From Escherichia phage vB_Eco4M-7: DNA of 64,000 bases. The translations under genes and the position numbers were made by a program. This document shows, piece after piece, positions 1 through 64,000 of the stretch. Numbering within the stretch: position 1 is the stretch's first letter; the number at the start of each line of letters is the position of its first letter. The notes beneath the pieces are model-generated. The model saw nothing but the letters and a program-made list of their open reading frames with translations, was not told the origin of the DNA and ran no database searches. The DNA lies in sequence record MN176217. The stretch is one strand, 5' to 3'.

Positions 1-34
1 GACGCTGATCAGACTTTAATTCAATGGGTAAGGT

Positions 35-460
35 TTGATAACACTGGCGGCGGCAAATATCGCTACTATGGCGACGAGCGATTCACCACTAAATTCTATA
101 AGGTACTCGACCATGGCTCATGTTAAAGACGAAGTGTTGTATGGCGCAGAAATTAAGAAGCGCGTGCGTGAGATGGCTTCCGGTGGCACGCTGCTGCCGC
201 CGCGCGTTCGATGCGACCATGTGATTGGCGTATCCGGCACGAAGGAGATGGGCGTGTTGGTAAAAGACATTCGCATTGGCGATGTCATGGTCATCGACCG
301 ACAAGCGCGCGTCGTTATCCAGGTACAGCCGAACGATGATGAAGGTTGTGTCCTATTGAAGCTGAAGAAGCTTTCATCAAGCCCAGCGAAGGCCGTCATC
401 AAGAAGGTTTGGCCCGAAGGATTACGCAAACTCATCCGTCGACCCGTGGAGAATGTTTAA
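35..460 (+). CDS. hypothetical early protein
   Basis: ORF track, 141 aa; first gene of a long plus-strand run of small coupled ORFs; no recognisable motif. Confidence 0.45.
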   Translation: MITLAAANIATMATSDSPLNSIRYSTMAHVKDEVLYGAEIKKRVREMASGGTLLPPRVRCDHVIGVSGTKEMGVLVKDIRIGDVMVIDRQARVVIQVQPNDDEGCVLLKLKKLSSSPAKAVIKKVWPEGLRKLIRRPVENV

Positions 461-696
461 TGGAAGATTATATTAACGCCATGTATATGGCATTCTATGT
501 CGTGCAACTTCCCAATGGCGCGGTATTCTATGGCGAGTATACCTTTGACGTTCAATATGACGTTTCAGAGCGTACAGTGTTAACAAGGGAGTTGATTGCG
601 GACCTTAAGGACGACATAAAACGCGTCGCGCGGCAGCAGTTCAATTTGGATGACACAGTCATCGTTCGAATTACCGGAATAACAGAGGTGCAGTGA
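460..696 (+). CDS. hypothetical early protein
   Basis: Internal ATG at 460 (MEDYINAMY...) overlaps upstream stop (TAATGG); ORF track frame 346..696. Confidence 0.45.
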   Translation: MEDYINAMYMAFYVVQLPNGAVFYGEYTFDVQYDVSERTVLTRELIADLKDDIKRVARQQFNLDDTVIVRITGITEVQ

Positions 697-1025
697 TGAC
701 CCGTGATCAGATACTCGCCGCGCACAGACGCGGATCAGTAAAAGACATCTGGAAAAGACACAACTCATTTGCCGAAGCCTATTACTTCTTAAAGAAGTGC
801 ATAAAAGAGAATGTGAGGATGGGCGATACCGTTTTGACATTCAACCTTTTGTCTTATGGCAATAAGCTTAATGCAATATATGCTTGTCGCCTTGCAAGCA
901 TGAGGTTTGATGCAGGCAGCGACGGAGAGTTAACCATCTATCGATTCTCTCACCGGACGGGTGATACAAAGATAACAAGGACAAGGCACGAGATAGAGAT
1001 TGACCTACTCCACTATGTAAAATGA
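693..1025 (+). CDS. hypothetical early protein
   Basis: ORF track 110 aa; start overlaps upstream stop (ATGA). Confidence 0.5.
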   Translation: MMTRDQILAAHRRGSVKDIWKRHNSFAEAYYFLKKCIKENVRMGDTVLTFNLLSYGNKLNAIYACRLASMRFDAGSDGELTIYRFSHRTGDTKITRTRHEIEIDLLHYVK

Positions 1026-1030
1026 ATATC

Positions 1031-1063
1031 AAAAAGGTGAGCTAAATGCTTGCCTTTTCTTTT
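1031..1063 (+). terminator. rho-independent terminator-like hairpin (copy 1 of repeated cassette)
   Basis: AAGGTGAGC / GCTTGCCTT stem with G-U wobbles (1034-1056) followed by T-rich run; same 25-mer repeated at 2285. Confidence 0.5.
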
Positions 1064-1078
1064 ATCAATACTTATACT
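1050..1078 (+). promoter_or_regulatory. sigma70-like promoter TTGCCT-N17-TATACT
   Basis: -35 TTGCCT 1050-1055 (inside 3' arm of the hairpin), -10 TATACT 1073-1078, upstream of ORF 1111. Confidence 0.45.
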
Positions 1079-1110
1079 CTTTTCATCAAGACGAACAAGT
1101 GAGGTGAATT

Positions 1111-1428
1111 ATGATTTACTTAGGCATCGACAAGGAACAAGACGAGCGGTTAGGAAGCGTGTTAAACGTAGACTTGAACACAGCTGTACACATTAAGCCT
1201 TGGCCAGAGGCGCACCCCGACGTAGTTGTACCCGTTGCGCCTTGGACGCGTTACGTGGCCATTGACGATGACGGTCTTGTTCATTGTTATTCAGAAAAAC
1301 CGACATACTTCGAAAAGTATCGCCAATGGCTCATGACTGGATGGGCAAAGGTGCGCTGTTGCGGCGAAGTCGGTCTGGAAGGCTGGAGCTTCGAGGCTAG
1401 TGAATCGTTTGTCGAGGTGCAATTATGA
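1111..1428 (+). CDS. hypothetical early protein
   Basis: ORF track 105 aa; RBS GTGAGGTG upstream. Confidence 0.55.
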   Translation: MIYLGIDKEQDERLGSVLNVDLNTAVHIKPWPEAHPDVVVPVAPWTRYVAIDDDGLVHCYSEKPTYFEKYRQWLMTGWAKVRCCGEVGLEGWSFEASESFVEVQL

Positions 1429-1643
1429 ATGCCGCGCTGGGTAAGTTGTCATTCAACAAGCGTAACGAGCTGCGCATGGTGTCGCGCTTCCAGTTTGTAT
1501 TGAACTCGATGTCGAATCTTGCCATCACGATGCTTCGCGCTGATTGCCCTGCTGAAAAGCGTGAGACTTTATTTGAACGTCACAACCAATTACGAAAGGC
1601 TGCTTATAAGCTGCAGCAATATGCTATGGAGTATGCAAAATGA
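1425..1643 (+). CDS. hypothetical early protein
   Basis: ORF track 72 aa; ATGA overlap with upstream gene. Confidence 0.5.
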   Translation: MNAALGKLSFNKRNELRMVSRFQFVLNSMSNLAITMLRADCPAEKRETLFERHNQLRKAAYKLQQYAMEYAK

Positions 1644-2023
1644 GAATGAAGCGTTGCCCTTACTGCCACGATGTAATGCACCTTCCACACAAAGAGTTTG
1701 TGCAGCACATGACTAACTGTGATAAGAATCCTAAGAGCGAAAGCCAACTTGAAGAAAGAATGTTCTTGGTGTCATTCAAAGCTTCTGCTTATGAAGTGCA
1801 ACGTTCTTACGGCGCACCAAGTACGATTTACTGCCCAACAACATTGAGAAGTGACATTGACTCAATTCAGCTTGCGGCCTGGATTAACGTTAAGGAAGGA
1901 ATCACGCCGCACTTTATTGCACGCATCCAATCTCAGATTCTACAAATCAAGCGCGAATACAACCGTGACATCACTGAAGTGAAGGTGTTGTCTATCACAC
2001 CGATGAATAAGGAGTTGCCGTGA
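1640..2023 (+). CDS. hypothetical protein with N-terminal CxxC...H...C zinc-ribbon-like motif
   Basis: ORF track 127 aa; MRMKRCPYCHDVMHLPHKEFVQHMTNCD. Confidence 0.5.
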   Translation: MRMKRCPYCHDVMHLPHKEFVQHMTNCDKNPKSESQLEERMFLVSFKASAYEVQRSYGAPSTIYCPTTLRSDIDSIQLAAWINVKEGITPHFIARIQSQILQIKREYNRDITEVKVLSITPMNKELP

Positions 2024-2280
2024 ACAAGGGTCCGATGACTAAGTTAGCCGTTGCCGCGCGGAAGCTTCGACAAGCCGTTAATGGGTCGCGGCCCGTGGTG
2101 TTAACACTCGACGACGCAAAGGCACTGGTAGAGCTACTCGACGAGCACAACCGACGCAAGAATCTGGAGAACACATTACGCTGGCGCGTTACTCCGAAAG
2201 GGCGGGAGAGCGAAAAGAAAGCTTACTTGCGGCGTAAACTAAGGTCGGTCGGCCTTCACGAAGAGGCGAAGAATATTTAA
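2020..2280 (+). CDS. hypothetical basic protein
   Basis: GTG start 6 nt after AGGAG; overlaps upstream stop; 86 aa. Confidence 0.45.
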   Translation: MNKGPMTKLAVAARKLRQAVNGSRPVVLTLDDAKALVELLDEHNRRKNLENTLRWRVTPKGRESEKKAYLRRKLRSVGLHEEAKNI

Positions 2281-2286
2281 TTCAAA

Positions 2287-2316
2287 AAGGTGAGCTAAAT
2301 GCTTGCCTTTTTATTT
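2287..2316 (+). terminator. rho-independent terminator-like hairpin (copy 2)
   Basis: Exact repeat of the 1031-1058 hairpin, followed by T run. Confidence 0.5.
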
Positions 2317-2330
2317 GCCTGTATTATACT
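2303..2330 (+). promoter_or_regulatory. sigma70-like promoter TTGCCT-N16-TATACT
   Basis: -35 TTGCCT 2303-2308, -10 TATACT 2325-2330; RBS AAGGAG at 2344. Confidence 0.45.
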
Positions 2331-2352
2331 TAGTTCATCAAGCAAAGGAGAA

Positions 2353-2661
2353 ATGAGTATGAGTTACGACGAAAGGTTTGGCAGAAGCGGATTATTTCAT
2401 GACGCTGTACACAAAGACAGCAAAGATGTTGTCTGCGCATTCAAGGTTGATTCTTACGGTACACTGAAACCTTTTAAGGTCGGCGAAACATACAAGCTGT
2501 TTCACGGCTGGTTGACGCGTCGCAACAACTTGCCTGACATGGAAGTCTGGTGGATAGAATACAAGGGTCAGGCTCATCGTTGCAAGGTTGTAGAGGTGCG
2601 CGGCGTGGAATACTATCAATCTGTTATCAGCGGCTTTGTTTTTAAAGAGGGTGAGCTATGA
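2353..2661 (+). CDS. hypothetical protein (FKVG-x-TY paralog family)
   Basis: ORF track frame 2299..2661 trimmed to ATG after AAGGAG; shares FKVGETYKLF motif with ORF 3646..3987. Confidence 0.5.
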   Translation: MSMSYDERFGRSGLFHDAVHKDSKDVVCAFKVDSYGTLKPFKVGETYKLFHGWLTRRNNLPDMEVWWIEYKGQAHRCKVVEVRGVEYYQSVISGFVFKEGEL

Positions 2662-2978
2662 GTACCGAAGCGATGAAGAAAAAGATTTTGAACGCTTTGC
2701 AAGAAGCCGTGAACTGTGGTGCAATTAAAGAGTTCAAGGAGACGCAAGAAGGCGGTGAGCCAGTATTCTTCTTTAAGAATAAAAAGGACGGTGTTGCAGC
2801 AATCATGCTATTAAAGAATAGCGATGACACATTTGTTCTTTGCGTCGGCGGGTATGACCTTGTTGCAGACGATATATTCATAACCTGTGCTGGCAGCCTT
2901 GACACTGTTCTGACTTTTTCGCGTCGCGACATCCGTGTTGCAACGTTCGGAGGGAAATATTATGACATCCAACCTTAA
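2658..2978 (+). CDS. hypothetical protein
   Basis: ORF track 106 aa; ATGA overlap. Confidence 0.5.
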   Translation: MSTEAMKKKILNALQEAVNCGAIKEFKETQEGGEPVFFFKNKKDGVAAIMLLKNSDDTFVLCVGGYDLVADDIFITCAGSLDTVLTFSRRDIRVATFGGKYYDIQP

Positions 2979-3126
2979 AGCCCGTTTGTTATTCATCAAG
3001 CTGCATGTGCCATATAAGATTAGTAAGCGCACCTGGCTTAACATTTACAACCGCGGCGGCGACCGTTGTTTGTACAAGGCAAAGCGGCGCAAGAAGGTAT
3101 ATTCTTACACAACATCAATCAAATAA
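2962..3126 (+). CDS. small basic hypothetical protein
   Basis: ATG at 2962 after GGAGGG; in frame with ORF track 2935..3126. Confidence 0.3.
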   Translation: MTSNLKARLLFIKLHVPYKISKRTWLNIYNRGGDRCLYKAKRRKKVYSYTTSIK

Positions 3127-3142
3127 ATAGGATAAGACAACA

Positions 3143-3646
3143 ATGAAAATCGAACAACTCGAAGCAGTATTGGAAATGGCTGTGAAGGCAGGCGCAATCA
3201 GAAGCTATAGCCGCGAGAAGTCGGATGACGCTGCGCACTTTTGTCGCAACTTCTATATTGTCGGCAACCTTAACGACCACTACACCATCGAGTGGTATAC
3301 TAATATGATGACGCTTAAGTCGCGCACCATGGAGCTTTGGTGCGATGACATCTGCTTATCCAACACCCATCCATCCTACGACGTTGCGTTGGCATTCTAT
3401 TACGGAAGCCGTCAACCTGTCGCCCACATCGGTGAGAAGCATGAGCATCTTAAGGCGCGACCAGAGGAATCAATGGAAGGTTGGATTGAATGGGCTGGCG
3501 GCAAGAATCCGGTGCCTGGTAAGAAGGTCATGTTGATGTGGAGGAATGAAGAGAAGTCTTCTTATTCATCCAATTCAGAAGGATGGCTATGGCAGCACAA
3601 CGGAAGCGTTTATGACATCATTGCTTATCGCGTCGTGGAGGAATAA
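3143..3646 (+). CDS. hypothetical protein (shares C-terminal NPVPG...AYRVV domain with 4790..5221)
   Basis: ORF track 167 aa; C-terminus GGKNPVPGKKVMLMWRN...YDIIAYRVVEE. Confidence 0.55.
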   Translation: MKIEQLEAVLEMAVKAGAIRSYSREKSDDAAHFCRNFYIVGNLNDHYTIEWYTNMMTLKSRTMELWCDDICLSNTHPSYDVALAFYYGSRQPVAHIGEKHEHLKARPEESMEGWIEWAGGKNPVPGKKVMLMWRNEEKSSYSSNSEGWLWQHNGSVYDIIAYRVVEE

Positions 3647-3987
3647 TGGAAGAGCAAGAAGGCCGTGAGCTCACGTTCGACGAGCAGATGCAAGAGCTTC
3701 AGCGCACATCGCCGCTGCGCGGTAAGGTTGTTGACATCGAGGCGAGCGAATCCAATCTCACCCAGTGGCGACTCAAGTGCACCAGCACAAGCAAGGATAT
3801 GTTAAGCTTCAAAGTCGGTCAAACCTATTTGCTTTATGAGGCAAAAGGACTTATTATTGATGGAAGGCAAATTGTCTTCACAGTAGTCAGCGGAATGCGT
3901 TGGTTCGTGAAGCGTGATGTCGAGGGCCGTGACATGTTTGTCGCAGGCTTTCCAGAAGCAAGATTCCAATTGGAGAAGGTTAAATGA
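3646..3987 (+). CDS. hypothetical protein (FKVG-x-TY paralog family)
   Basis: ORF track 113 aa; SFKVGQTYLLYEAKG. Confidence 0.5.
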   Translation: MEEQEGRELTFDEQMQELQRTSPLRGKVVDIEASESNLTQWRLKCTSTSKDMLSFKVGQTYLLYEAKGLIIDGRQIVFTVVSGMRWFVKRDVEGRDMFVAGFPEARFQLEKVK

Positions 3988-4316
3988 AATTGAAATGGTA
4001 TGTGGACCCTGAGCCGACAGGCTCATACAGGTCATTCCAACGTCGCGGCTGGCCGATTTGTTACAGCGGCAATCCCGATAAAGAAGACTGCGAGATGATC
4101 GCCGCGATAGTAAGTCTTAACCATGACGGCTATGAAGGCCACTATGCGAGAGCAACCAACCTTCGGCTCAAGGTGCGCATCCATTTCAAGGTCGCAGGCG
4201 AGGACCGCACCGGACTCTCTAAGGAAGAGTTCAGCAGCATTGCCGAAGCAAAGGCATGGCTCAAGGCATTCTATAAGAACAACCCTAAATTCTATCCAAC
4301 TAAGGACGCATCATGA
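3984..4316 (+). CDS. hypothetical protein
   Basis: ORF track 110 aa; ATGA overlap. Confidence 0.5.
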   Translation: MKLKWYVDPEPTGSYRSFQRRGWPICYSGNPDKEDCEMIAAIVSLNHDGYEGHYARATNLRLKVRIHFKVAGEDRTGLSKEEFSSIAEAKAWLKAFYKNNPKFYPTKDAS

Positions 4317-4501
4317 CTAATAAAACACAGCTCATCAATTTTGAAGGCAAAGAATACGAAATAGACGCTCGTGCGCGATTCGTTGCGCGCGATTCTAACG
4401 GAACCATCTGGGCGTATGAGGGTAAACCTGCATGGAACGATTGGCGCGGCCAGTGGGGGATATGCAATTGGCGATTCACTTTGGTGCAAGCAAATTGGTG
4501 A
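4313..4501 (+). CDS. hypothetical protein
   Basis: ORF track 62 aa; Trp-rich. Confidence 0.4.
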   Translation: MTNKTQLINFEGKEYEIDARARFVARDSNGTIWAYEGKPAWNDWRGQWGICNWRFTLVQANW

Positions 4502-4508
4502 TGGAAAG

Positions 4509-4805
4509 ATGTTCGAAGAGAACAGACCAGCATCACGTGATTCATTAAAGGAAGTGGCAGAAATCAAAATCCAAGACCAAGCGCCATCGACCGATAACCA
4601 ATATGCAGTCGGGCAACGTGACATCGAGCAACTCGACGAGGGCGGCTATTATACGCGCCACATCTATGCCATGACGCATGAAGGACTTTACAGCAAGTCA
4701 GACATCGCCGCTGAACTGGCCCATCGTGACTTGCAAATTGACCTTCTCAAGATAGAAGTGCAAAACTTACGCAACACCCTTTTGAATACTTGGAGCTTAA
4801 AATGA
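4509..4805 (+). CDS. hypothetical protein
   Basis: ATG at 4509 just after upstream stop at 4501, in frame with ORF track 4371..4805. Confidence 0.45.
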   Translation: MFEENRPASRDSLKEVAEIKIQDQAPSTDNQYAVGQRDIEQLDEGGYYTRHIYAMTHEGLYSKSDIAAELAHRDLQIDLLKIEVQNLRNTLLNTWSLK

Positions 4806-5221
4806 CGCAACGTTATGATGTTGATTATTGCACGCAGCACGCTTGCACCTGCGAAGTTGTAAAGGATGATGAAGGCGGCTACGTTGAATATGAGGACTAC
4901 GCCGCGCTGGAAGCGAAATACAGTGAAGCGCAACGCGAGTTGGTTGCATTACGCTCACAGGTCCGTGATGCGTCGGTGCTCGTTAAGCAGTTGCATGACG
5001 TTGTTGCTACTATAGGCGTGGATGATGCGCCGAAGGAGGAAGCGTGGACCGTTTGGGAATCCAACGCAACCAATCCCGTCCCAGGACGTATGGTGATGTA
5101 TATGTTGCGCGACGGCTATGAATCTAAATCACCTGTGCTTTCCGATGGGTTGCGTTGGGAGATGATGGGACTGCCACACGGAACGGACATCGTCGCTTAT
5201 CGGGTTGTTAAGGAGGGGTGA
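4790..5221 (+). CDS. hypothetical protein (paralogous C-terminal domain to 3143..3646)
   Basis: ORF track 143 aa; alternative ATG at 4802; C-terminus NPVPGRMVMYMLRD...DIVAYRVVKEG. Confidence 0.55.
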   Translation: MELKMTQRYDVDYCTQHACTCEVVKDDEGGYVEYEDYAALEAKYSEAQRELVALRSQVRDASVLVKQLHDVVATIGVDDAPKEEAWTVWESNATNPVPGRMVMYMLRDGYESKSPVLSDGLRWEMMGLPHGTDIVAYRVVKEG

Positions 5222-5754
5222 TGGGTAACGATGCAGGATGGGGCAAGCCGCGATACTCAAAACTTGCCCACTACTTTGACGACGGCGAGCAAATCAGCTT
5301 GTGCGGTAAATTCAGCAAAGGCAATACAGAGTTGACCGACGCTCAAGAAATGGAATCAAGTTTAACAATTGGTGATTGTTCTAAATGTCGCAAGGCATTA
5401 TATGAGTTATTAACTCTAAGGGGATTGGAAGCGGCAAAATCAAGGGATGAATGGGTCATTAACGTCTGTGAAGGGAATCCAGAATTAATGGATGAATGGC
5501 TAAAGACGGATGCTGTTAATGCCATTTTCAAAAGGCATTATAAAACTTGTATGCGTTACAAGATGAATGATGATATTATTTTTATGGTATTATCTTATTC
5601 AAGGAGCACAATGGACGTCAAAAAGCTTCGACAATATCGCCACAAGGTAATGTGTGAATTACGCCGTTTAGGAGTGATTGTGGATAATAATGTTATTAAA
5701 ACGGAGTTAAAGAAGCGTGATAAAAGGAATGGTGACTGGAAGGTCAGCGGATAA
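5218..5754 (+). CDS. hypothetical Cys-containing protein; last gene of early operon
   Basis: ORF track 178 aa; 3' third is AT-rich with an internal AAGGAG-ATG at 5612. Confidence 0.4.
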   Translation: MMGNDAGWGKPRYSKLAHYFDDGEQISLCGKFSKGNTELTDAQEMESSLTIGDCSKCRKALYELLTLRGLEAAKSRDEWVINVCEGNPELMDEWLKTDAVNAIFKRHYKTCMRYKMNDDIIFMVLSYSRSTMDVKKLRQYRHKVMCELRRLGVIVDNNVIKTELKKRDKRNGDWKVSG

Positions 5755-6180
5755 AGAACATTGATTCGTGTGTTTTGAAGAATGGAATGTGTACAATTGG
5801 TCGCTTTACGCGGCCTTTTTGTCGTTTGGGTCGTGTTTTGTGATAGAATAATTATGACGAGGTGTTTTATTTATTAATTGTGCGGAAATATTTAGAAATA
5901 TATACAAACAGGATTGTTAATATTTTAATAGTGTATGGCTATTGGTCCGTGGTGTTTGTTAGATTCTATCTATGGATTGGATTTTCTTGGGTCGTGGAAC
6001 GTGGTTTTGAACACATTTGATACGCCTAAAATACGGTTAAAAATTAAGCGTATCATGGCTGCAGGCCGCGCCGTTCCTGGATTCCTATTTTCAAAAGTGG
6101 TACACCCTTACGTCATGATACGTCATGGTTTTCTATCCGTAAGAGTGTACAGCCCTTGCCGCGCCTGGCTTGTACATTAA

Positions 6181-6326
6181 TCTTACGGATGATACGGATA
6201 AAACTGAGCATCGTTATATATAGAATTCGAAAAATTAATTAACTCCATTTTAAAAACATTTATATTAATTTTTTTCATATCCTCATACTTATGTTAATTT
6301 ATATATTTAACGTATCATCCGTAAGA
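6181..6326. repeat. inverted-repeat element A: TCTTACGGATGATACG arms flanking ~110 bp AT-rich core
   Basis: 6181-6199 TCTTACGGATGATACGGAT; 6311-6326 is its reverse complement; extra ATACG boxes at 6018, 6112, 6355-6378. Confidence 0.8.
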
Positions 6327-6606
6327 TATAAGTAAAAACAAAGACTTGCGGCAATACGGATGATACGTCATGATACGCTTCAACCAGCCAGCAGCGGCTA
6401 AGTCATTGATTTGCATAACAAGCGGCGAAAGGGATGGATTTCTTTTATACGTATCAAACAGTACACCACGCACCACGGTCCGCAATCCTATTTGCACTAT
6501 GATTTGTGTACGTTTATAGCCATAATGAACATCAATCTGCACTTGAATATAATGTCCATCCATTGTATAATTCACACTATTAATTTGCACTATGGGATTT
6601 TGCACT

Positions 6607-7080
6607 ATGAGTCAAGATTATGTAGCGATGCCTGAAGACTTTGAAGACCCGCGATTCGCAGAGCACAATCAGGCTTTATTCGATGAGTTCATTGACCTTG
6701 TTATTCAGGGCCATGACATGCGCGCAGCTTTTGCACTAGTATTTGGAATGGAAGTTGCAACGGATAACTACACTGGCCAGCGAATCCTTTGCACGCAACG
6801 CAATCCATACTACAAGATGCGCTTCAAAAAGCGTATGGAAGAGATGCCACTCAAGGATTTGTGGAGCGTAAAAGGTGCAATTCACAATTTGGTCAAGCTT
6901 GTGCGTGATCCAGAAGTCGCAGCGTCAGCCAAGCTTAATGCTATTCGTGAACTGAATATCATCTACGACATCACGATGATTGATGAAAACGGCAACAGCA
7001 AGATGGGCCGTTCCATGGACGATTTCTACAAGGATTTTGGAGAGGCGGCCAAAGAAGGCGAGCAATTCTCCCGCCACTAG
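6607..7080 (+). CDS. putative HTH DNA-binding protein, possibly terminase small subunit-like
   Basis: ATG at 6607 overlaps the third TTTGCACTAT motif; N-terminal FDEFIDLVIQGHDMRAAFALVFG resembles small-terminase HTH (recalled pattern, not searched). Confidence 0.35.
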   Translation: MSQDYVAMPEDFEDPRFAEHNQALFDEFIDLVIQGHDMRAAFALVFGMEVATDNYTGQRILCTQRNPYYKMRFKKRMEEMPLKDLWSVKGAIHNLVKLVRDPEVAASAKLNAIRELNIIYDITMIDENGNSKMGRSMDDFYKDFGEAAKEGEQFSRH

Positions 7081-7099
7081 CCAATTTGCACTATAAAAC

Positions 7100-7133
7100 G
7101 GCCCTAGAACACATTGTCTCCAATTCTAGGGCC
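7100..7133. other. 10-bp perfect stem-loop GGCCCTAGAA/TTCTAGGGCC
   Basis: Inverted repeat just after the stop of 6607..7080; no obvious U-tract. Confidence 0.5.
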
Positions 7134-7508
7134 ATCGGTAATACGACGGGGAAGGTTGCAACCGTAAACGCGTTAGAAAGTGTATTATTATAAGTCATCT
7201 TTTAGTCACCTTACGTAACAATTTACGACCTTCAACCGTCCAATCGAACGACTCCACCAGCAGATTCGCACTATAACCTAAGACCACTCGACCCTTCTCG
7301 TTATCGACCCGCCAGCAAGTCTCGAATAGCATTCGATTTGCACTATTAACTATTGCTGCGACTCGCGTAGGATAAGCGCAATTTGCACTATGGTCGTAAA
7401 GGGATAAGGTGCGACCACTTCCGATGGACAACGTAGCGATGAGAATGAGCGTATTCATAAGCCACCAATTTGCACTATGAAAAGCGACCCCGAAGGGCCG
7501 CCATTCGA

Positions 7509-8135
7509 TTAGATAATCTGGAAGGTGTAGGACTTGTTGCCGAACTCGAAGTTCAAGCGTCCAGCTTCTTTAAGCTTCATGCGGAAGCGAATATGCTTGC
7601 TATCCGGCAAGCCCAGCGCGGCGAACGCTACGCGGACCGATTTGAACTCGCCTACACCCTCGACCATAACGCCGTTACGGGTGAGACGCTTTTGCGCCAC
7701 TTCTTTATTATCCCAACTTTTTGCAATACCTTTGCTATTCGAACGGCGATGGGAAGGAATTGCAATTTTATTCGCTCCAACCGGAGCATCATTAAGGCCG
7801 CTTTTAACGAAGGCTTCATATTCTTCGTCGGTCATCGCGTCGAGTTCTTCCTGGGTCGGCTCGGCCTTTTTAACGACCGCGCGCGCCTTATGCGTTTTTA
7901 CATCACTGGACACTTCCTCGCGAGACTTTGCGTCTGGGATGGGCGATTCGTTGGACGGATCATCGAGCGCGTTTAAGGATTCGATTAACGCGATTACGCG
8001 AGTCTCAGCGGTGCGACGGTCCGCGAATTTTTTAATCGGCTTTGAGCCTGAATTTTCGTTATAGAATGCAACGAGGTCGGCGGTCTTGGTTGCGATTACG
8101 TCGCCGCTGGTGGAGAAACGATTCAAACTGGCCAT
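7509..8135 (-). CDS. hypothetical protein
   Basis: ORF track 208 aa; strong RBS AGGAG 8 nt upstream of ATG; protein-like composition unlike the overlapping plus-strand ORF. Confidence 0.6.
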   Translation of the reverse strand: MASLNRFSTSGDVIATKTADLVAFYNENSGSKPIKKFADRRTAETRVIALIESLNALDDPSNESPIPDAKSREEVSSDVKTHKARAVVKKAEPTQEELDAMTDEEYEAFVKSGLNDAPVGANKIAIPSHRRSNSKGIAKSWDNKEVAQKRLTRNGVMVEGVGEFKSVRVAFAALGLPDSKHIRFRMKLKEAGRLNFEFGNKSYTFQII

Positions 8136-8180
8136 AATAAACTCCTAGTTTGGGAGCGGTGTCAACGACCTATTCGTTAA

Positions 8181-8243
8181 CTCATCCGTCCCGATATGAG
8201 TACATTATAATATAGTGTAGAAAAAAAGTAAAGCACTTTTTCG
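8181..8243 (-). promoter_or_regulatory. promoter-like element (minus-strand copy)
   Basis: Reverse complement reads CGAAAAAGTGCTTTAC...TACACT...TATAAT, near-identical to the 8664 element. Confidence 0.5.
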
Positions 8244-8275
8244 ATAAAAATGAGATAAATTATTTTATCTTTTTT

Positions 8276-8318
8276 CTTTACTTCTTCGTACACTCGCGTA
8301 TACTTGTTTATATCGAGA
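8276..8318 (+). promoter_or_regulatory. promoter-like element (copy 2)
   Basis: CTTTACTTCTTCGTACACT (exact 19-mer shared with 8674) + TATACT 8299-8304 + GTTTATATCGAGA. Confidence 0.5.
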
Positions 8319-8360
8319 CGGGCGATGGCCCTTCCTTCTAATAGCATCGGGAGTTTTATT

Positions 8361-8663
8361 ATGACCACTTTAATCTCTTCTATCCTTACTTACGACGAAG
8401 ACCGTTTAACCGTTCGCTCTCTTATCGCCGCCGTTAACGCGGAACTAGAATCCACCATTATTAAGGTCCGCGCGGTCGCTTTCGTCGGCCTTTCCTTCGA
8501 CGATATTAAGTACGCCGAACGTAGCGTCATCCGCTTCGCGAAGACCGATGACGAAGCCGTTACCCTTATCGAGACGGTTACGCCGCGCGGCGAAGCGTTA
8601 ATTATCGTCGAGTATATCGACGTAGAAGGCGATAAGGCTTATAAATATTTTATCGCAAAATAA
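8361..8663 (+). CDS. hypothetical protein
   Basis: ORF track frame 8304..8663, start moved to ATG 8361 after GGGAG; CpG-rich codon choice. Confidence 0.5.
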   Translation: MTTLISSILTYDEDRLTVRSLIAAVNAELESTIIKVRAVAFVGLSFDDIKYAERSVIRFAKTDDEAVTLIETVTPRGEALIIVEYIDVEGDKAYKYFIAK

Positions 8664-8717
8664 CGAAAAAGTGCTTTACTTCTTCGTACACTAAGACTAT
8701 AATGTTTTATATCGAGA
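8664..8717 (+). promoter_or_regulatory. promoter-like element (copy 3)
   Basis: CGAAAAAGTGCTTTACTTCTTCGTACACT, TATAAT 8698-8703, GTTTTATATCGAGA. Confidence 0.5.
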
Positions 8718-8770
8718 GGGGATGAGGTAGCGAATAGGTCGCTACCCTCCCGACTAACTAGGAGAATATT

Positions 8771-9061
8771 ATGATTACTTTAGCCGCTATCCGCGACGCT
8801 CGCGTCGAGACTTCCGAAAATTCCAACGTATTTGGCGAAAAGCTTAAAAACGTCTATCTTTTTAACGTAGACGCAACTATCGAGCCTATTTATGAGCCGA
8901 TCAACTTCCTCGACCTTTACAAGTATCGCGACGAGGACATCGTATCATCCCGCGTAACGATCAACGGCTTCGTCTATACGATTACCGAAATCGGCGGCGA
9001 ATATCTCGCGGTCCCGCAACTCGGCGGCGAAGTAACTTTCTTTAAAATCGTAAGCCTGTAA
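8771..9061 (+). CDS. hypothetical protein
   Basis: ORF track 96 aa; RBS AGGAGAA upstream. Confidence 0.55.
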   Translation: MITLAAIRDARVETSENSNVFGEKLKNVYLFNVDATIEPIYEPINFLDLYKYRDEDIVSSRVTINGFVYTITEIGGEYLAVPQLGGEVTFFKIVSL

Positions 9062-9072
9062 GGAGAAGGAAG

Positions 9073-9282
9073 ATGACTAATATGAATAATTCTCTTAACG
9101 CGCGCGCCCATCGCACCGCCGTAATCGATATGTTCCGCGAGCTTAAGGAATTATGCGATAATATGAACGCGATGTTATCCATCGGCGGCTGGGGATACGA
9201 AGAAGAGGTTAAATACGCGGTTATGCGTCGCCGTCGCGATAACGTCCTTGGACAAATTAAACGCGCCGGATTATTCCTTTAA
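9073..9282 (+). CDS. hypothetical protein
   Basis: ORF track 69 aa; RBS GGAGAAGGAAG upstream. Confidence 0.5.
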   Translation: MTNMNNSLNARAHRTAVIDMFRELKELCDNMNAMLSIGGWGYEEEVKYAVMRRRRDNVLGQIKRAGLFL

Positions 9283-9307
9283 TTATAATTACCCACCGTT
9301 ACTAATA

Positions 9308-9333
9308 GGCCGCGCTTAGTCGCGGCTTTTCTT
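9308..9333 (+). terminator. rho-independent terminator
   Basis: GCCGCG-CTTAGT-CGCGGC hairpin followed by TTTTCTT. Confidence 0.6.
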
Positions 9334-9453
9334 CGTCCCTATCTCGATGCGCTTCTCCGCGAAAACTCCTTTATCCTTCCCTTCGTCGTCGCATAATCTT
9401 CGTCGAGATGCGCCTTAGTTCGCATAACAGGTATTACGTTAAATGGAGAACAT

Positions 9454-9526
9454 CGCGTAAGTCGTTGTTTTATATAGACACATATATCGGACCGTTAGGG
9501 CGGGTCGCGTAAGTCGTTGTTTTATA
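9454..9526 (+). repeat. direct repeat of 21-mer CGCGTAAGTCGTTGTTTTATA (two copies)
   Basis: Copies at 9454-9474 and 9506-9526. Confidence 0.8.
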
Positions 9527-9987
9527 AAGGCGCAAAACTTTCCCTTCGTTCCGAACTAAAACGAGAAATATGCCGACCCTTCGCCCGAAAATAGTACGCA
9601 TGCGAAATTACATGCATCTCGAATAATCCCCACCGATACTATCCTACACGCAATCATTCGCTTTCGAATCATTATGCTTCATATTATCATGCGTCGAATC
9701 ATTCGCTTTCGAATTGTAACGCTGGAAACTGTAACGGCGATTGATTATTGCGTTCGTGTGGTTTTTATGGCATGGGTCTTTTGGTGCGTTTTGCTACTTG
9801 ATGGAATTTGCGGTACACTAATCAAAATACGACACATTTGGTCCACTAACTTTTCAAAGAAAAAGTCCTAGACAGTACCGTACTATTTTGTACCCACAGG
9901 AAATTTGCAGTACACTCCTGCGCAGCAGGCAAAATAAAGGGCCGCACTAAGCGACCCACGATTCACGGTTAAAGCAACATCCACCCA

Positions 9988-10389
9988 CTATTCAATCTTA
10001 TGGGCATCACCAAAACCATCAGCAATCTGGCTGATCAACGACTCAATGGACACAGTTTTACCAATTGATCGAGCGGTAATAGCAAGCATATTATCAATCA
10101 AGCCACGATTGACTTCACATGTTCCAGGCTTTAACTCATCTTCAGAACAACCAAAAAGCTGGTCGCGCAGACTTTCAAGAGAACGCTCAATATTTTCCAA
10201 CTTCTCTTCTAAATCGGATTGGCGACGTAAAACCCATGTCAAGTCACGGTTGCCGACTTCCAATCCATCAGAATAGCAAGGTGGAGCGTCAATTTTGATG
10301 CTGGAACTAAAAGCAGTGCCGCTGCCTTTAGTATAAGTATGGCTCATAGAATCATTTTGGCTCATAGAATCATTTTTATTTGACATATC
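9988..10389 (-). CDS. hypothetical protein with tandem N-terminal SMSQNDSMS repeat
   Basis: ORF track frame 9988..10452, start trimmed to ATG with AAGG RBS; tandem 17-nt repeat at 10340-10380. Confidence 0.5.
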   Translation of the reverse strand, partial: DMSNKNDSMSQNDSMSHTYTKGSGTAFSSSIKIDAPPCYSDGLEVGNRDLTWVLRRQSDLEEKLENIERSLESLRDQLFGCSEDELKPGTCEVNRGLIDNMLAITARSIGKTVSIESLISQIADGFGDAHKIE

Positions 10390-10483
10390 ATTACCTTTAA
10401 TATTTGGGTGATTAACAATAACTATAATAAAGCCGCATAGCGCGCCATTCAAATCGATTTATTAATTGTGACGATTGGATTCA

Positions 10484-10711
10484 TCAATCGATACAAATTG
10501 TGCAGGGTCGCCGGATACAGTTGCGCCGATGATACCCATCTGAGAGAAAAAATTCTGAATAAACTTCCTTCCAGTACTTACGCGCTGCTTTCTGGGCTTG
10601 ACCTTTGCGCTTGAAGCTTTTACCTTGAAATATGAAGCGGTCTTTTGGTGCGTAATACTCCACCACACCTTCCAGCCATTGTAAGAACGCTACTGATTCA
10701 TTTTTATTCAT
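10484..10711 (-). CDS. hypothetical protein; possible +1 frameshift or homopolymer error at T6 run
   Basis: Two overlapping ORFs (10484..10711 and 10462..10668) join at a T6 run near 10545-10552. Confidence 0.35.
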   Translation of the reverse strand: MNKNESVAFLQWLEGVVEYYAPKDRFIFQGKSFKRKGQAQKAARKYWKEVYSEFFLSDGYHRRNCIRRPCTICID

Positions 10712-10718
10712 ATTAACC

Positions 10719-11114
10719 TCAATATTTTAATAAGAAAGCACCCAACCAACTTTCCTCAACCTCACGGCCAGTAGCCACACGGTCGGTCTTGGCTATGGGT
10801 CTGTATTCGCCACAGGGCAATCCGTCTTGTAGTTGTGTACTATTGCCAATTCTCACCAGAACCTTTCCATCAGGGTCGATATAAGCGCGACAACCCATGA
10901 TTTCGAGTCGTTGTAGACACTGGCGAATCGTTTTCAGCTTCTCACCGGACCGGATAGAGCGCGGTCGCGACCGCTGACCGTTTTTATTCACTGTACGCTT
11001 GGCGACCGGAATATCATTGGTGCGTTGCGGCTTGGGTCGGTAATAAGCCTCTTCGCCAGGAGTCGCACCTGGCGTCAGTTCGCGCTTGAGCGCCTTTTCA
11101 ATATCAATGATCAT
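10719..11114 (-). CDS. hypothetical basic protein
   Basis: ORF track 131 aa. Confidence 0.5.
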   Translation of the reverse strand: MIIDIEKALKRELTPGATPGEEAYYRPKPQRTNDIPVAKRTVNKNGQRSRPRSIRSGEKLKTIRQCLQRLEIMGCRAYIDPDGKVLVRIGNSTQLQDGLPCGEYRPIAKTDRVATGREVEESWLGAFLLKY

Positions 11115-11117
11115 GAT

Positions 11118-11216
11118 TTATGCCGCAGCAGCGTGGATGATTGCGTAAACGATTCCAAACAGGGCGACAACACAAACCGTGCCCCAAAATGCAAAGCGTC
11201 GTGCCTCTTTATCCAT
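11118..11216 (-). CDS. small hydrophobic protein (32 aa, single predicted TM helix)
   Basis: Hand-translated MDKEARRFAFWGTVCVVALFGIVYAIIHAAAA; RBS GGAGAAGGG 6 nt upstream; below ORF-track size cutoff. Confidence 0.4.
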   Translation of the reverse strand: MDKEARRFAFWGTVCVVALFGIVYAIIHAAAA

Positions 11217-11496
11217 TAGACCCTTCTCCGCTGTTAATGTTGTCTAGAATCAAGGTTGGAATTTCATCTTGAGTTCTGACTTTGTAATGCGAAGGCATTT
11301 TGCTTTCTAACAATGCCTGTTCGGCTTCTCCCTTTGTCTCAAAGAGCGGGATGCACCAATCAACTGCATCGCCATGTTCATCGCCTGTAACGGCTTTCAA
11401 AAAGACAAGGCGTTTGTCTGCAGGGTCGATTCCGCAAATTAAGTATTTTGGAAGAGCCTTTGCTTTCTGAGCCTTATCAATATCTTCAAATTTCAT
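11209..11496 (-). CDS. hypothetical protein
   Basis: ORF track frame 11209..11508, start at ATG 11496 (MKFEDID) with GAGGTG RBS. Confidence 0.5.
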   Translation of the reverse strand: MKFEDIDKAQKAKALPKYLICGIDPADKRLVFLKAVTGDEHGDAVDWCIPLFETKGEAEQALLESKMPSHYKVRTQDEIPTLILDNINSGEGSNG

Positions 11497-11577
11497 AAAA
11501 CACCTCACTTGTTAACGTATAATGAGTATAACTTAATTGCGCATAAAGTAAAGGCGCTTTTCAGCGCCTTGAGTGAA

Positions 11578-13917
11578 TTATTTTGCTGCTTTCAGCGCGG
11601 CTATCTCTGCCTCGAGAACCTCGATGCGGTCCATCAATGCAAGAATAGCCTCGTGGTGCAGTGCTGCTGCTACGCCTGGTGTGTTGACAGATTTTATGTT
11701 ATCCAACGTCGAACCGTCGCGCAGAGTAACAGGCGATGACTGTGTTTCAGATACTGCTTCAGGAAAGTCTTTCTCTACATCCTGGGCGATGAAGCCAAAA
11801 CCGACGGAGCCATTAGTTTCCAGAGTCCATGCCACGCCTCTAATATTGCGCATCTTGACGAGTGGATCAGTGATCCGCTCAATGTTACTTTTAATACGTT
11901 CATCAGATATACTCCGCCACTCCTGACACCTTGCTATTCCATCGGAGCCAAAAAGATAAGAGGCCGCGCCGCCTGTCCCGCTGTAAACGTTCAATTGAGC
12001 GCGGTCCAGCGCGGTCGTGCTACTCCTTATGCCTCCGAGAATCCAGCTTCCGCTGTACCAGTCACCGCTGATTGAGTTTACAAAATTTCCTTCTGGAACG
12101 TTGGCATAGTTTTGAATCCTTATGGCGTTGTTTTCTGCAGCAGCAACGCCTACTGAATTAACTGGGGATGCAACAAGGTCTTTAGACCGGATATATGCAT
12201 CAACAAATATTGTTCCATCAGGGCGCAGAGTTCCAATCTGGGATGTGGAATTTGGCAACACCAATTTGCCATCTTGGTTAAATGCCCACTCTTGCACCCC
12301 ATTAGATATCACCGCACCTTGTTCAGATGTTAATCCATCAATCTTGCCGTATGCCTGCAAGAATGCTTGATACGCGATGTTCGTGCCAATCTTATATTCA
12401 GATTTTACACTACCGCCTCTGACAAGCGTTCCGGTTGCAGGTTTTACTGCGTCACCATTAATGACGCTCCAAGTCGTATTCGCGGCAACAAATCCACCAG
12501 ATGCACGAATCACCCAAACACCTTCAAAGGCATTAGGTCGAATTTCATTCGCATCATCACGTCCATAAGCGCCATTTGACAGCGATGCATCAAAGTTCAC
12601 GTCTACATAATAACCATCAGAAGTCCCGCGCATACTTCCAGCAGTTTTTACTATTTTTGGCTCAAATGCGCCATATCCTCGCGTCACGCCAGAGGTGCCG
12701 AATGCAGTAAGCATAGACACATTAGGTGAACCAGAAATATTTGGTGCAGCACTCTGCCTGACACGACCGTCGTTTGAAGATACACCTCCATCACCACGCC
12801 CGAATAAACCTGGGATTGAGCCTGCTTGAACGCCGTTGCGGTCTGGAACTCGAAATGTAGTTGTGCCGTTGCCTAATGAATACTTGCCGCGTTTCGCTGG
12901 GTCCGCTAACCAATCTGCATCAGCAATAGGCGAAAGCATTTGCGCATATGCCCAAAGTTCAGGCCAATCTGCACGATTGAGTAATTGGCCGTCAGAAACG
13001 ACTTCGTAAGGCTGGATGTAAGCACGACTGTCTCGCAAGTGGAAGTCGCCGACGCCATAGTTCATAACACCGTTCATGCTTGGGCCAACGGTGCCTGTGT
13101 TCACTAAGTTCTCAACCCAACGCTTGGTTGCAGCATCATAATCGTTTACCGGATCACCAGCAAGCGGAGTCGGCCCTTGTGGACGAATATTCAACCAAGC
13201 TTGAGCATTGTCTGCTGATCCTGTGCCGCCCATTGAAGTTGGAACGATGCTTTGATCAGCGACTTGTCCGAATCCAAAAGCAGACTTCATCCCCTGTATG
13301 GTAGTTTGACCTGTGCCGCCATTTGCGACTGGTATAACGCTTTGCGTGTTATAAACTTGAACCCAATCAGACCAGGATGATATATCGACGCTATACAACC
13401 TTTGGTATACTGTGTTTATCCAGTAAGGCGTGTATCTCTGCACACAGCTGTTCGTTGAAACTCCCGTTTGTAAAACTTCAAGTATTCCAGCTTGTTCTAC
13501 AGGATAGTTGAGTGCTGTTGACGCCCCAGCATTAGTCGGTTGGTAATATTGACCGAACCAGCTTCCGTTCAGCGCGTTAAGGTTTATGCCATTAGGAATT
13601 ACGCCAAAGTTTCGGACAGTACCCGTCAAAGTCGCGGCAGTAGTTCGAATGGAAAGCATATCACCAGCCGCCCAAGCACGCGCTGCAGTACCTTCCTGTG
13701 CACGCTGCACGGTCAGGACGTTTCCAACAACGGCTGTTACTGTGACGATTTCGAATTGGAGGCCTGTTGCGGCGTCAACGATTGTCGCCACTACACGCTC
13801 GTTTGCGCCCAAGGTCGGAAAGCCCGACCCTGAGCGAATTGTGATTGTGGTGTCTGAAGTCGTCGTTGGCTGAGCGAGCGCGACCTCAAAGTTGTTTTTG
13901 AATATTAGCCTTGGCAT
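11578..13917 (-). CDS. tail fibre/spike protein with C-terminal intramolecular chaperone (peptidase S74-like) domain
   Basis: 779 aa; Gly/Thr/Asn-rich fibre-like body; C-terminal SDERIKSNIERI...ALMDRIEVLEAEIAALKAAK resembles the autoproteolytic chaperone domain of phage fibres. Confidence 0.7.
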   Translation of the reverse strand: MPRLIFKNNFEVALAQPTTTSDTTITIRSGSGFPTLGANERVVATIVDAATGLQFEIVTVTAVVGNVLTVQRAQEGTAARAWAAGDMLSIRTTAATLTGTVRNFGVIPNGINLNALNGSWFGQYYQPTNAGASTALNYPVEQAGILEVLQTGVSTNSCVQRYTPYWINTVYQRLYSVDISSWSDWVQVYNTQSVIPVANGGTGQTTIQGMKSAFGFGQVADQSIVPTSMGGTGSADNAQAWLNIRPQGPTPLAGDPVNDYDAATKRWVENLVNTGTVGPSMNGVMNYGVGDFHLRDSRAYIQPYEVVSDGQLLNRADWPELWAYAQMLSPIADADWLADPAKRGKYSLGNGTTTFRVPDRNGVQAGSIPGLFGRGDGGVSSNDGRVRQSAAPNISGSPNVSMLTAFGTSGVTRGYGAFEPKIVKTAGSMRGTSDGYYVDVNFDASLSNGAYGRDDANEIRPNAFEGVWVIRASGGFVAANTTWSVINGDAVKPATGTLVRGGSVKSEYKIGTNIAYQAFLQAYGKIDGLTSEQGAVISNGVQEWAFNQDGKLVLPNSTSQIGTLRPDGTIFVDAYIRSKDLVASPVNSVGVAAAENNAIRIQNYANVPEGNFVNSISGDWYSGSWILGGIRSSTTALDRAQLNVYSGTGGAASYLFGSDGIARCQEWRSISDERIKSNIERITDPLVKMRNIRGVAWTLETNGSVGFGFIAQDVEKDFPEAVSETQSSPVTLRDGSTLDNIKSVNTPGVAAALHHEAILALMDRIEVLEAEIAALKAAK

Positions 13918-13955
13918 TTTACGGTCCTCGTTTTGTCGACAACCGTATTATAACC

Positions 13956-14297
13956 TTAATTTCTTTTGAGAGGAATATGACGGTTGCTGTCATTATTTGG
14001 TTTAATAATGAGCATAAAAACGATTAGAAAGATGATGGCTGATATACTTAATTCAATCAGCGCGGCTTGAGATATGGATTGATCTTCATGATACTGCTTT
14101 TGCATTTCCGCTTTCTTTTGAGCGCAAACTTCAGGTGATATATAATCGCCTTTTGAGTTGCCATAATAAATCTCGCCATTCTCAGAAATAAGCCTGCCGC
14201 AAATATCCGTTTCAGCCTTTGCACTTGACATCATAATAACGGTGCCAATGATAGCAGCGATTGTCCAGATTAGCAGTTGTGATAAAGTGTTGTTCAT
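13956..14297 (-). CDS. membrane protein (N-terminal signal/TM and C-terminal TM)
   Basis: ORF track 113 aa; hydrophobic segments at both ends. Confidence 0.5.
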   Translation of the reverse strand: MNNTLSQLLIWTIAAIIGTVIMMSSAKAETDICGRLISENGEIYYGNSKGDYISPEVCAQKKAEMQKQYHEDQSISQAALIELSISAIIFLIVFMLIIKPNNDSNRHIPLKRN

Positions 14298-14492
14298 GAT
14301 AACCTCTTTAATTCCCTTCCCGATGTGGGAAGGGTGAATATTATTTTACGCGAAAGAATAGGCGCGTGCCACACAGCGAGTCCCAACGGCCCTCACCATC
14401 CCATATCGACCCAACACCAGCAGCGATTGGTCCAGCAGAATTGGCGGCATTGGCCCAGGCGAGTCGTTTAAGCTTCCAACTGCACCAACGAT

Positions 14493-14744
14493 TCACAGTT
14501 CGCCTCCAGACTTCAAAATTAATCCCGCATAGATTATTGCCAGAGCTAAAGGCTCACCGTCGCCAGCCTCTCTATTCTCTTTGATTTGAAGAGTATCCTT
14601 AAGGAATTGCAACTGAACGTTAAATTCATTTTCAATCCCAAGCGTCACAGCCAATTCTTTTACAGAATCTGCATATGCCTTGTCTAGCACTTCTTTTGGT
14701 ACTTTTAAAGTTAATTCACTTGCCATTTTCTTTCCACTCCACAA
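14493..14744 (-). CDS. hypothetical protein
   Basis: ORF track 83 aa; alternative start at 14726. Confidence 0.45.
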   Translation of the reverse strand: MWSGKKMASELTLKVPKEVLDKAYADSVKELAVTLGIENEFNVQLQFLKDTLQIKENREAGDGEPLALAIIYAGLILKSGGEL

Positions 14745-14937
14745 ATGTGCTGCCGCTTGTTTCTCTGTTTAGCAGGTATCTGCCGCGCATCCCATGAAGG
14801 CTGAACTCAACCGTCGATGGATTAGATTTTGAAAGCCATATAGGTTGCCCGTCGAATGGACCGCCTACGCATGTATATTTCGCTTTTGGCTCACTCCTTT
14901 TGGGCCGTTTTGCCCGCTCTTTGATTGATAGTCTCAT
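14716..14937 (-). CDS. hypothetical basic protein
   Basis: ORF track 73 aa. Confidence 0.4.
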   Translation of the reverse strand: MRLSIKERAKRPKRSEPKAKYTCVGGPFDGQPIWLSKSNPSTVEFSLHGMRGRYLLNRETSGSTFVEWKENGK

Positions 14938-15152
14938 CAGTCTTCACCTTGAGATTCCAGACAAGTAAGGACAAGCCACGTCATCGGAAGAATCAAAACC
15001 AGAGAAATGAGGGACCAGATAGACCAGCACAAGATGACAGACTTGAATGTGTGAACGTCGCCAAACACAGCAGTAAAACAGAATCCCATTACAAACGCAA
15101 TAGCTGTGGAATGGTTGTCTATGGCTTTGATGGCACGGTCGATGAGTTTCAT
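14937..15152 (-). CDS. small membrane protein (two hydrophobic helices)
   Basis: ORF track 71 aa; AIAFVMGFCFTAVF and LISLVLILPMTWLVL. Confidence 0.45.
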   Translation of the reverse strand: MKLIDRAIKAIDNHSTAIAFVMGFCFTAVFGDVHTFKSVILCWSIWSLISLVLILPMTWLVLTCLESQGED

Positions 15153-15240
15153 ATTACCTCCGGTTTTGAGTTAATATGATTATAACGCAGACTTTCAGAA
15201 AGGCAAACTTTTTGTGAATTATGCCGTCCATGGCATTGTA

Positions 15241-15471
15241 TCAGTGTGAAGACACAATTAGTGTGCCACTTCCCTTTGCGAAAATTTCAACTCCTGGCGG
15301 GATTTCGATTGTGCCGTTAACAGCAATGCCGATCAGCTTGTCATCGGCCTTTTCCTCAAAACAAATTTCAGCAGCGCCGCCGCGAACTTGAATGAGTGCG
15401 CCGGATACGTTTTCGGCAACGGAAATAACGGAAGTATAAGAGGGAGTGAGTTGAATGTTGACTAGGGCCAT
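15241..15471 (-). CDS. small hypothetical protein, possibly cupin-like beta-barrel
   Basis: ORF track 76 aa; Gly-rich pattern loosely reminiscent of small cupins. Confidence 0.35.
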   Translation of the reverse strand: MALVNIQLTPSYTSVISVAENVSGALIQVRGGAAEICFEEKADDKLIGIAVNGTIEIPPGVEIFAKGSGTLIVSSH

Positions 15472-15485
15472 GGTTTACTCCTGAT

Positions 15486-15512
15486 AAAAAAATGGCCAGA
15501 AAGAATCTGGCC
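15486..15512 (-). terminator. terminator-like hairpin with U-tract on minus strand
   Basis: GGCCAG/CTGGCC stem; A7 run at 15486-15492 on plus strand. Confidence 0.4.
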
Positions 15513-15588
15513 GAAAGATCACCCTTTATCCACTACTAAGCTGGAATCATAATTTTACTTGATATAGCTTGTACAAGCAAACTATAAT

Positions 15589-17049
15589 ATGAATAAAATA
15601 TTAACACATAATTGGAAATTCATGTACCAGTTGAATCCTGCTTTAAAAGAAGTCTGGAAGACAAAAGCGCGATACAAAGTAATATACGGCGGTCGTGCAT
15701 CTTCCAAATCGCACGATGCCGCTGGTTTTGCTATTTATTTGGCGGCAAACTTCAAATTAAAATTCCTTTGCGTTCGACAATTCCAGAACAAGATTTCTGA
15801 ATCTGTATATACTCTATTAAAAGACAAAATAGAGATTTCTGATTTCAAAGATGAGTTCAATTTATTAAAGAACTCTATTGAACATAAAAGAACTAAATCT
15901 GAATTTCTATTTTACGGTATCGCACGTAACGTTGATGAAATTAAATCAACAGAAGGTGTTGACGTCCTTTGGTTGGAAGAAGCGCACGCGCTTACTGAAG
16001 AACAGTGGGACATTATTGAGCCGACAATCCGTAAAGAAGGGTCCGAAATATGGATCATCTTTAACCCTGATGAAGAGGCCGATTTCGTCTACCAAAACTT
16101 TGTTATGCGACCGCCGAAGAATGCCATTGTTAAAAAGATAAACTGGCAAGATAATCCATTCTTGTCGCAAACAATGCTGGACGTTATCGCAGGTATGTAC
16201 GAGCGTGACCCGAAAAAGGCAGAGCACGTTTATGGCGGTGTGCCGAAGACTGGCGGCGACAAATCTGTAATCAACCGCGCATTCGTTAAGGCCGCGCTAA
16301 ATCTCCACAAACACCCTATGCTGGGGTGGAGTTTGTCAGGGTCTAACCGTATAGGCTTTGACGTAGCGGACGATGGCGACGACCTTAACGCCACTGCATT
16401 CGTCACAGGAAACGTATTGCGCGGCATCAAGACGTGGGAAGGTCTGGAAGATGAATTGTTGAAATCGGCAAGCGGAGTTTGGAAAGATGCGCTTACATTT
16501 GGCGCTTCTATAACTTATGACGCCATCGGTGTCGGCGCTTTTGCTGGTTCAAAATTTGATGAACTGAACGAGTATGCAATACATGAAAATCCATCATTTC
16601 CAAGAATCGAATTTAATGCGTTCAATGCGCAAGGGTCTGTTGATGATCCTGATGACGTTTTTCTTGAATTACCACACGTTGAAATACTCAATAAAGACCA
16701 TTTCGCAAACATAAAAGCGCAAAAGTGGACTGAAATTGCAGAGAGATTCAGAAAGACATACGAATATGCAACTGGGCAAGCCGTATATCCGACTGATGAA
16801 TTGATTTCAATCGACACCGATGGTATACCGGAACTTGGGATTCCAGCTTGGACCACTGAAGAGATTGAGACGTTTCTTTTTGAGATGTCAGCGCCGCGCA
16901 AAGATACGTCTGTTCTTGGCAAGTTCAAAGTTGAATCCAAAAAGGATATGGCAAAGCGTGGAGTTAAATCACCTAACAAAGCGGACGCAGCAATCATGGC
17001 ATTGATGAAACCAATCGTTGCAGCATCCGGCTTCTTCTCTAACCTTTAA
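15589..17049 (+). CDS. terL: terminase large subunit
   Basis: 486 aa; Walker A YGGRASSKSH near N-terminus; start may be ATG 15622 because a TATAAT box abuts 15589. Confidence 0.8.
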   Translation: MNKILTHNWKFMYQLNPALKEVWKTKARYKVIYGGRASSKSHDAAGFAIYLAANFKLKFLCVRQFQNKISESVYTLLKDKIEISDFKDEFNLLKNSIEHKRTKSEFLFYGIARNVDEIKSTEGVDVLWLEEAHALTEEQWDIIEPTIRKEGSEIWIIFNPDEEADFVYQNFVMRPPKNAIVKKINWQDNPFLSQTMLDVIAGMYERDPKKAEHVYGGVPKTGGDKSVINRAFVKAALNLHKHPMLGWSLSGSNRIGFDVADDGDDLNATAFVTGNVLRGIKTWEGLEDELLKSASGVWKDALTFGASITYDAIGVGAFAGSKFDELNEYAIHENPSFPRIEFNAFNAQGSVDDPDDVFLELPHVEILNKDHFANIKAQKWTEIAERFRKTYEYATGQAVYPTDELISIDTDGIPELGIPAWTTEEIETFLFEMSAPRKDTSVLGKFKVESKKDMAKRGVKSPNKADAAIMALMKPIVAASGFFSNL

Positions 17050-17052
17050 CAA

Positions 17053-17292
17053 TCAAAGCATTCCGTGCTGAAGGTCGAGTTTTCTTGCAGCAAATGACCT
17101 GGCACGGAATCGCTTACCAGCTCTTACTGCTTGCCGAATCTTCTTTTGCATACACTTACGGTCAAAATCGTTGCGGTCAACGGCTTCGAGTAAATCCCGA
17201 CGCAAAGCACCTAGTGTCGACTTTTCGGATACTTCTATGCCCAGCGCGGCTGCAACATCTTTCAAAACATCGAGTTCGGTTAACGTTCTCAT
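17053..17292 (-). CDS. hypothetical protein
   Basis: ORF track 79 aa; opposite strand between terminase and portal. Confidence 0.45.
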   Translation of the reverse strand: MRTLTELDVLKDVAAALGIEVSEKSTLGALRRDLLEAVDRNDFDRKCMQKKIRQAVRAGKRFRARSFAARKLDLQHGML

Positions 17293-17705
17293 TTGATAAT
17301 CCCCTTGATGTCTGATTCTGCCATAAAGATTGGAGTGCCGCTGCCAGGAACAATAGAGCGCGTTACTTTGTCGAACATATCGTTCTCTTCAACTTGAATA
17401 CGATAAAATTTATTTTTGGATGAAGATGGGCACAATCCAATAAATTTACCAATGCCGCGAACGCATTCATCTTCAAAGTATACTGTTTCACCTTGAATGG
17501 ATTCGATGTTTTCAACCGGATACACCTTGCGACCTAAAAGCCATTCATCCATGGTCGCCTGCAACACGTTTCGCGCATCCAAAATCCAAGGGTCAACTGT
17601 GGCACCTTCATATCGCGCAGCAGTGGCTTTTGCCAGCTCTTCATATTCGCACACATTTACTACTTCGCCTTGATGAAGGACGACAAATACAATTGTTGTG
17701 CTCAT
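17289..17705 (-). CDS. hypothetical protein
   Basis: ORF track 138 aa; 4-nt overlap with downstream gene. Confidence 0.5.
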   Translation of the reverse strand: MSTTIVFVVLHQGEVVNVCEYEELAKATAARYEGATVDPWILDARNVLQATMDEWLLGRKVYPVENIESIQGETVYFEDECVRGIGKFIGLCPSSSKNKFYRIQVEENDMFDKVTRSIVPGSGTPIFMAESDIKGIIK

Positions 17706-17800
17706 TTCAATCTCCTTTCGTTTGGTTAACTAAAATATAACTCAAAATGATACAAAAGCAAAATATTTTATGAACTATTTATGATTACTATACATATCAT

Positions 17801-17829
17801 TTGCTTACAAACACATGAATATTTATAAT
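17801..17829 (+). promoter_or_regulatory. sigma70-like promoter TTGCTT-N17-TATAAT
   Basis: -35 17801-17806, -10 17824-17829, upstream of portal RBS AGGTGG. Confidence 0.5.
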
Positions 17830-17867
17830 ATAGATTGATTCCCTTTCACTGTCAGGTGGCGTTAACA

Positions 17868-20243
17868 ATGAAAATTCTTGGCATAAAACTCTGGGAGAAG
17901 ACGCAACCAGAAGCCGAACCAGCGGAGATGCCGCCAGGCGACCCATTGGCACCGTTTGAACGCCTTGAAAGGCGCGGCAGCGGTCAACGCTGGGAAAAGA
18001 CTGAAAGCAATCGACCGACCTTTAAAACGGTTGATGACTTCCCTTTATATGAGCCTGATATCAACGGGGACGGTGTTGCAATCATCAAAGGTCGCTCAGT
18101 AGATTCAGCAACCGTATCCAAAAAAGTTATGGATAATGCCTTAAAGAACATCAGTTCAGAAGGGCAGGTGAATCCATACACAGTGCCTATTCAGCTGCAA
18201 AACTGGTACTTATCGCAATCATTTATCGGATATCAAGCTTGCGCCATCATCGCGCAGCACTGGCTGGTGAACAAGGCTTGTTCCATGGTAGGTCGCGATG
18301 CGGTCCGTAAAGGCTGGGAAGTAAAATCCAGCTCTGAGTCGGAATTGTCAGTACAGGCCAGCGAACGCCTAAAGCAAATTGATAAAGAATTTAATATCAA
18401 AGAGCACTTAGTTGAAGCCGAACGATTCAAGAATATTTTTGGCATTCGCGTCATCATATTTGACGTGCGCAGCGATGACCCAGAATATTATAGCAAACCT
18501 TTTAACATCGATGGTGTGACAAAAGGGTCTTATAAGGGAATCATTCAGGTTGACCCTTATTGGATGATGCCATTCTTGACGTCTGAAAACACTGCGGACC
18601 CTGCATCACAGCATTTCTATGATCCAGAATATTGGGTGATCAGCGGACAACGTTATCACCGCAGCCACCTCATCATCTTGCGCAACGATGAGCCAGCTGA
18701 TATTCTCAAGCCGACTTATATCTATGGCGGCATTCCTCTGACTCAGCAGATTTATGAACGTATCTATGCCGCTGAACGTACCGCTAACGAAGCGCCATTG
18801 CTGGCGATGTCTAAGCGTACAACCACGCTGCGGACCGACGTTGACAAGGCGATTGCCAATGAGCGGTCGTTTGCCGAACGTTTGATGATGTGGATTAAGT
18901 ACCGCGACAACTATGCGGTAAAAGTGCTTGGTCAGAAAGAAGAGATGGACCAGTTTGACATCAACTTGTCAGACTTCGACAGCATCATCATGAACCAGTA
19001 CCAGCTGGTGGCCGCAATCGCAAAAGTTCCGTCGACAAAACTGTTAGGGACGTCACCTAAAGGCTTTAACGCCACTGGTGAGTTCGAAATGGTCAGCTAT
19101 CACGAAGAATTGGAGACTTGTCAGCAGCACGATTTGACGAAGATTCTTGACCGTCACTATAAAATCCTTTTGAAATCTGAAGGTGTTGAAGTCGACGTTA
19201 AAGTGGCATGGGAGCCAGTTGGTTCACTTACTGCTACTCAGCTTGCAGAGATTAACGACAAACGAGCGAATACTGGTAAGACTCTCATTGATGCTGGCGT
19301 CATCTCCCCTGATGAAGAGCGCGACCGCATCAAGGACGACAAAAACAGCGGCTACAACCGTTTGCCAGAAGATACAGCAGAAGAAACCCCAGGGATGTCT
19401 CCAGAGAATATGGCATTGCTTGGCAAGTCTGCTGGTGAAGTTCTGCAAGGCAAAGCCGATATTGAACAGGCCAAAGCTGATGTCGTCAAGATGAGCGGCC
19501 AGTTCTATAGTAAGACTGGTATCATGCCGGAAGGTGCCGCGCGCGGTGAGTTGGCAGAAAACCCTGACAGGGCACCAGTTGAGATTAACATGGATGATAC
19601 CGATGACGAATCAAGCCATCAGGTTGATGTCCTAACGCAACTGAAAGAAGGTCTGGAGGGTATTGCTGACTATTACCTTAAAGAAGGTCAGGATGTGGAT
19701 TTTGACCCTCAAAAAGACGCAAGGTCTGTGCAGCCGTCTACCCTTCCAAGCGTAAAAGGAAATGTGGTGAATTTACGCCACAACGTAGGGAAGATGGATG
19801 CCGCATCGCTGCCTAAGATGAAGTTGCATGGAATGATTCTTGGAATCGAGAATCCTCGCAACAGCATTCGCAGGGGTAACAGCCTTGATGGTGAATGGGC
19901 AGTTAAGATGCCGCACCATTACGGATTCATCAAAGGAACCAAGGGCGCTGATGGTGATGAAGTCGACTGCTTTGTTGGACCAAATATGAAGTCGCCTAAA
20001 GTATTCATCATTAACCAAAATGATAATTATTCTGGCGAATTTGATGAACACAAGTGTATGCTTGGATTCGATTCAGCAGAAGAAGCGAAAGAAGCATATC
20101 AGGCATCATTTGGTAACGGTTGGAATGGATTCGACTCAATCCACGAATTGGATGTAGACTCATTCAAGGAGTGGTTGAAGGGTGATTGCTCTCAAGCATA
20201 TGGAGCACTCAATAATCCTACTAATTCACCGAAGCAAGGTTGA
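17868..20243 (+). CDS. portal protein with acidic linker and C-terminal inorganic pyrophosphatase-like domain
   Basis: Position after terminase, ~790 aa; C-terminal YGFIKGTKGADGDEVDCFVG ... DSAEEAKEAYQASF parallels family I PPase YGYI..T...DGDPVDVLV ... ENAEAAKAEIVASF. Confidence 0.6.
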   Translation: MKILGIKLWEKTQPEAEPAEMPPGDPLAPFERLERRGSGQRWEKTESNRPTFKTVDDFPLYEPDINGDGVAIIKGRSVDSATVSKKVMDNALKNISSEGQVNPYTVPIQLQNWYLSQSFIGYQACAIIAQHWLVNKACSMVGRDAVRKGWEVKSSSESELSVQASERLKQIDKEFNIKEHLVEAERFKNIFGIRVIIFDVRSDDPEYYSKPFNIDGVTKGSYKGIIQVDPYWMMPFLTSENTADPASQHFYDPEYWVISGQRYHRSHLIILRNDEPADILKPTYIYGGIPLTQQIYERIYAAERTANEAPLLAMSKRTTTLRTDVDKAIANERSFAERLMMWIKYRDNYAVKVLGQKEEMDQFDINLSDFDSIIMNQYQLVAAIAKVPSTKLLGTSPKGFNATGEFEMVSYHEELETCQQHDLTKILDRHYKILLKSEGVEVDVKVAWEPVGSLTATQLAEINDKRANTGKTLIDAGVISPDEERDRIKDDKNSGYNRLPEDTAEETPGMSPENMALLGKSAGEVLQGKADIEQAKADVVKMSGQFYSKTGIMPEGAARGELAENPDRAPVEINMDDTDDESSHQVDVLTQLKEGLEGIADYYLKEGQDVDFDPQKDARSVQPSTLPSVKGNVVNLRHNVGKMDAASLPKMKLHGMILGIENPRNSIRRGNSLDGEWAVKMPHHYGFIKGTKGADGDEVDCFVGPNMKSPKVFIINQNDNYSGEFDEHKCMLGFDSAEEAKEAYQASFGNGWNGFDSIHELDVDSFKEWLKGDCSQAYGALNNPTNSPKQG

Positions 20244-20244
20244 T

Positions 20245-21096
20245 ATGGCTTTTAAAGCTTCGAAAAAACGTGAACGCCGCTCACCCGATAGAATCGGGCG
20301 CGGCAGTCCGATAATCCCATCCAACGCTATTGCGATGGCCTATCGTCGTGAGATGAAAGGTCTTTGCTATACGATGATTGACGACTATCAAGCAGGAATT
20401 GCTGAGTGGCTTGAAAAGAAGCAGGTGAAAAAGTTCTTTGCGCAAGACTCTGCTGATTCAACTTTTCAAACCTTGATGAAGCGACTGCAACTGAAATGGG
20501 CAAAAGCCTTCGCCCGTGTCGGGTCAAAGATTGCCGCAGATTTCATCAAGTCAGTTGAAAAGGGCGCCACTTCTGCTACATTTGCAAGTCTTAAATCTGC
20601 AGGAATAGAAGCGCCAAAAGCCACATATAATAAATTCGTTGAGAACACTCTTAAAACAAGCGAGACGTTCAACACGACTTTAGTGACTAAGGTTGGCGAA
20701 GATATTCACAACAGGGTGTACGAAGCGGTGATGCTTTCGCTGACTTCGCCAGACCCAGCACAACAAGGCACGTCAGGCATTCAGGCGGCATTAAGAAATG
20801 TAAAACACTTCTCTGCAAAACGCGTAGACCTTATCGCTAAAGACCAAACAAGCAAACTTTATTGCGTATTAAGTGATGAAAGGATGCGACAGAATGGCGT
20901 TGAGGAATTTGAGTGGGCGCATTCAGGAGCAGGCAAAGAGCCGCGAATATCACATGAGCACGTCGACGGCATGAGATTCAAGCTTGATGACAAACGCTTA
21001 TGGGAAGTAGGTGGAGAACTTAAGTTCAAAAAGGGTGACATCGGTCCTCCTGGATGGGCGATACACTGCAAGTGCAGAAAAATACCAATTATCTGA
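20245..21096 (+). CDS. head morphogenesis protein (Mu F / SPP1 gp7-like)
   Basis: Position after portal; C-terminal HVDGMRF...HCKCRK motif typical of the family. Confidence 0.6.
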   Translation: MAFKASKKRERRSPDRIGRGSPIIPSNAIAMAYRREMKGLCYTMIDDYQAGIAEWLEKKQVKKFFAQDSADSTFQTLMKRLQLKWAKAFARVGSKIAADFIKSVEKGATSATFASLKSAGIEAPKATYNKFVENTLKTSETFNTTLVTKVGEDIHNRVYEAVMLSLTSPDPAQQGTSGIQAALRNVKHFSAKRVDLIAKDQTSKLYCVLSDERMRQNGVEEFEWAHSGAGKEPRISHEHVDGMRFKLDDKRLWEVGGELKFKKGDIGPPGWAIHCKCRKIPII

Positions 21097-21103
21097 GGTC
21101 ATT

Positions 21104-22024
21104 ATGACGATACCAATCAACACATTCCCTCTATCTGGACAAACTCCAGTCTTGCCTGCGGTGTATGCTAATGGCTTGGCGATTGTCTCAGAATTCACAT
21201 CAGATAAAAACCTGATTGTTCCATTGAGTCCGCCGCTTGCATCAGGGTATAACTCAGTAGGTCAATTCTTTATGATTGGCAATGATGGCGATTCGACCAG
21301 TAAGCCTAATCTGACATTGTCTGTACCTAAGATGGACATCACAGACGTTCAAACTGGCTTGACTGCATCAACAATCACCATTGCTTTTGGAGAAGCGGTG
21401 ATTATAGGAATGGAGTCTGGAGGGTCCAAGAATGCTGTCGCCGTTAAGGTAGTCAAATCCAGCGACAACCAATACACGTTACCAGCTGCGACGGATTCCG
21501 TTCTCGGCGGCGTCAAAATAGGAAGCGGAATAAGCGTCGCAGGTGATGGTACAATTAGCGTCACTCAATACTCATTGCCGATTGCGTCAGCATCTACTTT
21601 AGGCGGCGTAAAGGTCGGTACAACTCTATCAATTGATGGTTCCGGTGTGCTTAACGCAGCGGAAAGCACCGTCCAGAATGCCACGAACAGTGTTAGCAAT
21701 CCTCCAACCACTTTGGTTAATCTGGCAACCTTAAACCTTCCTGCAGGAAAGTGGCTTGTGACGGCAAGTCAGTTGACTGTCGCGACAGCAGGAATTCAAG
21801 CGAACACCGGAATTACAGCCAAATTGTCAACAAGCGATTCAGATATTACGGATGATGCATTTACGATGTCAGCGGGCATTCGGGCTGCAGGTCGTTTTGG
21901 CGGCAACATCCCGACAAAAATAATCACTCTTGCCGCGCCTGGTGATGTATATCTAAACTATCAGTGCACCGATGCATTGACATCTACCGTTCACGGACAG
22001 ATCACCGCAATTAAGCTGAACTAA
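21104..22024 (+). CDS. virion fibre-like protein with repeated ...LGGVK(I/V)G...S(I/V).G(D/S)G... motifs
   Basis: ORF track frame 21011..22024 trimmed to ATG after GAGGT; tandem fibre-repeat-like motifs. Confidence 0.45.
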   Translation: MTIPINTFPLSGQTPVLPAVYANGLAIVSEFTSDKNLIVPLSPPLASGYNSVGQFFMIGNDGDSTSKPNLTLSVPKMDITDVQTGLTASTITIAFGEAVIIGMESGGSKNAVAVKVVKSSDNQYTLPAATDSVLGGVKIGSGISVAGDGTISVTQYSLPIASASTLGGVKVGTTLSIDGSGVLNAAESTVQNATNSVSNPPTTLVNLATLNLPAGKWLVTASQLTVATAGIQANTGITAKLSTSDSDITDDAFTMSAGIRAAGRFGGNIPTKIITLAAPGDVYLNYQCTDALTSTVHGQITAIKLN

Positions 22025-22255
22025 AGAGGAAGTTATGCAAAAGATCATTCAGTCACGTTATGTTAAAGTGCGAAATATTAATTGCAACTCTTTGCTTTCT
22101 TGGAAATGGGCTGTTTATGACTCAATGTTGATTGGCGTTTTAGTTGCAGGAGTGCTATTTAATATTCACTGAATTCATCGGCAAAGGATTGCCGCGAGTT
22201 TTATACGTATAATGACGTATCATACGTATCAAGTAAGTTATTGTTTTCAAAAGAA

Positions 22256-22402
22256 TCTTACGGATGATACGGATGATACGCATCGCCGCCGTACTATATA
22301 GGAATTCAAATAAATTAATTTAAAATTATATATCTAATTTAATTTTATTTTTTTATAAACTCTTATATATGAAAAGTATCCGTATCATCCGTATCATCCG
22401 TA
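22256..22402. repeat. inverted-repeat element B: TACGGATGATACGGATGATACG arms flanking ~95 bp AT-rich core
   Basis: 22256-22280 and reverse complement at 22378-22402; further arm at 22461-22477; shares AATCTTACGGATGATACGGAT with element A. Confidence 0.8.
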
Positions 22403-22535
22403 GCACACCAGTGATAGCGCGGCTTATACACCGATACGGATAAAAATACGCCTCATTTTATCCGTATCATCCGTATCACACTAATAAAGGCGCGGCTATA
22501 TCGGTTGTTATACATATTCAAACCATAATTATTGT

Positions 22536-22564
22536 TTGCCTAAGTTTTTTTCATTAGATATAAT
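22536..22564 (+). promoter_or_regulatory. sigma70-like promoter TTGCCT-N17-TATAAT
   Basis: -35 22536-22541, -10 22559-22564, upstream of scaffold-like gene. Confidence 0.5.
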
Positions 22565-22587
22565 ACACAATACTTATTTGAGGGTGG

Positions 22588-24006
22588 ATGCGAATGCAAA
22601 CGGCACGCGAAATTGACAAAAATGGATTCTTGACGATTATGGGTTGTCCAATTTCGTCATTTGGCATTTTTGATTATTCTGCTGGTCAAGTTGGTCTTGA
22701 TGGTGATCCGAATCGCATCGTAAAAGTCTATCGCCCTGAGTCAGCGGTGAAAGACCCCGAAGCGATAGATTCATTCAAAAATATCCCTTTCATCGACAAT
22801 CACGAAATGCTTTCTGGATTTGAAGGTGATGAGGATAACACAGCACCCGAAGAGTATGGAGTTGATGGCGTTCTGACTGGCAATGTTTATTATGACAAGC
22901 CATGGATGCGCGGCGACCTTAAAGTGTTTAGCCGTCGTCTGAAGAAGGCCATTGATTCTGGAAAGGTTGACTTGTCTTTGGGCTATGACTGTGAATTCAT
23001 CATACAGTCTGGAGAGTTTGACGGGCAGCCGTATGAAGTGGTGCAGACAACTCTTCGCGGCAACCACATTGCTCTCGTGGACGTTGGTCGAGTACCAGGT
23101 GCACGGGTGCTGGATGGTCGTTGCTTTGACCATCTTTGTTTGACGACTGTAACACCATCCAACGAGGATTTAGACATGCCAAAACCGTTAAAAGGTAAAG
23201 CGCGTGATAATGCTGTTGAACAGCTGAAATCACTGATCCCTGCGCTCGAACAATTTCTGAATGAAGAGAGTACTGAAGCTGCTCATCAGGACGAAGTTGA
23301 AGTGAAAGCAGAAGAGAAGGACTCAACCGAAAATCGTGAAGAAGTAATGGTTGATCCAGAAGTCAAGGCAGAAGCAGAAGAAACCCCAGAAGGTGAAGAG
23401 AAGTTTGAAGTTGAAACTGAATCTAACGCTGGCGGCGAACTTCCGCAATTGATCAGCCAAATCGAAGCACTTATTGCAAAACTGAAAGGTGGCGCGGTAG
23501 GTGATGAAGAAGAAGTTGAAGCCGAAGTCAAAGACGAAGAAGTTGAAGTCAAGGCTGAAGATGTATCACCTTGCGACAAAGCTGAAGATGTGGTTAGCGG
23601 CCTGCAAAACAGCAACGTAAAGGGGGCTTCGGTCGAAAAAGATGACAAACCGACAAAAGCGGCGAAAGCGTCGCCAGGTCCAGCAAAAGGGGAACACTCA
23701 ATGGCATCTGATTCAGCAGTTGCTGCTTTCTACGCTGATTCTGCTCGTAAGAATAGCCTCTACCAGCGCCTGTCTAAAGTTGTTGGTGCCTTTGATCATG
23801 CAACTATGGACTCCAAGTCCGTAGCGAAATATGGCGCTAAAAAGTTAGGCTTGAAGTGCGTTGATGGTGCTGAGTTTGACGTGGTGGATAATTATCTACG
23901 CGGCGTTGAGCACGGTCAAAAACAGCGTGTAGTCGCAAAACAAAAGGCCGCTGCGGATTCTGCAGCAACTGACGAAGCATTTGAAGCTTGGTTGAAAGGG
24001 GAATAA
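22588..24006 (+). CDS. putative prohead scaffolding protein (possibly with N-terminal protease-like domain)
   Basis: 472 aa; long acidic E/K/V-rich central region; position between MuF-like and capsid genes. Confidence 0.45.
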   Translation: MRMQTAREIDKNGFLTIMGCPISSFGIFDYSAGQVGLDGDPNRIVKVYRPESAVKDPEAIDSFKNIPFIDNHEMLSGFEGDEDNTAPEEYGVDGVLTGNVYYDKPWMRGDLKVFSRRLKKAIDSGKVDLSLGYDCEFIIQSGEFDGQPYEVVQTTLRGNHIALVDVGRVPGARVLDGRCFDHLCLTTVTPSNEDLDMPKPLKGKARDNAVEQLKSLIPALEQFLNEESTEAAHQDEVEVKAEEKDSTENREEVMVDPEVKAEAEETPEGEEKFEVETESNAGGELPQLISQIEALIAKLKGGAVGDEEEVEAEVKDEEVEVKAEDVSPCDKAEDVVSGLQNSNVKGASVEKDDKPTKAAKASPGPAKGEHSMASDSAVAAFYADSARKNSLYQRLSKVVGAFDHATMDSKSVAKYGAKKLGLKCVDGAEFDVVDNYLRGVEHGQKQRVVAKQKAAADSAATDEAFEAWLKGE

Positions 24007-24008
24007 AC

Positions 24009-24626
24009 ATGACTTTCCAAACTAGTGTAGGCCGTCAATATACAACTGGCTTTCCTGGCGACATCGTTCGCGACGGCCCACAGCGTGGGAAGCCAGGCCG
24101 AATCGTTAGTGCCAACGACGGTGCAAACGTAAACGCCATCAGCCGTGTGTTTGGTTTTAAGGCTGACGTGTCATTAATGGGTACTGGCCAGACCAAAACC
24201 TTGGGCGCGCAGGACTTTGAAGTTGAACTGGGCGGCACCAATTACTATGGCATCCTTGGCAACAGCAAGCGTTACGCTCTGTATGGCAACTCTACTGGTC
24301 CTTTGGGTGCCAGCATGGTTCTGCCTCAATATAGCGAAGGCGAGTTCTACGATATGTGCACGGGCCTCGTAGTTGAAGTATTCAACCCAAGCACCAGTCC
24401 GCAGACGCTGAACTACGGCGACCTGCTCGCTTATGTACCTAAAGGCATTTCCAGCGGTAACAACCCGAACAACTTGCCTATCGGTGCAATTATCGCCTAT
24501 ACTGGCTCACTGCCAACTGGCATGGTTGCCATTCCAGGCGGTATCGTGATTGACCCGACTGCTATTGCCCTTTCCGGCCCAAGCGTCCAGTCTTCCACTT
24601 ATACCATTGTACAATTGACTCGTTAA
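24009..24626 (+). CDS. hypothetical head protein
   Basis: ATG 24009 after AAGGGG; in frame with ORF track 23988..24626; sits between scaffold and capsid. Confidence 0.4.
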   Translation: MTFQTSVGRQYTTGFPGDIVRDGPQRGKPGRIVSANDGANVNAISRVFGFKADVSLMGTGQTKTLGAQDFEVELGGTNYYGILGNSKRYALYGNSTGPLGASMVLPQYSEGEFYDMCTGLVVEVFNPSTSPQTLNYGDLLAYVPKGISSGNNPNNLPIGAIIAYTGSLPTGMVAIPGGIVIDPTAIALSGPSVQSSTYTIVQLTR

Positions 24627-24640
24627 TAGGCAGGTGAATA

Positions 24641-25780
24641 ATGACTCGCATTAGCCAAACACACTCTCGCCTCCCAGCGAGCAAGGTGCGCCCTTTTGAT
24701 ATGCAATCCGTTACTGATGCGGCTGTTTCCCAGCTTGCTCGTATCGGTATTGTGTTTGATTCCGCGATTGTGCGTGATCAGATTGAGCACTTAAACCGTG
24801 CAGGCGCTTTTCGCGTAGGTGACGCCGCGTTTACTGCGCCGCAGACTACTCCGTCAATCCCGACCCCGTTGCAATTCCTGCAGCAGTGGTTGCCTGGCTT
24901 CGTCAAAATCATGACCGCTGCTCGTAAAATCGACGAACTGGTTGGTATTGATACCGTTGGTCAGTGGGAAGATGCAGAAATCGTTCAGGGTATCGTTGAA
25001 CCAGCTGGCACCGCAGTTGAATATGGTGATTTCACCTCTATTCCTCTGGCAAGCTGGAACGTAAACTTTGAACGTCGTTCTATCGTTCGTGGCGAAATGG
25101 GCATGGCAGTTGGTATGCTGGAAGAAGGCCGCGCGTCTGCGATGCGTCTGAACTCCGCAGAAACCAAGCGCCAGCAGGCTGCTGTATCTCTGGAAATCAT
25201 GCGTAACGCAATCGGCTTCTATGGCTGGTACAACGGGAACAACCGTACATTCGGCTTCCTGAATGATCCAAACCTGCCAGCGGCGATGACTTCCAACACC
25301 ACTTCCGGCTGGGCTACTGCGACCTTCCAACAGGTGACTGCAGACATCCGTTTGATGGTTCGTCAAATTCGTGTGAACTCTCAGGACCAGATTGATCCAG
25401 AGAAGGTTGACATGACTCTGGCACTGCCGACCAACTCTATCGATTGGCTGTCCAACACCACTGACTTCGGTATTTCTGTACGTGACTGGATCACCCAGAC
25501 TTATCCGAAGATGAAGATCAAGTCTGCACCGGAACTCAACGGCGCACTTGGCAGCAACCCGACTTTCTTGAACGTGGCATACCTGTACGCTGATCACATT
25601 GATTCCTCAATCGATGGTTCAAGCGATGATGGTTCCGTATTCAGTCAGCTGGTTCAAACCAAGTTCATGACTCTGGGCGTTGAAAAGCGTGCTAAGAGCT
25701 ACGTCGAAGACTACGCAAACGCAACAGCAGGCGTTCTGCTCAAGCGTCCTTTCGCAGTCGTCCGTATGACTGGTATTTAA
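24641..25780 (+). CDS. major capsid protein
   Basis: 379 aa; gene order; strongly optimised codon usage (CTG, CGT, GGT, GAA). Confidence 0.6.
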
Positions 25781-25805
25781 TTGCTGTGATTACACAGTAA
25801 AACAC

Positions 25806-25835
25806 ATGGGGCGTGGTCGAAAGGCTTCGCCCCAT
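25806..25835 (+). terminator. stem-loop after capsid gene (possible terminator/attenuator)
   Basis: ATGGGGCG / CGCCCCAT 8-bp stem with 14-nt loop; weak U tract. Confidence 0.35.
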
Positions 25836-25895
25836 ATCAATAGACCTCAAGGGCTGTAGGGGCTTATTTGAGGCTTATATAAATAGGACTACAAA

Positions 25896-26360
25896 ATGTC
25901 AAAATACATCGTTTCAACTATGTCTATGTCAGTAAACTACACCTTCTATACGGAAGTGAAAGAAAACCCGAATGCAAAAGCTGGTTCAGGCGCTCTTCCA
26001 AATATTCGCAAACAGATTCTAATCAAGGGCGGCGCTGGTCTTACTTCAGAAACTTCCGGCTTTGGTGAAATGGCAAAAGGCGCTGACGGTGCACCTTTGT
26101 GGACTCCTGAAGGAATCGTCACCGTTGTAAGCGATGCAGATTTTGAGCATCTGAAAGATCACCACGTGTTTAAGCAGCATCTTGAAAAAGGTTTGGTGAA
26201 AGTCGTAAATCACGACATTGTTGGCAATCACAAAGCCGTCGCTAAAGAAGTTCGCAGCATGTCAGACGACCCGTTTGCGCCTATGACGCGCGAAACTGCT
26301 GACAAGCGCATCAAGGTGAAATTGAGCGGCGACCAAGAAGATGATTTATTCCGCGTTTAA
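25896..26360 (+). CDS. hypothetical virion protein
   Basis: ORF track 154 aa. Confidence 0.5.
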   Translation: MSKYIVSTMSMSVNYTFYTEVKENPNAKAGSGALPNIRKQILIKGGAGLTSETSGFGEMAKGADGAPLWTPEGIVTVVSDADFEHLKDHHVFKQHLEKGLVKVVNHDIVGNHKAVAKEVRSMSDDPFAPMTRETADKRIKVKLSGDQEDDLFRV

Positions 26361-26374
26361 ATAAGGTGAATGCC

Positions 26375-26830
26375 ATGTCATTAGATTACGAAAAGTTCAG
26401 AATTAAATTTCCACAGTTTGCTGATCAGGTTAAATTCCCTGACACAACACTTCAAGTATTCTATGACATGGCATGTGAATTTATTGAATCACAAGACAGT
26501 CCTTGTCGTGTTTTAAATGGCAGTAAATTGGAGCTGGCATTGGAATATATGACGGCTCATCTTTTATGCATAGCCGCAGACCAACAAGTGTCTGTGTCTT
26601 CTGGTGACGGAGTTGAACAAGGCGGCTTCGTGACTGGCGCAACAATTGGTGACATCACAGTGAACAAAGTCGCGCCGCCTGCGAGTGATGGCTGGGAATA
26701 CTGGCTATCAAGCACTCCATATGGCATGGCGCTGTGGGCGCTTCTTCAAGCACTGGCCGTTGGCGGCTTGTCATTCGGCGGTCTTCCAGAGCGTGAAGGA
26801 TTCCGTAAAATTGGTGGGGTATTCTGGTGA
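26375..26830 (+). CDS. putative head-tail connector/adaptor protein
   Basis: ATG 26375 after AAGGTG; position downstream of capsid. Confidence 0.35.
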   Translation: MSLDYEKFRIKFPQFADQVKFPDTTLQVFYDMACEFIESQDSPCRVLNGSKLELALEYMTAHLLCIAADQQVSVSSGDGVEQGGFVTGATIGDITVNKVAPPASDGWEYWLSSTPYGMALWALLQALAVGGLSFGGLPEREGFRKIGGVFW

Positions 26831-27213
26831 GGATTCCTGGCGTAAACTTATATCGAGTTGCGACAAAGGTTATCGGTCGCCAACCGATTCAATATTACAT
26901 GTACAAGGGGCGCACCCTTGATAAGATGCGCAACTATGTCACTACATATGAAAAACCAATCACCTTGCTTGCTTCGGTGCAGGCTGTACTTCGAAACCAA
27001 TACGTTGAGCTTGGTTTAGAGCTTCAAAAGAACTATGTTAAAATCTGGGTGGACAAAGACATTGTTGACCTTGACCGCGACGCTTCCGGCGACTATTTTG
27101 TGTTTGGTGGCAAAACGTACAAGATGGAAGATGAAACGACATGGTTTGACCAAGATGGTTGGACGACTTGCCTTGCCGTGGAAGTAAAACAAAGCTTTCC
27201 AGTGTCTACTTGA
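26827..27213 (+). CDS. hypothetical virion protein
   Basis: ORF track 128 aa; ATGA overlap. Confidence 0.45.
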   Translation: MRIPGVNLYRVATKVIGRQPIQYYMYKGRTLDKMRNYVTTYEKPITLLASVQAVLRNQYVELGLELQKNYVKIWVDKDIVDLDRDASGDYFVFGGKTYKMEDETTWFDQDGWTTCLAVEVKQSFPVST

Positions 27214-27214
27214 G

Positions 27215-27796
27215 GTGTATATGACAGATGTCGACCTGATTGACATGCTGGCAACGCGAATTGAAGAAGGTCTGGCGGCGTATAGTCGTGCAGACCTTTC
27301 TGCTGTTCCGGTCCAGAAAAAATACCAACCGACTCAACAGGGCATTCCGACTGGTGATCAGATTTGGTTTAACCTTTTATTCTCAGTCCCATTCGGTTGG
27401 TCAATGAGAAAGAATGAATTTGTCAATGATGAATCTCAATTCGTTAATGGCAAATTTAAAGACATTGAAGATCAGATATACGCAACACGTTTTCAAATTA
27501 GCGGCTTATTTCCAGAAGTGCCTGGCAATCCAGAAAAGCCTACGGCTAATGACGTTTTGACTTATTTAGCAAGATTCATAACCCACAAGGCTAATTTGAG
27601 GGATTGGTTTAAAAGGCATCAAGCTTCAGTATATAGAGTCGACATGAACAACAATGAAAAGTTCTATGACGACATGTCTCAGTTTGAATCGTTTCCTTCT
27701 TTTGATTTGGTAATCCTTCACAGAAACGCAATTTCAATTGACACGCCTGCTGTTGCAAGAGCTGTTAATAACGATTTAGGCGATATTCCGGTGTGA
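27215..27796 (+). CDS. hypothetical virion protein
   Basis: ORF track 193 aa; alternative ATG 27221. Confidence 0.45.
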   Translation: MYMTDVDLIDMLATRIEEGLAAYSRADLSAVPVQKKYQPTQQGIPTGDQIWFNLLFSVPFGWSMRKNEFVNDESQFVNGKFKDIEDQIYATRFQISGLFPEVPGNPEKPTANDVLTYLARFITHKANLRDWFKRHQASVYRVDMNNNEKFYDDMSQFESFPSFDLVILHRNAISIDTPAVARAVNNDLGDIPV

Positions 27797-27797
27797 T

Positions 27798-28283
27798 ATG
27801 ACAAAATCAAAAATGATAGAAAAACAGATAAAGGCGCTTCAATCGATGAAGGGTCTTACTGTTGAGGCAGGATGGTTTGATTCTACCAGATACCCTTCAG
27901 AAACTGGTGGAGAAGGAGTGTTGGTGTCAGAAGTCGCGCGGCTTAATGAATTTGGTCACATAGCCGTTTTGAACTTTGGACAAGGGCCAGTCAGGGTAGA
28001 AGTTCCACCCAGACCATTCATGAGATATGCCTATGAATTATTCGTTAGTGAGCGCAGTGAAATAGAGAATAAAATTGCTAAAAAGATTTTTTCCGGTAAA
28101 ATAGACGCTAGACAGGCATTAGGTCAAATTGGGCTTGCGATGGAAGCAAAGATTGTCGAATCAATTAAAAACGGACCTTGGCAAAGAAACGCCAGATATA
28201 CCGTGCGTGTGAAAGGATTCGACAAACCTTTAATTCACAGCAGCCTTATGTGGCAATCTGTCAACAGCCAAGTCATTAAATAA
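27798..28283 (+). CDS. hypothetical virion protein
   Basis: ORF track 161 aa. Confidence 0.45.
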   Translation: MTKSKMIEKQIKALQSMKGLTVEAGWFDSTRYPSETGGEGVLVSEVARLNEFGHIAVLNFGQGPVRVEVPPRPFMRYAYELFVSERSEIENKIAKKIFSGKIDARQALGQIGLAMEAKIVESIKNGPWQRNARYTVRVKGFDKPLIHSSLMWQSVNSQVIK

Positions 28284-28295
28284 GAGGACACCGAC

Positions 28296-29834
28296 GTGAT
28301 CAGTCAATCTCGTTATATTAAAATTGTATCAGGGGTCGGAGCAGGCGCGGCTGTTGCAGTTCGCAAACTGTCGCTTCGCATCATGACTTCCAATACAGTC
28401 CTGCCGCCTGGCATTGTAGCAGAATTTTCAACTGCTGATGCCGTTGGATCATATTTCGGTTTTTCTTCCGAAGAATACAAGCGTGCAGCATTGTATTTTG
28501 GATTCATCAGCAAGCAAATCAACTCGCCTGATTCAATCAGCTTTTCTCGCGTTGTATCCACGGCGATTCCTGCAATGGTTATCGGCGATACTGAGCCTAA
28601 AACGCTTGCTACTTTTCAGGCATTCACTGGCGCTATCTTAAGCATCACTTATGACGGCACAGACTACCTGACTGACGCCATCAACCTTTCAGCGGCAACA
28701 AGCCTTGCCAACGTAGCGGAACTTTTGGAAACGGCAATCAACACCAAGTTTGCAGCCGAAGGTGGCACGTCGGTGCCTGCACTTGCTGATGCAGAAGTGT
28801 ATTGGAATGCCAACACCCAGCAGTTCACTTTGGAAGCCGCTACGTCGACCGCTGGTGCTGGAAACCTTTCGATTAACGTCACAGGTCAACCGACAGACCC
28901 ATCTCAGGCGCTTGGTTGGACGACTACTGGCACCGTTACGGTTGCTGGCCAGGGTGTAGCAAGTCCGGTAGAAGCCATCGCGGCATCTGTGGAGATTTCC
29001 AACAACTTTGGCTCATTCCTTTTCGCTGGAGCAAACCGAACGCTGGAAGAAATCACAGCCGTTGCAGCTTGGACTCACTCGCAGAACAATATGTACATGT
29101 ATCTGTTCTCGACTGCATTCGCCAACATTGGCTCATACTATACCGCACTGAAAGGTTACTCAGGCGTTGGTATGATGATCCGTGCAACCAACCTTGCGAA
29201 TGATTACATCGACCAGGCACCTGCTGAAATTCTCGCGGCGACAAACTATAATACTGTAAATGCAACTCAAAACTACATGTACTATCAGTTTGACACGCGA
29301 AATGTTACTGTATCGACTGATTCACGCGCAGATACTGCTGATCAAAACCGTGCAAACTATATCGGCGCTACTCAGCAAGCTGGTCAAACGCTCGCATTTT
29401 TCCAGCGTGGCGTTCTGATGGGCGGGTCTACCGCAGCAGTTGACATGAACACTTATGCCAACGAGATGTGGCTTAAATCTGCTATCACTTCTCAGCTGTT
29501 CAGCATGTTCTTGGATCTTGGTCGCGTGCCTGCAAACGAAGAAGGCAAAGCGACTGTCCAAGCAATGATTCAAGTTGCTGTTGACAATGCGAAGGTTAAC
29601 GGCACCATCTCTGTCGGTAAGGCGCTGACGGAAATCCAGAAACAGTACATCACGCAAACTTCCGGTGATAACACTGCTTGGCGGCAGGTTGAGACTATCG
29701 GTTATTGGTTGACTGTCGATTTTGACACTGAAACCACTTCCGATAACCGCACCGAATACTATGCAACATACACGCTAATCTACTCTAAAGATGATGCTGT
29801 GCGTCGCGTTGAAGGTCGTGACGTTCTTATTTAA
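28296..29834 (+). CDS. putative tail sheath protein
   Basis: 512 aa, immediately upstream of tube-like gene; positional inference only. Confidence 0.5.
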   Translation: MISQSRYIKIVSGVGAGAAVAVRKLSLRIMTSNTVLPPGIVAEFSTADAVGSYFGFSSEEYKRAALYFGFISKQINSPDSISFSRVVSTAIPAMVIGDTEPKTLATFQAFTGAILSITYDGTDYLTDAINLSAATSLANVAELLETAINTKFAAEGGTSVPALADAEVYWNANTQQFTLEAATSTAGAGNLSINVTGQPTDPSQALGWTTTGTVTVAGQGVASPVEAIAASVEISNNFGSFLFAGANRTLEEITAVAAWTHSQNNMYMYLFSTAFANIGSYYTALKGYSGVGMMIRATNLANDYIDQAPAEILAATNYNTVNATQNYMYYQFDTRNVTVSTDSRADTADQNRANYIGATQQAGQTLAFFQRGVLMGGSTAAVDMNTYANEMWLKSAITSQLFSMFLDLGRVPANEEGKATVQAMIQVAVDNAKVNGTISVGKALTEIQKQYITQTSGDNTAWRQVETIGYWLTVDFDTETTSDNRTEYYATYTLIYSKDDAVRRVEGRDVLI

Positions 29835-29881
29835 ATAATTGCCGCCGTAACTGGCGGCCATCTCTCTGAGAGGAATCTGTA

Positions 29882-30349
29882 ATGATTAACGTTTCCGGTT
29901 TTGGCGCTTCGATTCGTTTGGTAGCATCAAACACTTTTCCGAATGGTGTGACTCTTTCTGATTTTGCAGATGATGCTGATCCGATTGACGCGCCGGACCT
30001 GCAAATCTCTGAGGCCGCAATGGGCCTTAACGGTGACTTAGTAGTATGGAACCGTGCAAACCCGCTTGAAGTTGGCGTGAACATCATCCCTACTTCTGAA
30101 AGTGATGTCAACTTGGACGTTCTTGCAGCTGCAAACCGCGTAGGCAAGCGTAAGAACTCCGCAAAAGACGTGATCACACTTGTGCTGACTTATCCTTCTG
30201 GAATGGTTATCACGCTAAACAAAGGCACCTTGACAACTGGTTCAGTAATTCCTGGCATCCAGTCTCAAGGTCGTGTGAAAACACGCCAATATCGCTTCAA
30301 GTTTGAGAACGTAGTCAAAACTGGCGTGAGCAACCAAGAGATTTTATAA
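29882..30349 (+). CDS. putative tail tube protein
   Basis: 155 aa after sheath; paralogous to 31300..31797. Confidence 0.5.
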   Translation: MINVSGFGASIRLVASNTFPNGVTLSDFADDADPIDAPDLQISEAAMGLNGDLVVWNRANPLEVGVNIIPTSESDVNLDVLAAANRVGKRKNSAKDVITLVLTYPSGMVITLNKGTLTTGSVIPGIQSQGRVKTRQYRFKFENVVKTGVSNQEIL

Positions 30350-30678
30350 TGTATCAAATACCACTTGACAGCGTACCTAACCAGAATATCAGCTTTAACG
30401 TTGACGGTGCATATTGGCAGTTGCACATTTTTGCCGCTATCGAGCATATGTGTGCCGACGTATATCGCAATGGTGAACTTTTGATTCAAGGGGTGCGCTG
30501 TTTTGATGGTATCCCAATGGTGCCTTATAAGTATCTCATGATTGGGTACGGTAATTTCATTTTCGACAGCGTACCTGATTATGAAAGTTTTAACTCTGGC
30601 GGCTGTAATCTATATTACATGTCAGAATCTGAGTTGGCTGAATTCCAGGCCACTGCTGAAGCGGAGTTTGCAATTTGA
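30349..30678 (+). CDS. hypothetical tail protein
   Basis: ORF track 109 aa. Confidence 0.45.
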   Translation: MYQIPLDSVPNQNISFNVDGAYWQLHIFAAIEHMCADVYRNGELLIQGVRCFDGIPMVPYKYLMIGYGNFIFDSVPDYESFNSGGCNLYYMSESELAEFQATAEAEFAI

Positions 30679-31031
30679 CAACTCTAACCATTGAAGTGAA
30701 CGAAAATAATGACCTTTTTCTACCTGATGGAAGAAACTTAAATATTCTTTCAGGAGAAAAAGCGATGGTGCAAGTAATCAAGGCCGCGCATCAGATGCGA
30801 CTTGGTGAAGACTTGTACGATATAGAAAACGGGGTCGATTATTTGGGGACCGTTTTCAAGTCGCCCGTTGACGAAGACGGTGCGCGAAAGTCGATTGCAG
30901 ATGCTATTCTGAAGAAAGCAGACGTTGCCGGAATCGACTCATTGACTGTCACCATCCAAAACGGTATCCTTGGATTCACTGCAGAAGTGGTGACTATTTA
31001 TGGCGAACGTATAAAGGTGAGTAATCAATAA
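30675..31031 (+). CDS. hypothetical tail protein
   Basis: ORF track 118 aa; TTG start. Confidence 0.4.
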   Translation: MTTLTIEVNENNDLFLPDGRNLNILSGEKAMVQVIKAAHQMRLGEDLYDIENGVDYLGTVFKSPVDEDGARKSIADAILKKADVAGIDSLTVTIQNGILGFTAEVVTIYGERIKVSNQ

Positions 31032-31297
31032 TGGCACAAGTAATTCATTTTGCAAATGGCGTCATGAAATTTGGCGAAAAATTTGAAGACGCATCAGAGC
31101 TGTTTAATAAGAAGGTTGAGCCTGTTACAGAAATCAAAGAGCAGGTCGAAGAAAAGTCCGTTGAACAAAAACTCGATTTTGATTCCATGAGTGTTTCAGA
31201 ATTGAAGTCTTATGCCAAAGAAAATGGCATCGACATCAAGGGTCTTTCTTATAAGGATGAAATTCTTGCTGCAGTTAAATCTGCATCTGCGGAGTAA
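31031..31297 (+). CDS. hypothetical acidic protein
   Basis: ORF track 88 aa. Confidence 0.45.
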   Translation: MAQVIHFANGVMKFGEKFEDASELFNKKVEPVTEIKEQVEEKSVEQKLDFDSMSVSELKSYAKENGIDIKGLSYKDEILAAVKSASAE

Positions 31298-31299
31298 AA

Positions 31300-31797
31300 A
31301 TGGTCAATATTAGTGGATTTGGCACAAGCATTAGAATTGTCGCTCTTCAATCTTTTCCTGTTGGGCTGAATATCAGTTCTTTGTCTGATGACCAGGATTC
31401 GCTAATTATTGAGGAAGTTGAATCAGTAGGTTATCAACTTACTTACGACGGCGGCATTTGCATATACGACAAAGCCGCCGTCGTTCGCGTATCCATTGCG
31501 GTCATTCCAAACACTGAAGATGACATAAATCTTAAGCTTTTATTATCTGCCCGTAAAGGTGGATTCAAGTGGTTGCCAATTCAGGATGTGACATCAATGC
31601 TTATTACATATCCTGACGGTGGAAGGGTGGCATTCTCTAACGGAACAATAATCAGCGGTCCGCTTGGTGACTCCATAGAGCAATCAGGCCGTCGCAAGAC
31701 AAACCGATACACATTTGTGTTTGCCAGCTACGGCGGCGCGCAGAGCACGTCTCAAATTGCCAAGGGCGTGGTGCAGAGCATATTGGGGTCCATTTAA
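31300..31797 (+). CDS. tail tube-like paralog
   Basis: MVNISGFGTSIRIVALQSFP... aligns with 29882 product along its length (SGFG.SIR.VA, ITYP.G, QSGR.KT.Y.F). Confidence 0.5.
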   Translation: MVNISGFGTSIRIVALQSFPVGLNISSLSDDQDSLIIEEVESVGYQLTYDGGICIYDKAAVVRVSIAVIPNTEDDINLKLLLSARKGGFKWLPIQDVTSMLITYPDGGRVAFSNGTIISGPLGDSIEQSGRRKTNRYTFVFASYGGAQSTSQIAKGVVQSILGSI

Positions 31798-32330
31798 TGG
31801 CTATCGATTTACTGTCATATAGTCTATCAAACAGAAGCTTCACGATAAAGAGCTTCAACCTTGGAGAAGTATCCACGCTTGGATGGGCCATAGTCAACGT
31901 CAAAATAAGACTCCAAGCGAAGATATTCAAAAACCAAAGGGAAGACGGCAGCTATATTGTCGATGGCAGAGTAAAGATGCCGCGAATACTCACTGTCACC
32001 GTGATAGCGCAAACGAAAAGTGCATCAGATGCAATAGCTAAAATGCTGCAAAACAGGTCGACTATATACACAATTAATTCCCGTGGTCTAATATTCGAAC
32101 GTATGGTGCTGCAAAATAACAACTTCAGCCAGGACGCTGACAATATAACGTCTCAGCCCATACAATTGGTCTTCCATGAGATATTAACACAGCAGGATGT
32201 GTCTATTCAAACAGCGCAGGCAGGCGACTCAACAGTAATAGAGCGCGGCATTGCATACATAAAAGAAACTTCTGCCAGCGTCACTGGCGTCGCTACAAAG
32301 GTGATGAATGGTATCAAGGGGATGTTCTGA
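31797..32330 (+). CDS. hypothetical tail protein
   Basis: ORF track 177 aa. Confidence 0.45.
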   Translation: MAIDLLSYSLSNRSFTIKSFNLGEVSTLGWAIVNVKIRLQAKIFKNQREDGSYIVDGRVKMPRILTVTVIAQTKSASDAIAKMLQNRSTIYTINSRGLIFERMVLQNNNFSQDADNITSQPIQLVFHEILTQQDVSIQTAQAGDSTVIERGIAYIKETSASVTGVATKVMNGIKGMF

Positions 32331-32890
32331 TGGACTTCGTTTCGATTCTGCTTTCTGGTCAATCTTTGACCATAACGAATGAGTCAACAGGTCTTCCTGT
32401 CTGGACAAGGCTTTCACCTGTTTCTGCAGAAATAACATCCCCAGCAGAAACAACTCAATTCCCTCTTGCCGGTACAGCCATGCAGGTTGTCGAAGTATCA
32501 AGCACGTCATCAGTAAGCAATTTACAGGCGGCAAAGGTTGTAATGCCAGCCCATATGGCGTTAAACGTAATTTGCAATGACCAGTCTACAATTGAAAATA
32601 TCATAAATTCATTTGATGATGACGAAGTCACATTTTCAATAACTTCTCGAAGCATCATTGCCAGTAAAATGTCGATGTCCGACGTTGAAATAACCCAGTC
32701 AGAAGAAAACTTGAATGGAGTCTCAATAGTAATAACTTTCGAGCAAACGTCATTTAGCATTCAAGGAAGCTTCGACCCTAAACAATCTGCAGACGAATCA
32801 TCAAATGGTGTTGCTATTAAAGAACCAGTCAGTTTGACTACAACTGTGAGTTCGTTATATAATAAAATAAAATCAACAGTAGGAATATAA
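32330..32890 (+). CDS. hypothetical tail protein
   Basis: ORF track 186 aa; Ser/Thr-rich. Confidence 0.45.
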   Translation: MDFVSILLSGQSLTITNESTGLPVWTRLSPVSAEITSPAETTQFPLAGTAMQVVEVSSTSSVSNLQAAKVVMPAHMALNVICNDQSTIENIINSFDDDEVTFSITSRSIIASKMSMSDVEITQSEENLNGVSIVITFEQTSFSIQGSFDPKQSADESSNGVAIKEPVSLTTTVSSLYNKIKSTVGI

Positions 32891-32891
32891 A

Positions 32892-33308
32892 ATGAAGATC
32901 ACCAACAAACAAACTGGTCGTACAGTAGAAATTAAAATCAGCAAAATGACTGCGATGGAAGGCTGGAATATTCAACGTCGCTTTGTCGAATTTGCAATGT
33001 CGAAGGACCCTGCGTTTCGTTCAGAGTATACGATGGAAGTGTTGAGCTTCGCAAAAGTCGAGCTTGATGTGGGCCAAGAAATCCCATTAAGTACTGGTGC
33101 ACTAATTGACAACCATCTTGGTGACTGGGAAAACCTTAAAGAAGTCTTCGAAGCAGTCCTCATGGAGAACGGTATAAACCCAGATACTCACGCCGAGCGT
33201 GAAGGCTACTGGGAACAAGCTGGCGGCGAAATGGCTGCAGCATTCATCGGCGAATCGATGCGATTAATCGCGCCATTCCTCAGCGGCGAGACTCCAAACA
33301 AGGGGTAA
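32892..33308 (+). CDS. putative tail assembly chaperone
   Basis: 138 aa directly upstream of tape measure gene. Confidence 0.4.
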   Translation: MKITNKQTGRTVEIKISKMTAMEGWNIQRRFVEFAMSKDPAFRSEYTMEVLSFAKVELDVGQEIPLSTGALIDNHLGDWENLKEVFEAVLMENGINPDTHAEREGYWEQAGGEMAAAFIGESMRLIAPFLSGETPNKG

Positions 33309-33311
33309 ACT

Positions 33312-35492
33312 GTGTCTGACTCATTAGAAAAATTTGTGCTTCAATATACGGTGGACTTGAAAGAGTCCATCAATCGTCTTGAGCAATTGCAAGATAAGGT
33401 TGATCAGACAAACAAAAAGGCAAAATCCGCTGGCAAAGATTTCTCTGGAGCATTCAAAGATGTTTTTGGCGAGCTAAAGCCGCTTACTGGTGAGCTAGGG
33501 TCAATTGACGGAATACTTGCGCGGCTGACATATCGTTTTGCCGCGCTCGTCCCTGTTGTCGCAGGATTGGCCGTCGTCGTCAAATCCATCGTTGATGTTC
33601 GAAAAGAATACGAAGCGCAAAGAAAGCTTGGTTTTGAAGCCGGACTCTCTCCAATGGGTGTCGAACAACTACAACGACAGTTGAATGAAAGTTCAGGGGG
33701 CATCCTTGGCGCACAGGGGTCGCGCGATTTAATCAGCAAAGCTTCTAATTTGGCATTCAACGCATACACCAACCCTGATGTGATGAACAAGGACAACTTG
33801 TTGCTGAACAAGATGGGGACAAGTCCTTTCAACAGTAACGGCGGCATCAAAGACACGAATCAGCTGCTTGATGAAATTGGAACAAAGCTGAGAAGTGTTA
33901 ATGAGCAAACCGCGCGTGCCATTGGTGCTCTGGCAGGATTCACGGCTGATGAAGTCCGCGCCCTTCGTGAGCGCAACCAGTCTGTGAAAGAAAGCACGCG
34001 CATAAGTGACGAAGAAACCGCGAAGCTGCAAAGACAGCAAGCTGCTCTTGAGACTATACGAAATAGTATGGGGCAAATTCAAGAAGATTGGCGGCGTATT
34101 GAACTGGTCATCGGTGAAAACGTTATGCCTGCATTCTCGACGCTTGTCAGCAAAACCGCCGATACAGTCGAAGGATTCCAGATGATGTTCCAAAGAATGT
34201 CTGACGGATGGAGCGAATTTGTCGACAATTTCATTGCTGACTTGAAACATCCGTTCGACAAGCAGGCCGCTGTCAACGAGCGTCACGAGCGTGCCGTTGA
34301 TAGATGGATCACGCAGATGGCAGACGGCGATGTGAAACGCCAGAGGAATCAAGAGCAGAACGCTGCTGAACAACGTTCTGCACAGGCGCTTTTCACTCGT
34401 GATATAAATCTTTTTTCAAGCGCCGTGTCAACTTTTGCTGGCGTGATTGATGAGCGTCAAGCTTGGGCGGCATGGGCAGGTGAAATTGGGCGCAGCGCAG
34501 GGCAATCCGCGATGCCTGGAACGCCTGCATTGAATACTGGCGCGACCATAGGGAATAATCTTGGGTCAGGAAACCCGACAGTGTATGACTCAATATATGA
34601 GGAAGCTTCAAAACGCTATGGCATACCTGTGGCGATGATGAAGGCCGTGACTGAAGTTGAATCTGGATTCAATCCAAATGCTGTGAGCGGAGCAGGCGCG
34701 ACTGGTTTGATGCAAATAATGCCTTCTAACTTCAAGGGTCTTGGAATAACCGATGGCAATGATCCTCGACAAAACATTATGGGCGGCGCTCAACTGTTGA
34801 AAGAGTATTTAAACGCTGCCAACGGCGATTGGAATCTTGCGCTGACGATGTATCACGGTGGCTACGACCGCAGCGGCTGGGGCAAGAATACACGCGCTTA
34901 TCCTGGAAAGGTCATGGCCGCTCTCGACCGACAATCCAATGGTGAGTATGCCACGGCAGCGCCGCAAGGTGCACCAGTTACTCCAGTACTTAGCGGTAGC
35001 GGAGCGGAAGCGCCAAAGGGCAGCTATGCACCAGTACAAGGCCAATCGCGCCAAACGGTGCAATACAGGCAATTGCAAGAAGCCATTGCAGGATACCTGA
35101 ACGTACCAGTTGAGCAGTTGATGCAGGGACAAGTCAACAAAGGTGATATTGACTTTGCTCAAACTTACCTTAAGCTTGGCACGCAAAGGGATTATATTAA
35201 AAACATGCAACTGGCTTCAACTCCAGGTGTAAGACCGAACATTCAAGCCGAAGCGATGAAAAACGCTCGTCTTGCTGCATTCCAGCTTGAAGCATTCCAG
35301 AAATATGGCGGCGACCTTTCCGCGAATAGTCGACCTGGTGGGCGTGATATTACTATGGGTCAGAAAAACGTTGTCATCAACGTCAACGGCGCTCAAGACC
35401 CACGCAGCACGGCATTCGAAACGAAACGGGTGCTTGAACAAGATGATATCAACGACATAAACAACCTTACTGCTACACCTTTGAAGTGGTGA
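33312..35492 (+). CDS. tail tape measure protein with lytic transglycosylase (SLT) domain
   Basis: 726 aa, GTG start; coiled-coil-like body; VTEVESGFNPNAVSGAGATGLMQIMPSNF. Confidence 0.7.
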   Translation: MSDSLEKFVLQYTVDLKESINRLEQLQDKVDQTNKKAKSAGKDFSGAFKDVFGELKPLTGELGSIDGILARLTYRFAALVPVVAGLAVVVKSIVDVRKEYEAQRKLGFEAGLSPMGVEQLQRQLNESSGGILGAQGSRDLISKASNLAFNAYTNPDVMNKDNLLLNKMGTSPFNSNGGIKDTNQLLDEIGTKLRSVNEQTARAIGALAGFTADEVRALRERNQSVKESTRISDEETAKLQRQQAALETIRNSMGQIQEDWRRIELVIGENVMPAFSTLVSKTADTVEGFQMMFQRMSDGWSEFVDNFIADLKHPFDKQAAVNERHERAVDRWITQMADGDVKRQRNQEQNAAEQRSAQALFTRDINLFSSAVSTFAGVIDERQAWAAWAGEIGRSAGQSAMPGTPALNTGATIGNNLGSGNPTVYDSIYEEASKRYGIPVAMMKAVTEVESGFNPNAVSGAGATGLMQIMPSNFKGLGITDGNDPRQNIMGGAQLLKEYLNAANGDWNLALTMYHGGYDRSGWGKNTRAYPGKVMAALDRQSNGEYATAAPQGAPVTPVLSGSGAEAPKGSYAPVQGQSRQTVQYRQLQEAIAGYLNVPVEQLMQGQVNKGDIDFAQTYLKLGTQRDYIKNMQLASTPGVRPNIQAEAMKNARLAAFQLEAFQKYGGDLSANSRPGGRDITMGQKNVVINVNGAQDPRSTAFETKRVLEQDDINDINNLTATPLKW

Positions 35493-35496
35493 TAAT

Positions 35497-36369
35497 TTGA
35501 AAAAGAGAATCCTTAAAGTCACCTTATCTATGCCGGATGGCACAAGCCAAGTGCTTGATGAAGGATTGATGCTCAGATGCCGAATCAAAAAGGCAGCACT
35601 TTCCGTGCAGAATAAGGCCACAATCGAAGTTGCAGGATTGACAGGGTACTTGAGAGAGTACCTGCTTTCCAACTTCACCGCATTCAACAAACGTCTGCGT
35701 GATCAAGGCCAATTGGCGGCGAATTATGTCAACGTAACAATTGAAGCTGGATATAGAGAAGGCAACGTTGTTAGTAGCAACTTAGTCTACAAGGGGCAAG
35801 TCACAACGGTCGAGATAACAGCGCCGCCGCCGAACATCGTCATACGCATCACTTGCTACACCAACCAGATAAACAGGACTAAGTTTATCACTCAAGCTGC
35901 ACCGTCAAACCCAACATTCAAAGAGTTTGTGGAGTGGTCGGCAAAGCAAATGGACATTGATACTGTTATATGCGATACTTCGATTAACAATCAGCGCCTT
36001 GTTAACCCAGGCCGCACAACATATGTTGCAGCCGCCTTGTTGCTTGAGATTCAGAACTATCAAAGGAACTCTATTGCGGCATATATCGATGATGATACGC
36101 TCATCGTCAAGGATAAAGACAAAATTCTGAATCCAGAACAGATAACGGTGATTGAGGAATTTGTCGGAATACCGATGTGGAACGAGTGGGGTGCTGACTT
36201 CACTTGCATGTATAACGCGGATTTGAAGCTTGCCCAAGGTGTGAAATTCAAATCAGTCTTAAACCCAAGCTTGAACGACACCACATTTGTCATCATGCAA
36301 CTTGAATATGATTTAGCAAGTCGTGATGATATATTTACGGTGACGGGCGGCGTTGCACCATCGGCCTAA
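35497..36369 (+). CDS. putative baseplate/distal tail protein
   Basis: ORF track 290 aa downstream of tape measure. Confidence 0.4.
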   Translation: MKKRILKVTLSMPDGTSQVLDEGLMLRCRIKKAALSVQNKATIEVAGLTGYLREYLLSNFTAFNKRLRDQGQLAANYVNVTIEAGYREGNVVSSNLVYKGQVTTVEITAPPPNIVIRITCYTNQINRTKFITQAAPSNPTFKEFVEWSAKQMDIDTVICDTSINNQRLVNPGRTTYVAAALLLEIQNYQRNSIAAYIDDDTLIVKDKDKILNPEQITVIEEFVGIPMWNEWGADFTCMYNADLKLAQGVKFKSVLNPSLNDTTFVIMQLEYDLASRDDIFTVTGGVAPSA

Positions 36370-36371
36370 AT

Positions 36372-36893
36372 ATGAGAAAGAATAAAGTAATTGAGCTGTT
36401 TGGAGTTACTTATGAAATACATCAATTCAGCGCAATAGACGCGTTTGAAATGGTTGATGCGATAAGCATATTAACTCCACTTGAATTATTAAGTGAATGT
36501 TATGTTATTAAATATGACGGAACTAAAGTCAGATTAAACTCTGAGAAGGCCATAAGTGAAGAAGTGAAAAGTGTGCCAAATCACTTGCCGCCCAACCTTG
36601 TATTGAAAGTTCTAATGGAAGCGGTGAAGAAGCACAATTTTGGATTCCTCAGTGATTGGAAAGGCACTAAGATCCCAAATAGATTCTTGGCTGACGTCCC
36701 GACCGTAGAGCCTAATTATCTTGAGCCGATGGTTGCAAGCCTAATAAACAATGGTCTTGCTTCGTTAAAAGAATTGGAAGAATATTATTCATTGCGTGAT
36801 GCATTCGCTATGTTTGATGGACTAATAGCAAAATCACTTAATGAAGCCTACTCAAACGAAGCTGCCATTAAAGAATCAAAGTCAAATCGCTAA
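36372..36893 (+). CDS. hypothetical protein (AT-rich insertion in baseplate cluster)
   Basis: ORF track 173 aa; visibly AT-richer codon usage than flanking genes. Confidence 0.5.
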   Translation: MRKNKVIELFGVTYEIHQFSAIDAFEMVDAISILTPLELLSECYVIKYDGTKVRLNSEKAISEEVKSVPNHLPPNLVLKVLMEAVKKHNFGFLSDWKGTKIPNRFLADVPTVEPNYLEPMVASLINNGLASLKELEEYYSLRDAFAMFDGLIAKSLNEAYSNEAAIKESKSNR

Positions 36894-36903
36894 AATATTG
36901 CTT

Positions 36904-36952
36904 ATAGACTCCTTATAGATTATAATTTGTTGATCAGATCTAAGGAGTCTAT
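36904..36952 (+). promoter_or_regulatory. RBS-sequestering hairpin with embedded TATAAT
   Basis: 12-bp perfect inverted repeat 36904-36915 / 36941-36952 pairing the AAGGAG RBS and ATG 36951; TATAAT at 36919-36924 in the loop. Confidence 0.5.
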
Positions 36953-37679
36953 GATGGCAGAAAAGTTAACCCAACTTACAAGCCCCAACCAAACTGACAA
37001 ATCAAGTATGTTTGCCGCGCTGCAGGGAATGCTGGACCGTGGCAAGTATACCACTGACGGCATGATTCCTGCACAAGTAATATCTTATGACCGCAAACAA
37101 AATTTAGCAGTCATAAAGCCTGTTATTCATTTCGTAAGTCTTGATGATAAACCAGTGGAGCGTCAACCTTTGGTGTCAATTCCTGTATTGGCAATTGGCG
37201 GCGGCGGCTTCGTGATCAACTTTCCTTTGAAAGAGGGCGATTTGGGCTGGATATTCGCTGGCGACCGCGAGTTGTCGACATTCCTTGAAGAATTGAAGCC
37301 GACCGCGCCTACCAATGGCCGCGCGAAAACTTTCGCTGATGGACTGTTCATACCGGATGTATTCCGAAAATACACCATAAGCGGAGAGGATGCAGGCTCA
37401 ATGGTAATTCAGTCACTCAGCGGCGCTGTACGAATCGCATTAAGTGATGACTCGATAAACATAACTGCATCGGCTGGAGTAAATGTGAAAACACCAATAA
37501 CCACTATCGACCAACAATTGATAGTTAATGGAAAGGCAACGTTCAATGGTGGTATAGAAGGGAAAGAAGGAACGACGGCAACGCTTCCGACTGGCACAAC
37601 AATCGGCGGCACAAATGTATCCACTCACGGTCACATAGGTAACGGACCTGGAAACAGAACTGGGGATATGATAGAATGA
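36951..37679 (+). CDS. putative baseplate spike/hub protein
   Basis: ATG 36951 after AAGGAG; in frame with ORF track 36927..37679; Gly/Thr-rich C-terminus. Confidence 0.4.
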   Translation: MMAEKLTQLTSPNQTDKSSMFAALQGMLDRGKYTTDGMIPAQVISYDRKQNLAVIKPVIHFVSLDDKPVERQPLVSIPVLAIGGGGFVINFPLKEGDLGWIFAGDRELSTFLEELKPTAPTNGRAKTFADGLFIPDVFRKYTISGEDAGSMVIQSLSGAVRIALSDDSINITASAGVNVKTPITTIDQQLIVNGKATFNGGIEGKEGTTATLPTGTTIGGTNVSTHGHIGNGPGNRTGDMIE

Positions 37680-38947
37680 GTGCACAATATTCTTACATAG
37701 TAAGCACTGGTGTAATAACCATCGACACAGCCGATTTGCTGGCTGACGTTCAAAGTGAATGGATTGAGTCATTAGGGGTCGGGCTTGACGTTGATGCCTC
37801 GACACCGCAAGGCACCCTAATCGCAACGGAGACTTTGGCAAGAACTTCAGTGATGAAGAACAACGCCGAGCTGGGAAGTCTCATCAACCCAAATTATTCG
37901 TATGGCGTATACCTTGATGCCATCGCGGCATTGCTTGGGATTGAGCGAACTAAAAACATCAGCACGATGCTAAAAGGAATTACCGCAGAAGGAATGCCGC
38001 TGTTGGAGATTCCTGCTGGAAGTTTGCTGACGGATTCAAACGGTACATACTGGTATGTTCTGGAAGACGTTCAAATCGCTTCGACTGGCAAGACAAGCAA
38101 TATGACTCTTGCATCAAAAGAGTACGGCTCATTCACTGTTGCGCCTGATGAAGAGTTTACCGTGGTGCAAGGATATGACGTCATCGGATGGTCAAGAACG
38201 TATTCAACATCAGCAACGACGACCGTACCAGGTACGCAATACATGGGCGACGGAGCGTTAAAGGCCGCTCGCGTTAAGCGCCTTTACCAGCAGGGAATTG
38301 CATCGCTTGGTGCTATTCGCGCTCGCGCCATGTCGGTCGACGGCGTGGAATCGGTTATGGTCGTGGAGAACGACACGGGATTGCCTGGAACGGTGCGCGG
38401 CATCACCTTTTCAACGCCTAACGGTGTCTGGGTGTGCGCAAGCGGAACGTTCGATAAGCAAGTTTTTGCTGAGACTATTTTCAAGGCAAAGATGGGCGGC
38501 CAGCCGTGGGACTTTGGTGCTACCAACCAGGGTGATCCAGTCAACTCGCCTGATGGAATAGAAGTTGTCGACGAAGAATCGCAACTGTCTTATTTCGTAA
38601 AGTTCAACACTGCTGTCATATATGACTTGTATGTCGATATTACTGTTGTAAGAGGCACCGCAACCGCCGATGCCGAATCTATTATTGCCGCTGTGTTGAA
38701 TTACGGTAATGGAAATTTTAACGGCGAGCAAGGATATGCAGTGGGCCAATCTCAATCTTCTTTTGAGATTGCTTCAGCAGTGTCTTGCGAGTATCCAGGT
38801 CTGTACATTAAAGATTGCAAAATTGCAGCAGTAAAAAGCGGACAGGCAGCGCCAAATTATCCATCCGATTACGGCAGCGAGTGGATTGCCAACCCTTGGG
38901 ATAAGGCGAATACTATGCGCGGCTTCATCAACGTTAAATTTGTGTGA
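37676..38947 (+). CDS. putative baseplate wedge protein (baseplate J-like)
   Basis: 423 aa; position and size; family call by inspection only. Confidence 0.45.
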   Translation: MSAQYSYIVSTGVITIDTADLLADVQSEWIESLGVGLDVDASTPQGTLIATETLARTSVMKNNAELGSLINPNYSYGVYLDAIAALLGIERTKNISTMLKGITAEGMPLLEIPAGSLLTDSNGTYWYVLEDVQIASTGKTSNMTLASKEYGSFTVAPDEEFTVVQGYDVIGWSRTYSTSATTTVPGTQYMGDGALKAARVKRLYQQGIASLGAIRARAMSVDGVESVMVVENDTGLPGTVRGITFSTPNGVWVCASGTFDKQVFAETIFKAKMGGQPWDFGATNQGDPVNSPDGIEVVDEESQLSYFVKFNTAVIYDLYVDITVVRGTATADAESIIAAVLNYGNGNFNGEQGYAVGQSQSSFEIASAVSCEYPGLYIKDCKIAAVKSGQAAPNYPSDYGSEWIANPWDKANTMRGFINVKFV

Positions 38948-38953
38948 GGAACT

Positions 38954-41692
38954 ATGCAAAAGTTTGACACAAACCTGTTGCAAAACCTTAAGTGGATGCA
39001 GAACAACGCGCCAAACATCACATCTTTGGTTCAGAAGAAGAGTGACTGGTATGAGCGATATCAAGATCAGTTTTGGATTGACTGGTACAAGAACATATTC
39101 AACATTGATACTTGTGATGCAATGGGCATCTATATTTGGTGTGACATACTATGCATACCAAGGGATTTTGTTGACTTAAGCAACTATGAGCACAACTGGG
39201 CATTTGGACCCACACGCGACAACTTCGAAGGGCCGGACAATATCGGCGGCAACTTCTTTGGTGCTGGCGGAAAGGTTGTGAAAAACATCGAAGAAGCCCG
39301 CATCCTTCTGAAGCTTCGTTATCTGACGCTTACAAGTGATGGCCGCATAGAAAGCATCAACCGTATGCTTAAGTGGATTTTCAACCGTGGAGAAGATTGG
39401 GATTACTCTTCATCGCGCTACGCATATGTGACAGATAATACTCAAGGCGCGGTGTCTTCTTCTGAAGCAACAAACGGCTCATTCCTTCTGTACGACTGGC
39501 AGGGGTCAACTGAGATTCAGCACGATTATAAACAAGTTCTTTTGAGCCACGGCAACAACGCAGGACTTACCATAAGTGGGGTGGCAGGGACCGTTTCGCG
39601 AATGGCACACCCAGACTGGTATTCATGGGGTAATGGTTCCGGCGCTGGTATTGTCGGCGGTGATACACGACAATATGGCGGCCCTGACTATTACGGCCAA
39701 CTGTGCGGTGACTACCCAGGAGAGGCCATAGAGAATTTCGCCAACGCAGTACGGGTCATCAAGACCGCTTCCAGCGGCGAGCCTGTGTATTCTTTGGCCA
39801 ATAATCCAAGCGCCAAATCTATTGCTCTTCCTTCTCAGGCTGGTGTAAACGTTTGCTATAGCTTCTACATAAAAGTGCTTTCTGAAAACGTGGCTTCTGT
39901 TTCCGTAACAGAGAACAGTGATGCATCGAGTAATGGAAAACTTTTCGACCCAGTGACTGGGCAGTTCAACCTTGACTCTTCTTTGAGTTATTTCATCACA
40001 GGCAAGTTCGACGGTGTGAGAAGGGAATCAAACCGTGGTGGCATCAAGGCAATCGGCGGCGATTGGTACAGAATCTGGATTGTAGAGCAAACTGCAAACG
40101 CGACGGCTGGGGTGAAAACAAGCTTTTCAATTGAGTTGAAAGCAACTGCCGCTGGATCAACCCAGACTCGCGAATTGCCTGAAGGGTCTGATGCGCTTCT
40201 TTTTGGATACTCCATTTGTGTTTGCGACCCTGTTCAAAATCCTAATGGACCTGAGCCTTATTTCTATGGGACTCAAAATCCTCCTGCAGATGGAACGGCA
40301 ATCCTGTCTGTTACGGCAGGAACGCTCAACAACATATCTTGCGCAAACGGTCCGTTGACAACAAGGGATGGCGTGGTAGGTGAATCATTCATGCAGCCTG
40401 GTTCATCGCTTGCATACTCTGGTTCAATCGACGGCTACCCGTACCCAGGAAACGCAACATTGATTGCAGAGACTGACGGCATCAGACGCTCATGGAACGT
40501 TAGCCGATTGGACGGCGTACCGCCGCCGCCGACCGCTGACTATTACATGGAATATGTCATCGGGCCTTATTTCGCCAACAACTTATCCGACAACTTTAAG
40601 ACGCTAGTTGGCGACAGGAATGAAGGATTCTTGCCAGCAAATGCCGGAATACGTTGGCAGCTTTACCAAGAAGTCGCAGACTTATCTGATATTGATTTGA
40701 CTGTCAGCAACATAACAGACACGCGAGTAGGATTCGAAACGGAAGGTGTCGCATGGATTAACACTGACGGCATCATCAGAGTTGGCGGCATAAACGAGTG
40801 GCCGTTGAACAACTTCAAAGGTGTTATACGACAGCTTGAATCTTTGAAAGGTGTGAACCAAGTTATCGACGGCGCACTTGTCAACGACTATTCAATCTCA
40901 AAAGCATCAAGAGATGACTTTGGTCGTGAAATCCCACGTGCCGCGATCACAAACTACTGGCGATACACACAACCCAATGACGGCACATCTTTTGGCAATA
41001 TCGTCAAGGACGGAGATAACACGGTAACGGCGACGCCAATCAGCGGTGTGCCCAACCAGTTCCCATCATTCAAGCTTTCCGCTACAATAGGGACTGTGCC
41101 AGCATCCGGCTATGCACGTGCTGTACTTGCTACTAAATACACTGGCAACCTGACTGGTCCTTTGTCATTTATCGCAATAGTTAAAAACAACACGGTAAAC
41201 GGTCAAAAACTTTTCGTAACCGTACCGGATGGTATGGGCGGCTATATCCCTAAATTCTACAGCATAGGCGCAGGTGATTTGCAACGTATCGAAATTGACC
41301 TTGCCGCTGAGATTGTTGCAGGAACGACTTGGGATGGTTCGACAGGTGGAATCAGCATTGGTTTGATATCAGGGAAAGACTTGCCGACCGAAGTTGGTAC
41401 GACTCTTGAACTTGATATTTTAAGCTTGATGCTTGTTTCTGGTAATACGATGAATGCGCTTGCGATTTCAACAAGCGAAGACTTTGCAAAGAAAACTGCA
41501 ACTTCTATATACATCAAAAACCCAGGGTCACTGGCGACTGGAGTTCAATTGATAGCTTCGAATGGGGATGTTGTAGCGACAGTAAACTTTCCAAGAAGTG
41601 CTGCTGGCGGTTATGTTTCAAGCATGAATATAACTGACTTAACTGGTGATTGGGCATCAACCCTTTTATCAAAAATTAAATACATCGTGTAG
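38954..41692 (+). CDS. large baseplate/tail fibre-associated structural protein
   Basis: 912 aa; Gly/Ser/Thr/Asn-rich; upstream of tail fibre gene. Confidence 0.45.
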   Translation: MQKFDTNLLQNLKWMQNNAPNITSLVQKKSDWYERYQDQFWIDWYKNIFNIDTCDAMGIYIWCDILCIPRDFVDLSNYEHNWAFGPTRDNFEGPDNIGGNFFGAGGKVVKNIEEARILLKLRYLTLTSDGRIESINRMLKWIFNRGEDWDYSSSRYAYVTDNTQGAVSSSEATNGSFLLYDWQGSTEIQHDYKQVLLSHGNNAGLTISGVAGTVSRMAHPDWYSWGNGSGAGIVGGDTRQYGGPDYYGQLCGDYPGEAIENFANAVRVIKTASSGEPVYSLANNPSAKSIALPSQAGVNVCYSFYIKVLSENVASVSVTENSDASSNGKLFDPVTGQFNLDSSLSYFITGKFDGVRRESNRGGIKAIGGDWYRIWIVEQTANATAGVKTSFSIELKATAAGSTQTRELPEGSDALLFGYSICVCDPVQNPNGPEPYFYGTQNPPADGTAILSVTAGTLNNISCANGPLTTRDGVVGESFMQPGSSLAYSGSIDGYPYPGNATLIAETDGIRRSWNVSRLDGVPPPPTADYYMEYVIGPYFANNLSDNFKTLVGDRNEGFLPANAGIRWQLYQEVADLSDIDLTVSNITDTRVGFETEGVAWINTDGIIRVGGINEWPLNNFKGVIRQLESLKGVNQVIDGALVNDYSISKASRDDFGREIPRAAITNYWRYTQPNDGTSFGNIVKDGDNTVTATPISGVPNQFPSFKLSATIGTVPASGYARAVLATKYTGNLTGPLSFIAIVKNNTVNGQKLFVTVPDGMGGYIPKFYSIGAGDLQRIEIDLAAEIVAGTTWDGSTGGISIGLISGKDLPTEVGTTLELDILSLMLVSGNTMNALAISTSEDFAKKTATSIYIKNPGSLATGVQLIASNGDVVATVNFPRSAAGGYVSSMNITDLTGDWASTLLSKIKYIV

Positions 41693-41702
41693 AGGAACGG
41701 CA

Positions 41703-43490
41703 ATGCCAACACTTATTAACAGACCTTTCGCGCAAAGCGGTGATGTATCCGTGGTGCCGGATGCAAGTCCAAGCGGTTATGTGAACTTCCAGCGCGGCTA
41801 CACCCCTGACTATGCACTTGCGCTGGAAGCCGGAAACGTCGCCGCGAAAGCAGTTGAACGTGAGTCGATGAACTGGTTGCTGAATCTGATCACCGACAAC
41901 CTTATGTTCATCCAGGACCACGGCGCTCAACAGTATTTCTCGTCTGACTTGAAGCCAGATGGATACCCGAAAAATGCCATCGTTGTCAGCAACTCTGGCA
42001 CCCCTTCAGCGCCTGAATGGCGCATTTTCCAGAGTGCGGTAGACGGCAACACCAGCGCAGTCCCAGCTAACGGCGAAACGGAATCTTGGCAGGAATTGAC
42101 GCTGCCTAGCGAAGCGAGAAAATATATTCCTATGCCTGCTGGCGGCGATGCGCAAAACCCGTATTTTGTTCGCGGACTGATTTCAAACTTTGTGGACTTT
42201 GATAATATCACGACTTCCACAACTATTGTCATTCAATCTGATGCCGTTGCCGCTCTCTGCTCTAATATCCCGAACGCGGTTGGTGCGACGAAGGTTGCAG
42301 GTCGTCTCCAGGTTTGCGCTTGGCAGGTTAATGCGCAGACTTTCGCCCTGCAGCAATACACGTCAATGAACGGATATGTTTTCACCCGCTCTTATACTTC
42401 TGGTGCTTGGAGTACCTGGATTCAAAATGCTACTGTTCAAGACGTGCAAATTGGAACGCCGAATCTTGCATCAGGTAAAGGCGCACAAGATATAATCCTT
42501 ACCGTTCCAGCAGGTTATTCATGGCCTCCGTCAGCAGGTAGTCGCCTGACCATCGTTAATGATGTCACGACCACCGGACCTGTCACCGTGACCATTGGTG
42601 CAAACAAAGTTGCAGTCCTTGGATTCGACGGCGGCGAGCTGCCAGCAGGGTCCATCGTCGGTCTTCTTCCTTTTACTATTATTTATGACGGCACCGTTTG
42701 GCGTCTTCTTCAAGCATTCGGCGCGGCGCAAATCGGTGTCGATGCTAGTGAGCCGCAACAGTTTGTCACAAAGCGCCAACTCGATGCTTTGGCCGCGAAG
42801 TTGATAACTATGGGTGATGTATTCGAAGTCGGTGAGACTCGATTCTTGACTAATGGCACAAACCCAAATACTAAACTGGGCGCTTACGGTCAGGTGTGGA
42901 CCAGATTGCCTGACAACATGGTCATCAGGACGTCTGGCACGGCAAGAAACGGTCTTGACACTGGAGGTGCAGACTCTGTTACTCTTACCGCCGCCATGCT
43001 TCCTCTGCACAATCACAGCGTTAACATAACTACGCGACAGAGTGGTCCATGGTCCAATACCACTGGAGACGCAGGCAACCATAACCACACAGGCGATACC
43101 AGTCAAAACGGTGCTCACGTGCACGGAATGGATTCAGCAGGCAACCACCACCATGACAGTAGCTGGGGTGAATCGAATACGAATGATGCGCGGTATGGCG
43201 TGTATGATGGGACGCACAACAACTTCGGAAGTCGAAAGGGCGGCGACTGGGACAACTATAAATACAACACCTCAACTAACGGCAACCACGTTCACAATAT
43301 TCAATCTTCTGGGTCACACACTCATGGGTTGAATATAAATTACGCTGGCAATCACAGCCATGGATATACCCTCCCCGCTCACACTCACGATGTGGTCGGT
43401 AACACTGGCAATGCAGGGCAGTCCGTCCCAACGGCTGTTTCAACTCTGCCGCGATATGTCGTCTTGAACGGCTGGTACAGAAGCGCATAA
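41703..43490 (+). CDS. tail fibre protein with C-terminal His-box repeats
   Basis: ATG 41703 after AGAGGAACGG; GNHNHTGD, AHVHG, GNHHHD, GNHVHN, GSHTHG, GNHSHG, AHTHD repeats. Confidence 0.7.
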   Translation: MPTLINRPFAQSGDVSVVPDASPSGYVNFQRGYTPDYALALEAGNVAAKAVERESMNWLLNLITDNLMFIQDHGAQQYFSSDLKPDGYPKNAIVVSNSGTPSAPEWRIFQSAVDGNTSAVPANGETESWQELTLPSEARKYIPMPAGGDAQNPYFVRGLISNFVDFDNITTSTTIVIQSDAVAALCSNIPNAVGATKVAGRLQVCAWQVNAQTFALQQYTSMNGYVFTRSYTSGAWSTWIQNATVQDVQIGTPNLASGKGAQDIILTVPAGYSWPPSAGSRLTIVNDVTTTGPVTVTIGANKVAVLGFDGGELPAGSIVGLLPFTIIYDGTVWRLLQAFGAAQIGVDASEPQQFVTKRQLDALAAKLITMGDVFEVGETRFLTNGTNPNTKLGAYGQVWTRLPDNMVIRTSGTARNGLDTGGADSVTLTAAMLPLHNHSVNITTRQSGPWSNTTGDAGNHNHTGDTSQNGAHVHGMDSAGNHHHDSSWGESNTNDARYGVYDGTHNNFGSRKGGDWDNYKYNTSTNGNHVHNIQSSGSHTHGLNINYAGNHSHGYTLPAHTHDVVGNTGNAGQSVPTAVSTLPRYVVLNGWYRSA

Positions 43491-43498
43491 GGTGATTT

Positions 43499-44143
43499 AT
43501 GATTAATGCAAACGTAATATCTAAAGGGACCGGATGCAGCATGGATGTCGCAGAGGAGTGGGTGGACCCTTTCAAGCAGGCTTGTGAGCACTACGGAATC
43601 AAAAGCAAGAATGCCATCGCGGCGCTGCTTGCAAACGTAGGAGTGGAAACAGGCAGTCTGAAGACCTTTGTGGAAAACTTGAACTACTCCGCTCAAGGTC
43701 TTGCGAATACATGGCCTAGCCGTTACAGCGCCAGCGGTCGTTTCGGCGGCGCACCAAACTCCTTGGCACTGTCGATTGCCCGTAAACCAATGGAAATCGC
43801 CAATAATACATATGCAAACCGAATGGGCAATGGTTCGGTAGCATCTGGCGACGGTTGGAAGTACCGTGGCCGTGGTGCCATTCAGCTGACTGGAAAGGCC
43901 AACTATGCAGAGTATTCAAAGCAATCAGGGTATGACGCATTGAATAACCCTGACATTTTGACTGAGCCGAAATACATCGCTGACAGCGCGGCATGGTTTT
44001 TCAAGAACAGCGGTTGCATTCCACTTGCTGATGCTGGCGCATTTGATTCGACTGTGAAGCGGATTAACGGGGCCGCGCCAAATACGGCTAACCATGGGGA
44101 TTTGCGACGGAAGCGTTACAAGGATGCACTAGCAGTTGTGTAA
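43499..44143 (+). CDS. endolysin, glycoside hydrolase family 19-like
   Basis: 214 aa; WKYRGRGAIQLTGKANY and SAAWFF motifs. Confidence 0.65.
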   Translation: MINANVISKGTGCSMDVAEEWVDPFKQACEHYGIKSKNAIAALLANVGVETGSLKTFVENLNYSAQGLANTWPSRYSASGRFGGAPNSLALSIARKPMEIANNTYANRMGNGSVASGDGWKYRGRGAIQLTGKANYAEYSKQSGYDALNNPDILTEPKYIADSAAWFFKNSGCIPLADAGAFDSTVKRINGAAPNTANHGDLRRKRYKDALAVV

Positions 44144-44145
44144 GA

Positions 44146-44175
44146 AAAAGGCCCATATGGGCCTTTGTTTATTTT
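44146..44175. terminator. bidirectional rho-independent terminator
   Basis: GGCCCATATGGGCC hairpin flanked by A5 and TTTGTTTATTTT between convergent genes. Confidence 0.65.
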
Positions 44176-44399
44176 ACGGCTTCAACCTGGACGGGCGGCG
44201 CGGAACTTGTATCAATGTCTGGCAAGTCGAAGTAATACCCCGCCATGCCAATTACGCCAACAATCGCAGCCCGTGCCACCTTGTTGCTGATTGACTCCCC
44301 AATAAGCTTTACCAACAGGGACAAGATTTGAGACGTCAAAGCCTTTTTCAGCCTTTTGTTTTCTTCCAAATCTTTCTGCATAACTACCACCCATGTCAA
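44169..44399 (-). CDS. small protein with one hydrophobic helix (possible lysis-associated)
   Basis: ORF track 76 aa; AAIVGVIGMAGYYF; convergent with endolysin. Confidence 0.4.
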   Translation of the reverse strand: MTWVVVMQKDLEENKRLKKALTSQILSLLVKLIGESISNKVARAAIVGVIGMAGYYFDLPDIDTSSAPPVQVEAVK

Positions 44400-44938
44400 C
44401 GCACTTCCTGTGTCTTAACATTACCTGAAGCATCTCTTAAGGGCAGTGGATAGTAGGCCATTTGGTAGTCTGATACGCCTTCAACATGATAAAACACGAT
44501 TACGTCTTTGCTGTTGATGAGCATGTTAACGACATCTGATTTATCTTCTGGAGTGAGTATGAGTGCGCCGCCTGTCCTGCTGTCTACTGCAACAGGGTAT
44601 GTCTTGTCGACAAGGCCGCTGTCCAATGTATTATACCTGACAACGATTTCAGCGGCATCAACTTTTGCAATTGACATTCCGAACACAAACGAAACGACTT
44701 GGCGACCGCGATCATTCATTACGCACATCTTTTCCTTATCAAACCTTTCCTTTATCACATCATATTTGTTCCAGCAAAATTCGAACGATTGGCCGTTGTT
44801 AAAATATCTCGTTAACACTTTGGCATTACTATTTGGCGGTGTAAACATACTTTCAGCCGCTGCACTTTTGGTGAAGAACAAGACTGTCAGCATAGCCATG
44901 ATGGTGATCAAAACAATCTTTAAAGTTTTCGATTTCAT
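44396..44938 (-). CDS. secreted/periplasmic hypothetical protein
   Basis: ORF track 180 aa; N-terminal signal-peptide-like MKSKTLKIVLITIMAMLTVLFFTKSAAA. Confidence 0.5.
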   Translation of the reverse strand: MKSKTLKIVLITIMAMLTVLFFTKSAAAESMFTPPNSNAKVLTRYFNNGQSFEFCWNKYDVIKERFDKEKMCVMNDRGRQVVSFVFGMSIAKVDAAEIVVRYNTLDSGLVDKTYPVAVDSRTGGALILTPEDKSDVVNMLINSKDVIVFYHVEGVSDYQMAYYPLPLRDASGNVKTQEVR

Positions 44939-45010
44939 TATAATTCACCTTTTGATTACGAATATTAATAGTATAGGCCGAAGGTTTTGAAAGTAAATAA
45001 GGCGAAAGGT

Positions 45011-45040
45011 AAATAAAAGAAAAGCCGGAGATTTCCGGCT
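45011..45040 (-). terminator. rho-independent terminator (minus strand)
   Basis: AGCCGGA/TCCGGCT hairpin preceded on plus strand by A-rich run. Confidence 0.55.
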
Positions 45041-45114
45041 TTATGTATACACTGTATATTAAATTCTATAAAACAACGCGATAGATTATCCGCACCAATT
45101 ACTTATCTAGTGTC

Positions 45115-46077
45115 TTAAAAATACTCCATATCGGTAATATCACGGAAGCATTTATACAAAGCAGAGCGCGGCACGTCGACGATGCCAAAGTTAAAGAATT
45201 TATACGTTAGGTATTTATCGCGATAGTTCTCGCGATTCTCCCAAAGCATTTTACGCTCTGCCATAGGCATTGAACCAGCGGAGACGCGGAAAGGAATCAT
45301 TTCACCTTTCTCATCCACATATTTTGGATTGACGACTATGAATGAGCCAAGGTATGCTTTCGCAACTAAACCTTCAGCCTCTTTTGAACGCTTGGTGCGA
45401 CCCAATTCGTCAATGAATGCTTCGTTGTTGTTCTCCATCATCTCAACGAAGTCTATGATCAACCCTTCTTCATCGGTCCACGGCTTGTCCTTCCACACAT
45501 CACGTGACTTCGGCGTCGCGCGCCCATGCTTATATTTGCCCGTCCAAGACTTGCCATACAAGCCTTCATATCCAAGCTGGTCTGCTTCGATTTGCATCGC
45601 CGCGTACTGTTCCATATTTTCGATGTTTCGATATTCGAGAGCGCGAAGGAATGGGCGTCGACCATGGTTGATGAGATGTTGATTAACTTCAGCAACTCTA
45701 GCTCGATAGTTTGCATAACGCTTTTCAAAAGGCAGATCAGGGTCGCTGAAGTCATCAAACACCCACCATGTAAAGTTAGTGATTGCATCAGTATTCATGC
45801 ATGCAGTATAGGCCTGTTGCATGACGTTCTTATCATTTGGATTGCCGTCGATTAGCTCTCCATCAAGTCCGTGAATTAGCTCACCCAAAAAGAGGAACTC
45901 TTTTTTGATTTGAACGTTGCGCAACGGCATGCCGGAAGTGCCCATTGGCAAGTTGTCATACGCCATTGCACGTATGCCATCGACCTTGAATGACAGTCCG
46001 CAAGGCAGCGGCACGTCCTCGCCGCGCTCGATAATCTGCTTACGTTGGCAACCCTTCATTGGTTTTAATGCTGTCAT
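45115..46077 (-). CDS. ATP-dependent DNA ligase
   Basis: 320 aa; motif I KVDGIRAM, DGELIDG, EGLYGK and EGLVAK. Confidence 0.75.
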   Translation of the reverse strand: MTALKPMKGCQRKQIIERGEDVPLPCGLSFKVDGIRAMAYDNLPMGTSGMPLRNVQIKKEFLFLGELIHGLDGELIDGNPNDKNVMQQAYTACMNTDAITNFTWWVFDDFSDPDLPFEKRYANYRARVAEVNQHLINHGRRPFLRALEYRNIENMEQYAAMQIEADQLGYEGLYGKSWTGKYKHGRATPKSRDVWKDKPWTDEEGLIIDFVEMMENNNEAFIDELGRTKRSKEAEGLVAKAYLGSFIVVNPKYVDEKGEMIPFRVSAGSMPMAERKMLWENRENYRDKYLTYKFFNFGIVDVPRSALYKCFRDITDMEYF

Positions 46078-46079
46078 AA

Positions 46080-46703
46080 TTATTGTCCTGTAACTTCTCT
46101 GATCACACGGTCTTCAAGTTCCAGCTTCTTTACCATTTTGCAGGAGTGCTCATAAGCTGGATCAGTAGATTTGATGAACGTTCCGTTGTACATGACACCT
46201 TTGCGGTCCTTGATGTCTTCGTAGGCCGCTTGCGCACAGTCGGATAAGCGAAGGCCATAATCATGAGCTACGCCGGAAAGGTAATCGACTGCGGCCATGA
46301 TGGTGACGTCAATATCCATGGTCTGATTCTTAGCAATAGCATCACCAAGCCGTCCAAGGGTCTTTGCCAGGCGAAGGATGAATGAATGAGGGTGAGCGCC
46401 TTTATCAGCACAACCGCCGCCATTAATGTTTTCGATTTCAGTACCGTTTTGCGCCGCCAGGATGGTCAACACAACAAGACAATCGCCAATGTCGTCCTTG
46501 ATTGCAGCTTGCAAGTCACAGATGGCCTGCTCTGTATATCCAATTTCAGGGTCGAAGAACACAAGGTCATGGAGTTGATCAACGTGGTCGGTTAACTCCC
46601 CAAACTCGCTGATAAGCTTCGGGTATTGGTCCTTAAGGTCGCAACCTTGGATGATGTTACGGTCAGAAGCCCACTGGCGAATGTTTGCATAAATCTGTTT
46701 CAT
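46080..46703 (-). CDS. MazG-like nucleotide pyrophosphohydrolase (all-alpha NTP-PPase)
   Basis: 207 aa; EFGELTDHVD and acidic helices. Confidence 0.45.
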   Translation of the reverse strand: MKQIYANIRQWASDRNIIQGCDLKDQYPKLISEFGELTDHVDQLHDLVFFDPEIGYTEQAICDLQAAIKDDIGDCLVVLTILAAQNGTEIENINGGGCADKGAHPHSFILRLAKTLGRLGDAIAKNQTMDIDVTIMAAVDYLSGVAHDYGLRLSDCAQAAYEDIKDRKGVMYNGTFIKSTDPAYEHSCKMVKKLELEDRVIREVTGQ

Positions 46704-47219
46704 TTATTTTTCCTTTGATGCATTGAATTGATCGATTTTTATTTTAGCCTGATTATAAGTATCAATCAAGCTATTAACTTTCTCTTTTAATCGATTTGTT
46801 TCTGCGGCGAACTGAACAAGAAATCTGACATCCTCTTCTGATAGTCCACAGTTTCCTTCTGGGATAGAGAGGCGTCCAGTGGTCGCAGAGTCGGGCACAC
46901 TCCTGAGTAACTCACGGGAACAGCTGAGTTGCTCGCGCAACTTGACATTCCCAGACTTGTAACGAGCAATAGTGTCATCAGCAACCAGTTGCGCTTCCTG
47001 GCGACCCTTCTCATATGCCGATGCCGATTCAACCTGTAAAGTTGCAATTTGCTCTTCGAGTGCATTTATCTTGTCCTTACGCTCATTAAGCGATGTCAGA
47101 TATTGATTATCCTTGGCCAGTGATGCGTTGGTTTGCTGCAGGTCTTCAACGTATGATCCAGCGGCAAATGCGCCAACAAGGGCCAGAATCTTCAGGAGCG
47201 GTACAATTCTTTCTATCAT
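46704..47219 (-). CDS. i-spanin (Rz-like)
   Basis: 171 aa; N-terminal TM IVPLLKILALVGAFAAGSYV then coiled-coil; o-spanin-like ORF embedded in +1 frame. Confidence 0.55.
   Translation of the reverse strand: MIERIVPLLKILALVGAFAAGSYVEDLQQTNASLAKDNQYLTSLNERKDKINALEEQIATLQVESASAYEKGRQEAQLVADDTIARYKSGNVKLREQLSCSRELLRSVPDSATTGRLSIPEGNCGLSEEDVRFLVQFAAETNRLKEKVNSLIDTYNQAKIKIDQFNASKEK
46787..47014 (-). CDS. o-spanin (Rz1-like) embedded in i-spanin gene
   Basis: MRRVARKRNWLLMTLLLVTSLGMSSC lipoprotein-like signal (non-canonical lipobox), Pro-containing tail. Confidence 0.4.
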   Translation of the reverse strand: MRRVARKRNWLLMTLLLVTSLGMSSCASNSAVPVSYSGVCPTLRPLDASLSQKETVDYQKRMSDFLFSSPQKQID

Positions 47220-47276
47220 GATGCACCAGATAAATAAAAGGCCGCCAAACGGCAGCCTTGTTGATTTGATTGTCGA

Positions 47277-48137
47277 TTAAAACTCTTCTGCGTCGGTCGG
47301 AGTTTCATTGACAGGACCAGCGGCACCGCTTGCTTCTTCCTGCTTGCTGCGGTCGATGTTAACGTTACCGCCAACTACGTCGTTGTGGAATGCCTTGGCG
47401 ACTTCGTACAGGCCTTTGTCCTGCACCAGACCTTCTAGCTCAAACTTCAGAACAGACCAGGTGTTGCCGTCTTTGGACTGGGATGCAGTACCCATGCGAA
47501 CGATGTTCATAAAGGTCGGCGGCGTTTTCAGACCCTGCGGAGTCTGAACTTTCTTCTGCTGCAGAGCGGTCATCAGCATGCGAGACGGCTTGATCATGGA
47601 AGAAGTCAGAGACAGCATTGCGCTACCAAATTCACCAGTTTCTTCGTTCAACAGAATTACGAAGTGGTTGCGTGTATCTGCGTAGTAAGGAGATTTCTTC
47701 TCGTGCACCTTGCCGTTTTCGTCCGGCACGAATACCTTACCGTTGATCTCAACAGCGCGGCCTGCCGCGACTTCTGCATCAACGTGCTCTTTGGTGAATT
47801 CACCTTTAAAGCCTTTATCGTCGGACTCGCGACCGCCCCAAAGAATGAAGGTGCGTTTGAATGCGCAAGGGATGATCTGCACGCCTTTCTTACCGTCATA
47901 CAACTCACCAGTAACGGTGTTGTAAAGCATGCCAGCTTTTGCACCAGGAACGTGTTTTGGATCATCTTCGTCGACCATAGGAGACATCTTCTGCAGGACG
48001 ACGATAAAAGGAATGGCATACGCATCGGCATCGGCACCTTCAAAACCAGCGCCAAAATCGGTCATGTCGACAAAATCAGCCATAGCGGACATCTGGGTGT
48101 TTTTCACTGCAACTTCGGTAGTTTCTTTCTTAGACAT
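47277..48137 (-). CDS. putative ssDNA-binding protein (acidic C-terminal tail ending in Phe)
   Basis: 286 aa; C-terminus ...PVNETPTDAEEF; position in replication module. Confidence 0.4.
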   Translation of the reverse strand: MSKKETTEVAVKNTQMSAMADFVDMTDFGAGFEGADADAYAIPFIVVLQKMSPMVDEDDPKHVPGAKAGMLYNTVTGELYDGKKGVQIIPCAFKRTFILWGGRESDDKGFKGEFTKEHVDAEVAAGRAVEINGKVFVPDENGKVHEKKSPYYADTRNHFVILLNEETGEFGSAMLSLTSSMIKPSRMLMTALQQKKVQTPQGLKTPPTFMNIVRMGTASQSKDGNTWSVLKFELEGLVQDKGLYEVAKAFHNDVVGGNVNIDRSKQEEASGAAGPVNETPTDAEEF

Positions 48138-48196
48138 TTGATATTTTCCTATAGTATCAAGTTTCGTGGCAACCTGATTTCAAGATAAAGGTTAAA

Positions 48197-48754
48197 TTAC
48201 TTTTTGCTTTTAGGCAAGGTTATTTTAGCTTCTTTGTATTCAAAAACGCTAATATCTTCACTAACTGGGTTGCCCGCTTCCAGCTGTTCTTTTACAAATG
48301 ACTTCAGTGTAGCAGAATGAACGCCTTGTTTCAATGTGGCTTCAACACCATCTTCACGCAGCGCGGCAACAATCTCTTGCGCCTGTTCGATTTCTTCGCG
48401 ACCGAACTCAGCCGTGACGCTGGACTTGATCAAGCCGCCGTAACCGTTGTTTACAAGCCAATCGAAAACTTTTAATTCGTTTTCTTTCTTGATTGAAGCG
48501 TTCACCTTGGACTCGACCTTGATTTTGGTCTTGTCCTCAAGCTTGATTTCGGACACACCAAGCTCATCCATAACGCCAGGAAGCAGAACAGTTTTGATTT
48601 CACTGATGCGCTGCTTTTGCATATCAGCTTCATCTTCAAGCTCTGTCAAAGCTTCTTGGCGTTCTGCCAGTTCAGATACTAAGCGCGCAAGGCGCTCTTG
48701 AATGCCCTCAGGAGCAACCTGCGGCAAATCATCTTCCCAATTAATATTGCTCAT
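48197..48754 (-). CDS. hypothetical acidic coiled-coil protein
   Basis: ORF track 185 aa. Confidence 0.5.
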   Translation of the reverse strand: MSNINWEDDLPQVAPEGIQERLARLVSELAERQEALTELEDEADMQKQRISEIKTVLLPGVMDELGVSEIKLEDKTKIKVESKVNASIKKENELKVFDWLVNNGYGGLIKSSVTAEFGREEIEQAQEIVAALREDGVEATLKQGVHSATLKSFVKEQLEAGNPVSEDISVFEYKEAKITLPKSKK

Positions 48755-49014
48755 ATTTTACCTTCTTGCATTAGCCCTTCAACACGGGTCATTTGATAAC
48801 GTTCAGGTTTCCAAGCCGCCAAAGCCTTCTCAGCGCCTTTTAAGGTTTTATATGCCTTGATGCCAGGCACAATAACGGTATTCACCCCAGCACCGTTGCC
48901 ATAATCAAACTCTTTCACAACGCGGAACATCCCGTCAATTTCTTTGACCAAAAGACGTTTGAAAGCGATTGCGCCAGTAGCTTCATTTTTGTAACGTTCA
49001 AGGATGCGTACCAT
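48751..49014 (-). CDS. hypothetical protein
   Basis: ORF track 87 aa. Confidence 0.45.
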   Translation of the reverse strand: MVRILERYKNEATGAIAFKRLLVKEIDGMFRVVKEFDYGNGAGVNTVIVPGIKAYKTLKGAEKALAAWKPERYQMTRVEGLMQEGKI

Positions 49015-49088
49015 TTTGTATTCCTCTGTTTCGTTTCGATGAAGTAATTATGACTCATCTTCCGTGACAAGTCAAATTATTTTTGATA

Positions 49089-50612
49089 TTAATTCATCTT
49101 TTTGCCGTCGAGGATGTGATCAGCAAGCATAGACTTCATACTCAATGAACGCTGAATTTCTTCGTCGATGGTATCAACCCCAATAAAATCAACATACAAC
49201 ACGCTTGATTTGGTGCCGATGCGGTGATTTCGGTCTTCGGATTGCTTGCGCAACTCGTTGTCATAGTTGCAAGAATAATAGATTGCCAAGTCGGCGGCGG
49301 TAAGCGTGATTCCGATGCCTGCCGCTGCAGCGTGACAAACTAAGACTTGCGTTCCACCGTTCTCAACTGTGTTCTTTTGGAAGTCATCAATCAAGAACTC
49401 GCGCTGCTCTTTTGATGTTTCACCGTTGTACACACCAGTGACCACGCCTTCAGACTCAAGCCAATCCTTAATCTGGTTCATCTCTTCCTTAAAGATGGCC
49501 CAAACAATGAATTTGCGCTCTGGGTCATCTTCCAACACCCCTTCCACATAGTCCTTAAAGGCCGTGAATCGTGGGTTGTCTTCCATGTACACCATCTCAT
49601 CATACACCTTAACAAAGCCTGATGTCACCTGCTTCATCTTAGTGCGAGATGCGATCATCTCAAACTTAACGTTTTCTTCTTCGCCTTTATACTCCATCAG
49701 ATAGTTGTACTCATTCTTGAGTTCATCATAGACATCGCGCTGCTTAGGCGACAACTCGAAGTCGATAAACTTGTACACCTTCTCTGGAAGGTCCGGCAGG
49801 TATTCCGCTTTTGTCGCGCGGAAATAGTGCGGCTCCATCAGCCGGATAAGCTTGTCAAGGTTTTTGTACATCGGTCGGCCAAACTGGTCTTTGCGCGGCA
49901 CTTGCGGAATGCCATAACCGTTGCCGCCGATTTTCTTGAGAATGGCCTGCATCTCTGGGTCGTGCGCTTCAAGTAGTACTGTGAATTCAGAGTTAAATGC
50001 GCGGAACGATTTGGTGCCAAGCAAACCTGCTTCAAGGAAGTGATACTGCATGTAAATATCAGCAGGCGAGCGCGGCAGCGGCGTACCGGAAAGGATTCGA
50101 CGGGCCTTTGCCAGCCGTCCCAATTCCACAACCTTGATGGAGCGTTTGGCTGTGTTATTTTTGATACGCGTCGATTCATCAATGATCATCAAACAGCGGT
50201 ATTTCTTCAAGACCGACTCAATGTGTTGATAACCGACTGGTGTGTTGACGGTGTCAATGTTGAATGAGAAGATGCGCGCAGGCACTTCGCCTTCAGGGTA
50301 GTGATCAGCAAACATCTTCTCCCAAAGCGCCTTGCCCTTTTTAGTCTTCATCTTGTCATTGCCGCGCCAGTAATGCCCAATCCACTTGATGGAAAGGTGT
50401 TCTGGTGCTTCACGACGAATCCAGTTTGAGTGTACACCGTTAGGAGCGATGACAACCATGGCATCAAATGCGCCAGCGGCGAAGTGTTTTTCAAACTCTG
50501 CCAAAGCGGTCCAGGTTTTGCCAAGACCCTGCTCCATAAAATAAGCAAAGTATTTTCTGCGGCCTGCTTTATCAAGCGCCAATAATTGGTGGCGCATTCC
50601 TTGTGTTTTCAT
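49089..50612 (-). CDS. SNF2-family helicase
   Basis: 507 aa; EQGLGKTW (Walker A), IIDESTRIKN (DExx box). Confidence 0.75.
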   Translation of the reverse strand: MKTQGMRHQLLALDKAGRRKYFAYFMEQGLGKTWTALAEFEKHFAAGAFDAMVVIAPNGVHSNWIRREAPEHLSIKWIGHYWRGNDKMKTKKGKALWEKMFADHYPEGEVPARIFSFNIDTVNTPVGYQHIESVLKKYRCLMIIDESTRIKNNTAKRSIKVVELGRLAKARRILSGTPLPRSPADIYMQYHFLEAGLLGTKSFRAFNSEFTVLLEAHDPEMQAILKKIGGNGYGIPQVPRKDQFGRPMYKNLDKLIRLMEPHYFRATKAEYLPDLPEKVYKFIDFELSPKQRDVYDELKNEYNYLMEYKGEEENVKFEMIASRTKMKQVTSGFVKVYDEMVYMEDNPRFTAFKDYVEGVLEDDPERKFIVWAIFKEEMNQIKDWLESEGVVTGVYNGETSKEQREFLIDDFQKNTVENGGTQVLVCHAAAAGIGITLTAADLAIYYSCNYDNELRKQSEDRNHRIGTKSSVLYVDFIGVDTIDEEIQRSLSMKSMLADHILDGKKMN

Positions 50613-51031
50613 GACAATTCCTCTAAATACTTGATGATGTGATGAATAGTTCCCTTCACGATTATCTCACGTTGAACGTCTGCAGTATTATAACGCTTTA
50701 ATTCAATCGAAGGGTGGACTAAATAAAACATCTTCTCAGAATCAACCTTAAGCAAAACGAATGATGGGTATCTCCAATCATTCCAAGAAGAAAGAAAGCT
50801 GCATTGACCTTTCTCAAATGCATTTCTGAAAGGTGCAGTGGTGGCCCTTGCAGGCCACGATTCAAAGAACTTCATTTCAAGCCAAAAGCCGCGCCCTTTC
50901 CGGTTGGTGCCGATTACGTCCGGCACGCCGTCACCCGTCATCGACTCGATTCGTTGAAGCTTCAATACTGATTCTGAGTGCTTCTTCAGGGGCACGAAAA
51001 TGTATTTTTGTTCACGGTTATTTGTTGCCAT
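50609..51031 (-). CDS. VRR-NUC domain nuclease
   Basis: ATG 51031 with AGGTG RBS; GDGVPDVIG...WLEMKF PD-ExK motif. Confidence 0.6.
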   Translation of the reverse strand: MATNNREQKYIFVPLKKHSESVLKLQRIESMTGDGVPDVIGTNRKGRGFWLEMKFFESWPARATTAPFRNAFEKGQCSFLSSWNDWRYPSFVLLKVDSEKMFYLVHPSIELKRYNTADVQREIIVKGTIHHIIKYLEELS

Positions 51032-53915
51032 CTGGATACACCTGTTTGATAACGTCGACGATGAACATGTCAATTCCTTCAAGCTTGCGACCTTTCATCA
51101 GGAAGAATGCGCCGTTCCCGACGTTTTCAGCAATGTATTTCCCGTACTTCTGGAACTTCTCTGGACGAATCCTGAAGCGCATTGGCGAGTCTGTCGAGTC
51201 GTCTTTGCACATAAGGTCGATGAACTGAGTCTCAAGCTTGTTCCCGTACTGGTCAAACTCTGCGTAGCGGCCATCAGCTTGAAGACCCTTTTTAAGCTTG
51301 CCGTGCTTTGTATAGATGCCGCGCTCAAGTCGTTTACGGATGCGTGTTGCTTCGTTCTCGTCCGCAAGCACTTTCTTTGTCAACTTGCCGATTACTATTG
51401 CACGCTCGTCATCGCCGACTTCCTTCATCTGGCGTATTGAAGCGCCGGACGTCACGCCAATCAGATAAGGGTCATTATATGCCCATCCGAACTTTGTGTG
51501 CATCTCTGTAAGGTCGCCATATTTTACTTCAGCAGCGGCCAATGCATCCTTCTGTTTTTGCGTTAATGTTCCGGCTTCGCGCGCTTCGATATACTTCATC
51601 GCCTTCACCATGCCGTACCCTTTCGCGTTCATAATGCCGCCGATTAGCTTTCCGTTCGCGATTGTCCAGTTCATTGAAGAGTGATCAGGGTCGATTGGAA
51701 CGTAATCCACGCCTTCCTTCGCAAGTTCACGTAATATCGCAATCGTCTGGTCTTCGTCCTTAGCAGCGCGTAAGCAGGCAGCGGCAAATTCCAACGGGTA
51801 GTGTCGCTTAAGCCACAATGTCCAGTAGGTCACGACCGCGTATGACACGGAGTGCGACTTGTTAAAGCCCCATGACCCGAACGTGGCCATCGCTTGCCAA
51901 AGCTTTCTTGCATCCGCTTCCGGTACGCCGTTATTTATTGCGCCTGCAACGAAGTCTTCGCCAAGCTTGTTAAAGTATTCTTCACCCTTACGGCCTGACA
52001 TTGCCTTACGTACAGCGGATGTTTTCGCCCAGTCAAATGAACCAATCTCTTTGACCACGGCCATGATTTGCTCTTGGTAAAGAAACACTCCGTAAGTCTC
52101 TTTTAAGTACGGCTCAAGCTGCGGCACGTCGTATTCAATCGGCGCACGCCCTGCCGCGCGTTCAATGTATTTCTGGGCCATACCGGACGACAACGGTCCA
52201 GGTCGACCAAGGGCTGTCAGGTTATCGATTTTGTTGAAGTTGTCAACGTGCACAAAGTTTGTCACTGAGCGTACAGCATCGCCTTCGAACTGGAAGATGC
52301 CTGACATCTTGTTTTCGTTAAGGATGTCAAGGACGCTTTGATCATCAAGCTTGATTCCGTAGAGCGTTTCAGCATCAATAACGCCTGTATCAGAAATAAT
52401 GCCGAGAGTACGAAGGCCCAGCGCATCAAGCTTCAAAAGGTTGAGGTATTCGCTGTCAGGCTTATCGATTTGCGCAATCCCTTCTGCAGTTACAGTACAG
52501 TAATCAGAGATTGGGTCATTACAAACAATGATTCCCGCTGCGTGCACCCCTGTGTGGGACGGGTGAATCTCAAGGTCACCCATGCAACGCGCGGCGTCAG
52601 GATATTTCGCCACGAACTCTTGGCCCGTGGTCGTTGTTGCAAAGGTATCCTCCAGGCCGTGACCATAACGGGCGTCACCGGATGAGTATTCAAGCAGTGC
52701 GTTTTTAATGTTGGCCGTTTCGTGGTATCCAATGTTGAACTTCTTACCAACCTGCGCCATTACTGAGTTGGCCTTAAGCGTGTTGATGTTGCCAAGCTTT
52801 GCAACGTTCATTTCGCCGTATTTCTCTTTAAGATAATCAAACACCATATAGCGTTTGGTATCTTCAAAGTCGATGTCGATGTCAGGAAGGTCGGCGCGGC
52901 TTACGTCGATGAATCGGGCAAACAGCAGCTTATACGGGATTGGGTCCACTTCCGTGATGCCGAGGCAATAGCAAACAAGTGAACCAGCCGATGAGCCGCG
53001 TGCAGGACCGACGAGCATTTTTGTTTTTGCGAATCGTACAAGGTCCGCTACCACCAGAAAGTATGAGTCGAAATCTTTCAGCTGAATCTGGTGAATTTCT
53101 TCGTTGAAGCGGTCCTCATATTCCTGAGTCCATTCTTTGATGTGACCTGCTTTTAGACGGTACTCCATCCCCTCGCGAGCAAGCTTTACCATGTCACCAG
53201 CAAGGTGAATAATCGGTGCCTTACGCAATTTCAAGTCAAGTCCGACTATGCCGTTTGCTATGTCAACAGCATTGGCCGTTGCCTGATCAAGTTCATCTTC
53301 AGTCAAGATGCCTTTAAGCTGTTTGCGCAAGTCTTCCACGCCAACGATGCAATGCGGCTTAACCGTATCGCGAACTTCCCAAGCATAAGCGAAGTCAACG
53401 TGCTCAGGAGAAGGCATGTGATTGTATCCGGTTAAAACCAGCGGCCTTCCACCGCTACAATGAGCCAATGCCTGGCGCTTTGCCAAAAGGAACGATGATG
53501 GGTTGACGTCTATATAGTCGTAGTCCTCTGGCCGCAGCAGCTCCACGGCACCGCCACAGAATTTAACGACGCCATCAAGCGCACCGAACTCTGCACGGGT
53601 AAGGCCGCCGCGCTGCGTTGCAAGTGTCGTAGCGTTGTAAAAAGATTTTAAGTCAAGGGCCAATATCCAAGCCTTCGGTTTGAATCCCTTTTTCGGGTCC
53701 GCATCAGGGTCGATGATTGGAATCTCCATTCCAAACATAGGCTTAATATCATTTTTCTGGCATTCCTTTTCCCAGCGAACGTGACCCCATGTGTTGTTAT
53801 CAACTAATGCCGCGACTTCGCAGCCCAACTCTTTGAGCCGTGCTATAATTTCAGGATGCCGTCCATAAACTTCTTTGAACGTGTAACCGCTGCGAACTCT
53901 CAATTGTGGAAACAT
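51018..53915 (-). CDS. DNA polymerase III alpha subunit (DnaE-like)
   Basis: 965 aa; N-terminal PHP-like LRVRSGYTF; continuous ORF. Confidence 0.75.
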   Translation of the reverse strand: MFPQLRVRSGYTFKEVYGRHPEIIARLKELGCEVAALVDNNTWGHVRWEKECQKNDIKPMFGMEIPIIDPDADPKKGFKPKAWILALDLKSFYNATTLATQRGGLTRAEFGALDGVVKFCGGAVELLRPEDYDYIDVNPSSFLLAKRQALAHCSGGRPLVLTGYNHMPSPEHVDFAYAWEVRDTVKPHCIVGVEDLRKQLKGILTEDELDQATANAVDIANGIVGLDLKLRKAPIIHLAGDMVKLAREGMEYRLKAGHIKEWTQEYEDRFNEEIHQIQLKDFDSYFLVVADLVRFAKTKMLVGPARGSSAGSLVCYCLGITEVDPIPYKLLFARFIDVSRADLPDIDIDFEDTKRYMVFDYLKEKYGEMNVAKLGNINTLKANSVMAQVGKKFNIGYHETANIKNALLEYSSGDARYGHGLEDTFATTTTGQEFVAKYPDAARCMGDLEIHPSHTGVHAAGIIVCNDPISDYCTVTAEGIAQIDKPDSEYLNLLKLDALGLRTLGIISDTGVIDAETLYGIKLDDQSVLDILNENKMSGIFQFEGDAVRSVTNFVHVDNFNKIDNLTALGRPGPLSSGMAQKYIERAAGRAPIEYDVPQLEPYLKETYGVFLYQEQIMAVVKEIGSFDWAKTSAVRKAMSGRKGEEYFNKLGEDFVAGAINNGVPEADARKLWQAMATFGSWGFNKSHSVSYAVVTYWTLWLKRHYPLEFAAACLRAAKDEDQTIAILRELAKEGVDYVPIDPDHSSMNWTIANGKLIGGIMNAKGYGMVKAMKYIEAREAGTLTQKQKDALAAAEVKYGDLTEMHTKFGWAYNDPYLIGVTSGASIRQMKEVGDDERAIVIGKLTKKVLADENEATRIRKRLERGIYTKHGKLKKGLQADGRYAEFDQYGNKLETQFIDLMCKDDSTDSPMRFRIRPEKFQKYGKYIAENVGNGAFFLMKGRKLEGIDMFIVDVIKQVYPDGNK

Positions 53916-54457
53916 TATTTACTCCAGATGTCATATACGCCAATTTGTTGGCAGACTTTGTGCAGTAATATTACGTCGTCTAATGCACGGTGTTTCTGTT
54001 CATATTTTCCGAAATATAATTCATACAGCTCTTGAAGCTTAACTCTTCGGCCAAAAATAGGCAAGGTTTGCTCAACTGTACAAATGTTTATTTCTGGAAA
54101 ATTAACATCATCAAGCGTAAGTCCTTCGCGCTGTAGTGCATAATCAAGAATGTTTTTATCGAACGCATGGTTGTGCGCGATAGTGGCATCCGTCTTCTTG
54201 AAGATTTCTTTTAGCTGCGGGACAAAATTGATGAATGGTGGATTGCACTCAAGGTCTTCATTTGTTAATCCGGTAATCTTTGTGATAATTTCTTCAATCA
54301 CGATTTCAGGATTAATTATGAATTCAAACGTTTCAAGAATCTCTTTGCCGTCTGTCAACAGACCTGCAAATTCAATAGGGCGCGGCTGCATCCCAAGCGG
54401 CGCTTTCGGGTGCACGGTCAATCCGGTTGTTTCGAAGTCATAAGGGAGAAATAACAC
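53915..54457 (-). CDS. DnaQ-like 3'-5' exonuclease
   Basis: 180 aa; Exo I motif YDFETTGL. Confidence 0.75.
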   Translation of the reverse strand: MLFLPYDFETTGLTVHPKAPLGMQPRPIEFAGLLTDGKEILETFEFIINPEIVIEEIITKITGLTNEDLECNPPFINFVPQLKEIFKKTDATIAHNHAFDKNILDYALQREGLTLDDVNFPEINICTVEQTLPIFGRRVKLQELYELYFGKYEQKHRALDDVILLHKVCQQIGVYDIWSK

Positions 54458-54511
54458 ATTAGCCTCCTACAAAAAGGCCGCCCATTAGGACGGCCACAGA
54501 TTCACGATTCG

Positions 54512-55063
54512 TTATACAGTGTACGGAGTACCGTCTTGATTCAAGCGCACGATAAACTTCAAATCAACGCCGATGATTTCACGCGTATCAAAGATCACAT
54601 AGTTGTAACGACGTTGACCAGCAATGTTCGGGTTGGTATGAGAGTCAGTTACAACTTCCTGTGCAACCTGAATGCCTTCTTCGCTAAAGAACTTACGCCA
54701 TTCAGCAAGTTCAGCGGCAGTTACGTGCATACCAAGATGGCTAACCTGATTGTCATGCGCATCGATATATTCGATGTTTTCGTTAATCCAGTTGCAACCC
54801 ATTGTGTAGTCAAGGATTTCAAGCTCAAGAGGCTTACCAGCGCCCCCATCAGTACCGTTGCCAGCCTGATAGTTGAAGCGCAAGTCAGCTTCATTGGTGC
54901 AATCGTCGCGACGACCTTTAAAGTCATCAGCTTCAAATACGCGACCAGTAGCAACAACATGATCATGGAACCATTCTGTCAGGCCGATTTTAGCCAAGAA
55001 ATCCTGTGCGCGCTGAGCATCTGGAATTGACAGGGCGATTTGTTCAATTTTAAAATGTGGCAT
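54512..55063 (-). CDS. hypothetical protein, possible VOC (glyoxalase-like) fold
   Basis: 183 aa; His/Glu pattern only; weak. Confidence 0.3.
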   Translation of the reverse strand: MPHFKIEQIALSIPDAQRAQDFLAKIGLTEWFHDHVVATGRVFEADDFKGRRDDCTNEADLRFNYQAGNGTDGGAGKPLELEILDYTMGCNWINENIEYIDAHDNQVSHLGMHVTAAELAEWRKFFSEEGIQVAQEVVTDSHTNPNIAGQRRYNYVIFDTREIIGVDLKFIVRLNQDGTPYTV

Positions 55064-55159
55064 TTTGTTTCCTTAATTAAATATTATTGATTAATTACTG
55101 TGTTGTCTTCGTCCTGTTTCTTTTCAGGAGCGGGTGTGACAACTTCAAATGTTCGTGAT

Positions 55160-55843
55160 TTATTTACCAAATGGAATATCAGTACCAGACATAAAGCGCC
55201 ATGCGCCCGTAATTAAGATATGGCGAATGAAGTCAGCAATTACTTGCGGCTCAGTCTCCAATCCATTCATCAATGCCTTTTTCTGGTATTCAGCGGCGTA
55301 TTCAGGAGTCCAGCCGCGAGTCGCGCAAACGGCATCTTCAATCTGTTTAGACATGCCAGTGCCGCGCAACTTGTTAGGACTAATAGAGAATACCGTGATG
55401 CCGTACTTAGGCGTAAGTTCGTGAGCCATCTGCTTGCTGATCATAAGCGCAGCAGCCTTGGATGCATTATAACATAAGCTGGACGTCATAGGAATATGCG
55501 CAGCGTTGGAAACAATGTTGATCACAAAGCCTTTGTTGTCGATAAGACTTTTCAGCGCAGCCTGAGTCGTGTTAACGAAAGAGAATGCGTTGGTGTGCAT
55601 AACGCGGTTAAACTCTTCATAGTTTACATCTTCAAACCAATTGTTAGAGTTGACACCAGCACAGTTGATCAAGCCTTCAACATCATATGGGCTTAAAATT
55701 TCTTTCATCTGTTTAGCATCGCGGACGTCATATCCGTATGCTGAATCGATGCCAAGCACGTTATGACCGTAAGCGCCAAGGGTGTCAAAAATAGATTTAC
55801 CAAGACCGGAATTGGAACCTGTTACAACAATTACTTTTTTCAT
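55160..55843 (-). CDS. short-chain dehydrogenase/reductase
   Basis: 227 aa; VVTGSNSGLGKS and YNASKAA (YxxxK). Confidence 0.7.
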   Translation of the reverse strand: MKKVIVVTGSNSGLGKSIFDTLGAYGHNVLGIDSAYGYDVRDAKQMKEILSPYDVEGLINCAGVNSNNWFEDVNYEEFNRVMHTNAFSFVNTTQAALKSLIDNKGFVINIVSNAAHIPMTSSLCYNASKAAALMISKQMAHELTPKYGITVFSISPNKLRGTGMSKQIEDAVCATRGWTPEYAAEYQKKALMNGLETEPQVIADFIRHILITGAWRFMSGTDIPFGK

Positions 55844-55910
55844 TTATTTATCCTTTTTTTGGACTTCGTTTCGATGAGGTAAATATAACTCATCGAAACG
55901 CACAAGTAAA

Positions 55911-56786
55911 CTATTTATTGAAATTAATATTATGGGTGTTGACAAGACGTTCACACATGGCGCTATAAACACCATCGTCGTGTATCGAGTCTTCATGCTT
56001 CAGGCCGCTGATTGCGAAGCGTGTAAGCTTGACAATCTTAAGCTCGAACAGGTGCCACATGTGGTAGTCTTCCGGTGTCTTCAACGTTACGCCATTAGGG
56101 AACAACACCTGCATAACCTGACCTACCATCACAGCGTTATCGCCATAAACGGCATTGCGCTCACGGAAGGTCGCTGCCATCGCATCAAGAATATCAGCAG
56201 CGGTTGCTGGGGCTTGTTGTTCAACTTCAACAAGTTTAGTCTCTTCTTTTCCTGTTGCACTTGGATCAACTGCTAATTGTTGCACCACTTCACCTGCCTT
56301 GCAAAGATTAAATGTAAAGGCGATTTTATTTTGCGCCATGGAATTATAATGCAAAGCTTCTTCTTGCATCCGCGCGAGTACGTCTTGTCTATCTTCAAAT
56401 ACGTTGATTATTCGATAATCGCCGTGTCGCAATACATACGATAACCATGCAGATTTCATAACAGTTGATGGACGCTTGTCGCCATGTTCTCTCATCTTGA
56501 TTGTGAATTCATCAAAAGGGAAAACGTTGTCCAGACGTTCAAAAGTGACTTGTCTGTATTTTTCTGGTCTTGCAGTCCAATATTCAACCGCCTCACCGCG
56601 AAGTGATGCCGTCTCTACTGCTGACGCAATGTTAGGATAGAACTGATCATAACCAATGCCGCTGTGGTAATCATCATAGTCGGACAACGGGCCTGCCACC
56701 CTGATACGGTCTAAGCGCCAACGGTCATCAAACAGAGTTCCGTCAAGGTCGAATACGTTTAAGATTTGGTTATTTTTGATACTCAT
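55911..56786 (-). CDS. HAD-superfamily hydrolase with C-terminal extra domain
   Basis: 291 aa; motif I VFDLDGTLF; C-terminal ~130 aa of unknown type. Confidence 0.55.
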   Translation of the reverse strand: MSIKNNQILNVFDLDGTLFDDRWRLDRIRVAGPLSDYDDYHSGIGYDQFYPNIASAVETASLRGEAVEYWTARPEKYRQVTFERLDNVFPFDEFTIKMREHGDKRPSTVMKSAWLSYVLRHGDYRIINVFEDRQDVLARMQEEALHYNSMAQNKIAFTFNLCKAGEVVQQLAVDPSATGKEETKLVEVEQQAPATAADILDAMAATFRERNAVYGDNAVMVGQVMQVLFPNGVTLKTPEDYHMWHLFELKIVKLTRFAISGLKHEDSIHDDGVYSAMCERLVNTHNINFNK

Positions 56787-57586
56787 CCTTTTGATACTCC
56801 ATCTTTGGCAACTGGATTATTGGTGATTGGCATCGCATCCCAAAACTGGATGCGCAACTCTTCTTGCTGTGCAGTGGTATCCATCCAATCACGATACCAT
56901 GGGCAATGGGCCTTACCGTGACGAGGAAATGCGCACTTACCCATACCGATGCACTGCGGCTGTAGTAAAGGATTGGCCCACGGGTGCACCTTAAGGACTT
57001 CCGCAACCATTGCACGGAATACTTCTTGATACTCGCCTTGAGTACGCGTGCACAAGCGGTTAGAGGCCATTTGTTGTAGAGTGCGCAAGTTGAACTTTGC
57101 CATGATATGCGTTTGCATATTAGAAGGCAACACGGCACGTGCATCTTGAATCTCTGCGCCAGCCGCGCGAAGTTCTTGGTATAGGGCGTCAATGGTTGCC
57201 ATTGCATCATCCCATTTCTCTGCCAGTTCAGCAGCCTTCTCGTCATGACGAGTCCATCCCTTTGGATCATCCTCTGGGTAAGTAAATTTGGCAGGACGAA
57301 TCGCATCAAACGCTGATGACTCTTGAGCGCGGCTTGTGCGTTCTTGATATGCACCTGTTCGTGTGCGCACCATCTGATGAGTCATATTCTTTGATACATC
57401 AGTGATGTCAAAGATATAGTCAACAAAGTCGAAAGGTGACTTGATGGTGTCAAGCATGTAGCGCCAGTGCTCTTGCTTCTCTGATTCTGTCATCTCAGAG
57501 ACGGGCTTGCCAGTCATGCGCGTGTTCTTTGTTTCCAGCAAAAGGTCAAGTGCATCTTGGGTGTATCGAATTAATTCAACTTTCAT
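56783..57586 (-). CDS. ThyX-like protein with divergent active-site motif
   Basis: 267 aa; SPFDFVDYIFDITDVSKNMTHQMVRTRTGAYQERTSR parallels ThyX ...[35 protein letters not shown], with RHR replaced by RTR. Confidence 0.5.
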   Translation of the reverse strand: MKVELIRYTQDALDLLLETKNTRMTGKPVSEMTESEKQEHWRYMLDTIKSPFDFVDYIFDITDVSKNMTHQMVRTRTGAYQERTSRAQESSAFDAIRPAKFTYPEDDPKGWTRHDEKAAELAEKWDDAMATIDALYQELRAAGAEIQDARAVLPSNMQTHIMAKFNLRTLQQMASNRLCTRTQGEYQEVFRAMVAEVLKVHPWANPLLQPQCIGMGKCAFPRHGKAHCPWYRDWMDTTAQQEELRIQFWDAMPITNNPVAKDGVSKG

Positions 57587-57599
57587 TTTAATTATCCTA

Positions 57600-58046
57600 T
57601 TAACGGTAGTTAACTAGTTGCTGATCACCAGAGAAGGTGCAATGATAAACGAATTGTGCGTTATAAAGCAACTGAAAACTTTTCTTTGGTTCATTATTAG
57701 AACTCATTGATGTAAAGATTTCTGCACCAGAACGGTTTTCACCAATAAGGTTTATAAAGCCGCCAGTTGAACGAGGTTGGACGAAAGTGAAACGTTGCAT
57801 CCACGGAGTGCGGTTGGCACCTTTCCCTGTGAATCCCTGAATCTGAATATTCAGACCTTCTTGCTCGTTCACACCGATGTAAGTGGTAATTGTTGCGCCA
57901 GTCGTCGCTGCAGTCTTGCCGTCCATCGCTTCGCAATCGTAAACAGCGATTGAATCGGAAGTACGGACAGCGGCTTCAGTCGCTTCCATATACATGGTTC
58001 CGAGAATAGCAGTTGCGGCAAGCGCGATTCCAGTGATGCGTTTCAT
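57600..58046 (-). CDS. secreted hypothetical protein
   Basis: 148 aa; signal-peptide-like MKRITGIALAATAILGTMYMEATEAA; two Cys. Confidence 0.5.
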   Translation of the reverse strand: MKRITGIALAATAILGTMYMEATEAAVRTSDSIAVYDCEAMDGKTAATTGATITTYIGVNEQEGLNIQIQGFTGKGANRTPWMQRFTFVQPRSTGGFINLIGENRSGAEIFTSMSSNNEPKKSFQLLYNAQFVYHCTFSGDQQLVNYR

Positions 58047-58111
58047 TTTCGTTTCCTCTATGAGTTCTGCTTCAATGATTAAAGTATACGCCCATTGAAG
58101 CAGAAAGCAAA

Positions 58112-59107
58112 TTATTTATTAGCAATATAAGCAAATTTTTGATAGTTATTTGCTTTGATGAGTTTTTCAACTTCAGCAAGGTCATGGGCGACGTCATCAA
58201 GCAAAATGTTTCGCCAAGTAGCGAATCGACCGACACTAAATACGTTCAAATCCATGGTCAGTTGCAGGAGTAGGGCGTGTCGTAAGTCTTTCGGAATGTC
58301 GACAATCTTGCCATACTTCTGGTCGACCTTTTCAACTTCTTCAAGAGCGATGTCACTCCATGAGAGGCCAAAAGCCGTCAACACTTCGTCAACTTCTGCA
58401 CGCAACTTAATGTCACGGTAACGAGTAATGCCGCCAGCGGCTTCAACTGCGGCTTCACTTACGCTAACCAAAGGAATTGTTTCAATGATCAGCGTGTCAC
58501 CAGTGATTGATGCGCGGTAAGTTCTGACGGAGTAGTCAGGAAAGTAAATGGTTTGATACAGTTCACACTTGCGTTTAATCTTAAAGCGGTAAACACGAAT
58601 GTTTGCCTTATCGAATGAGAAATCAATCTTTTGATCAATCCCAGCAAGCTTCATCATGACTGGCAGCGGCGATGTGTTGATGATTGGCGTCTCGCTATAG
58701 CCGCAAAGCGTGTCGACCGGAGTATTAAAGAATATACGGTCACCCAGTTTATCGACAAGCTGATCATAAAAGTCATCAGGCGCAATATAACGCGTTGCAG
58801 TTTTAAGCTTCATGATTGAACGGCTGCCAAACTGATTGGTGACCTTCATGGAATACATATTGGCAAGGTTGATTGGGCAATGGTCGTGATAGTAGTTACC
58901 GCGAAAATACACAGCCTTGTCAACTGTCACGGCCTTAAAAGGGATTCCGGTAATACGGCTTACTTCTTCGCCGCGAAAGCGTAGCAGGGCCTTGTGCTGT
59001 GGCGCTCGCTCCCCTGCTTCGTACACAATAGAGTTCGGGAAGTGACACGCGGTAATAAGTCCTGCCAAACCGCCGCCGATAATCATTACAGGTTGTTTCA
59101 TGTTCAT
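58112..59107 (-). CDS. FAD/NAD(P)-binding oxidoreductase-like protein
   Basis: 331 aa; N-terminal Rossmann motif VMIIGGGLAGL. Confidence 0.55.
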   Translation of the reverse strand: MNMKQPVMIIGGGLAGLITACHFPNSIVYEAGERAPQHKALLRFRGEEVSRITGIPFKAVTVDKAVYFRGNYYHDHCPINLANMYSMKVTNQFGSRSIMKLKTATRYIAPDDFYDQLVDKLGDRIFFNTPVDTLCGYSETPIINTSPLPVMMKLAGIDQKIDFSFDKANIRVYRFKIKRKCELYQTIYFPDYSVRTYRASITGDTLIIETIPLVSVSEAAVEAAGGITRYRDIKLRAEVDEVLTAFGLSWSDIALEEVEKVDQKYGKIVDIPKDLRHALLLQLTMDLNVFSVGRFATWRNILLDDVAHDLAEVEKLIKANNYQKFAYIANK

Positions 59108-59186
59108 TTGTCCTTTGTGGGTGATATGAGAAGTATAATAGCTAAATTATTTTACAGCAACAAGTCATTTCTATTTAGTACAGACG

Positions 59187-59213
59187 AAAAAAGACCCACA
59201 ACAAGTGTGGGTC
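59187..59213 (-). terminator. rho-independent terminator (minus strand)
   Basis: GACCCACA/TGTGGGTC stem preceded on plus strand by A6. Confidence 0.6.
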
Positions 59214-59241
59214 AATTACCGCTATATAACCGTCCTACAGG

Positions 59242-60087
59242 TTATTCCGCTTGATCACCGTCTTCAGCATCGTCGTTGGATTCAACATCGACAAACTCGA
59301 TGTGGCCCATCTCTTCCAGCTTGCTCAGGTAGGAGCGAACAGAAGCGCCAAACAGTTGATCTTTAACTTTTTCGCCCAGCTCATCGATAGACTGTGCCAC
59401 ACCAACTTCGCCTTCTTTGATCGCCGCCAGAACGCGTCCACGGGTGGAATGCTCTTGCGGCTGGCTCAGGCCATTGCCAGTGTAGATGAAGTGAGTGGCT
59501 TTTGCACGACGCTGACCGTTTGCCTTTTTAGCAGCCTTACGTTCTGCGATGGCTTTGCGACGTTCTTCAGCTTCTTTCTTACGCTGTTCTTTCTGCTGTT
59601 CTGCAGCTTCTTTCGCCGCAATCTTAGCAGCTTCACGCTCTGCCTTGCGTTTCGCTTTAGCTTCTTCTTTGGCCTTCTCTTTTTCGGCCTTCGCTGCAGC
59701 ACGGGCTTGATCACGCTCTGCTTTCTTGGCCGCAGCCTGCTCAGCTTTCAGGCGCTTGGCTTCTTCTTTAGCCTTTGCCTTTTCGATTTCTTTTGCTGCT
59801 TTAGCGGCTTCACGCTCTGCTTTCTTGGCAGCAGCCTTTTCTGCACGCTCTTTAGCTTTCTTAGCTGCTTCTTCAGCACGCTTCTGAGCCTTCTCATCAG
59901 CAGCCTGCTTGCGTTTCAGCGCAGCTTCTTCACGCTTGGCTTGTTTTTCCTGCTCACGCTTCTGGCGTTTTTCTTCGGCTTCTTTCTTTTTAGCCAGGCG
60001 TTTTTCTTCAGCCACGCGACGACGTTCTGCTGCGGCTGCTTGTTTTTCTTCTTTAGATAATACTTTGATTGCTTCGGCCATATTCAC
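59242..60087 (-). CDS. Lys/Ala/Glu-rich low-complexity protein with globular C-terminal domain
   Basis: 281 aa; ~200 aa of KAEREAAKAAKE-type repeats. Confidence 0.55.
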   Translation of the reverse strand: MNMAEAIKVLSKEEKQAAAAERRRVAEEKRLAKKKEAEEKRQKREQEKQAKREEAALKRKQAADEKAQKRAEEAAKKAKERAEKAAAKKAEREAAKAAKEIEKAKAKEEAKRLKAEQAAAKKAERDQARAAAKAEKEKAKEEAKAKRKAEREAAKIAAKEAAEQQKEQRKKEAEERRKAIAERKAAKKANGQRRAKATHFIYTGNGLSQPQEHSTRGRVLAAIKEGEVGVAQSIDELGEKVKDQLFGASVRSYLSKLEEMGHIEFVDVESNDDAEDGDQAE

Positions 60088-60240
60088 AGTCCTTAAATAA
60101 ATTAGTTTATTTTATATTCCCCGTTTGGGATAACTTAATTATGCCTTCAGTCGTCGCCAGTAGCAACTAAAAACTATGGCGGCAATGCCACTTTAATTAA
60201 ACTGATTTTCAGTTTTATTTTTCGTAAATTTACGTCAACA

Positions 60241-61425
60241 TTAACGCGCTTTCAAATCACGGTACACGGTCAGATTCTTCTTAGCGCGGGTGATTGCGGT
60301 GTACATCATCTTGGAGTACGGGACGCCGCGCAAGATTTCTTCCAGCACGCACACGTTATCCCACTCGCTGCCTTGCGATTTGTGCACCGTGATTACATAG
60401 CCATAGTCCATCCCGCCAACAGCGCGTTGCGCTTCTTTGCGCACTTCCTGATCAGTAGAGAAGGAAAGAGGATTGATCTTCACCTTTATATCTTTACCAT
60501 CAGTTAATGAACGCAAGTTGACATACATTATTTCATTCGACTCGTCTTCATCCCTTTCAAAGTCCGGCACTGGTTCATAGCTAATAACAATCCCCTGCTC
60601 GCCATTACAGAATCCTGGCCCGTGCTGGTTGAAGGTGCAAATAACTTTCTCGCCGATTCCTGGCATTGGCGTTATACGTCCGCTCACTTGCCGTAATAAT
60701 GAATTCCATTTATCTTTGGTGCTATTATAGGAGCAAATAATTTGATCATCTTCGCCCATGAATTTCTTCAATGCAGTAACGCGCGGCGATTCTGCCAATA
60801 CTTTGACGTCATCGTATTCACGCGGAGGAAGGCGGTTGCCTTGGCGCACGAAGAAGGAGGCGCGGATTATATTGGACTCTTTCCCTTGCCGCATGATTTC
60901 GGTTAACAGCACGTCAACGGCATCTTCAGTAAAGTAGGCGGCGGCTTTTACCGGAGGGACTTGTCCAATGTCGCCTAATGCCAGGACAGGGATGCGGTGA
61001 TCAAGAAGGCGCTCTGTGTCCCACTCGCCAACCATCGACGCTTCATCGAGTACAACAAGGTGCGGCCTTTCATCCAGCTTTGACTTTCTCGAAAAGATTG
61101 GCTCATTGTCGTCATTTACGCCGCGCACGTTATAGATGAACTGGTGAAGGGTCTTAGCGCCACGACAGCCTTTTTGCTTTAATCGGCTTGCAGCCTTTCC
61201 GGTCGGCGCAATATAGATAGCGCCGTACTCACCGACACAGCGGCGCACAATCTCACGAGCAATAGAGGTTTTACCAGTCCCTGCATAGCCAGCAATGAAA
61301 AACACACGCTTCGTCGTTTTACCGTCCTGCAATCGCTTGTACCATGCAACGGCCTTCTCGATGGCATCGATTTGTTGCGCGTTAAACTGAATAACTGGCT
61401 CATCATTAAATTCTGGAATGTTCAT
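60241..61425 (-). CDS. Dda/RecD-like SF1B DNA helicase
   Basis: 394 aa; Walker A GYAGTGKTS, Walker B VVLDEASMV, VHKSQGSEWDNV. Confidence 0.75.
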   Translation of the reverse strand: MNIPEFNDEPVIQFNAQQIDAIEKAVAWYKRLQDGKTTKRVFFIAGYAGTGKTSIAREIVRRCVGEYGAIYIAPTGKAASRLKQKGCRGAKTLHQFIYNVRGVNDDNEPIFSRKSKLDERPHLVVLDEASMVGEWDTERLLDHRIPVLALGDIGQVPPVKAAAYFTEDAVDVLLTEIMRQGKESNIIRASFFVRQGNRLPPREYDDVKVLAESPRVTALKKFMGEDDQIICSYNSTKDKWNSLLRQVSGRITPMPGIGEKVICTFNQHGPGFCNGEQGIVISYEPVPDFERDEDESNEIMYVNLRSLTDGKDIKVKINPLSFSTDQEVRKEAQRAVGGMDYGYVITVHKSQGSEWDNVCVLEEILRGVPYSKMMYTAITRAKKNLTVYRDLKAR

Positions 61426-61751
61426 TATAACTCCACTACGCTGTCAAGGTCCAGATATACTGGAATAAAATGGCAATCTTCTTTTCGTTCAAACATCTCA
61501 CCATCAACATGGCTGAAGAAAACAGTTGTGTTTGGTATCTTCCATCCTTTCTCGTCGCGCACTAAGTACGCCATGGATTCAACAGGGATGTACAGCGATA
61601 CCGGATTTGCGGCAAAAATAAATTTGATTCTGTCTGGTTGACCCAGGAATCGCATGATTGTTAGGCTTGAATTCAATCTTGTATTAAGGAAGGACTCAAC
61701 GATTCCGACGTGTGTTGCACGTTCGCGTTGCTTCGTCTCTTTTTCGTTCAT
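61425..61751 (-). CDS. hypothetical protein
   Basis: ORF track frame 61425..61760; ATG 61751 with AAAGG RBS. Confidence 0.45.
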   Translation of the reverse strand: MNEKETKQRERATHVGIVESFLNTRLNSSLTIMRFLGQPDRIKFIFAANPVSLYIPVESMAYLVRDEKGWKIPNTTVFFSHVDGEMFERKEDCHFIPVYLDLDSVVEL

Positions 61752-61854
61752 TTCAGGCAACCTTTGTTAGTGCGGAAATATTTTTTGATAGTATAATTGC
61801 AGATATAGTATAAAGCAAAGTAAATCGAAATTGTGAACTAAATGGTAAATATTG

Positions 61855-61882
61855 TTGACTTTGTATCACTCAATATTATACT
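61855..61882 (+). promoter_or_regulatory. sigma70-like promoter TTGACT-N16-TATACT
   Basis: -35 61855-61860, -10 61877-61882, in divergent intergenic region. Confidence 0.5.
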
Positions 61883-61911
61883 GCAGGTATTGATCACCGA
61901 AGGAAAGAAAG

Positions 61912-62994
61912 ATGGCTAGTTTAAGAGAAGAAGCAAAAATAATTGAAGAGTTTTTAACAGAACTCCAAAGAGGCATTCCAGAAGATGAGCGCGTCATGAC
62001 GGTGTTTGCTCCTGAAGCAACGGTACAGACCGACGAGCGCGGCAAGAAGATTAACAGCAGCTTCTGGCCTAAGCCTTGGAAGTTGGGCAAGCCGCTCATG
62101 CAGCACCAAAACGGCTATGCTTGCATCAGTTCAATGCGTAAGTCTCCCAACCCAAAGACGGGTGAGATGCGATACTGGCGTACAGAGTCTGCCTTTGGTC
62201 ACGGCATGGCGATGATGGTTGATGACATCGGTCACGGTAAAGGGTCCAAAGGCGATTTAGATTTGGAATTCTTTTTCGAGCGACTGAAGCCGACTGTCAT
62301 CGTCGAGACTTCACCGAACAACCACCAGCTTTGGTACTTCTTTAAAGAACCGATTGGCCATCTTATTCAGTTCAAAGCGTTCCTTGGGTCTTTCGTTAAC
62401 ATGGTACTCAAGAAGGGCGGCGACAACACGATTAAAGACGTAACGCGCGTGGGTCGTGTTCCTGGGTGCATCAATAACAAGCGTGTGACTCACGACGGCC
62501 CCTATAAATATGTCGATGAGAACGGCGACCCGTTCCGCTGCCGACTTGTCCATGCAGACTACTCCTTGCGCTACACCATCGAAGACATTTGTCAGGCATT
62601 TGGCTTTCACGTCGTCATGCCGCAAAAGCGTGAGATTCAAATTGACGTCGATGAATACAAGTATGATGCTGTTTGGTATAAAATAGCCCAGCAGATTCTA
62701 GCGCGCAACAAGATGGGTGAAGGGTCTGATGGCGACGTCATCGAGAATATGTCAGGCAAGTGTCGCATAATCTGTCCTTGGGGTGAAGAGCACACCAACG
62801 GCGACCCGTATGGCGCTTACTTTCGCGGCCCTATCCCTGGTGCAGAACATGAATTTGTGTTCGGTTGCGCCCACGACTGCCACCGGAAAGGGGAAGGCAA
62901 GAAAGGTTGGACTGCTTTTGTTGAAGCAATCGTCATGCCTTATATTGAGAATCAACTTGACATGATAAATCGTCGTGCAGGTGGCATAAAATAG
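61912..62994 (+). CDS. AEP-family primase-polymerase-like protein with Cys/His-rich C-terminus
   Basis: 360 aa; MMVDDIG (DxD), ETSPNNHQLWYFF (S..H), TRVGRVPGCINNKR (R..PG.N.K); CPWGEEH...FGCAHDCH. Confidence 0.5.
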   Translation: MASLREEAKIIEEFLTELQRGIPEDERVMTVFAPEATVQTDERGKKINSSFWPKPWKLGKPLMQHQNGYACISSMRKSPNPKTGEMRYWRTESAFGHGMAMMVDDIGHGKGSKGDLDLEFFFERLKPTVIVETSPNNHQLWYFFKEPIGHLIQFKAFLGSFVNMVLKKGGDNTIKDVTRVGRVPGCINNKRVTHDGPYKYVDENGDPFRCRLVHADYSLRYTIEDICQAFGFHVVMPQKREIQIDVDEYKYDAVWYKIAQQILARNKMGEGSDGDVIENMSGKCRIICPWGEEHTNGDPYGAYFRGPIPGAEHEFVFGCAHDCHRKGEGKKGWTAFVEAIVMPYIENQLDMINRRAGGIK

Positions 62995-62995
62995 T

Positions 62996-63023
62996 TTGCT
63001 TTTATTTTCATAGCAACTATAAT
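62996..63023 (+). promoter_or_regulatory. sigma70-like promoter TTGCTT-N16-TATAAT
   Basis: -35 62996-63001, -10 63018-63023, upstream of small ORF 63053. Confidence 0.45.
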
Positions 63024-63052
63024 CATTTTATGAACTGAAGCAGAGGTGATTC

Positions 63053-63199
63053 ATGCAAAGCGAAGAATTGAACATCGAGGTTGAATGTCTGTTAAAGTCG
63101 TTAGAACCTAAACCAGCAGAGCTTCCGACCCTTCAAGGAGTCATGGCTCACCATCAAGCGGCTGCGGCCAAACAATACTCTGAATTTGTTAAGGAATAA
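63053..63199 (+). CDS. small hypothetical protein (48 aa)
   Basis: Hand-translated MQSEELNIEVECLLKSLEPKPAELPTLQGVMAHHQAAAAKQYSEFVKE; RBS GAGGTG. Confidence 0.4.
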   Translation: MQSEELNIEVECLLKSLEPKPAELPTLQGVMAHHQAAAAKQYSEFVKE

Positions 63200-63201
63200 A
63201 A

Positions 63202-63492
63202 ATGAACGAACCAAAAATGATGACCGTTGAAGAAGCACAAAAGCTTCGTGTTGAAAACGAGCTTAAGCTTGTCAACCAGATTCTCCCCTTGTTTGCAGGC
63301 TACGCAGTGGAGGAAGTTGTTGGGGCAATCCTTAACGTATCCACGCATGTCGCTATGAATCTTCAGGCAGAGCGATTCAACACGCTGCTGACTATTAAAG
63401 ACCTTACCGTCAGCGCAACGTTCACTGTTGAGCCAGTCAATTTTGACGAAGCTTCAGCCGCGATTCAACAACAAAGAGATCAAGAGGTGTAG
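63202..63492 (+). CDS. hypothetical protein
   Basis: ORF track 96 aa. Confidence 0.5.
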   Translation: MNEPKMMTVEEAQKLRVENELKLVNQILPLFAGYAVEEVVGAILNVSTHVAMNLQAERFNTLLTIKDLTVSATFTVEPVNFDEASAAIQQQRDQEV

Positions 63493-63493
63493 C

Positions 63494-63757
63494 ATGGGCG
63501 CTTTCCGTAACGAGTTCATCTGGAACGTCACCAGCAATCTCTCGACTTGTCCTAACTGTGCGAGCGATGTTATCAAGGTGCGGCAGCATCGCAACGCGGA
63601 GGAAGGTGCCTGGGAAGATGGCGACCTTGTAGAGTGCCAGTGCTGCTCTCATGAAGGTGTTGTGGAACTTCACGCTGGCAAAGGTTGTCCACCAGCAGAA
63701 CGTACAGCACGCGTTGAATGGGATGCAACAGACTCCATTGGTGATCCTCAACAGTAA
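63494..63757 (+). CDS. zinc-ribbon-like hypothetical protein
   Basis: ATG 63494 after AGAGGTG; CPNC...CQCCSH; ORF track frame 63428..63757. Confidence 0.45.
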   Translation: MGAFRNEFIWNVTSNLSTCPNCASDVIKVRQHRNAEEGAWEDGDLVECQCCSHEGVVELHAGKGCPPAERTARVEWDATDSIGDPQQ

Positions 63758-63775
63758 ATTTAGGTATAGATACTT

Positions 63776-63880
63776 ATGAAAGCCGTAAAGAAATACACAT
63801 TAATCATTTCCCTTGTCATCATCCTGGGGCTATTATATGTATTGGATATGGCATATTATTTGGCAGGGGTGAGTGGATGA
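63776..63880 (+). CDS. small hydrophobic protein (34 aa)
   Basis: Hand-translated MKAVKKYTLIISLVIILGLLYVLDMAYYLAGVSG; weak RBS. Confidence 0.3.
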   Translation: MKAVKKYTLIISLVIILGLLYVLDMAYYLAGVSG

Positions 63881-64000
63881 ATATTGTAATTCTTTATGGT
63901 GAAAATATCAGCGATGACGACATCGAAGTTGCCGTTGATGTTTACGGTATCGATGAGGTGAAACGTGTTGAAGAAATTAGTGGCGCAAATCTCAATGAGA
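63877..64000 (+). CDS. hypothetical protein (3' truncated by window end)
   Basis: ATG overlapping upstream stop (ATGA); MNIVILYGENISDDDIEVAVD... runs off window. Confidence 0.35.
   Translation, partial: MNIVILYGENISDDDIEVAVDVYGIDEVKRVEEISGANLNE

Follow-up and report, generated by a model that had tools for sequence, protein, structure and literature searches.

In the long tail fiber tip of phage T4, seven HxH motifs of gp37 bind iron along a needle (PMC12609058); the metal is Fe2+. A tip composed of a collar, a needle and a head, with six or seven HxH motifs, was seen by cryo-EM on both fibers of the Felixounavirus Bas63 (PMC12609058), and the papers on phages Pa223 and A-1(L) likened the tips of gp60 and gp34, respectively, to T4 gp37. 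Korf et al. (2019), who named the genus Wifcevirus, mentioned His-X-His motifs for T4-like phages only, not for WFC or WFH. Recently, Humolli et al. (PLoS Biol 2025) reported that a conserved Wifcevirus fiber, 'Gp32' of ManiWeber (Bas99), ends in a tip that resembles that of T4 gp37 and bears HxH motifs. This tip was seen in an AlphaFold 3 model of the ManiWeber fiber trimer (ipTM 0.64), and the fiber was called highly conserved within the genus (PMC11990801).

We examined an array of His boxes in a window of Escherichia phage vB_Eco4M-7 DNA, the window being the whole 64-kb stretch that was analyzed. The boxes lie at the C-terminal end of a tail fiber gene, and we consider it very likely that they form the receptor-binding tip of the conserved Wifcevirus tail fiber, a homologue of the T4 gp37 needle presumably assembled as a metal-stapled trimer and held by its N-terminus on a Pbunavirus-type wedge. 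The gene and its parts are as follows.

41703 to 43490, plus strand: complete tail fiber coding sequence, 595 aa and a stop codon (open reading frame and translation)
41703 to 42809, plus strand: N-terminal baseplate-docking and shaft region, aa 1-369, similar to Pbunavirus gp47 (phmmer match to Pa193 gp47)
42810 to 43007, plus strand: collar domain, outgoing half, aa 370-435, ending in LPLHNH
43008 to 43154, plus strand: outgoing arm of the needle, aa 436-484, boxes 1-4 (nt 43008-16, 43080-88, 43116-24 and 43146-54)
43155 to 43286, plus strand: putative distal head, aa 485-528, aligning with the head of gp37, located between its H931 and H966
43287 to 43388, plus strand: returning arm of the needle, aa 529-562, boxes 5-8 (nt 43287-95, 43317-25, 43353-61 and 43380-88)
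43389 to 43487, plus strand: C-terminal return strand to the collar, aa 563-595, ending in TLPRYVVLNGWYRSA (family C-terminal consensus compared with the end of gp10; strand in the AF2 model)

The start codon is the ATG at 41703 (MPTLINRP...), as in annotated relatives and in agreement with the Pa193 alignment; both favor it over the GTG at 41646 given by a mechanical list of open reading frames, which overlaps the end of the upstream gene. The gene is the orthologue of Bas99_0031, Bas100_0031 and Mansfield gp051. Since Bas99_0031 is the sole HxH-bearing frame in the tail locus, we equate it with the published Gp32 (the GenBank number is Bas99_0031, not 32). The ManiWeber/Bas99 gene is 91.6% identical to ours at the nucleotide level over its whole length and 91.7% identical in amino acids in the tip, with the same eight boxes; its head has the shorter TDYDNYKF form, unlike that of vB_Eco4M-7. 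A 1,845-nt open reading frame around the boxes is 100% identical in Escherichia phage vB_Eco4M-7n (PP596836.1), genus Wifcevirus, and 87-98% identical across its full length in the other 27 Wifcevirus records, which include FEC19, WFC, WFH, ECML-117, Mansfield and Bas98-101. All 28 records of the genus, therefore, keep the fiber gene full-length at 87-100% identity. In the protein database, a close orthologue is P0071. Relatives annotate the product as 'tail protein' or 'tail fiber', and it matches the tail protein family PHROG 5717 (E=2.8e-175). Among nine Wifcevirus orthologues, pN/pS was 0.03-0.09 outside the head and 0.03 for the N-terminal region (aa 1-369), indicating strong purifying selection. 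In the same orthologues, pS was 0.52-0.61 in the needle and head (43008-43286) and 0.29 in the N-terminal part (41703-42809), a difference of about twofold; the tip may have recombined or may draw on an older pool of alleles, although the protein is conserved.

The first-pass annotation, made from the letters of this DNA, had described at least seven HxH or HxHxH boxes in about 120 residues at 43000-43400. We count eight HxH boxes, beginning at aa 436 (HNH), 460 (HNH), 472 (HVH), 482 (HHH), 529 (HVH), 539 (HTH), 551 (HSH) and 560 (HTH), so that the array spans aa 436-562, or 127 residues (nt 43008-43388). The HxH part of that description thus stands, and the HxHxH part does not: a true HxHxH box is absent from the fiber, the sole triple being the HHH at 482-484, whose middle His is a Tyr (HYH) in ECML-117 and RCIP0319. 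Seventeen of the 19 histidines of the fiber fall inside the boxes, 16 of them as the outer residues of a box and one in the middle of HHH. When the whole protein was shuffled, the mean number of boxes was 0.57 and the maximum 6, and none of 100,000 shuffles reached eight; shuffling the His-rich last 170 aa alone gave a mean of 1.78 boxes, with eight reached in 4 of 100,000 cases. No other open frame in the window has two or more HxH motifs.

The boxes are conserved by position. In the nine Wifcevirus orthologues every box His is invariant and the intervening residue varies (N/S, V/S, H/Y), and H505, the tip His that lies outside the boxes, is replaced by R, N or Q. In alignments of distant relatives of about 30% identity (34 and then 128 sequences), the invariant and near-invariant columns are almost exclusively those of P-x-H-x-H and G-x-H-x-H. 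Among 127 relatives, 91% of the histidines sit in HxH boxes with the consensus GxHxH, and a protein has 5 to 20 boxes (median 9); the eight boxes of the present fiber are, therefore, typical of the family.

We then compared the tip with solved structures. Searched against the PDB with hmmsearch, a profile built from the C-terminal 228 aa and their relatives had its best match among solved structures in the T4 gp37 tip (2XGF; E=5.2e-15), with profile positions 62-276 matching chain residues 14-227, a stretch that takes in the needle, outgoing and returning, as well as the head. Alignment to the C-terminal region of T4 gp37 had been proposed in the first-pass annotation as the check on a resemblance to T4-type long tail fiber tips, and it bears that resemblance out: hhalign against gp37 785-1026 gave a probability of 98.1% (E=7.9e-14, 183 columns) and placed seven of the eight boxes (436, 472, 482, 529, 539, 551 and 560) on the seven of gp37 (883, 915, 929, 966, 980, 989 and 998, in this order), the box at aa 460 being an extra one with no gp37 counterpart. 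With E=8e-5, pairwise BLASTP of the tip against gp37 barely reached significance; the alignment covers 106 aa at 29% identity. The other profile matches in the PDB were the C-domain of T4 gp10 (2FKK, 3e-10), 8KEC (9e-8), 9NXK (1.8e-5) and 9QGO (4e-4). A phmmer search of the PDB with the whole fiber returned the N-terminal match to Pa193 alone; it is the family profile that finds the tip.

Because HMMER reported a strong composition bias (42.9 bits), we ran shuffle controls on the gp37 match. Against the family profile, the real gp37 tip scored 58.8 bits and fully shuffled gp37 tips -18±5. In a more stringent control every GxHxH was kept, and the order of the boxes and the residues between them were shuffled: the needle and head of gp37 scored 52.9 bits, compared with 18.9±6.3 (maximum 36.6) for 500 such box-preserving shuffles. 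About 19 of the 53 needle bits are thus due to the boxes alone, which counts against the gp37 assignment. The real score nevertheless lies 5.4 sd above the shuffles, and so the homology of the needle exceeds the shared His boxes. These controls also bear on whether the clustering of HxH could be a compositional, low-complexity accident or mark an enzymatic metal center. The composition bias itself speaks for the former, and for the latter one may invoke the labels of some relatives ('endoglucanase' in Klebsiella phages, 'microcystin-dependent protein' in some metagenomic sequences). Chance, however, is contradicted by the shuffle statistics, with eight boxes in none of 100,000 whole-protein shuffles, by histidines that are invariant by position next to a free x, and by the box-preserving control; an enzyme is contradicted by the Pfam scans, in which no hydrolase family was matched; and the domain is found consistently at the C-terminal end of tail fibers near baseplate genes. 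We consequently reject both possibilities, which we regard as barely conceivable.

A gp37-type needle homologue remains the reading that we favor, with a qualification regarding the collar. The gp37 collar alone scored 1.7 bits against the family profile, that is, no match, which again counts against the gp37 assignment. The family C-terminal consensus PPYxxVYxWxRTA, in turn, matches the last residues of T4 gp10, IQPYITVYRWIRIA. At the level of sequence, then, the collar of the fiber is of the gp10 type. Collar segments flank the needle on both sides, as in a gp37-type tip whose chain doubles back. The Pfam scan of the whole fiber gave no match, another point against the gp37 assignment, and neither Collar (PF07484) nor Gp10_C (PF21939) was matched by the fiber or by its last 228 aa at E-values up to 10. 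Relatives of about 30% identity do pass Pfam for Gp10_C or Collar, and the profile matches gp10 2FKK at E=3e-10; thus, the tip is a divergent relative of the Collar/Gp10_C families and not a scored member. The only Pfam match of the last 228 aa was to PF14928, the receptor-binding domain of T4 gp12, at E=1.3. This weak match could be taken to mean that the tip is a short-tail-fiber domain of the gp12 type with a single structural zinc site, in which the additional boxes would not be metal sites; the first box, at the end of the collar (LPxHxH), is indeed a motif common to collar-domain proteins, and the BASEL authors suggested a 'mechanical', short-fiber-like role for the conserved fiber (PMC11990801). 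We reject this possibility as very improbable. By sequence, the fiber does not match the gp12 receptor-binding domain.

Structure prediction covered the monomer of the tip. The AF2 monomer of the tip reached a mean pLDDT of 56.7 with the 34-sequence alignment, in which the needle was disordered, and 66.4 with 128 sequences. The collar was modeled at a pLDDT of 78-93, the needle at 50-68 and the head below 50, the weak needle and head counting against the gp37 assignment; the final block reached 93, with a strand at model residues 222-226. Foldseek found gp10 matches alone, all non-significant, with the 34-sequence model. With the 128-sequence monomer model the best PDB match was the gp37-like fiber of A-1(L), 8KEC (E=3.8e-3, probability 0.97), with gp10 entries ranking next, and no significant match to 2XGF was reached. 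The predicted monomer fold is compatible with the sequence evidence.

By analogy with gp37, a path of the chain can be proposed. It would leave a collar of the gp10/gp12/gp37 type (aa ~370-435), run outward along a thin needle through four HxH boxes (aa 436-484), form a small distal head (aa 485-528), return along the needle through four more boxes (aa 529-562) and end in the collar (aa 563-595). The fiber is presumably a homotrimer. As each box gives two imidazoles per chain, six histidines would then enclose a metal ion at the three-fold axis, and up to eight ions could be stacked along the needle, stapling six beta strands that lack a hydrophobic core. Judging by the homology with gp37, the tip is probably metal-stapled in this manner, and the metal may be iron, as in gp37. 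T4 gp37 (2XGF) has the succession of collar, outgoing arm, small head, returning arm and C-terminus in the collar that is proposed for the fiber, with GxHxH boxes on both arms and outgoing arms of nearly equal length (about 47 vs 48 residues); the putative head of the fiber (44 aa) occupies the place equivalent to the gp37 head. The two differ in that the fiber has eight boxes and gp37 seven, box 460 filling a box-free stretch of gp37, and in that the collar of the fiber is nearer in sequence to the C-domain of T4 gp10 than to the gp37 collar. The remainder of the fiber is unrelated to gp37: a single 595-aa chain sits directly on a baseplate of the Mu/P2 or Pbunavirus type. Moreover, the gene downstream encodes an endolysin and not a chaperone or adhesin of the gp38 type, and no tail-fiber assembly or chaperone gene lies between fiber and endolysin. 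The T4 fiber requires the chaperones gp38 and gp57A, and the present tip may likewise depend on one.

The N-terminal part of the fiber points to another group of phages. Residues 2-372 match residues 4-368 of the tail fiber gp47 of the Pbunavirus Pa193 (phmmer against PDB 9b45 chain 2, E=6e-32). In Pa193, gp47 is built of three beads in its first 340 residues, and this part docks by a hydrophobic loop on the wedge protein gp46, which carries the fiber-attachment loop (PMC11042391). The fiber retains the docking loop, GYTPDY-x-[I/L]-x-L, and its L39 and L41 correspond to I41 and L43 of Pa193. The gene just upstream encodes a protein whose N-terminus is homologous to gp46.

38954 to 41692, plus strand: baseplate wedge protein, 912 aa (Pfam DUF2612, E=2.6e-15; aa 4-186 match the Pa193 gp46 wedge 2, 9b45_v, E=1e-41)

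This wedge protein is the probable docking partner of the fiber, whose N-terminal 370 aa would attach it to the baseplate. The homology ends there on the fiber side: Pa193 gp47 has 962 aa, and the alignment gave the His-box tip no counterpart in its distal part (-1.7 bits for the second domain). The neighbors of the fiber gene are baseplate genes of the Mu/P2 type, the order in relatives being baseplate hub, spike, J-like wedge, the 912-aa protein, fiber and GH19 endolysin. The two matches (E=6e-32 for gp47 and E=1e-41 for gp46) thus mark both the fiber N-terminus and the baseplate as Pbunavirus/Mu-like. Neither is of the T4 kind, in line with the first-pass annotation, which had described the N-terminus and the genomic context as not T4-like. 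In the 912-aa protein, solely the first ~186 aa match DUF2612 and the Pa193 gp46 or E217 gp45 wedge (about 500 aa). For the other ~700 aa the sole family assignment is PHROG 4797, whose function is unknown; this part may be an extra peripheral extension of the baseplate or a fiber-like one. The endolysin gene (43499-44143, plus strand), of the GH19 or chitinase class, directly follows the fiber gene. The spanins of relatives are encoded on the other strand, at a distance of ~3 kb; the lysis genes are therefore split.

The window encodes a second tail fiber, which allows the roles of the two to be compared.

11578 to 13917, minus strand: second tail fiber, 779 aa, gp27 of vB_Eco4M-7, with a C-terminal Peptidase_S74 intramolecular chaperone

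This is the 'T-shaped' dual-RBD fiber of the BASEL paper. Its gene is highly mosaic in the genus: coverage reaches 80% or more in only 3 of 38 records, and for Bas100 the alignment extends over 48% of the gene, with 83% identity. Nucleotides 1389-2288 of the gene share ~74% identity with records of vB_EcoS_FFH_1 and phiAPCEc03. Phage vB_Eco4M-7 requires the O157 antigen, rfbE mutants being resistant (PMC11074155); the main text of the same paper, on the synthesis of vB_Eco4M-7, names no LPS-core genes among the resistant mutants. Phages Bas98-101, for their part, depend on the O16 antigen (PMC11990801).

We asked which fiber sets this specificity. Were the needle fiber the primary O-antigen-specific receptor-binding protein, its His-box tip would read the O157 antigen. 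The O157 requirement of the phage would accord with this, as would the fact that the head is the most variable part of the fiber (17 of the 49 variable columns fall in aa 481-540, the head with its flanks). The O16-dependent phages Bas100 and Bas99, however, have needle-fiber genes that share 98.2% and 91.6% identity with this one, respectively. The head exists in two length forms, GGDWDNYKY and TDYDNYKF/SDYDNYKY, and both occur among the O157 phages (4M-7n and Ro157lw vs ECML-117) and among the O16 phages (Bas100 vs Bas99). Furthermore, pN/pS in the head is still just 0.17 among the nine orthologues, and the mosaic fiber is the other one. An O157-reading His-box tip is therefore improbable. 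Since the needle fiber is almost identical in an O157 phage and the O16 phage Bas100, and since both head forms are present in either group, it does not track O-antigen specificity, which is set by the mosaic T-shaped fiber and not by the needle fiber. This in turn argues for a conserved role of the needle fiber. Most likely, its head contacts a conserved surface structure, or the fiber acts at a later step or mechanically, in line with the suggestion of the BASEL authors. A more specific scheme can be put forward tentatively, with more doubt than confidence: the needle fiber could be a second-step fiber for irreversible binding and triggering. After the T-shaped fiber has engaged the O-antigen, the head, of which at least two allelic forms exist, would bind a conserved structure such as the LPS core or an outer-membrane protein, and the eight stacked metal ions would stiffen the needle and help signal to the Pbunavirus-type baseplate.

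The two Wifcevirus fibers are thus separated by role, one hardly differing between phages specific for O157 and for O16, the other mosaic. Consequently, in engineering phages of the vB_Eco4M-7 type for detection or therapy, it is the T-shaped fiber that should be swapped and the needle fiber that should be left in place.

These results confirm the gp37-type needle as a portable module, carried here by a Pbunavirus-like fiber on a simple baseplate. Outside Wifcevirus, the closest relatives of the tip are the Felixounavirus fibers (Bas63 gp27 and gp26, Felix O1 type), whose tips align with 99% of its 228 aa at 30-34% identity; their N-terminal shafts and baseplate-binding domains differ from those of the Wifcevirus fiber, and they bear the tip on both fibers, whereas Wifcevirus bears it on one only. 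More distant profile matches to the tip are Pa223 gp60 (9NXK), A-1(L) gp34 (8KEC) and the fiber of the Photorhabdus PVC (9QGO), for which the likeness is that of the profile match. The carriers are in these cases a podovirus, a cyanophage and a contractile injection system, and the numbers of boxes differ. At least 6,236 database protein clusters match the family profile at E≤1e-5. As the module is widespread, and the gp37-like tip with HxH boxes was already published for Wifcevirus in 2025 (PMC11990801), its presence in vB_Eco4M-7 opens no new question.

Some records of relatives deserve mention. Among the homologues of the His-box tip in phage records MW722080, NC_054965, MF612073 and MG065664, those in Klebsiella phages carry the annotation 'endoglucanase', probably a misannotation. 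A record named Campylobacter phage A132 contains a tail-fiber tip similar to the Felixounavirus matches, and it looks as if this record is mislabeled or contaminated. Finally, many metagenomic relatives of ~265-270 aa (P0023, P0031, P0062, P0072 and others) consist of a collar and an HxH needle and are annotated as 'microcystin-dependent protein'; these show that the module of collar and HxH needle also exists as a short stand-alone protein outside recognizable phage fibers.

Follow-up and report, generated by a model that had tools for sequence, protein, structure and literature searches.

A non-canonical ThyX-like protein with an RTR motif and a constant flavoprotein neighbour in a Wifcevirus coliphage

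The Wifcevirus coliphage vB_Eco4M-7 carries, in the 64,000-nucleotide stretch of DNA analysed here (record MN176217; the window), which shows 100% identity to vB_Eco4M-7n, a gene for a homologue of the flavin-dependent thymidylate synthase ThyX in which the RHR motif reads RTR. This raises the question whether the protein still makes dTMP or whether the altered active site points to another reaction. The latter had been proposed in the initial annotation by comparison with ThyA-family phage enzymes, in which active-site divergence marks a switch to hydroxymethylase or other pyrimidine-modifying activity.

Family, fold and the RTR motif

The gene and the motif regions discussed below are as follows.

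56783..57586, minus strand: ThyX-like (class II, non-canonical) flavin-dependent thymidylate synthase homologue, 267 aa (ORF, Pfam, PHROG, Foldseek)
57425..57445, minus strand: I48 to F54 (DTIKSPFDF), equivalent of H53 to H59 (GHETPFEH) in T. maritima ThyX (Tm); both His gone, S50 (Mtb S71, an FAD contact) retained (alignment)
57359..57367, minus strand: R74-T75-R76, equivalent of the RHR motif (Tm R78-H79-R80; phmmer alignment)
57326..57337, minus strand: T84-S85-R86-A87, equivalent of Tm S88-G89-R90-Y91; phosphate-binding Arg retained, lid Tyr replaced by Ala (alignment)

The 267-aa open reading frame spans 56783..57586 exactly from ATG to stop, has an AGGA ribosome-binding site 9 nt 5' of the ATG and includes both strings quoted initially, FDFVDYIFDIT and HQMVRTRTGAYQERTSR. 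Its assignment to the ThyX family was confirmed by profile alignment to Pfam PF02511 (Thy1), with an E-value of 1.2e-30 and 107.1 bits (gathering threshold 24.8 bits), residues 5-203 matching positions 2-191 of the 191 in the profile, and by PHROG 85 (thymidylate synthase; E 5e-38). An AlphaFold (AF2) model with a pLDDT of 83 matched the ThyX crystal structures 1O27, 1O26 and 2AF6 in Foldseek with E-values of about 5e-10 (best 4.5e-10) and target-normalised TM scores of 0.64-0.75, a resemblance far above that expected by chance. With NCBIfam TIGR02170 (thyX) the score was 83.1 bits, below the equivalog cut-off of 87.9. Identity to TmThyX is about 21%, and TmThyX as tblastn query misses the gene at E <= 10.

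In a phmmer search of the PDB, QMVRTRTGAYQERTSR pairs with T. maritima ThyX, which places R74-T75-R76 on R78-H79-R80, T84-S85 on S88-G89 and R86 on R90. The minus-strand codons at 57359-57367 are CGC ACA CGA, and the annotated change from RHR to RTR thus proved correct. Neither RHR nor RHR-x7-S, the ThyX motif of Myllykallio 2002 (cited in PMC2826268), occurs elsewhere in the protein, which reads R74-T75-R76-x7-T84, then S85. RTR is invariant in 37 relatives and occurs at 79 of the 80 viral loci; its invariance within and beyond the genus ruled out an artefact of sequencing or of the strain.

The T-S pair had been placed at the position of the nucleophilic Ser. The position holds, since T84-S85 maps to Tm S88-G89, but the role is outdated: following work by Koehn and colleagues in 2009, Ser88 is reportedly no longer regarded as the catalytic nucleophile. 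Among relatives the Ser88-equivalent position is S, T or A, and S88A and S88C mutant ThyX structures exist among the PDB matches.

A second thymidylate synthase or a second canonical RHR motif was looked for in the window and neither is present; the annotations of relatives list no other thymidylate synthase either. A ThyA-like match was also missing from the window, where an approximate E. coli ThyA sequence used as tblastn query reached an E-value of 0.47 at best. The ThyX-like gene is the sole pyrimidine-C5 enzyme homologue in these Wifcevirus and Pbunavirus genomes.

A remodelled active site with retained substrate-contact residues

In a census of the 150 nearest 50%-cluster representatives of the query, the central residue of the R-x-R motif was T in 71, H in 33, Q in 14, S in 10 and N in 7. 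It covaries in these representatives with three further changes, Tm H53 to I, H59 to F and lid Y91 to A. At the His53 position, I48 in the query, 120 of 135 relatives have I, L or V. The lid position is A87 in the query; members of the non-canonical clade have V, T, A, I or F there, and Y occurs only in canonical-type relatives.

The roles of the dUMP and FAD contacts and of the lid Tyr were taken from PMC6514825 and PMC3498832. RHR hydrogen-bonds the phosphates and ribityl of FAD, and the lid Tyr (Mtb Y108; Tm Y91) keeps solvent away from dUMP C5 and flavin N5 (both PMC6514825); a literature search on the roles of His79 and His53 found nothing useful beyond this review on RHR. Thr, Ser, Asn or Gln could fill the FAD-hydrogen-bonding role of the central His, and the central residue can form hydrogen bonds in every case (T, S, N, Q or H), in keeping with a preserved contact to the FAD phosphates. 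Tm His53 is a folate-stacking residue at the folate/NADPH side of the flavin, and folate-complex structures of H53A and H53D ThyX exist among the PDB matches.

By alignment, the dUMP and FAD contacts named in the literature are retained at R74, R76, T84/S85, R86, R150, R168, R177, S50 and K66 (counterparts Tm R78, R80, S88, R90, R147, R165 and R174; Mtb S71 and R87). The dUMP-binding set (R74, R76, T84/S85, R86, R177, K66) is invariant or nearly so in the clade, and dUMP binding is predicted. FAD binding is predicted as well, from S50 and R168 (Mtb S71 and R190) together with both motif Arg, the central His being Thr. Relatives down to 58% identity to the query share about 80 invariant positions, including every substrate-binding Arg, and the same residues are still conserved at about 30% identity.

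Canonical ThyX enzymes (T. maritima TM0449, PDB 1O26; M. tuberculosis, 2AF6/3GWC; mycobacteriophage L5 gp48) share with this protein the Pfam family, the fold and the dUMP/FAD residues equivalent to both R-x-R Arg, Tm R90, R147, R165, R174, Q75, Q180 and E182. They differ from it by RHR to RTR and by Tm H53 to I, H59 to F, Y91 to A and H178 to R; in addition, the phage protein has an extra four-Cys extension at its C-terminus, is constantly linked to another flavoprotein gene and was not found in cellular genomes.

56903..57052, minus strand: four invariant Cys (C179, C212, C218, C228), a putative metal site in the C-terminal extension (sequence comparison)

C179 lies two residues after the dUMP-binding R177. 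The four Cys are among the invariant positions in the 37 relatives, are present in about 85 of the 150 representatives and may together bind a metal. ThyX sequences aligned from the PDB lack a Cys at the C179 position, and in PDB searches with the query and with a canonical four-Cys relative the alignments end before the extension, so that no solved ThyX structure covering it was found. Among ten distant representatives, one of the canonical four-Cys type comes from an archaeal MAG and the others are metagenomic entries.

A conserved flavoprotein neighbour and a virus-restricted distribution

The ThyX-like gene lies in a unit of six genes bounded by two hairpins.

59193..59213, minus strand: intrinsic-terminator-like hairpin 5' of the UGM-like gene, upstream limit of the six-gene unit (annotated terminator in phage WFC)
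58112..59107, minus strand: UDP-galactopyranose-mutase-like (UGM-like) FAD flavoprotein, 331 aa, N-terminal GxGxxG; constant upstream neighbour of the ThyX-like gene
57600..58046, minus strand: hypothetical protein, 148 aa, signal-peptide-like N-terminus; variable slot between the two flavoprotein genes
55911..56786, minus strand: HAD_PNKP-type phosphatase domain (N-terminal) and DUF6378 (C-terminal) (Pfam PF25109 E 3.6e-7; PHROG 4889)
55160..55843, minus strand: short-chain dehydrogenase/reductase (SDR; FabG-like), facultative member of the cassette (Pfam adh_short E 2.6e-31)
54512..55063, minus strand: weak glyoxalase/VOC-superfamily protein, facultative member (Pfam Glyoxalase_4 E 0.004, below cut-off)
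54476..54495, minus strand: intrinsic-terminator-like hairpin 3' of the VOC-like gene, downstream limit of the unit, before exonuclease and DnaE (annotated terminator in WFC)
51018..54457, minus strand: DnaQ-like exonuclease (53915-54457) and DnaE-type DNA polymerase (51018-53915) (WFC and Mansfield annotation)

The UGM-like gene adjoins the gene of this ThyX subclass in every one of the 80 viral loci; Rhizobium and Vibrio phages share this arrangement. Sequence searches of Pfam, NCBIfam and the PDB gave no match for the UGM-like protein, and fold comparison alone did: the best resemblance was to UDP-galactopyranose mutase (Glf), with only 17% identity, and protoporphyrinogen and amine oxidases scored nearly as high. 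The 148-aa protein encoded between the two flavoproteins had no family match in Pfam, PHROG or NCBIfam and is missing from all related loci; in Pbunavirus the same slot holds five small ORFs.

On the other side, the start of the HAD/DUF6378 gene overlaps the stop of the ThyX-like gene by 4 nt (ATGA), which implies translational coupling of the two. DUF6378 was matched by 14 of 16 homologues of this protein and lies 3' of the ThyX-like gene in 72 of the 80 loci, the remaining 8 ending about 1 kb or less past that gene. Searches of DUF6378 against the PDB, with the single sequence and with a profile, returned chance matches only. The SDR gene is found in about half of the loci and is lacking in Pbunavirus; in mycobacteriophage Benzema it again lies beside the ThyX-like gene. 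When ten more ORFs of the window were scanned with Pfam, a tail-fibre chaperone domain was the only match, and no modification genes were identified.

By tblastn co-occurrence, exonuclease and DnaE genes accompany the cassette in almost all loci. In Rhizobium phage Y65 the ThyX-like cassette adjoins dUTPase and ribonucleotide reductase genes, and the versions with an RNR or RQR motif occur in phages whose ThyX-like gene neighbours either these two genes or DnaE. Searches of cellular genomes found no resident enzyme of this subclass. These sequence comparisons define a large and essentially virus-only clade, in which Thr in place of the central His is the normal state. Ten long homologues were checked for domain fusions and contained inteins and one small phage domain only, which gave no hint of function.

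Thymidylate synthesis or thymine modification

The idea of an activity switch can now be divided. Loss of the central His alone as its marker was not supported, because the residue varies among T, H, Q, S and N, the RNR and RQR versions stand in nucleotide-metabolism or DnaE settings and the role in RHR can be filled by other residues. A wider functional divergence is partly supported by the covarying block, the score below the equivalog cut-off, the constant UGM-like neighbour, the restriction to viruses and the thymidine derivatives of Pbunavirus.

The best reading of the family and fold, the retained contacts, the nucleotide-supply and replication setting and the position as sole thymidylate synthase in the window is a working, if non-canonical, one-carbon transferase that acts on C5 of dUMP and makes dTMP, to which we give about an even chance. 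The enzyme would bind dUMP and FAD at the tetramer interface and pass a one-carbon unit from methylene-tetrahydrofolate via the flavin to C5 of dUMP, yielding dTMP for DnaE-based phage replication. Thr75 stands in for His in the motif that contacts FAD, and the folate/NADPH-side residues (Tm H53, H59, H79) and lid Y91 are replaced jointly in the clade. Such an enzyme would no longer act alone, its probable partners being the adjacent UGM-like flavoprotein, which might supply reducing equivalents or carry out the following step, and the translationally coupled HAD/DUF6378 protein.

In Pbunavirus, about three quarters of the thymidines are plain T (PMC12191111), and dTTP is therefore still needed. 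Synthesis of dTMP also agrees with the inteins within some homologues, as these are typical for essential replication and nucleotide enzymes. However, the sub-equivalog score, the loss of the folate-stacking His53 and the lid Tyr, and the lack of the subclass in cells speak against it. Furthermore, hosts already carry ThyA, and it is not obvious why an ordinary thymidylate synthase should need a UGM-like flavoprotein linked to it without exception. A literature search found no assayed member of this subclass; the phage ThyX reported as biochemically tested, L5 gp48, is canonical (H..H, RHR, SQRY). If dTMP is the product, a large, virus-only, partner-linked ThyX class is defined, its chemistry differs from that of the drug-target ThyX at the folate site and the lid, and the textbook RHRx7S motif is no family requirement.

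A second explanation, possible but held only tentatively, is a flavin-dependent dUMP hydroxymethylase or C5-(alkoxy)methyl transferase that feeds a DNA-protective hypermodification of thymidine. With the lid Tyr and His53 lost, water or a sugar hydroxyl, rather than flavin hydride, would capture the exocyclic-methylene dUMP intermediate of ThyX; sugar handling would fall to the UGM-like flavoprotein and phosphate removal to the HAD domain. 5-hmdUMP is a documented acid-trapped species in ThyX catalysis (PMC3498832), the four covarying active-site positions include the solvent-shielding Tyr, and the constant partner is most like a sugar-nucleotide flavoenzyme. A ThyA-type hydroxymethylase is missing from the window, and the subclass is found in viruses only.

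Sugar-linked thymidine derivatives were described for Pbunaviruses in 2025 (PMC12191111). The DNA of phages F8 and 14-1 contains derivatives of mass 362 and 390, with about a quarter of T replaced (PMC12191111), and by our own arithmetic these masses correspond to 5-hmdU (258.2) joined, with loss of water, to tetritol (122.1) or pentose (150.1). Both phages have ThyX-like homologues (48.6% and 49.0% identity by tblastn) flanked by UGM-like and HAD/DUF6378 genes in the same order as in the window. F8 and 14-1 carry different modifications; over the 18.9 kb compared, identity between their cassette genes is 80-96%, and strong divergence is limited to one gene, ORF70, which lacks a homologue in the window and is not readily recognisable as an enzyme. 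Known modification genes are missing from Pbunaviruses (Yee et al.), and the ThyX-like cassette may be a candidate for the synthesis of their hypermodified thymine. Wifceviruses, coliphage relatives of Pbunaviruses, resist restriction enzymes without known cause, and the window carries 14 EcoRI and 6 EcoRV sites.

Against a hydroxymethylase stands the restriction of the Pbunavirus modification to TG dinucleotides, all other T being plain T (PMC12191111). This pattern requires a sequence-reading step at the DNA level, whereas 5-hmdUTP in the pool would replace T randomly or completely. A free 5-hmdU peak was not reported for Pbunavirus DNA, and the cassette beside dUTPase and ribonucleotide reductase in the Rhizobium phage reads as ordinary nucleotide metabolism. 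Scans with Pfam, PHROG and NCBIfam recognised no kinase, glycosyltransferase or 5-hmdU DNA kinase in the cassette. The 5-hmdU DNA kinase (5-HMUDK) and aGPT-Pplase of M6/ViI hypermodification are annotated in none of the relatives and were not recognised in Pfam and PHROG scans of 30 ORFs of the Wifcevirus window.

A literature search found no hydroxymethylase of the ThyX family. If the hydroxymethylase explanation holds, the phage dUMP and dCMP hydroxymethylases known from the ThyA family (SPO1, T4 gp42, the M6/ViI pathway) carry out an equal net reaction with CH2-THF on C5 of a deoxypyrimidine nucleotide, likewise in the service of DNA hypermodification (PMC8989533), but they have an unrelated fold and a cysteine nucleophile in place of a flavin relay. 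TrmFO, RlmFO and MnmEG likewise relay a one-carbon unit from CH2-THF via flavin N5 to uracil C5, and for MnmEG a nucleophile (glycine) was proposed to capture the exocyclic methylene (PMC8989533); by analogy, a hydroxymethylase would follow the same logic of capture. These enzymes differ in their GidA-type fold and polynucleotide substrates and have no sequence relation to the ThyX-like protein. It is conceivable, at a slightly lower confidence again, that the UGM-like, class II ThyX-like and HAD/DUF6378 cassette is the missing route to sugar-linked 5-hydroxymethyl-deoxyuridine in Pbunavirus/Wifcevirus-type phages, with the pentose or tetritol delivered or reshaped by the UGM-like enzyme and the ThyX-like protein as the first flavin-dependent dUMP hydroxymethylase or alkoxymethyl transferase. 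If 5-hmdUMP is the product, hydroxymethyl-pyrimidines have a second, independent enzymatic origin, based on ThyX instead of ThyA, and genomes with a new DNA modification can be recognised by this gene.

Action on another pyrimidine nucleotide (dCMP, UMP or dUTP), or a reversal of the last ThyX step, is improbable. In the reverse variant, oxidised FAD would take a hydride from the methyl group of dTMP, and the resulting exocyclic methylene would then capture water or a sugar. The remodelled active-site block would agree with an altered substrate, PolB of polyoxin biosynthesis is a ThyX homologue that methylates UMP, and the partner flavoprotein has similarity to protoporphyrinogen and amine oxidases too, enzymes that dehydrogenate activated CH2 groups. 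However, R177 (Tm R174) and the remaining contacts to uracil and phosphate are preserved, an argument for dUMP as substrate, and to our knowledge the reverse ThyX reaction is without precedent. A catalytically dead ThyX relic with a structural or regulatory role, as the unmet canonical motif and the score under the equivalog threshold could suggest, is very improbable, because the strong selection on the active site, with about 80 invariant positions, the substrate-binding Arg and the four Cys among them, and conservation down to about 30% identity, is unexpected for a dead enzyme.

The ThyX-like gene and its active site

The stretch at 56783–57586 (-) is an exact ATG-to-stop ORF of 267 aa, preceded by an AGGA ribosome-binding site 9 nt 5' of the ATG. 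Its assignment to ThyX in the initial annotation was confirmed by a significant match over the whole Pfam profile PF02511 (Thy1/ThyX; E 1.2e-30), by PHROG 85 (thymidylate synthase) and by an AlphaFold model (pLDDT 83) sharing the fold of all solved ThyX structures (Foldseek E ~5e-10). The score against the NCBI thyX equivalog model was 83.1 bits, slightly below the cut-off of 87.9. A second thymidylate synthase of either type was not found within the 64-kb window, nor in the annotations of related genomes. Positions 54000–60000 match Escherichia phage vB_Eco4M-7n at 100% identity and vB_EcoM_WFC at 99%, and the source phage is a Wifcevirus coliphage.

Residues were mapped by phmmer of the protein against PDB sequences. 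R74-T75-R76 aligned to R78-H79-R80 of T. maritima ThyX (Tm), T84-S85 to S88-G89, R86 to R90, R150, R168 and R177 to R147, R165 and R174, and Q183/E185/Q187 to Q180/E182/Q184. The RTR in place of RHR and the T-S at the serine position had thus been read correctly by eye, and no RHR occurs elsewhere in the protein. The description of this serine as the nucleophile did not hold. Tm Ser88 is not a nucleophile in the modern view, and this fits the variability of its position (S, T or A) in the non-canonical virus-type subclass to which the protein belongs, here named class II for convenience.

In the alignment of the 150 nearest representatives, every dUMP or FAD contact named in the literature is conserved: both motif arginines, Tm S88, R90 and R174, and M. 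tuberculosis ThyX R87, S71 and R190 (residue roles from PMC6514825 and PMC3498832). The RHR motif hydrogen-bonds the AMP phosphate, ribityl and FMN phosphate of FAD (review PMC6514825). Since Thr, Ser, Asn and Gln could each retain such a bond, a new activity is only weakly supported by the His-to-Thr exchange on its own.

Class II as a clade

Homologues of 80–100% identity were found in Wifcevirus, Erwinia and Serratia phages, and homologues of ~49% identity in about 290 records of Pseudomonas Pbunavirus, the PB1-like phages F8, 14-1 and LMA2 among them. R74, T75 and R76 do not vary among 37 aligned relatives (identity to the query down to 58%); the T75 substitution is a clade character. A search of 1.84 billion cluster representatives gave 1624 matches at E <= 1e-3 (363 at E <= 1e-10), and key positions were tabulated from an alignment of the best 150.

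Key positions in the best 150 of 1624 matches (query residue / Tm residue)
T75 / H79, centre of R-x-R: T 71, H 33, Q 14, S 10, N 7
I48 / H53: I, L or V in 120; H in 12
F54 / H59: F in 115
A87 / Y91, lid tyrosine: V, T, F, A, I or L in nearly all; Y in 13

Within the 150, changes at the four positions go together; the query has I48, F54, T75 and A87. The few sequences with His at both the H53 and H59 positions also carry RHR and the tyrosine and are of the canonical type; the non-canonical remainder forms one coherent class. Mycobacteriophage L5 gp48 is a phage ThyX that has been characterised biochemically, and its sequence is fully canonical; no assayed member of class II was found in the literature. 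As a separate observation, inteins interrupt several metagenomic class II ThyX-like genes among distant homologues (P0158, P0167, P0268).

Four invariant cysteines (C179, C212, C218 and C228, coded at 56903–57052 (-)) could together make up a Zn or Fe-S site adjoining the dUMP-binding arginine. C179 lies two residues past this arginine, R177, and the others lie in a C-terminal extension. The set was present in ~85 of the 150 nearest representatives, including some of canonical type, of which one comes from an archaeal MAG. The PDB alignments stop before the extension, and no solved ThyX covering it was found.

Gene neighbourhood

Genomic context is the most informative new result on this gene. 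It lies within a six-gene unit between two strong intrinsic-terminator hairpins (59213–59193 and 54495–54476), both annotated in WFC.

Genes of the unit, in order
58112–59107 (-), FAD protein resembling UDP-galactopyranose mutase (UGM-like), 331 aa
57600–58046 (-), variable ORF, 148 aa, signal-peptide-like N-terminus
56783–57586 (-), ThyX-like gene
55911–56786 (-), HAD_PNKP phosphatase fused to C-terminal DUF6378
fifth gene (-), short-chain dehydrogenase (SDR)
sixth gene (-), VOC-fold protein, weak match

The HAD_PNKP/DUF6378 start overlaps the ThyX-like stop (ATGA), and a DnaQ-like exonuclease and then DnaE polymerase follow downstream of the unit. Using the window's proteins, 80 IMG/VR loci with class II relatives (40–61% identity) were surveyed. 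RTR was present in 79 of them, and I48 and F54 in all. In most loci the UGM-like gene is found 0.8–2.5 kb upstream of the ThyX-like one, and in the rest at no more than ~7 kb, where the contig reaches. DUF6378 follows downstream in 72, the remaining eight ending ~1 kb or less past the ThyX-like gene, and exonuclease and DnaE come after it. The HAD N-domain, SDR and VOC protein are facultative. The DUF6378 half is the best-conserved cassette protein (up to 82% identity where the ThyX-like protein has ~54%) and is kept in loci that have lost the HAD half. No homologue of the 148-aa ORF was found in the 80 loci, and Pbunaviruses have five small ORFs in its place, so this slot is a variable 'moron' position in a conserved operon.

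Among more distant arrangements, a 206-kb Rhizobium phage carries the same trio adjoining genes for dUTPase and ribonucleotide reductase; the motif there is RNR and the Cys are absent. In a 40-kb Vibrio podophage, UGM-like and ThyX-like genes (the latter RNR-type) occur with a HAD protein, and the DUF6378 query did not match the C-terminal domain of this protein. Actinophage ThyX-like genes (RQR, four Cys) adjoin DnaE, FabG-like and MazG-like genes, and no UGM-like gene was found within 5 kb of them. In Gordonia phages, MazG-like genes occur together with the ThyX-like gene; the window has a MazG-like pyrophosphatase at 46080–46703 (-), between ligase and spanin genes, the C-terminal part of which matches DNA-binding-protein PHROGs.

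Scanning 185,579 prokaryotic species, one genome each, by sequence pattern turned up just five loci. Every one is on a MAG contig, and the three nearest bear the same phage cassette; within the limits of such a scan, RTR-type class II is virus-restricted. The earlier suggestion that the altered motif marks a switch of activity stands in part. A single His-to-Thr exchange is not diagnostic, the central residue being T, H, Q, S or N, but it does flag a large virus-only ThyX subclass that combines an altered folate/lid region with a putative metal site and an obligate partner gene.

Possible activities and thymidine modification

A working but non-canonical thymidylate synthase, probably dependent on its flavoprotein neighbour, is given about an even chance of being the correct explanation. 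More tentatively, the protein might be a 5-hmdUMP-type synthase, acting as hydroxymethylase or alkoxymethyl transferase. Class II is found in phages of a lineage with a thymine modification to which no genes have been assigned: DNA of the Pbunaviruses F8 and 14-1 resists enzymes with TG in the site, each carries one novel nucleoside (mass 362 and 390) replacing ~1/4 of thymidines, and according to the authors these phages are without the genes that normally mark hypermodification (Yee et al., bioRxiv 2025, PMC12191111). By our own arithmetic, 362 and 390 correspond to 5-hydroxymethyl-dU plus a tetritol or pentose, minus water, which points to an O-linked substituent on the C5-CH2 group. Acid trapping of the ThyX reaction is known to yield 5-hmdUMP (PMC3498832), and the exocyclic methylene intermediate is the type of electrophile captured by nucleophiles in other hypermodification steps (PMC8989533). 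The ThyX-like protein is the only homologue of a C5-directed enzyme in these phages; its loss of the tyrosine shielding C5/N5 from solvent, and its operon with a sugar-mutase-like flavoenzyme and a phosphatase, make this a legitimate hypothesis.

However, TG specificity with ordinary T elsewhere (PMC12191111) needs a step that reads DNA sequence. 5-hmdUTP supplied through the nucleotide pool would give random or complete replacement of T, and no 5-hmdU peak was reported. No kinase or glycosyltransferase was recognisable in the cassette by Pfam, PHROG and NCBIfam scans, the cassette has dUTPase, RNR and polymerase genes for neighbours, the proper setting of a thymidylate synthase, and the residues that bind substrate correspond to those of a dUMP enzyme. 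A 5-hmdUMP synthase is therefore not the leading explanation. Activity on another substrate, or an oxidative reaction in the reverse direction, is rather improbable, and a dead enzyme is highly improbable given the intense active-site conservation.

Over the 18.9 kb compared, F8 and 14-1, which differ in their thymidine modifications, differ strongly only in ORF70 and the HAD/DUF6378 linker. ORF70 (about 1770–3070 of the compared stretches, L005/L006) has 57% protein identity versus >90% elsewhere, and carries Cys-x2-Cys pairs and coiled-coil-like sequence; no homologue was found in the Wifcevirus window.

The window contains 14 EcoRI sites and 6 for EcoRV; of its T residues, 26.6% are followed by G. 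Its hexamers are skewed: AAGCTT (HindIII) occurs 57 times versus ~18 expected, dispersed and without an extended flanking motif, and TCTAGA (XbaI) once versus ~18 expected. Sites for FspI and PstI contain TG/CA and are ~twofold over-represented, and the TA dinucleotide odds ratio is 0.69. Elsewhere in the window, the 779-aa product of an ORF at 11578–13917 (-) carries an intramolecular chaperone domain at its C-terminus (Peptidase_S74, E 2e-11). The ORF codes for a tail fibre or spike, and the main structural block is on the other strand.

Follow-up and report, generated by a model that had tools for sequence, protein, structure and literature searches.

The Lys/Ala/Glu-rich gene that follows the helicase gene of Escherichia phage vB_Eco4M-7 encodes, as judged from structure prediction and charge periodicity, an ordered, selected, two-faced charged rod and not low-complexity filler. 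The rod leads into a conserved basic module and a predicted winged-helix domain. We think it quite possible, though short of probable, that the product serves the phage as an architectural protein that binds nucleic acid and is made in large amounts. Its codon usage and published mass spectrometry (MS) suggest that it is among the most abundant phage products, and database records call it hypothetical, ‘TolA’ or ‘structural’. The features of the locus are given below, with positions counted in the window, that is, the whole 64,000-nt stretch of record MN176217 that was analysed.

59193..59213, minus strand: intrinsic terminator directly 3' of the gene, an 8-bp stem with 5 G-C pairs followed by a T-run
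59242..60081, minus strand: coding sequence of 840 nt (279 aa plus stop), supported by purifying selection and published MS detection; the gene is named vB_Eco4M-7_83, ECML-117 gp81 and WFC gp071 and is a phrog_4765 member
59245..59289, minus strand: acidic tail DVESNDDAEDGDQAE, residues 265-279, disordered as judged from low pLDDT
59251..60060, plus strand: antisense ORF of 269 aa, no gene according to the codon changes between the window and FEC19
59290..59493, minus strand: predicted winged-helix-like globular domain, residues 197-264 (beta, H1, beta, H2, H3, beta)
59494..59583, minus strand: Arg ladder R167, R174, R181 and basic arm G-x-RR-x-KATH, residues 167-196, from column conservation
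59527..60054, minus strand: predicted uninterrupted alpha-helix of ~26 nm, residues 10-185, from AlphaFold2 (AF2) and charge periodicity
60090..60094, minus strand: Shine-Dalgarno sequence AAGGA, 8 nt before the ATG at 60081, read from the sequence
60138..60166, minus strand: candidate sigma-70-like promoter (TTGCTA, 17 nt, CATAAT), from a consensus scan and the sequence

The window belongs to a Wifcevirus coliphage and is 100% identical to vB_Eco4M-7n over positions 58000-61500. The ORF at 59242..60087 (minus strand) is present as listed, with a GTG start at 60087. Nevertheless, the ATG at 60081 is the most likely start of translation: the Shine-Dalgarno spacing fits this codon and not the GTG, located only 2 nt after that motif. 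The same ATG is the annotated start in all related GenBank records. The promoter candidate sits in the 153-nt gap that follows the helicase gene. The WFC record carries a terminator annotation at the same position, and equivalents are annotated in LMA2, MTx and XcP1. Comparisons between Wifcevirus orthologues revealed purifying selection in the minus frame (pN/pS 0.03-0.05), with 15 synonymous and 2 non-synonymous changes between the window and FEC19. This is a genuine phage gene under selection. For the antisense ORF, the comparison with FEC19 gave 15 non-synonymous versus 2 synonymous codon changes, and the sequence-only reading was right to call it spurious. It stays open because only one sense codon of the gene is TTA, CTA or TCA.

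The whole protein matches the phrog_4765 profile (E 2.4e-84, 284 bits, residues 1-279 against positions 14-271 of 294), a family present in 356 sequenced phages. A word-indexed homologue search returned only 3, then 8 matches, mostly fragmentary; an exhaustive HMMER search retrieved 27 representatives, which share one architecture, and nothing from cellular organisms. On the basis of these sequence searches, phrog_4765 is a small, phage-restricted family. Its carriers include the fast-replicating Wifcevirus coliphages as well as Pbunavirus (PB1-like) phages, which are among the Pseudomonas phages most used in therapy (PMC11990801). The rod gene is always found directly after a Dda-like helicase gene in the replication module (Wifcevirus, Pbunavirus, BcepF1, MTx, XcP1 and Gekk3-15), and this order is kept in a 68-kb metagenomic contig that has no ThyX cluster at that place. 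In the window, the neighbour previously called a helicase is indeed Dda/RecD-like (Pfam AAA_30, E 2e-22). The neighbour on the other side (58112-59107) had been called FAD-binding: the N-terminal GxGxxG motif, the sole basis for that name, is there, but searches of Pfam, NCBIfam and PDB sequences gave no match for the protein. We found no functional study of the rod family in the literature, and the protein goes undiscussed in the BASEL, E217, Pa193, JG024 and KTN6 papers and in the ONT-cappable-seq paper on phage 14-1. The Anti-END inhibitor of Pbunavirus was considered and rejected as a family member, being 14-1 gp88, whereas the rod family corresponds to 14-1 gp67 (ORF66).

Residues 1-195 consist of 87% K/R/D/E/A, carry a net charge of +28 and contain no Pro; the first Gly is residue 189. 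Large hydrophobic residues number 7 in the 177 residues of the rod and 11 in the 200 residues before the domain (14 when F198, I199 and Y200 are counted). AF2 gave one unbroken helix for residues 10-185, in agreement with the long charged helix proposed earlier, with pLDDT values of ~65-82 at the N-terminal end and 88-98 over most of its length. The description of this region as Lys/Ala/Glu repeats holds for its composition over ~200 residues but not for true tandem repetition, in place of which there is a degenerate hendecad periodicity. Tandem Repeats Finder yielded only a 2-copy 15-nt array in the gene, and a repeat search returned only degenerate 30-35 nt copies at a spacing of 99 nt, so tandem DNA repeats were rejected. 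The rod can instead be divided into ~16 degenerate 11-residue units, with K/R at positions 0, 3, 7 and 10 and D/E at positions 2, 5, 8 and 9.

The charges follow a period of 3.65 residues in the window protein, above the 99th percentile of shuffles, and in most family members the spectral charge peak lay above the 99th percentile of shuffle maxima. At a period of 3.667, the resultant vectors of the window rod are 0.40 for K/R and 0.44 for D/E, pointing 182 degrees apart, and the phase of the stripes drifts by less than 40 degrees across 176 residues. The predicted helix would thus display a continuous K/R stripe with a D/E stripe on the opposite face. In the 18 relatives tested, whose rod sequences are unalignable, the best period was 3.66-3.70 and the K/R resultant 0.27-0.63; across the family, the two stripes lie 132-179 degrees apart. 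Rod net charge is more variable: the window protein (+25) is the family extreme, while most relatives range from 0 to +12 and one reaches -8. Rod length is fixed within Wifcevirus, at a pN/pS of about 0.03, and ranges from 35 to ~260 aa between genera. The sequence-only reading had advised a coiled-coil check, which we made by periodicity. A canonical heptad coiled coil was rejected, as neither hydrophobic residues nor Ala form a seam at the 3.5-residue period; the Ala/hydrophobic periodicities were 3.8-4.0, 6.2 and 11.2.

Across the end of the helix and the region that follows it, nearly all of 25 aligned members carry a basic residue at nine positions. These comprise R167, R174 and R181 at the helix end (basic in 23/23, 21/23 and 24/25 sequences, with 23 members having a residue at the first two columns), R191, R192 and K194 in the arm (24/25, 25/25 and 23/25), and three residues that are invariant in the winged-helix domain: R214 at the start of helix 1 and R249 and K254 in helix 3, the putative recognition helix. 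Only two positions are conserved as acidic in these 25 sequences. The predicted domain has the three helices and the beta-sheet wing that define a winged helix. Its pLDDT was ~90 with an 8-sequence alignment and ~95 for residues 197-264, and the mean for the whole protein was 87.9 with 25 sequences. The globular, acidic C-terminal part described from the sequence was thus recovered by AF2 at residues 197-264; the C-terminal domain has a net charge of -3 and the last 19 residues one of -9. Family members differ in the acidic tail after the domain, which is 0 to 37 aa long.

A homology search with the C-terminal domain alone, also proposed in the sequence-only reading, gave no meaningful match to a curated family. 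Neither the single sequence nor a 7-sequence profile matched anything in Pfam, NCBIfam or the PDB sequences at E<0.01; the best sequence matches were F1-ATPase gamma and Epsilon antitoxin (E about 0.7) and DUF5805 (E 0.045). Foldseek returned nothing significant against the PDB (best E 0.2) and family members only against BFVD. The fold hits included winged-helix protein-binding modules, namely RPA32C, kleisin and ScpB. As modelled, the domain is a winged-helix fold with no match among the curated families searched, and together with the conserved basic module it provides a cheap experimental handle.

The fraction of E. coli-preferred codons in the rod gene (0.751) is the highest among the 57 ORFs of the window (median 0.525) and equals that of the 379-aa capsid gene at 24641-25780. 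Codon usage, a promoter-like site of its own and a terminator of its own suggest that the gene is probably very highly expressed. In CsCl-purified vB_Eco4M-7 virions, MS identified the protein with 7 peptides, 25.8% coverage and a score of 1197.6, the 7th of 33 and higher than those of the portal, capsid and sheath proteins; it was detected in ECML-117 too (PMC7048862). The vB_Eco4M-7 virion sample also held non-structural proteins, such as glyoxalase and helicase (PMC7048862), so an abundant, sticky protein could have co-purified. The LMA2 orthologue is annotated as ‘putative structural protein’ and the Pbunavirus annotation is ‘structural protein’. The ‘structural protein’ label probably comes from Ceyssens et al. 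2009. The presumed orthologue ORF69, which adjoins the helicase ORF70, is absent from the MS list of Pbunavirus SCUT-S1, and the cryo-EM papers on E217 and Pa193 make no mention of such a protein. Published HiBiT tagging of vB_Eco4M-7 did not cover the rod gene. The MS dataset of phage K8 concerns another genus and has no bearing on this protein. Overall, the rod protein probably travels with the virus particle.

The sequence-only reading had proposed a nucleoid or DNA-coating protein. The anatomy it described is correct, and the conserved basic sites, the Lys/Arg stripe, the helicase adjacency and the abundance in virions speak for such a role, but a simple electrostatic, histone-like coat is disfavoured. 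Most members have a nearly charge-balanced rod with an acidic stripe opposite the basic one, followed by an approximately neutral winged-helix domain and then an acidic tail. Winged-helix domains, moreover, often serve as protein-binding modules. For the rod protein, we infer DNA binding, the geometry of that binding and packaging with DNA as follows. The helix-end Arg ladder, the RR-x-KATH arm and the winged-helix domain, including helix 3 with its invariant Arg and Lys, would anchor the protein on DNA, and the Lys/Arg stripe of the ~26 nm rigid helix would run along the polyanion. On the outward side, the Asp/Glu stripe and the acidic tail could help the complex to stay in solution, tune its binding or touch adjacent molecules. 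Bound to phage DNA, the protein may enter the capsid together with it or adhere to particles, and we propose this as the reason for its co-purification with virions. If it binds DNA, it would represent a new architecture for a viral DNA-organising protein.

Relatives of vB_Eco4M-7 carry hypermodified thymidine (PMC12191111), a recently reported modification to which a DNA-binding rod protein might be connected. In a more specific and rather unlikely version, the protein would form a phage ‘chromatin’: the winged-helix/Arg-ladder anchor would hold a 20-40 nm Janus helix whose basic stripe lines the thymidine-hypermodified DNA and whose acidic stripe zips neighbouring rods together, giving a cooperative coat that would enter the capsid and be delivered along with the genome. 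At the very onset of infection by Pbunavirus, Wifcevirus and their relatives, it could then protect the DNA or keep it organised.

Two other roles would leave DNA out as the ligand or make the rods each other's main partners. The protein could be a spacer or adaptor, with the winged-helix domain docked on a partner in the replisome or virion, such as the Dda-like helicase, and the rod serving as a rigid ruler that keeps the N-terminal tip at a distance of 20-30 nm. A nearly balanced polyampholyte rod that, like ER/K single alpha-helices, has hardly any hydrophobic residues would suit this function, as would the constant rod length in Wifcevirus with its pN/pS of about 0.03, the strict adjacency to the helicase and the protein-binding precedents of RPA32C, kleisin and ScpB. 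Acidic tails also mediate partner binding in phage SSB-type proteins (T7 gp2.5 and T4 gp32). However, the ~7-fold variation in rod length between genera would be odd for a ruler, and what the family conserves is the straight basic stripe and not the length. For the Arg ladder and arm, a polyanion is a more fitting ligand than a protein surface, and capsid-like codon usage in a monocistronic unit points to stoichiometric abundance rather than to a replisome accessory. We regard the spacer role as unlikely, though it deserves serious attention.

Alternatively, the opposite stripes could act as a lateral ‘charge zipper’ that assembles the rods into sheets or bundles in the head or on the particle, making the protein an internal virion component that is packaged and possibly injected, like the T4 or P1 internal proteins. 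Stripes 132-179 degrees apart favour open-ended lateral association over a closed coiled coil, the MS score is high in CsCl-purified virions of two phages, the Pbunavirus annotation is ‘structural protein’, and the E217 authors report that the ejection proteins of these myoviruses are still unassigned. Against this, the gene lies in the replication module and not in the morphogenesis module, the E217 and Pa193 reconstructions contain neither density for nor mention of the protein, it is absent from the SCUT-S1 virion list, and the conserved winged-helix/Arg-ladder module is left unexplained. Self-assembly of this kind seems improbable, more so than the spacer role.

Returning to the DNA-binding architectural protein that we favour, several known systems share some of its traits. 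Linker histones H1/H5 likewise have a small winged-helix domain joined to a long extension rich in Lys and Ala; they are abundant and non-enzymatic, and coating or organising DNA would be a common role, as proposed here for the rod protein. However, the linker histone family gave no Pfam match (PF00538), and the Foldseek comparison with the Hho1p globular domain was poor (E 3.3, probability 0.14). The extension of the rod protein is N-terminal and predicted to be a stable helix, whereas the H1/H5 tail is C-terminal, disordered and strongly basic. Unlike that of H1/H5, it is also a polyampholyte of mixed charge that bears an acidic stripe and has a net charge of about +0.13 per residue (near 0 in relatives), and an acidic tail follows the domain. 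The phage-encoded DNA-architectural proteins phi29 p6 and SPO1 TF1, the latter preferring hydroxymethyluracil DNA, resemble the rod protein as abundant non-enzymatic products of the replication module. Given the hypermodified thymidine of vB_Eco4M-7 relatives, they would offer a precedent for a phage protein dedicated to binding such DNA. Their folds (a fold of its own in p6, HU-like in TF1) are unrelated to it and include no long charged rod, and we know of no report of either in virions.

The rod itself recalls charged single alpha-helices (ER/K, CSAH), such as those of myosin VI and X and caldesmon, in its composition (~85% K/R/E/D/A, with Gly and Pro absent), in the near-absence of a hydrophobic seam and in the single long helix predicted for the monomer. 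K-to-E pairs at i+4 are enriched in the window protein (23 observed versus 14 +/- 2.8 in shuffles). Opposite-charge pairs at i to i+4 or i+3 reach a z of about 2 in this protein and are enriched in some relatives, not in the whole family. The CSAH charge pattern is a 7-9-residue alternation that wraps salt bridges round the helix. The rod differs from this pattern in its dominant period of 3.67 (11/3) with straight, segregated stripes, and its 30% Ala is atypical. Helices with 11-residue repeats (group 3 LEA proteins, apolipoproteins and alpha-synuclein) share with the rod degenerate K/E/A-rich hendecads and longitudinal stripes on an 11/3 helix. The rod, in contrast, lacks an apolar face (Ala resultant 0.01-0.03), its would-be core positions carry Lys/Arg, and it has no Pfam LEA_4 match at E<=10.

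The names ‘TolA protein’ and ‘TolA-like’ given to family members in GenBank (ECML-117, FEC19, Gekk3-15 and others) imply a homologue of TolA, which spans the envelope and links the inner membrane to the outer one. TolA domain II has a similar composition, being a long Lys/Ala/Glu-rich helix, and uncorrected blastp gives an E of 1e-32. This likeness, the source of the database name, is compositional only: with SEG masking and composition correction, blastp found no match to E. coli TolA. With E. coli TolA as a control, the rod protein lacks the membrane anchor (maximum Kyte-Doolittle 19-residue mean of 0.61, versus 2.45 at residue 14 of TolA). It has no Pfam or NCBIfam match to TolA domain III, the fold that binds TolB, Pal and g3p, its predicted C-terminal fold being a winged helix, and the charge period of TolA domain II is 7.2 residues, without the 3.67-residue stripe, compared with 3.65 in the rod protein. 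Anchor, C-terminal domain, corrected similarity and charge period together make a TolA identity extremely improbable, and we rule it out, which removes a misleading name from the family.

The open reading frame that the sequence-only reading had placed at 59242–60087 (−) is present in the window. Translation almost certainly begins at the ATG at 60081, since an AAGGA Shine–Dalgarno sequence lies 8 nt upstream of this codon versus 2 nt upstream of the GTG at 60087; annotated relatives all start at the equivalent ATG, giving a protein of 279 aa. Database product names for the gene are ‘hypothetical protein’ or ‘TolA protein’. The segment 58000–61500 is 100% identical in vB_Eco4M-7n and 99.8% identical in vB_EcoM_WFC, and its close matches are all Wifcevirus-type coliphages (28 out of 28). 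Four Wifcevirus orthologues showed no length differences, and their substitutions are synonymous nearly throughout in the minus frame. Between the window and FEC19, this frame has nine synonymous changes and one non-synonymous change in residues 1–189, and six and one, respectively, in residues 190–279 (pN/pS=0.03–0.05). For the 269-aa antisense ORF (59251–60060, +), which had already been considered spurious, the same comparison read in its own frame gave 15 non-synonymous and two synonymous codon changes. This ORF is open because only one sense codon, TTA at residue 8, reverse-complements a stop. These substitution patterns indicate that 59242–60081 (−) is a genuine gene and that the antisense ORF is not.

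Residues 1–195 consist of K, R, D, E or A at 87% of positions and carry a net charge of +28, with no proline, the earliest glycine at residue 189 and only ~12 large hydrophobics. No true tandem DNA repeat was found in the charged region, only degenerate 30–35-nt copies at 99-nt spacing. AlphaFold2, using a 25-sequence alignment, predicted a single uninterrupted helix at residues 10–185, with block pLDDT climbing from ~65–82 at the N-terminal end to 88–98 across most of the helix. At 1.5 Å per residue, the predicted helix would form a rod ~26 nm long. The charge power spectrum peaks at 3.65 residues (power 7.2 versus 5.2 for the 99th percentile of shuffle maxima). With the rod written in 16–17 rows of 11 residues, Lys/Arg occur at row positions 0, 3, 7 and 10 in 12, 12, 9 and 10 rows, respectively, where acidic residues number 2, 0, 0 and 0, while Asp/Glu occupy positions 2, 5, 8 and 9. 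On an 11/3 helix, the resultant vectors of K/R (0.40) and D/E (0.44) lie 182 degrees apart, the stripe phase drifts by <40 degrees across 176 residues, and Ala has no favoured face. Given these opposed vectors and the low drift, the rod has two faces, one bearing a straight basic stripe and the other a straight acidic one. A coiled-coil-type hydrophobic seam at a 3.5-residue period is absent from it. That the charged region is ordered is a new observation.

On the last helix turns, Arg 167, 174 and 181 share one face because of their i, i+7, i+14 spacing. The helix is followed by G-x-RR-x-KATH and by a compact domain (residues 197–264) with the predicted order strand, H1, strand, H2, H3, strand and a pLDDT of ~90–97 in two independent predictions; the final 15 residues are an acidic tail, predicted with low confidence. 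Foldseek against the PDB returned no significant match for the domain, and Pfam, NCBIfam and PDB sequence profile searches returned zero, so the winged-helix-like fold predicted here represents an uncatalogued family. Residues R167, R174, R181, R191, R192, K194, R214, R249 and K254 are basic in nearly all of the 25 aligned sequences; acidic residues are conserved at only two positions. R249 and K254 sit on helix 3 of the predicted domain, and helix 3 is the recognition helix in winged helices that bind DNA. Weak structural matches were retrieved from BFVD, namely A0A0N9SJI4 of Pseudomonas phage POR1 (Foldseek E 0.02, probability 0.98) and A0A0S0N8M4 of PaMx11 (E 0.3, probability 0.35). Both are uncharacterised 202-aa proteins from unrelated Pseudomonas siphoviruses; they may be distantly related and share a similar domain.

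A tblastn search with the C-terminal 92 aa matched 356 phage records, 293 of them from Pseudomonas phages (Pbunavirus, PB1-like) and the others from the Wifcevirus group, Serratia MTx, Pantoea PA1, Burkholderia BcepF1, Xanthomonas XcP1 and Aeromonas Gekk3-15. When 1.84 billion representatives were scanned exhaustively with HMMER, only 27 clusters were retrieved. The domain is C-terminal in every full-length member (a few matches are fragments) and is preceded by a K/E/A(Q)-rich segment of about 35 to 260 aa, for which inter-genus alignment was not possible. Across 18 tested members, the best charge period is 3.66–3.70 residues, with a K/R resultant of 0.27–0.63 and the D/E vector 132–179 degrees away. 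Since this period is kept despite sequence divergence, the stripe, not the sequence, is the selected property. The rods of relatives have modest net charges of 0 to +12, with one at −8, and the window protein (+25) is the extreme. A His-rich N-terminus is common among members, as is an acidic tail, which spans 0–37 aa. His-rich starts before the rod include MSHTHHHDAG, MSHGHHNHG, MNQHAHEKHEHHD and MHKHHNHDHN (among family members P0011, P0016, P0019, P0021 and P0022) and may form a metal-binding or partner-binding tip; the window protein begins with MAEAIKVLS, which is not His-rich as in many relatives. The protein family is already catalogued (phrog_4765), often misnamed and uncharacterised. 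The winged helix and the charged single helix from which it is built each belong to a known kind; as far as could be found, their combination here, a family-wide conserved 11/3 two-faced stripe joined to a new winged-helix family, is undescribed.

The TolA name is a compositional artefact. With E. coli TolA from MG1655 as a control, TolA identity was rejected on the following grounds: the window protein has no anchor (maximum Kyte–Doolittle 19-residue mean of 0.61, versus up to 2.45 for the membrane anchor of TolA); no TolA domain was detected in it; TolA domain II has a 7.2-residue charge period and lacks the 3.67-residue stripe; and blastp between both proteins, with low-complexity masking and composition correction on, gave no match.

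In all genomes examined, the gene directly follows a Dda-like helicase gene and is followed by an intrinsic terminator. In the window, one further signal was predicted from sequence:

153-nt gap upstream of the gene: promoter-like site, TTGCTA-17-CATAAT

In a 68-kb metagenomic relative, the gene lies between the helicase and DnaQ/DnaE polymerase genes, without the ThyX cluster there, so it is the replication core to which the gene is stably linked. Scored with a set of E. coli-preferred codons, the window gene ranks first among the 57 window ORFs of at least 120 aa (0.751 versus a median of 0.525) and equals the 379-aa capsid gene at 24641–25780. Each of its 25 Arg residues is encoded by CGT or CGC. 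The divergent intergenic region 61761–61911, between 61425–61760 (−) and 61912–62994 (+, RepB-type primase), splits the helicase operon from the primase and so may contain a replication origin or promoters for both directions; GC content at 61500–61999 (0.386) is the lowest in that part of the window.

Necel et al. analysed CsCl-purified vB_Eco4M-7 and ECML-117 by LC-MS/MS (PMC7048862). The vB_Eco4M-7_83 ‘TolA protein’ (31.1 kDa) was detected with 7 peptides, 25.8% coverage and a score of 1197.6, ranking 7th of 33 and exceeding the portal (1112), capsid/scaffold (936) and sheath (891), and ECML-117 gp81 with two peptides (PMC7048862). Because trypsin reduces the rod to very short peptides, 26% coverage would come close to all that can be detected, namely the C-terminal third. 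In LMA2, the orthologue (ORF66) carries the annotation ‘putative structural protein; putative cell wall associated protein’. The vB_Eco4M-7 sample also contained a glyoxalase-family protein and trace helicase (PMC7048862), which counts against robust virion association. The presumed orthologue is absent from the virion MS list of Pbunavirus SCUT-S1, cryo-EM studies of E217 and Pa193 do not mention the protein, and our literature search found no functional study of it. Three other products with high scores (518–718) in the CsCl-purified virions, from vB_Eco4M-7 genes 70, 71 and 77, are encoded outside the morphogenesis module; two are of unknown function (31.2 and 20.7 kDa) and one is glyoxalase-family, and their ECML-117 counterparts were detected too (PMC7048862). 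These detections point either to packaging of several non-structural proteins or to abundant contaminants in the preparations.

The best-supported reading, which we put forward tentatively, is that of an architectural protein that is abundant and binds nucleic acids. Its anchor would consist of the Arg ladder, basic arm and winged helix; the rigid rod would prolong the contact along the polyanion through its basic stripe, and the acidic stripe and tail would point outward. Binding to phage DNA would account for both the replication-module position and the co-purification with particles. The nucleoid or DNA-coating role suggested in the sequence-only reading agrees in part with this view. Two other explanations stay in play, however, because most relatives are nearly neutral in charge, the rod has an acidic stripe, and winged helices often serve as protein-binding modules. 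The protein might instead be a spacer or adaptor docking on a replisome or virion partner, which we regard as rather unlikely, or a laterally self-associating ‘charge-zipper’ internal virion protein, which seems less probable still. The protein is an attractive, easily testable target in therapeutically used phages.

The adjacent cluster at 55911–59107 (−), with its upstream genes, as WFC gp066–gp070 in vB_EcoM_WFC, keeps its synteny from Wifcevirus to Pbunavirus, MTx, XcP1 and Gekk3-15. It encodes a Rossmann-like phrog_4828 protein, a 148-aa protein, a ThyX-like enzyme, an HAD/PNKP-like protein, a FabG-like reductase and a glyoxalase-family protein. Pbunavirus DNA is reported to contain a sugar-derived hypermodified thymidine, the genes for which were not identified in that study (2025 preprint, PMC12191111). 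The cluster is an obvious candidate for encoding the pathway, and the DNA of Wifcevirus might likewise carry a modification. The neighbour earlier called an FAD-binding gene, 58112–59107 (−), does have a GxGxxG motif (MIIGGGLAGL), at its N-terminus only; with no match in Pfam, NCBIfam or PDB sequence searches and a phrog_4828 hit (E 2e-148) of unknown function, its FAD role is putative. Searches of Pfam, PHROGs and NCBIfam gave no match for the 148-aa ORF at 57600–58046 (−). The N-terminus of this ORF resembles a signal peptide (MKRITGIALAATAILGTMYMEA), and its location within a nucleotide-metabolism cluster is odd for an exported protein.

Follow-up and report, generated by a model that had tools for sequence, protein, structure and literature searches.

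The gp86 protein of Escherichia phage vB_Eco4M-7 is very probably a replicative primase that combines an AEP catalytic domain of the RepB' clade with a probable zinc domain and forms the primase half of an enzyme split from its helicase, gp91. Its gene (O157vBn_00070) lies at 61912-62994 on the plus strand of the window, the 64,000-nucleotide stretch of record MN176217 that we analyzed, and in the list of open reading frames it runs from an ATG start through 360 codons to a stop. Over 61400-63200 the sequence has 100% identity to vB_Eco4M-7n, an E. coli O157 phage of the genus Wifcevirus (PP596836.1; window position = PP596836.1 position + 7126), and 92-99.8% identity to 27 further records of the genus.

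The gene shows the signature of a conserved protein. There are 96 nucleotide differences between gp86 and its FEC19 counterpart, 92 of which fall at third codon positions, with 4 amino-acid changes, and comparisons with Mansfield, FEC19 and CWP003 range over 96-108 differences, 92-104 of them at third positions, and 4-6 amino-acid changes. Because the differences are mostly at third positions and few amino acids change, we conclude that this is a real coding frame under strong purifying selection; gp86 is an ordinary phage replication gene. An RBS, AAGGA, can be read at 61900-61904 (plus strand), 7 nt 5' of the ATG. The record of phage Mansfield annotates an RBS at the equivalent place before its primase. 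The initial annotation had begun the feature at 61761, which is the first base past the longest version of the leftward open reading frame; the leftward gene has its annotated ATG start at 61751, which leaves 61752-61911 as the intergenic region.

The primase reading is correct but not new, and the whole interpretation was already in public annotation. The gene is labeled 'DNA primase' in the RefSeq records of WFC, FEC19 and ECML-117 and in BASEL phages Bas98-101, and the 2019 Mansfield record cites the RepB primase InterPro domain for it. A 2024 paper named gp86 (360 aa) of vB_Eco4M-7 'Zinc-independent RepB primase' and lists a viable phage carrying tagged gp86 (PMC11074155, Table 1). Orthologues that are 56-71% identical over the full length were found in 364 phage records, approximately 294 of them from Pseudomonas phages, mostly PB1-like, with Serratia, Burkholderia, Xanthomonas and Pantoea as other hosts; within Wifcevirus the DNA identity is 92-100%. 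The searchable literature contained no biochemical studies of gp86 or of any PB1-like orthologue. The gp86 finding itself holds little new biology; our analysis adds to it by correcting the motif map, by describing a probable zinc domain that has no Pfam family, and by placing gp91 as a split-off helicase partner.

A RepB'-type catalytic domain

Residues 40-237 of gp86 (62029-62622, plus strand) matched the Pfam family RepB_primase (PF16793) with an E-value of 9.4e-36 and 123.9 bits against a cut-off of 24.3, and the full length of the protein matched PHROG 4861, 'DNA primase' (E 2.4e-197). The AlphaFold model of gp86, for which 26 homologues were used (pLDDT 86.7), gave Foldseek matches to the AEP domain of cyanophage S-2L PrimPol (6zp9, E 1.7e-8), to RepB' of plasmid RSF1010 (3h20, E 3.4e-8) and to the RepB' catalytic domain (3h25, E 5.3e-7). 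In Pfam, gp86 matched neither PrimPol nor UL52, and it had no match to Toprim or DnaG either. The initial annotation had called the gene primase-polymerase-like (AEP) and had named the lack of an AEP profile hit as the outcome that would speak against it; the Pfam score, far above its cut-off, the PHROG assignment and the RepB' and PrimPol fold matches bear the AEP reading out.

We counted residue conservation over 121 sequences of the gp86 family and found D104, D105, S134, Q139, D171, R179, R182, P184, N189 and K190 to be invariant. In a phmmer alignment to RepB' chains 3h20 and 3h25, D77, D78 and R145 of RepB' fall on gp86 D104, D105 and R182, and RepB' D134 falls one residue off D171. These four RepB' residues carry out or support nucleotidyl transfer (PMC8567376), and by analogy the catalytic residues of gp86 are D104, D105, D171 and R182. 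Motif I is accordingly placed at V103-D104-D105 (62218-62226), motif II at T133-S-P-N-N-H-Q139 (62308-62328), and motif III, with the third catalytic Asp as the equivalent of RepB' D134, at G169-G170-D171 (62416-62424), followed by an Arg/Lys nucleotide-binding block, R179-VG-R182-VPGCINN-K190 (62446-62481), all on the plus strand.

This map retains one of the three AEP motifs originally read from the DNA and moves the other two. The R..PG.N.K block, RVGRVPGCINNK, is real, with all five of its key residues (R179, R182, P184, N189 and K190) invariant, whereas the D-x-D and S..H motifs had been read on the wrong residues. D115-L-D117, taken as a metal-binding D-x-D, is not conserved, and the metal pair is D104-D105 ('VDD'). 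H138, taken as the motif II His, is variable (Tyr in 67, His in 29 and Phe in 25 of the 121 sequences), and the invariant Q139 lies beside it; RepB'-like enzymes typically have a Gln instead of the motif II His (PMC5862659).

The C-terminal domain and gp91

Residues 240-360 (62629-62991, plus strand) form a second domain, predicted as a helix, a three-stranded sheet and a long helix (model pLDDT 87.9). RepB' has a helix-bundle domain, PriCT-1, that is needed for formation of the first dinucleotide (PMC8567376). This bundle is missing from gp86, and a Cys/His domain stands in its place. The Cys/His cluster noticed at the outset is genuine: C288, H294, C319 and H321 are invariant in the 121 sequences, and position 324 is Cys in 106 and His in 15, giving a candidate zinc site with the pattern C288-x5-H294-x24-C319-x-H321-x2-[C/H]324 (62773-62883, plus strand). 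C284 and C323 are not conserved in the same set. As a Cys/His swap like that at position 324 is typical of a metal ligand, the conservation pattern makes this a candidate site that probably binds zinc. The conserved Cys-His-Cys-(Cys/His) cluster also renders the 'zinc-independent' label, which is inherited from RepB', doubtful for the gp86 clade.

Profile and structure searches placed this domain in no established family. A Pfam scan of the C-terminal domain in 21 members returned nothing relevant, no PDB profile match reached an E-value below 0.1, and NCBIfam had no match for gp86 or gp91. Foldseek ranked T4 gp61 first (8dvf_H) at a non-significant E-value of 1.2, and frataxin and Med14, which are unrelated alpha+beta folds, scored the same, so that the modeled likeness to T4 gp61 may serve as a lead only. 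The C-x5-H...C-x4-C spacing is one that we take to resemble the UL52 finger, likewise as a lead only. Searched against 1.84 billion representative proteins, the profile of the domain recovered only 28 clusters.

Approximately 1.3 kb downstream of the primase and in the same transcription direction, with several small genes between, lies the gene for gp91 (556 aa), at the equivalent of positions 64304-65974, just outside the window. Public records label gp91 a second 'DNA primase', which we reject: it is a VapE-like P-loop protein (PF05272, E 1.6e-28) that resembles the solved VapE-like chain 7pds and is without a primase domain or Cys/His cluster.

The relation between the two proteins emerges from longer homologues. 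In the 946-aa protein P0131, residues 22-368 match gp86 (45% identity, E 6e-95) and residues 452-834 match gp91 (39% identity, E 2e-77), and because both are colinear with this single protein, gp86 and gp91 together can be read as a split version of a fused primase-helicase. In P0131 and three further proteins (P0133, P0139 and P0141; 856-963 aa for the four), a single chain runs from RepB_primase through the Cys/His domain to a VapE-like/DUF5906 helicase. The gp86-type C-terminal domain also occurs at the N-terminus of a VapE-like helicase in P0143 and ahead of an AAA_25 (RepA/DnaB-like) ATPase in P0140 and P0145. A CPW...H...C.H..C pattern is common to all of these longer domain carriers, H321 alone being missing, in P0143. 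By eye, the N-terminal regions of P0140 and P0145 look like PrimPol-type AEPs, unlike the RepB type; they had no Pfam match.

A VapE-like gene also follows the primase in PB1-like phage 14-1, in Pantoea phage Kyle and in metagenomic relatives, and AEPs of mobile elements are known with a primase, then a PriCT or Zn-binding domain, then a VirE-type ATPase (PMC5862659). From the fusions and the synteny we infer that gp86 is physically coupled to gp91; the acidic N-terminus of gp91 (residues 1-60) may be the point of contact. The genome also encodes Dda-like and SNF2-like helicases, which leaves gp91 as a candidate for the replicative helicase.

The switch region and the origin question

The primase is the first plus-strand gene after the intergenic region, and several small plus-strand open reading frames follow it. 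The leftward operon opens with gp85 (61428-61751, minus strand; 108 aa, annotated in PP596836.1), which matched nothing in Pfam, PHROG or NCBIfam and whose position is filled by a gene of 105-140 aa in relatives. Next comes a Dda-like SF1B helicase (60241-61425, minus strand), identified by Pfam AAA_30, AAA_19 and UvrD_C_2 and by PHROG 325, 'Dda-like helicase' (E 1.4e-99). The strand opposite to the primase also encodes a DnaE-like Pol III alpha (51018-53915), an RNase T-like exonuclease (53915-54457), an SNF2-like helicase and a ligase. The gene thus does open a plus-strand module opposite a helicase operon, as first described. No DnaG, Toprim or T7-type primase was found in the larger open reading frames scanned or in the annotation of close relatives, including a 98%-identical phage, and within that scope the earlier statement that the phage has no recognizable DnaG or T7-type primase holds.

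The intergenic region (61752-61911) comprises 160 bp between two replication operons and is AT-rich, at 31% GC including 10-nt flanks. A consensus scan predicted a rightward sigma-70-like promoter, TTGACT-16-TATACT, at 61855-61882 on the plus strand (10/12), 30 nt before the ATG, and found nothing at its threshold on the minus strand of this region. The leftward sigma-70-like candidate, TTGCTT-17-TATACT at 61790-61818 on the minus strand, scores 8/12, below that threshold, and was recognized from relatives. Promoter-like matches across the region were barely above chance (37 versus 27.4 +/- 5.7 in shuffles). We compared the contigs L011 and L010, whose primases are 82% and 73% identical to gp86 and in which most of the intergenic region has diverged. 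The rightward element reads TTGACT-17-AATAAT in L011 and TTGACT-17-AATACT in L010; the leftward element reads TTGCTT-17-TATAAT in L011, TTGCGT-17-TATACT in L010 and TTGCTT-18-TATACT in Kyle. Since relatives retain the -35 and -10 hexamers at a fixed distance from each other while the spacers diverged, the divergent promoters proposed at first are supported as back-to-back sigma-70-like elements and are presumably used. Short repeats in the intergenic region are mostly promoter -10 boxes. A 39-codon GTG open reading frame at 61753-61869 (minus strand), annotated in Bas101, we treat as spurious: it is uncalled in relatives and overlaps both promoters.

Within the genus this region is almost invariant, with 2 differences in 160 positions from Mansfield, FEC19 and CWP003, whereas its flanking genes differ by approximately 8% (binomial P 2e-4). 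Together with its AT-richness, its place between two replication operons, a local minimum of cumulative GC skew near 62 kb and the membership of the adjoining gp86 catalytic domain in the RepB' family, this conservation could indicate that gp86 is an origin-specific initiator like RepB' of RSF1010, recognizing ssi hairpins and starting the leading strand only, with the intergenic region near 61.8 kb as the origin. We consider this improbable. The PriCT-1 helix bundle needed by RepB' for dinucleotide formation is replaced in gp86 by the Cys/His domain, and neither strand of the intergenic region, folded as DNA, beats shuffled sequences (z 0.10 and 0.49), giving no significant hairpin. In more distant relatives conservation is restricted to the promoter hexamers and the gp85 leader, and although in Wifcevirus and the metagenomic relatives closest to it the switch region is followed directly by the primase, the gene does not adjoin the switch region in PB1-like phages and Kyle, with two or three small genes coming first in 14-1 and Kyle. 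The VapE-type helicase fusions of relatives point instead to a primase that travels with a helicase. The GC-skew turn near 62 kb falls where the genes switch strand and, as it tracks that switch, is uninformative on replication. Longer runs of perfect identity to FEC19, up to 598 nt and probably the product of mosaic recombination, occur elsewhere in the genome, and for this reason we do not read the intergenic conservation as an origin signature. These data give no support to an origin at 61.8 kb, though one may still lie there. The replication-initiation role suggested by the initial annotation is better put as replicative priming with gp91 and probably not as origin-specific priming in the manner of RepB', given the replaced PriCT-1 domain and the lack of a hairpin in the intergenic region.

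Very improbable is a role for gp86 mainly in repriming past lesions, translesion synthesis or counter-defense-linked synthesis: the AEP class includes repair and translesion enzymes (PMC4538821), and the best structural match is the AEP domain of a cyanophage 'PrimPol', but in 364 phage records the gene belongs to the core replication module, no other primase-type catalytic domain was found, relatives are fused to replicative-type helicases, and motif II of gp86 bears the Gln of RepB' and not the His of PrimPol.

As a replicative primase partnered with gp91, gp86 would be transcribed from TTGACT-16-TATACT, back to back with the promoter of the operon of gp85, the Dda-like helicase and the polymerase. 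By analogy with RepB', D104, D105 and D171 would hold two metal ions and R182 would position the incoming nucleotide, and the C-terminal domain may hold the template and the initiating nucleotide during synthesis of the first dinucleotide, as the RepB' bundle does. Together gp86 and gp91 would unwind DNA and lay primers for the DnaE-like Pol III alpha, making them a candidate two-protein primosome beside a phage-encoded DnaE-type polymerase. The conserved cluster suggests that the primase needs zinc, and the C-terminal domain would link it to the helicase. These assignments sharpen the annotation of therapeutic-candidate phages, both Wifcevirus and several hundred PB1-like Pseudomonas phages.

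Comparison with known primases

The closest characterized system is RepB' of the IncQ plasmid RSF1010, which has in common with gp86 the Pfam family PF16793, the AEP fold, the three Asp and the Arg, and the motif II Gln, at approximately 15% identity in structural alignment. The two differ beyond the catalytic core. RepB' ends in the PriCT-1 helix bundle whereas gp86 ends in an alpha+beta Cys/His domain; RepB' uses the ssiA and ssiB hairpins, and no hairpin like them was found in the intergenic region beside gp86; and RepB' works with a RepA-type helicase whereas gp86 would pair with a VapE-like one. The primases of PB1-like phages (Pbunavirus, 14-1 ORF72), of Kylevirus and of Serratia, Burkholderia and Xanthomonas myophages (PHROG 4861) are gp86 orthologues with a like two-domain layout, and their neighborhood also has a Dda-like helicase on the opposite strand, a VapE-like helicase downstream and a DnaE-like polymerase.

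Other primase groups share single traits with gp86. Eukaryotic and herpes-type PrimPols have D-x-D, s-x-H and a UL52 finger, whereas gp86 has D-D and an unconserved motif II His. The zinc domains of DnaG, T4 gp61 and Twinkle-type enzymes are, like the C-terminal domain of gp86, small Cys/His-bearing domains attached to a primase, but they gave no sequence-profile match to it, and the catalytic core of gp86 is AEP and not Toprim. It is possible, though we hold it to be rather unlikely, that PB1-like and Wifcevirus primases are hybrids in which a RepB'-clade core carries a zinc domain related to the template-reading ones of bacterial and T4-type primases and acts in trans with a VapE-like helicase. 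Were this so, a short template motif could be read as it is by DnaG-type enzymes, the primers laid for the DnaE-type polymerase could be DNA, as with RepB', and not RNA, and the 'zinc-independent' label would be wrong for several hundred sequenced phages.

In domain order, gp86 plus gp91 matches the AEP-Zn-VirE/VapE fusions of mobile elements in the PrimPol-PV1 supergroup (Kazlauskas et al. 2018, PMC5862659), a survey that lists the RepB' family only with PriCT-1, alone or together with MobA, and has no Zn-binding domain in it. What PrimPol-PV1-type proteins hold in a single fused chain is, in vB_Eco4M-7, distributed over two genes approximately 1.3 kb apart.

Constraint on the region between the primase and gp85

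The intergenic region at window positions 61752-61911, which separates the RepB'-type primase gene gp86 (+) from gp85 (-) and contains two predicted promoters, is near-invariant within Wifcevirus (2/160 differences); in the adjoining primase gene, third codon positions are ~26% different within the genus (92/360). This constraint exceeds the need of the two promoters alone, and the near-invariance could be caused by dense regulatory sites or by a recent recombination tract. Phage Bas101 carries an annotated 39-codon GTG ORF here (Bas101_0055), the equivalent of which (61753-61869, -) spans both predicted promoters. No counterpart is called in relatives, and the ORF is probably an over-call.

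The 5' leader of gp85, which encodes a 108-aa protein, occupies 61752-61790 (-) and contains ...TTTCCGCACTAACAAAGGT(T/C)GCCTGAAATG. The leader is kept at the nucleotide level in Pantoea phage Kyle (L008:4325-4365) and in a related metagenomic contig (L011:3762-3800), the primases of which share just 71-82% identity with that of the window. A role for this leader in controlling translation or transcription is possible.

Primase labels and the early module

Published annotation lists gp86 as a "Zinc-independent RepB primase" (PMC11074155, Table 1), a label that is in conflict with the Cys-His-Cys-(Cys/His) cluster that its C-terminal domain carries invariantly (62773-62883). Downstream of the primase gene, a small protein (63494-63757, +) contains Cys pairs arranged as CxxC...CxCC (CPNC, CQCC) and matches PHROG 4446 weakly; it may be a zinc-ribbon protein of the early module.

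Several records give the name "DNA primase" to gp91 (Bas101_0063; FEC19 gp24), which lies outside the window at PP596836.1 57178-58848 (window-equivalent 64304-65974). The gp91 product is a VapE-like P-loop helicase with the Walker A motif GGQNAGKS and an acidic N-terminal tail, and a primase domain is absent from it. The name looks like a mis-transfer from fused primase-helicases.

The leftward operon and the phage replicase

Between the Dda-like helicase gene and the remainder of the leftward replication operon lies a gene for a 281-aa, Lys/Glu/Ala-rich low-complexity protein (59242-60087, -; PHROG 4765), which the RefSeq entry for FEC19 calls "TolA protein". A 331-aa protein (58112-59107, -; PHROG 4828) is without a Pfam match and starts with GGGLAGL, a dinucleotide-binding-like motif; its positional counterpart in phage Kyle is annotated "oxidoreductase". 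Two further minus-strand genes (47277-48754) tie this E. coli myophage to Pam3 family names: they have hits to two Pfam families of recent definition, Pam3_Gp34 (E 4e-86) and DUF7307/Pam3 gp33-like (E 3e-37).

The phage also has a gene of its own for a DnaE-like Pol III alpha (965 aa, with PHP, NTPase and finger domains) and, as a separate gene directly upstream, one for an RNase T-like 3'-5' exonuclease of 180 aa (together 51018-54457, -). A C-family, bacterial-type replicase is paired with an archaeo-eukaryotic-type primase in the same phage.
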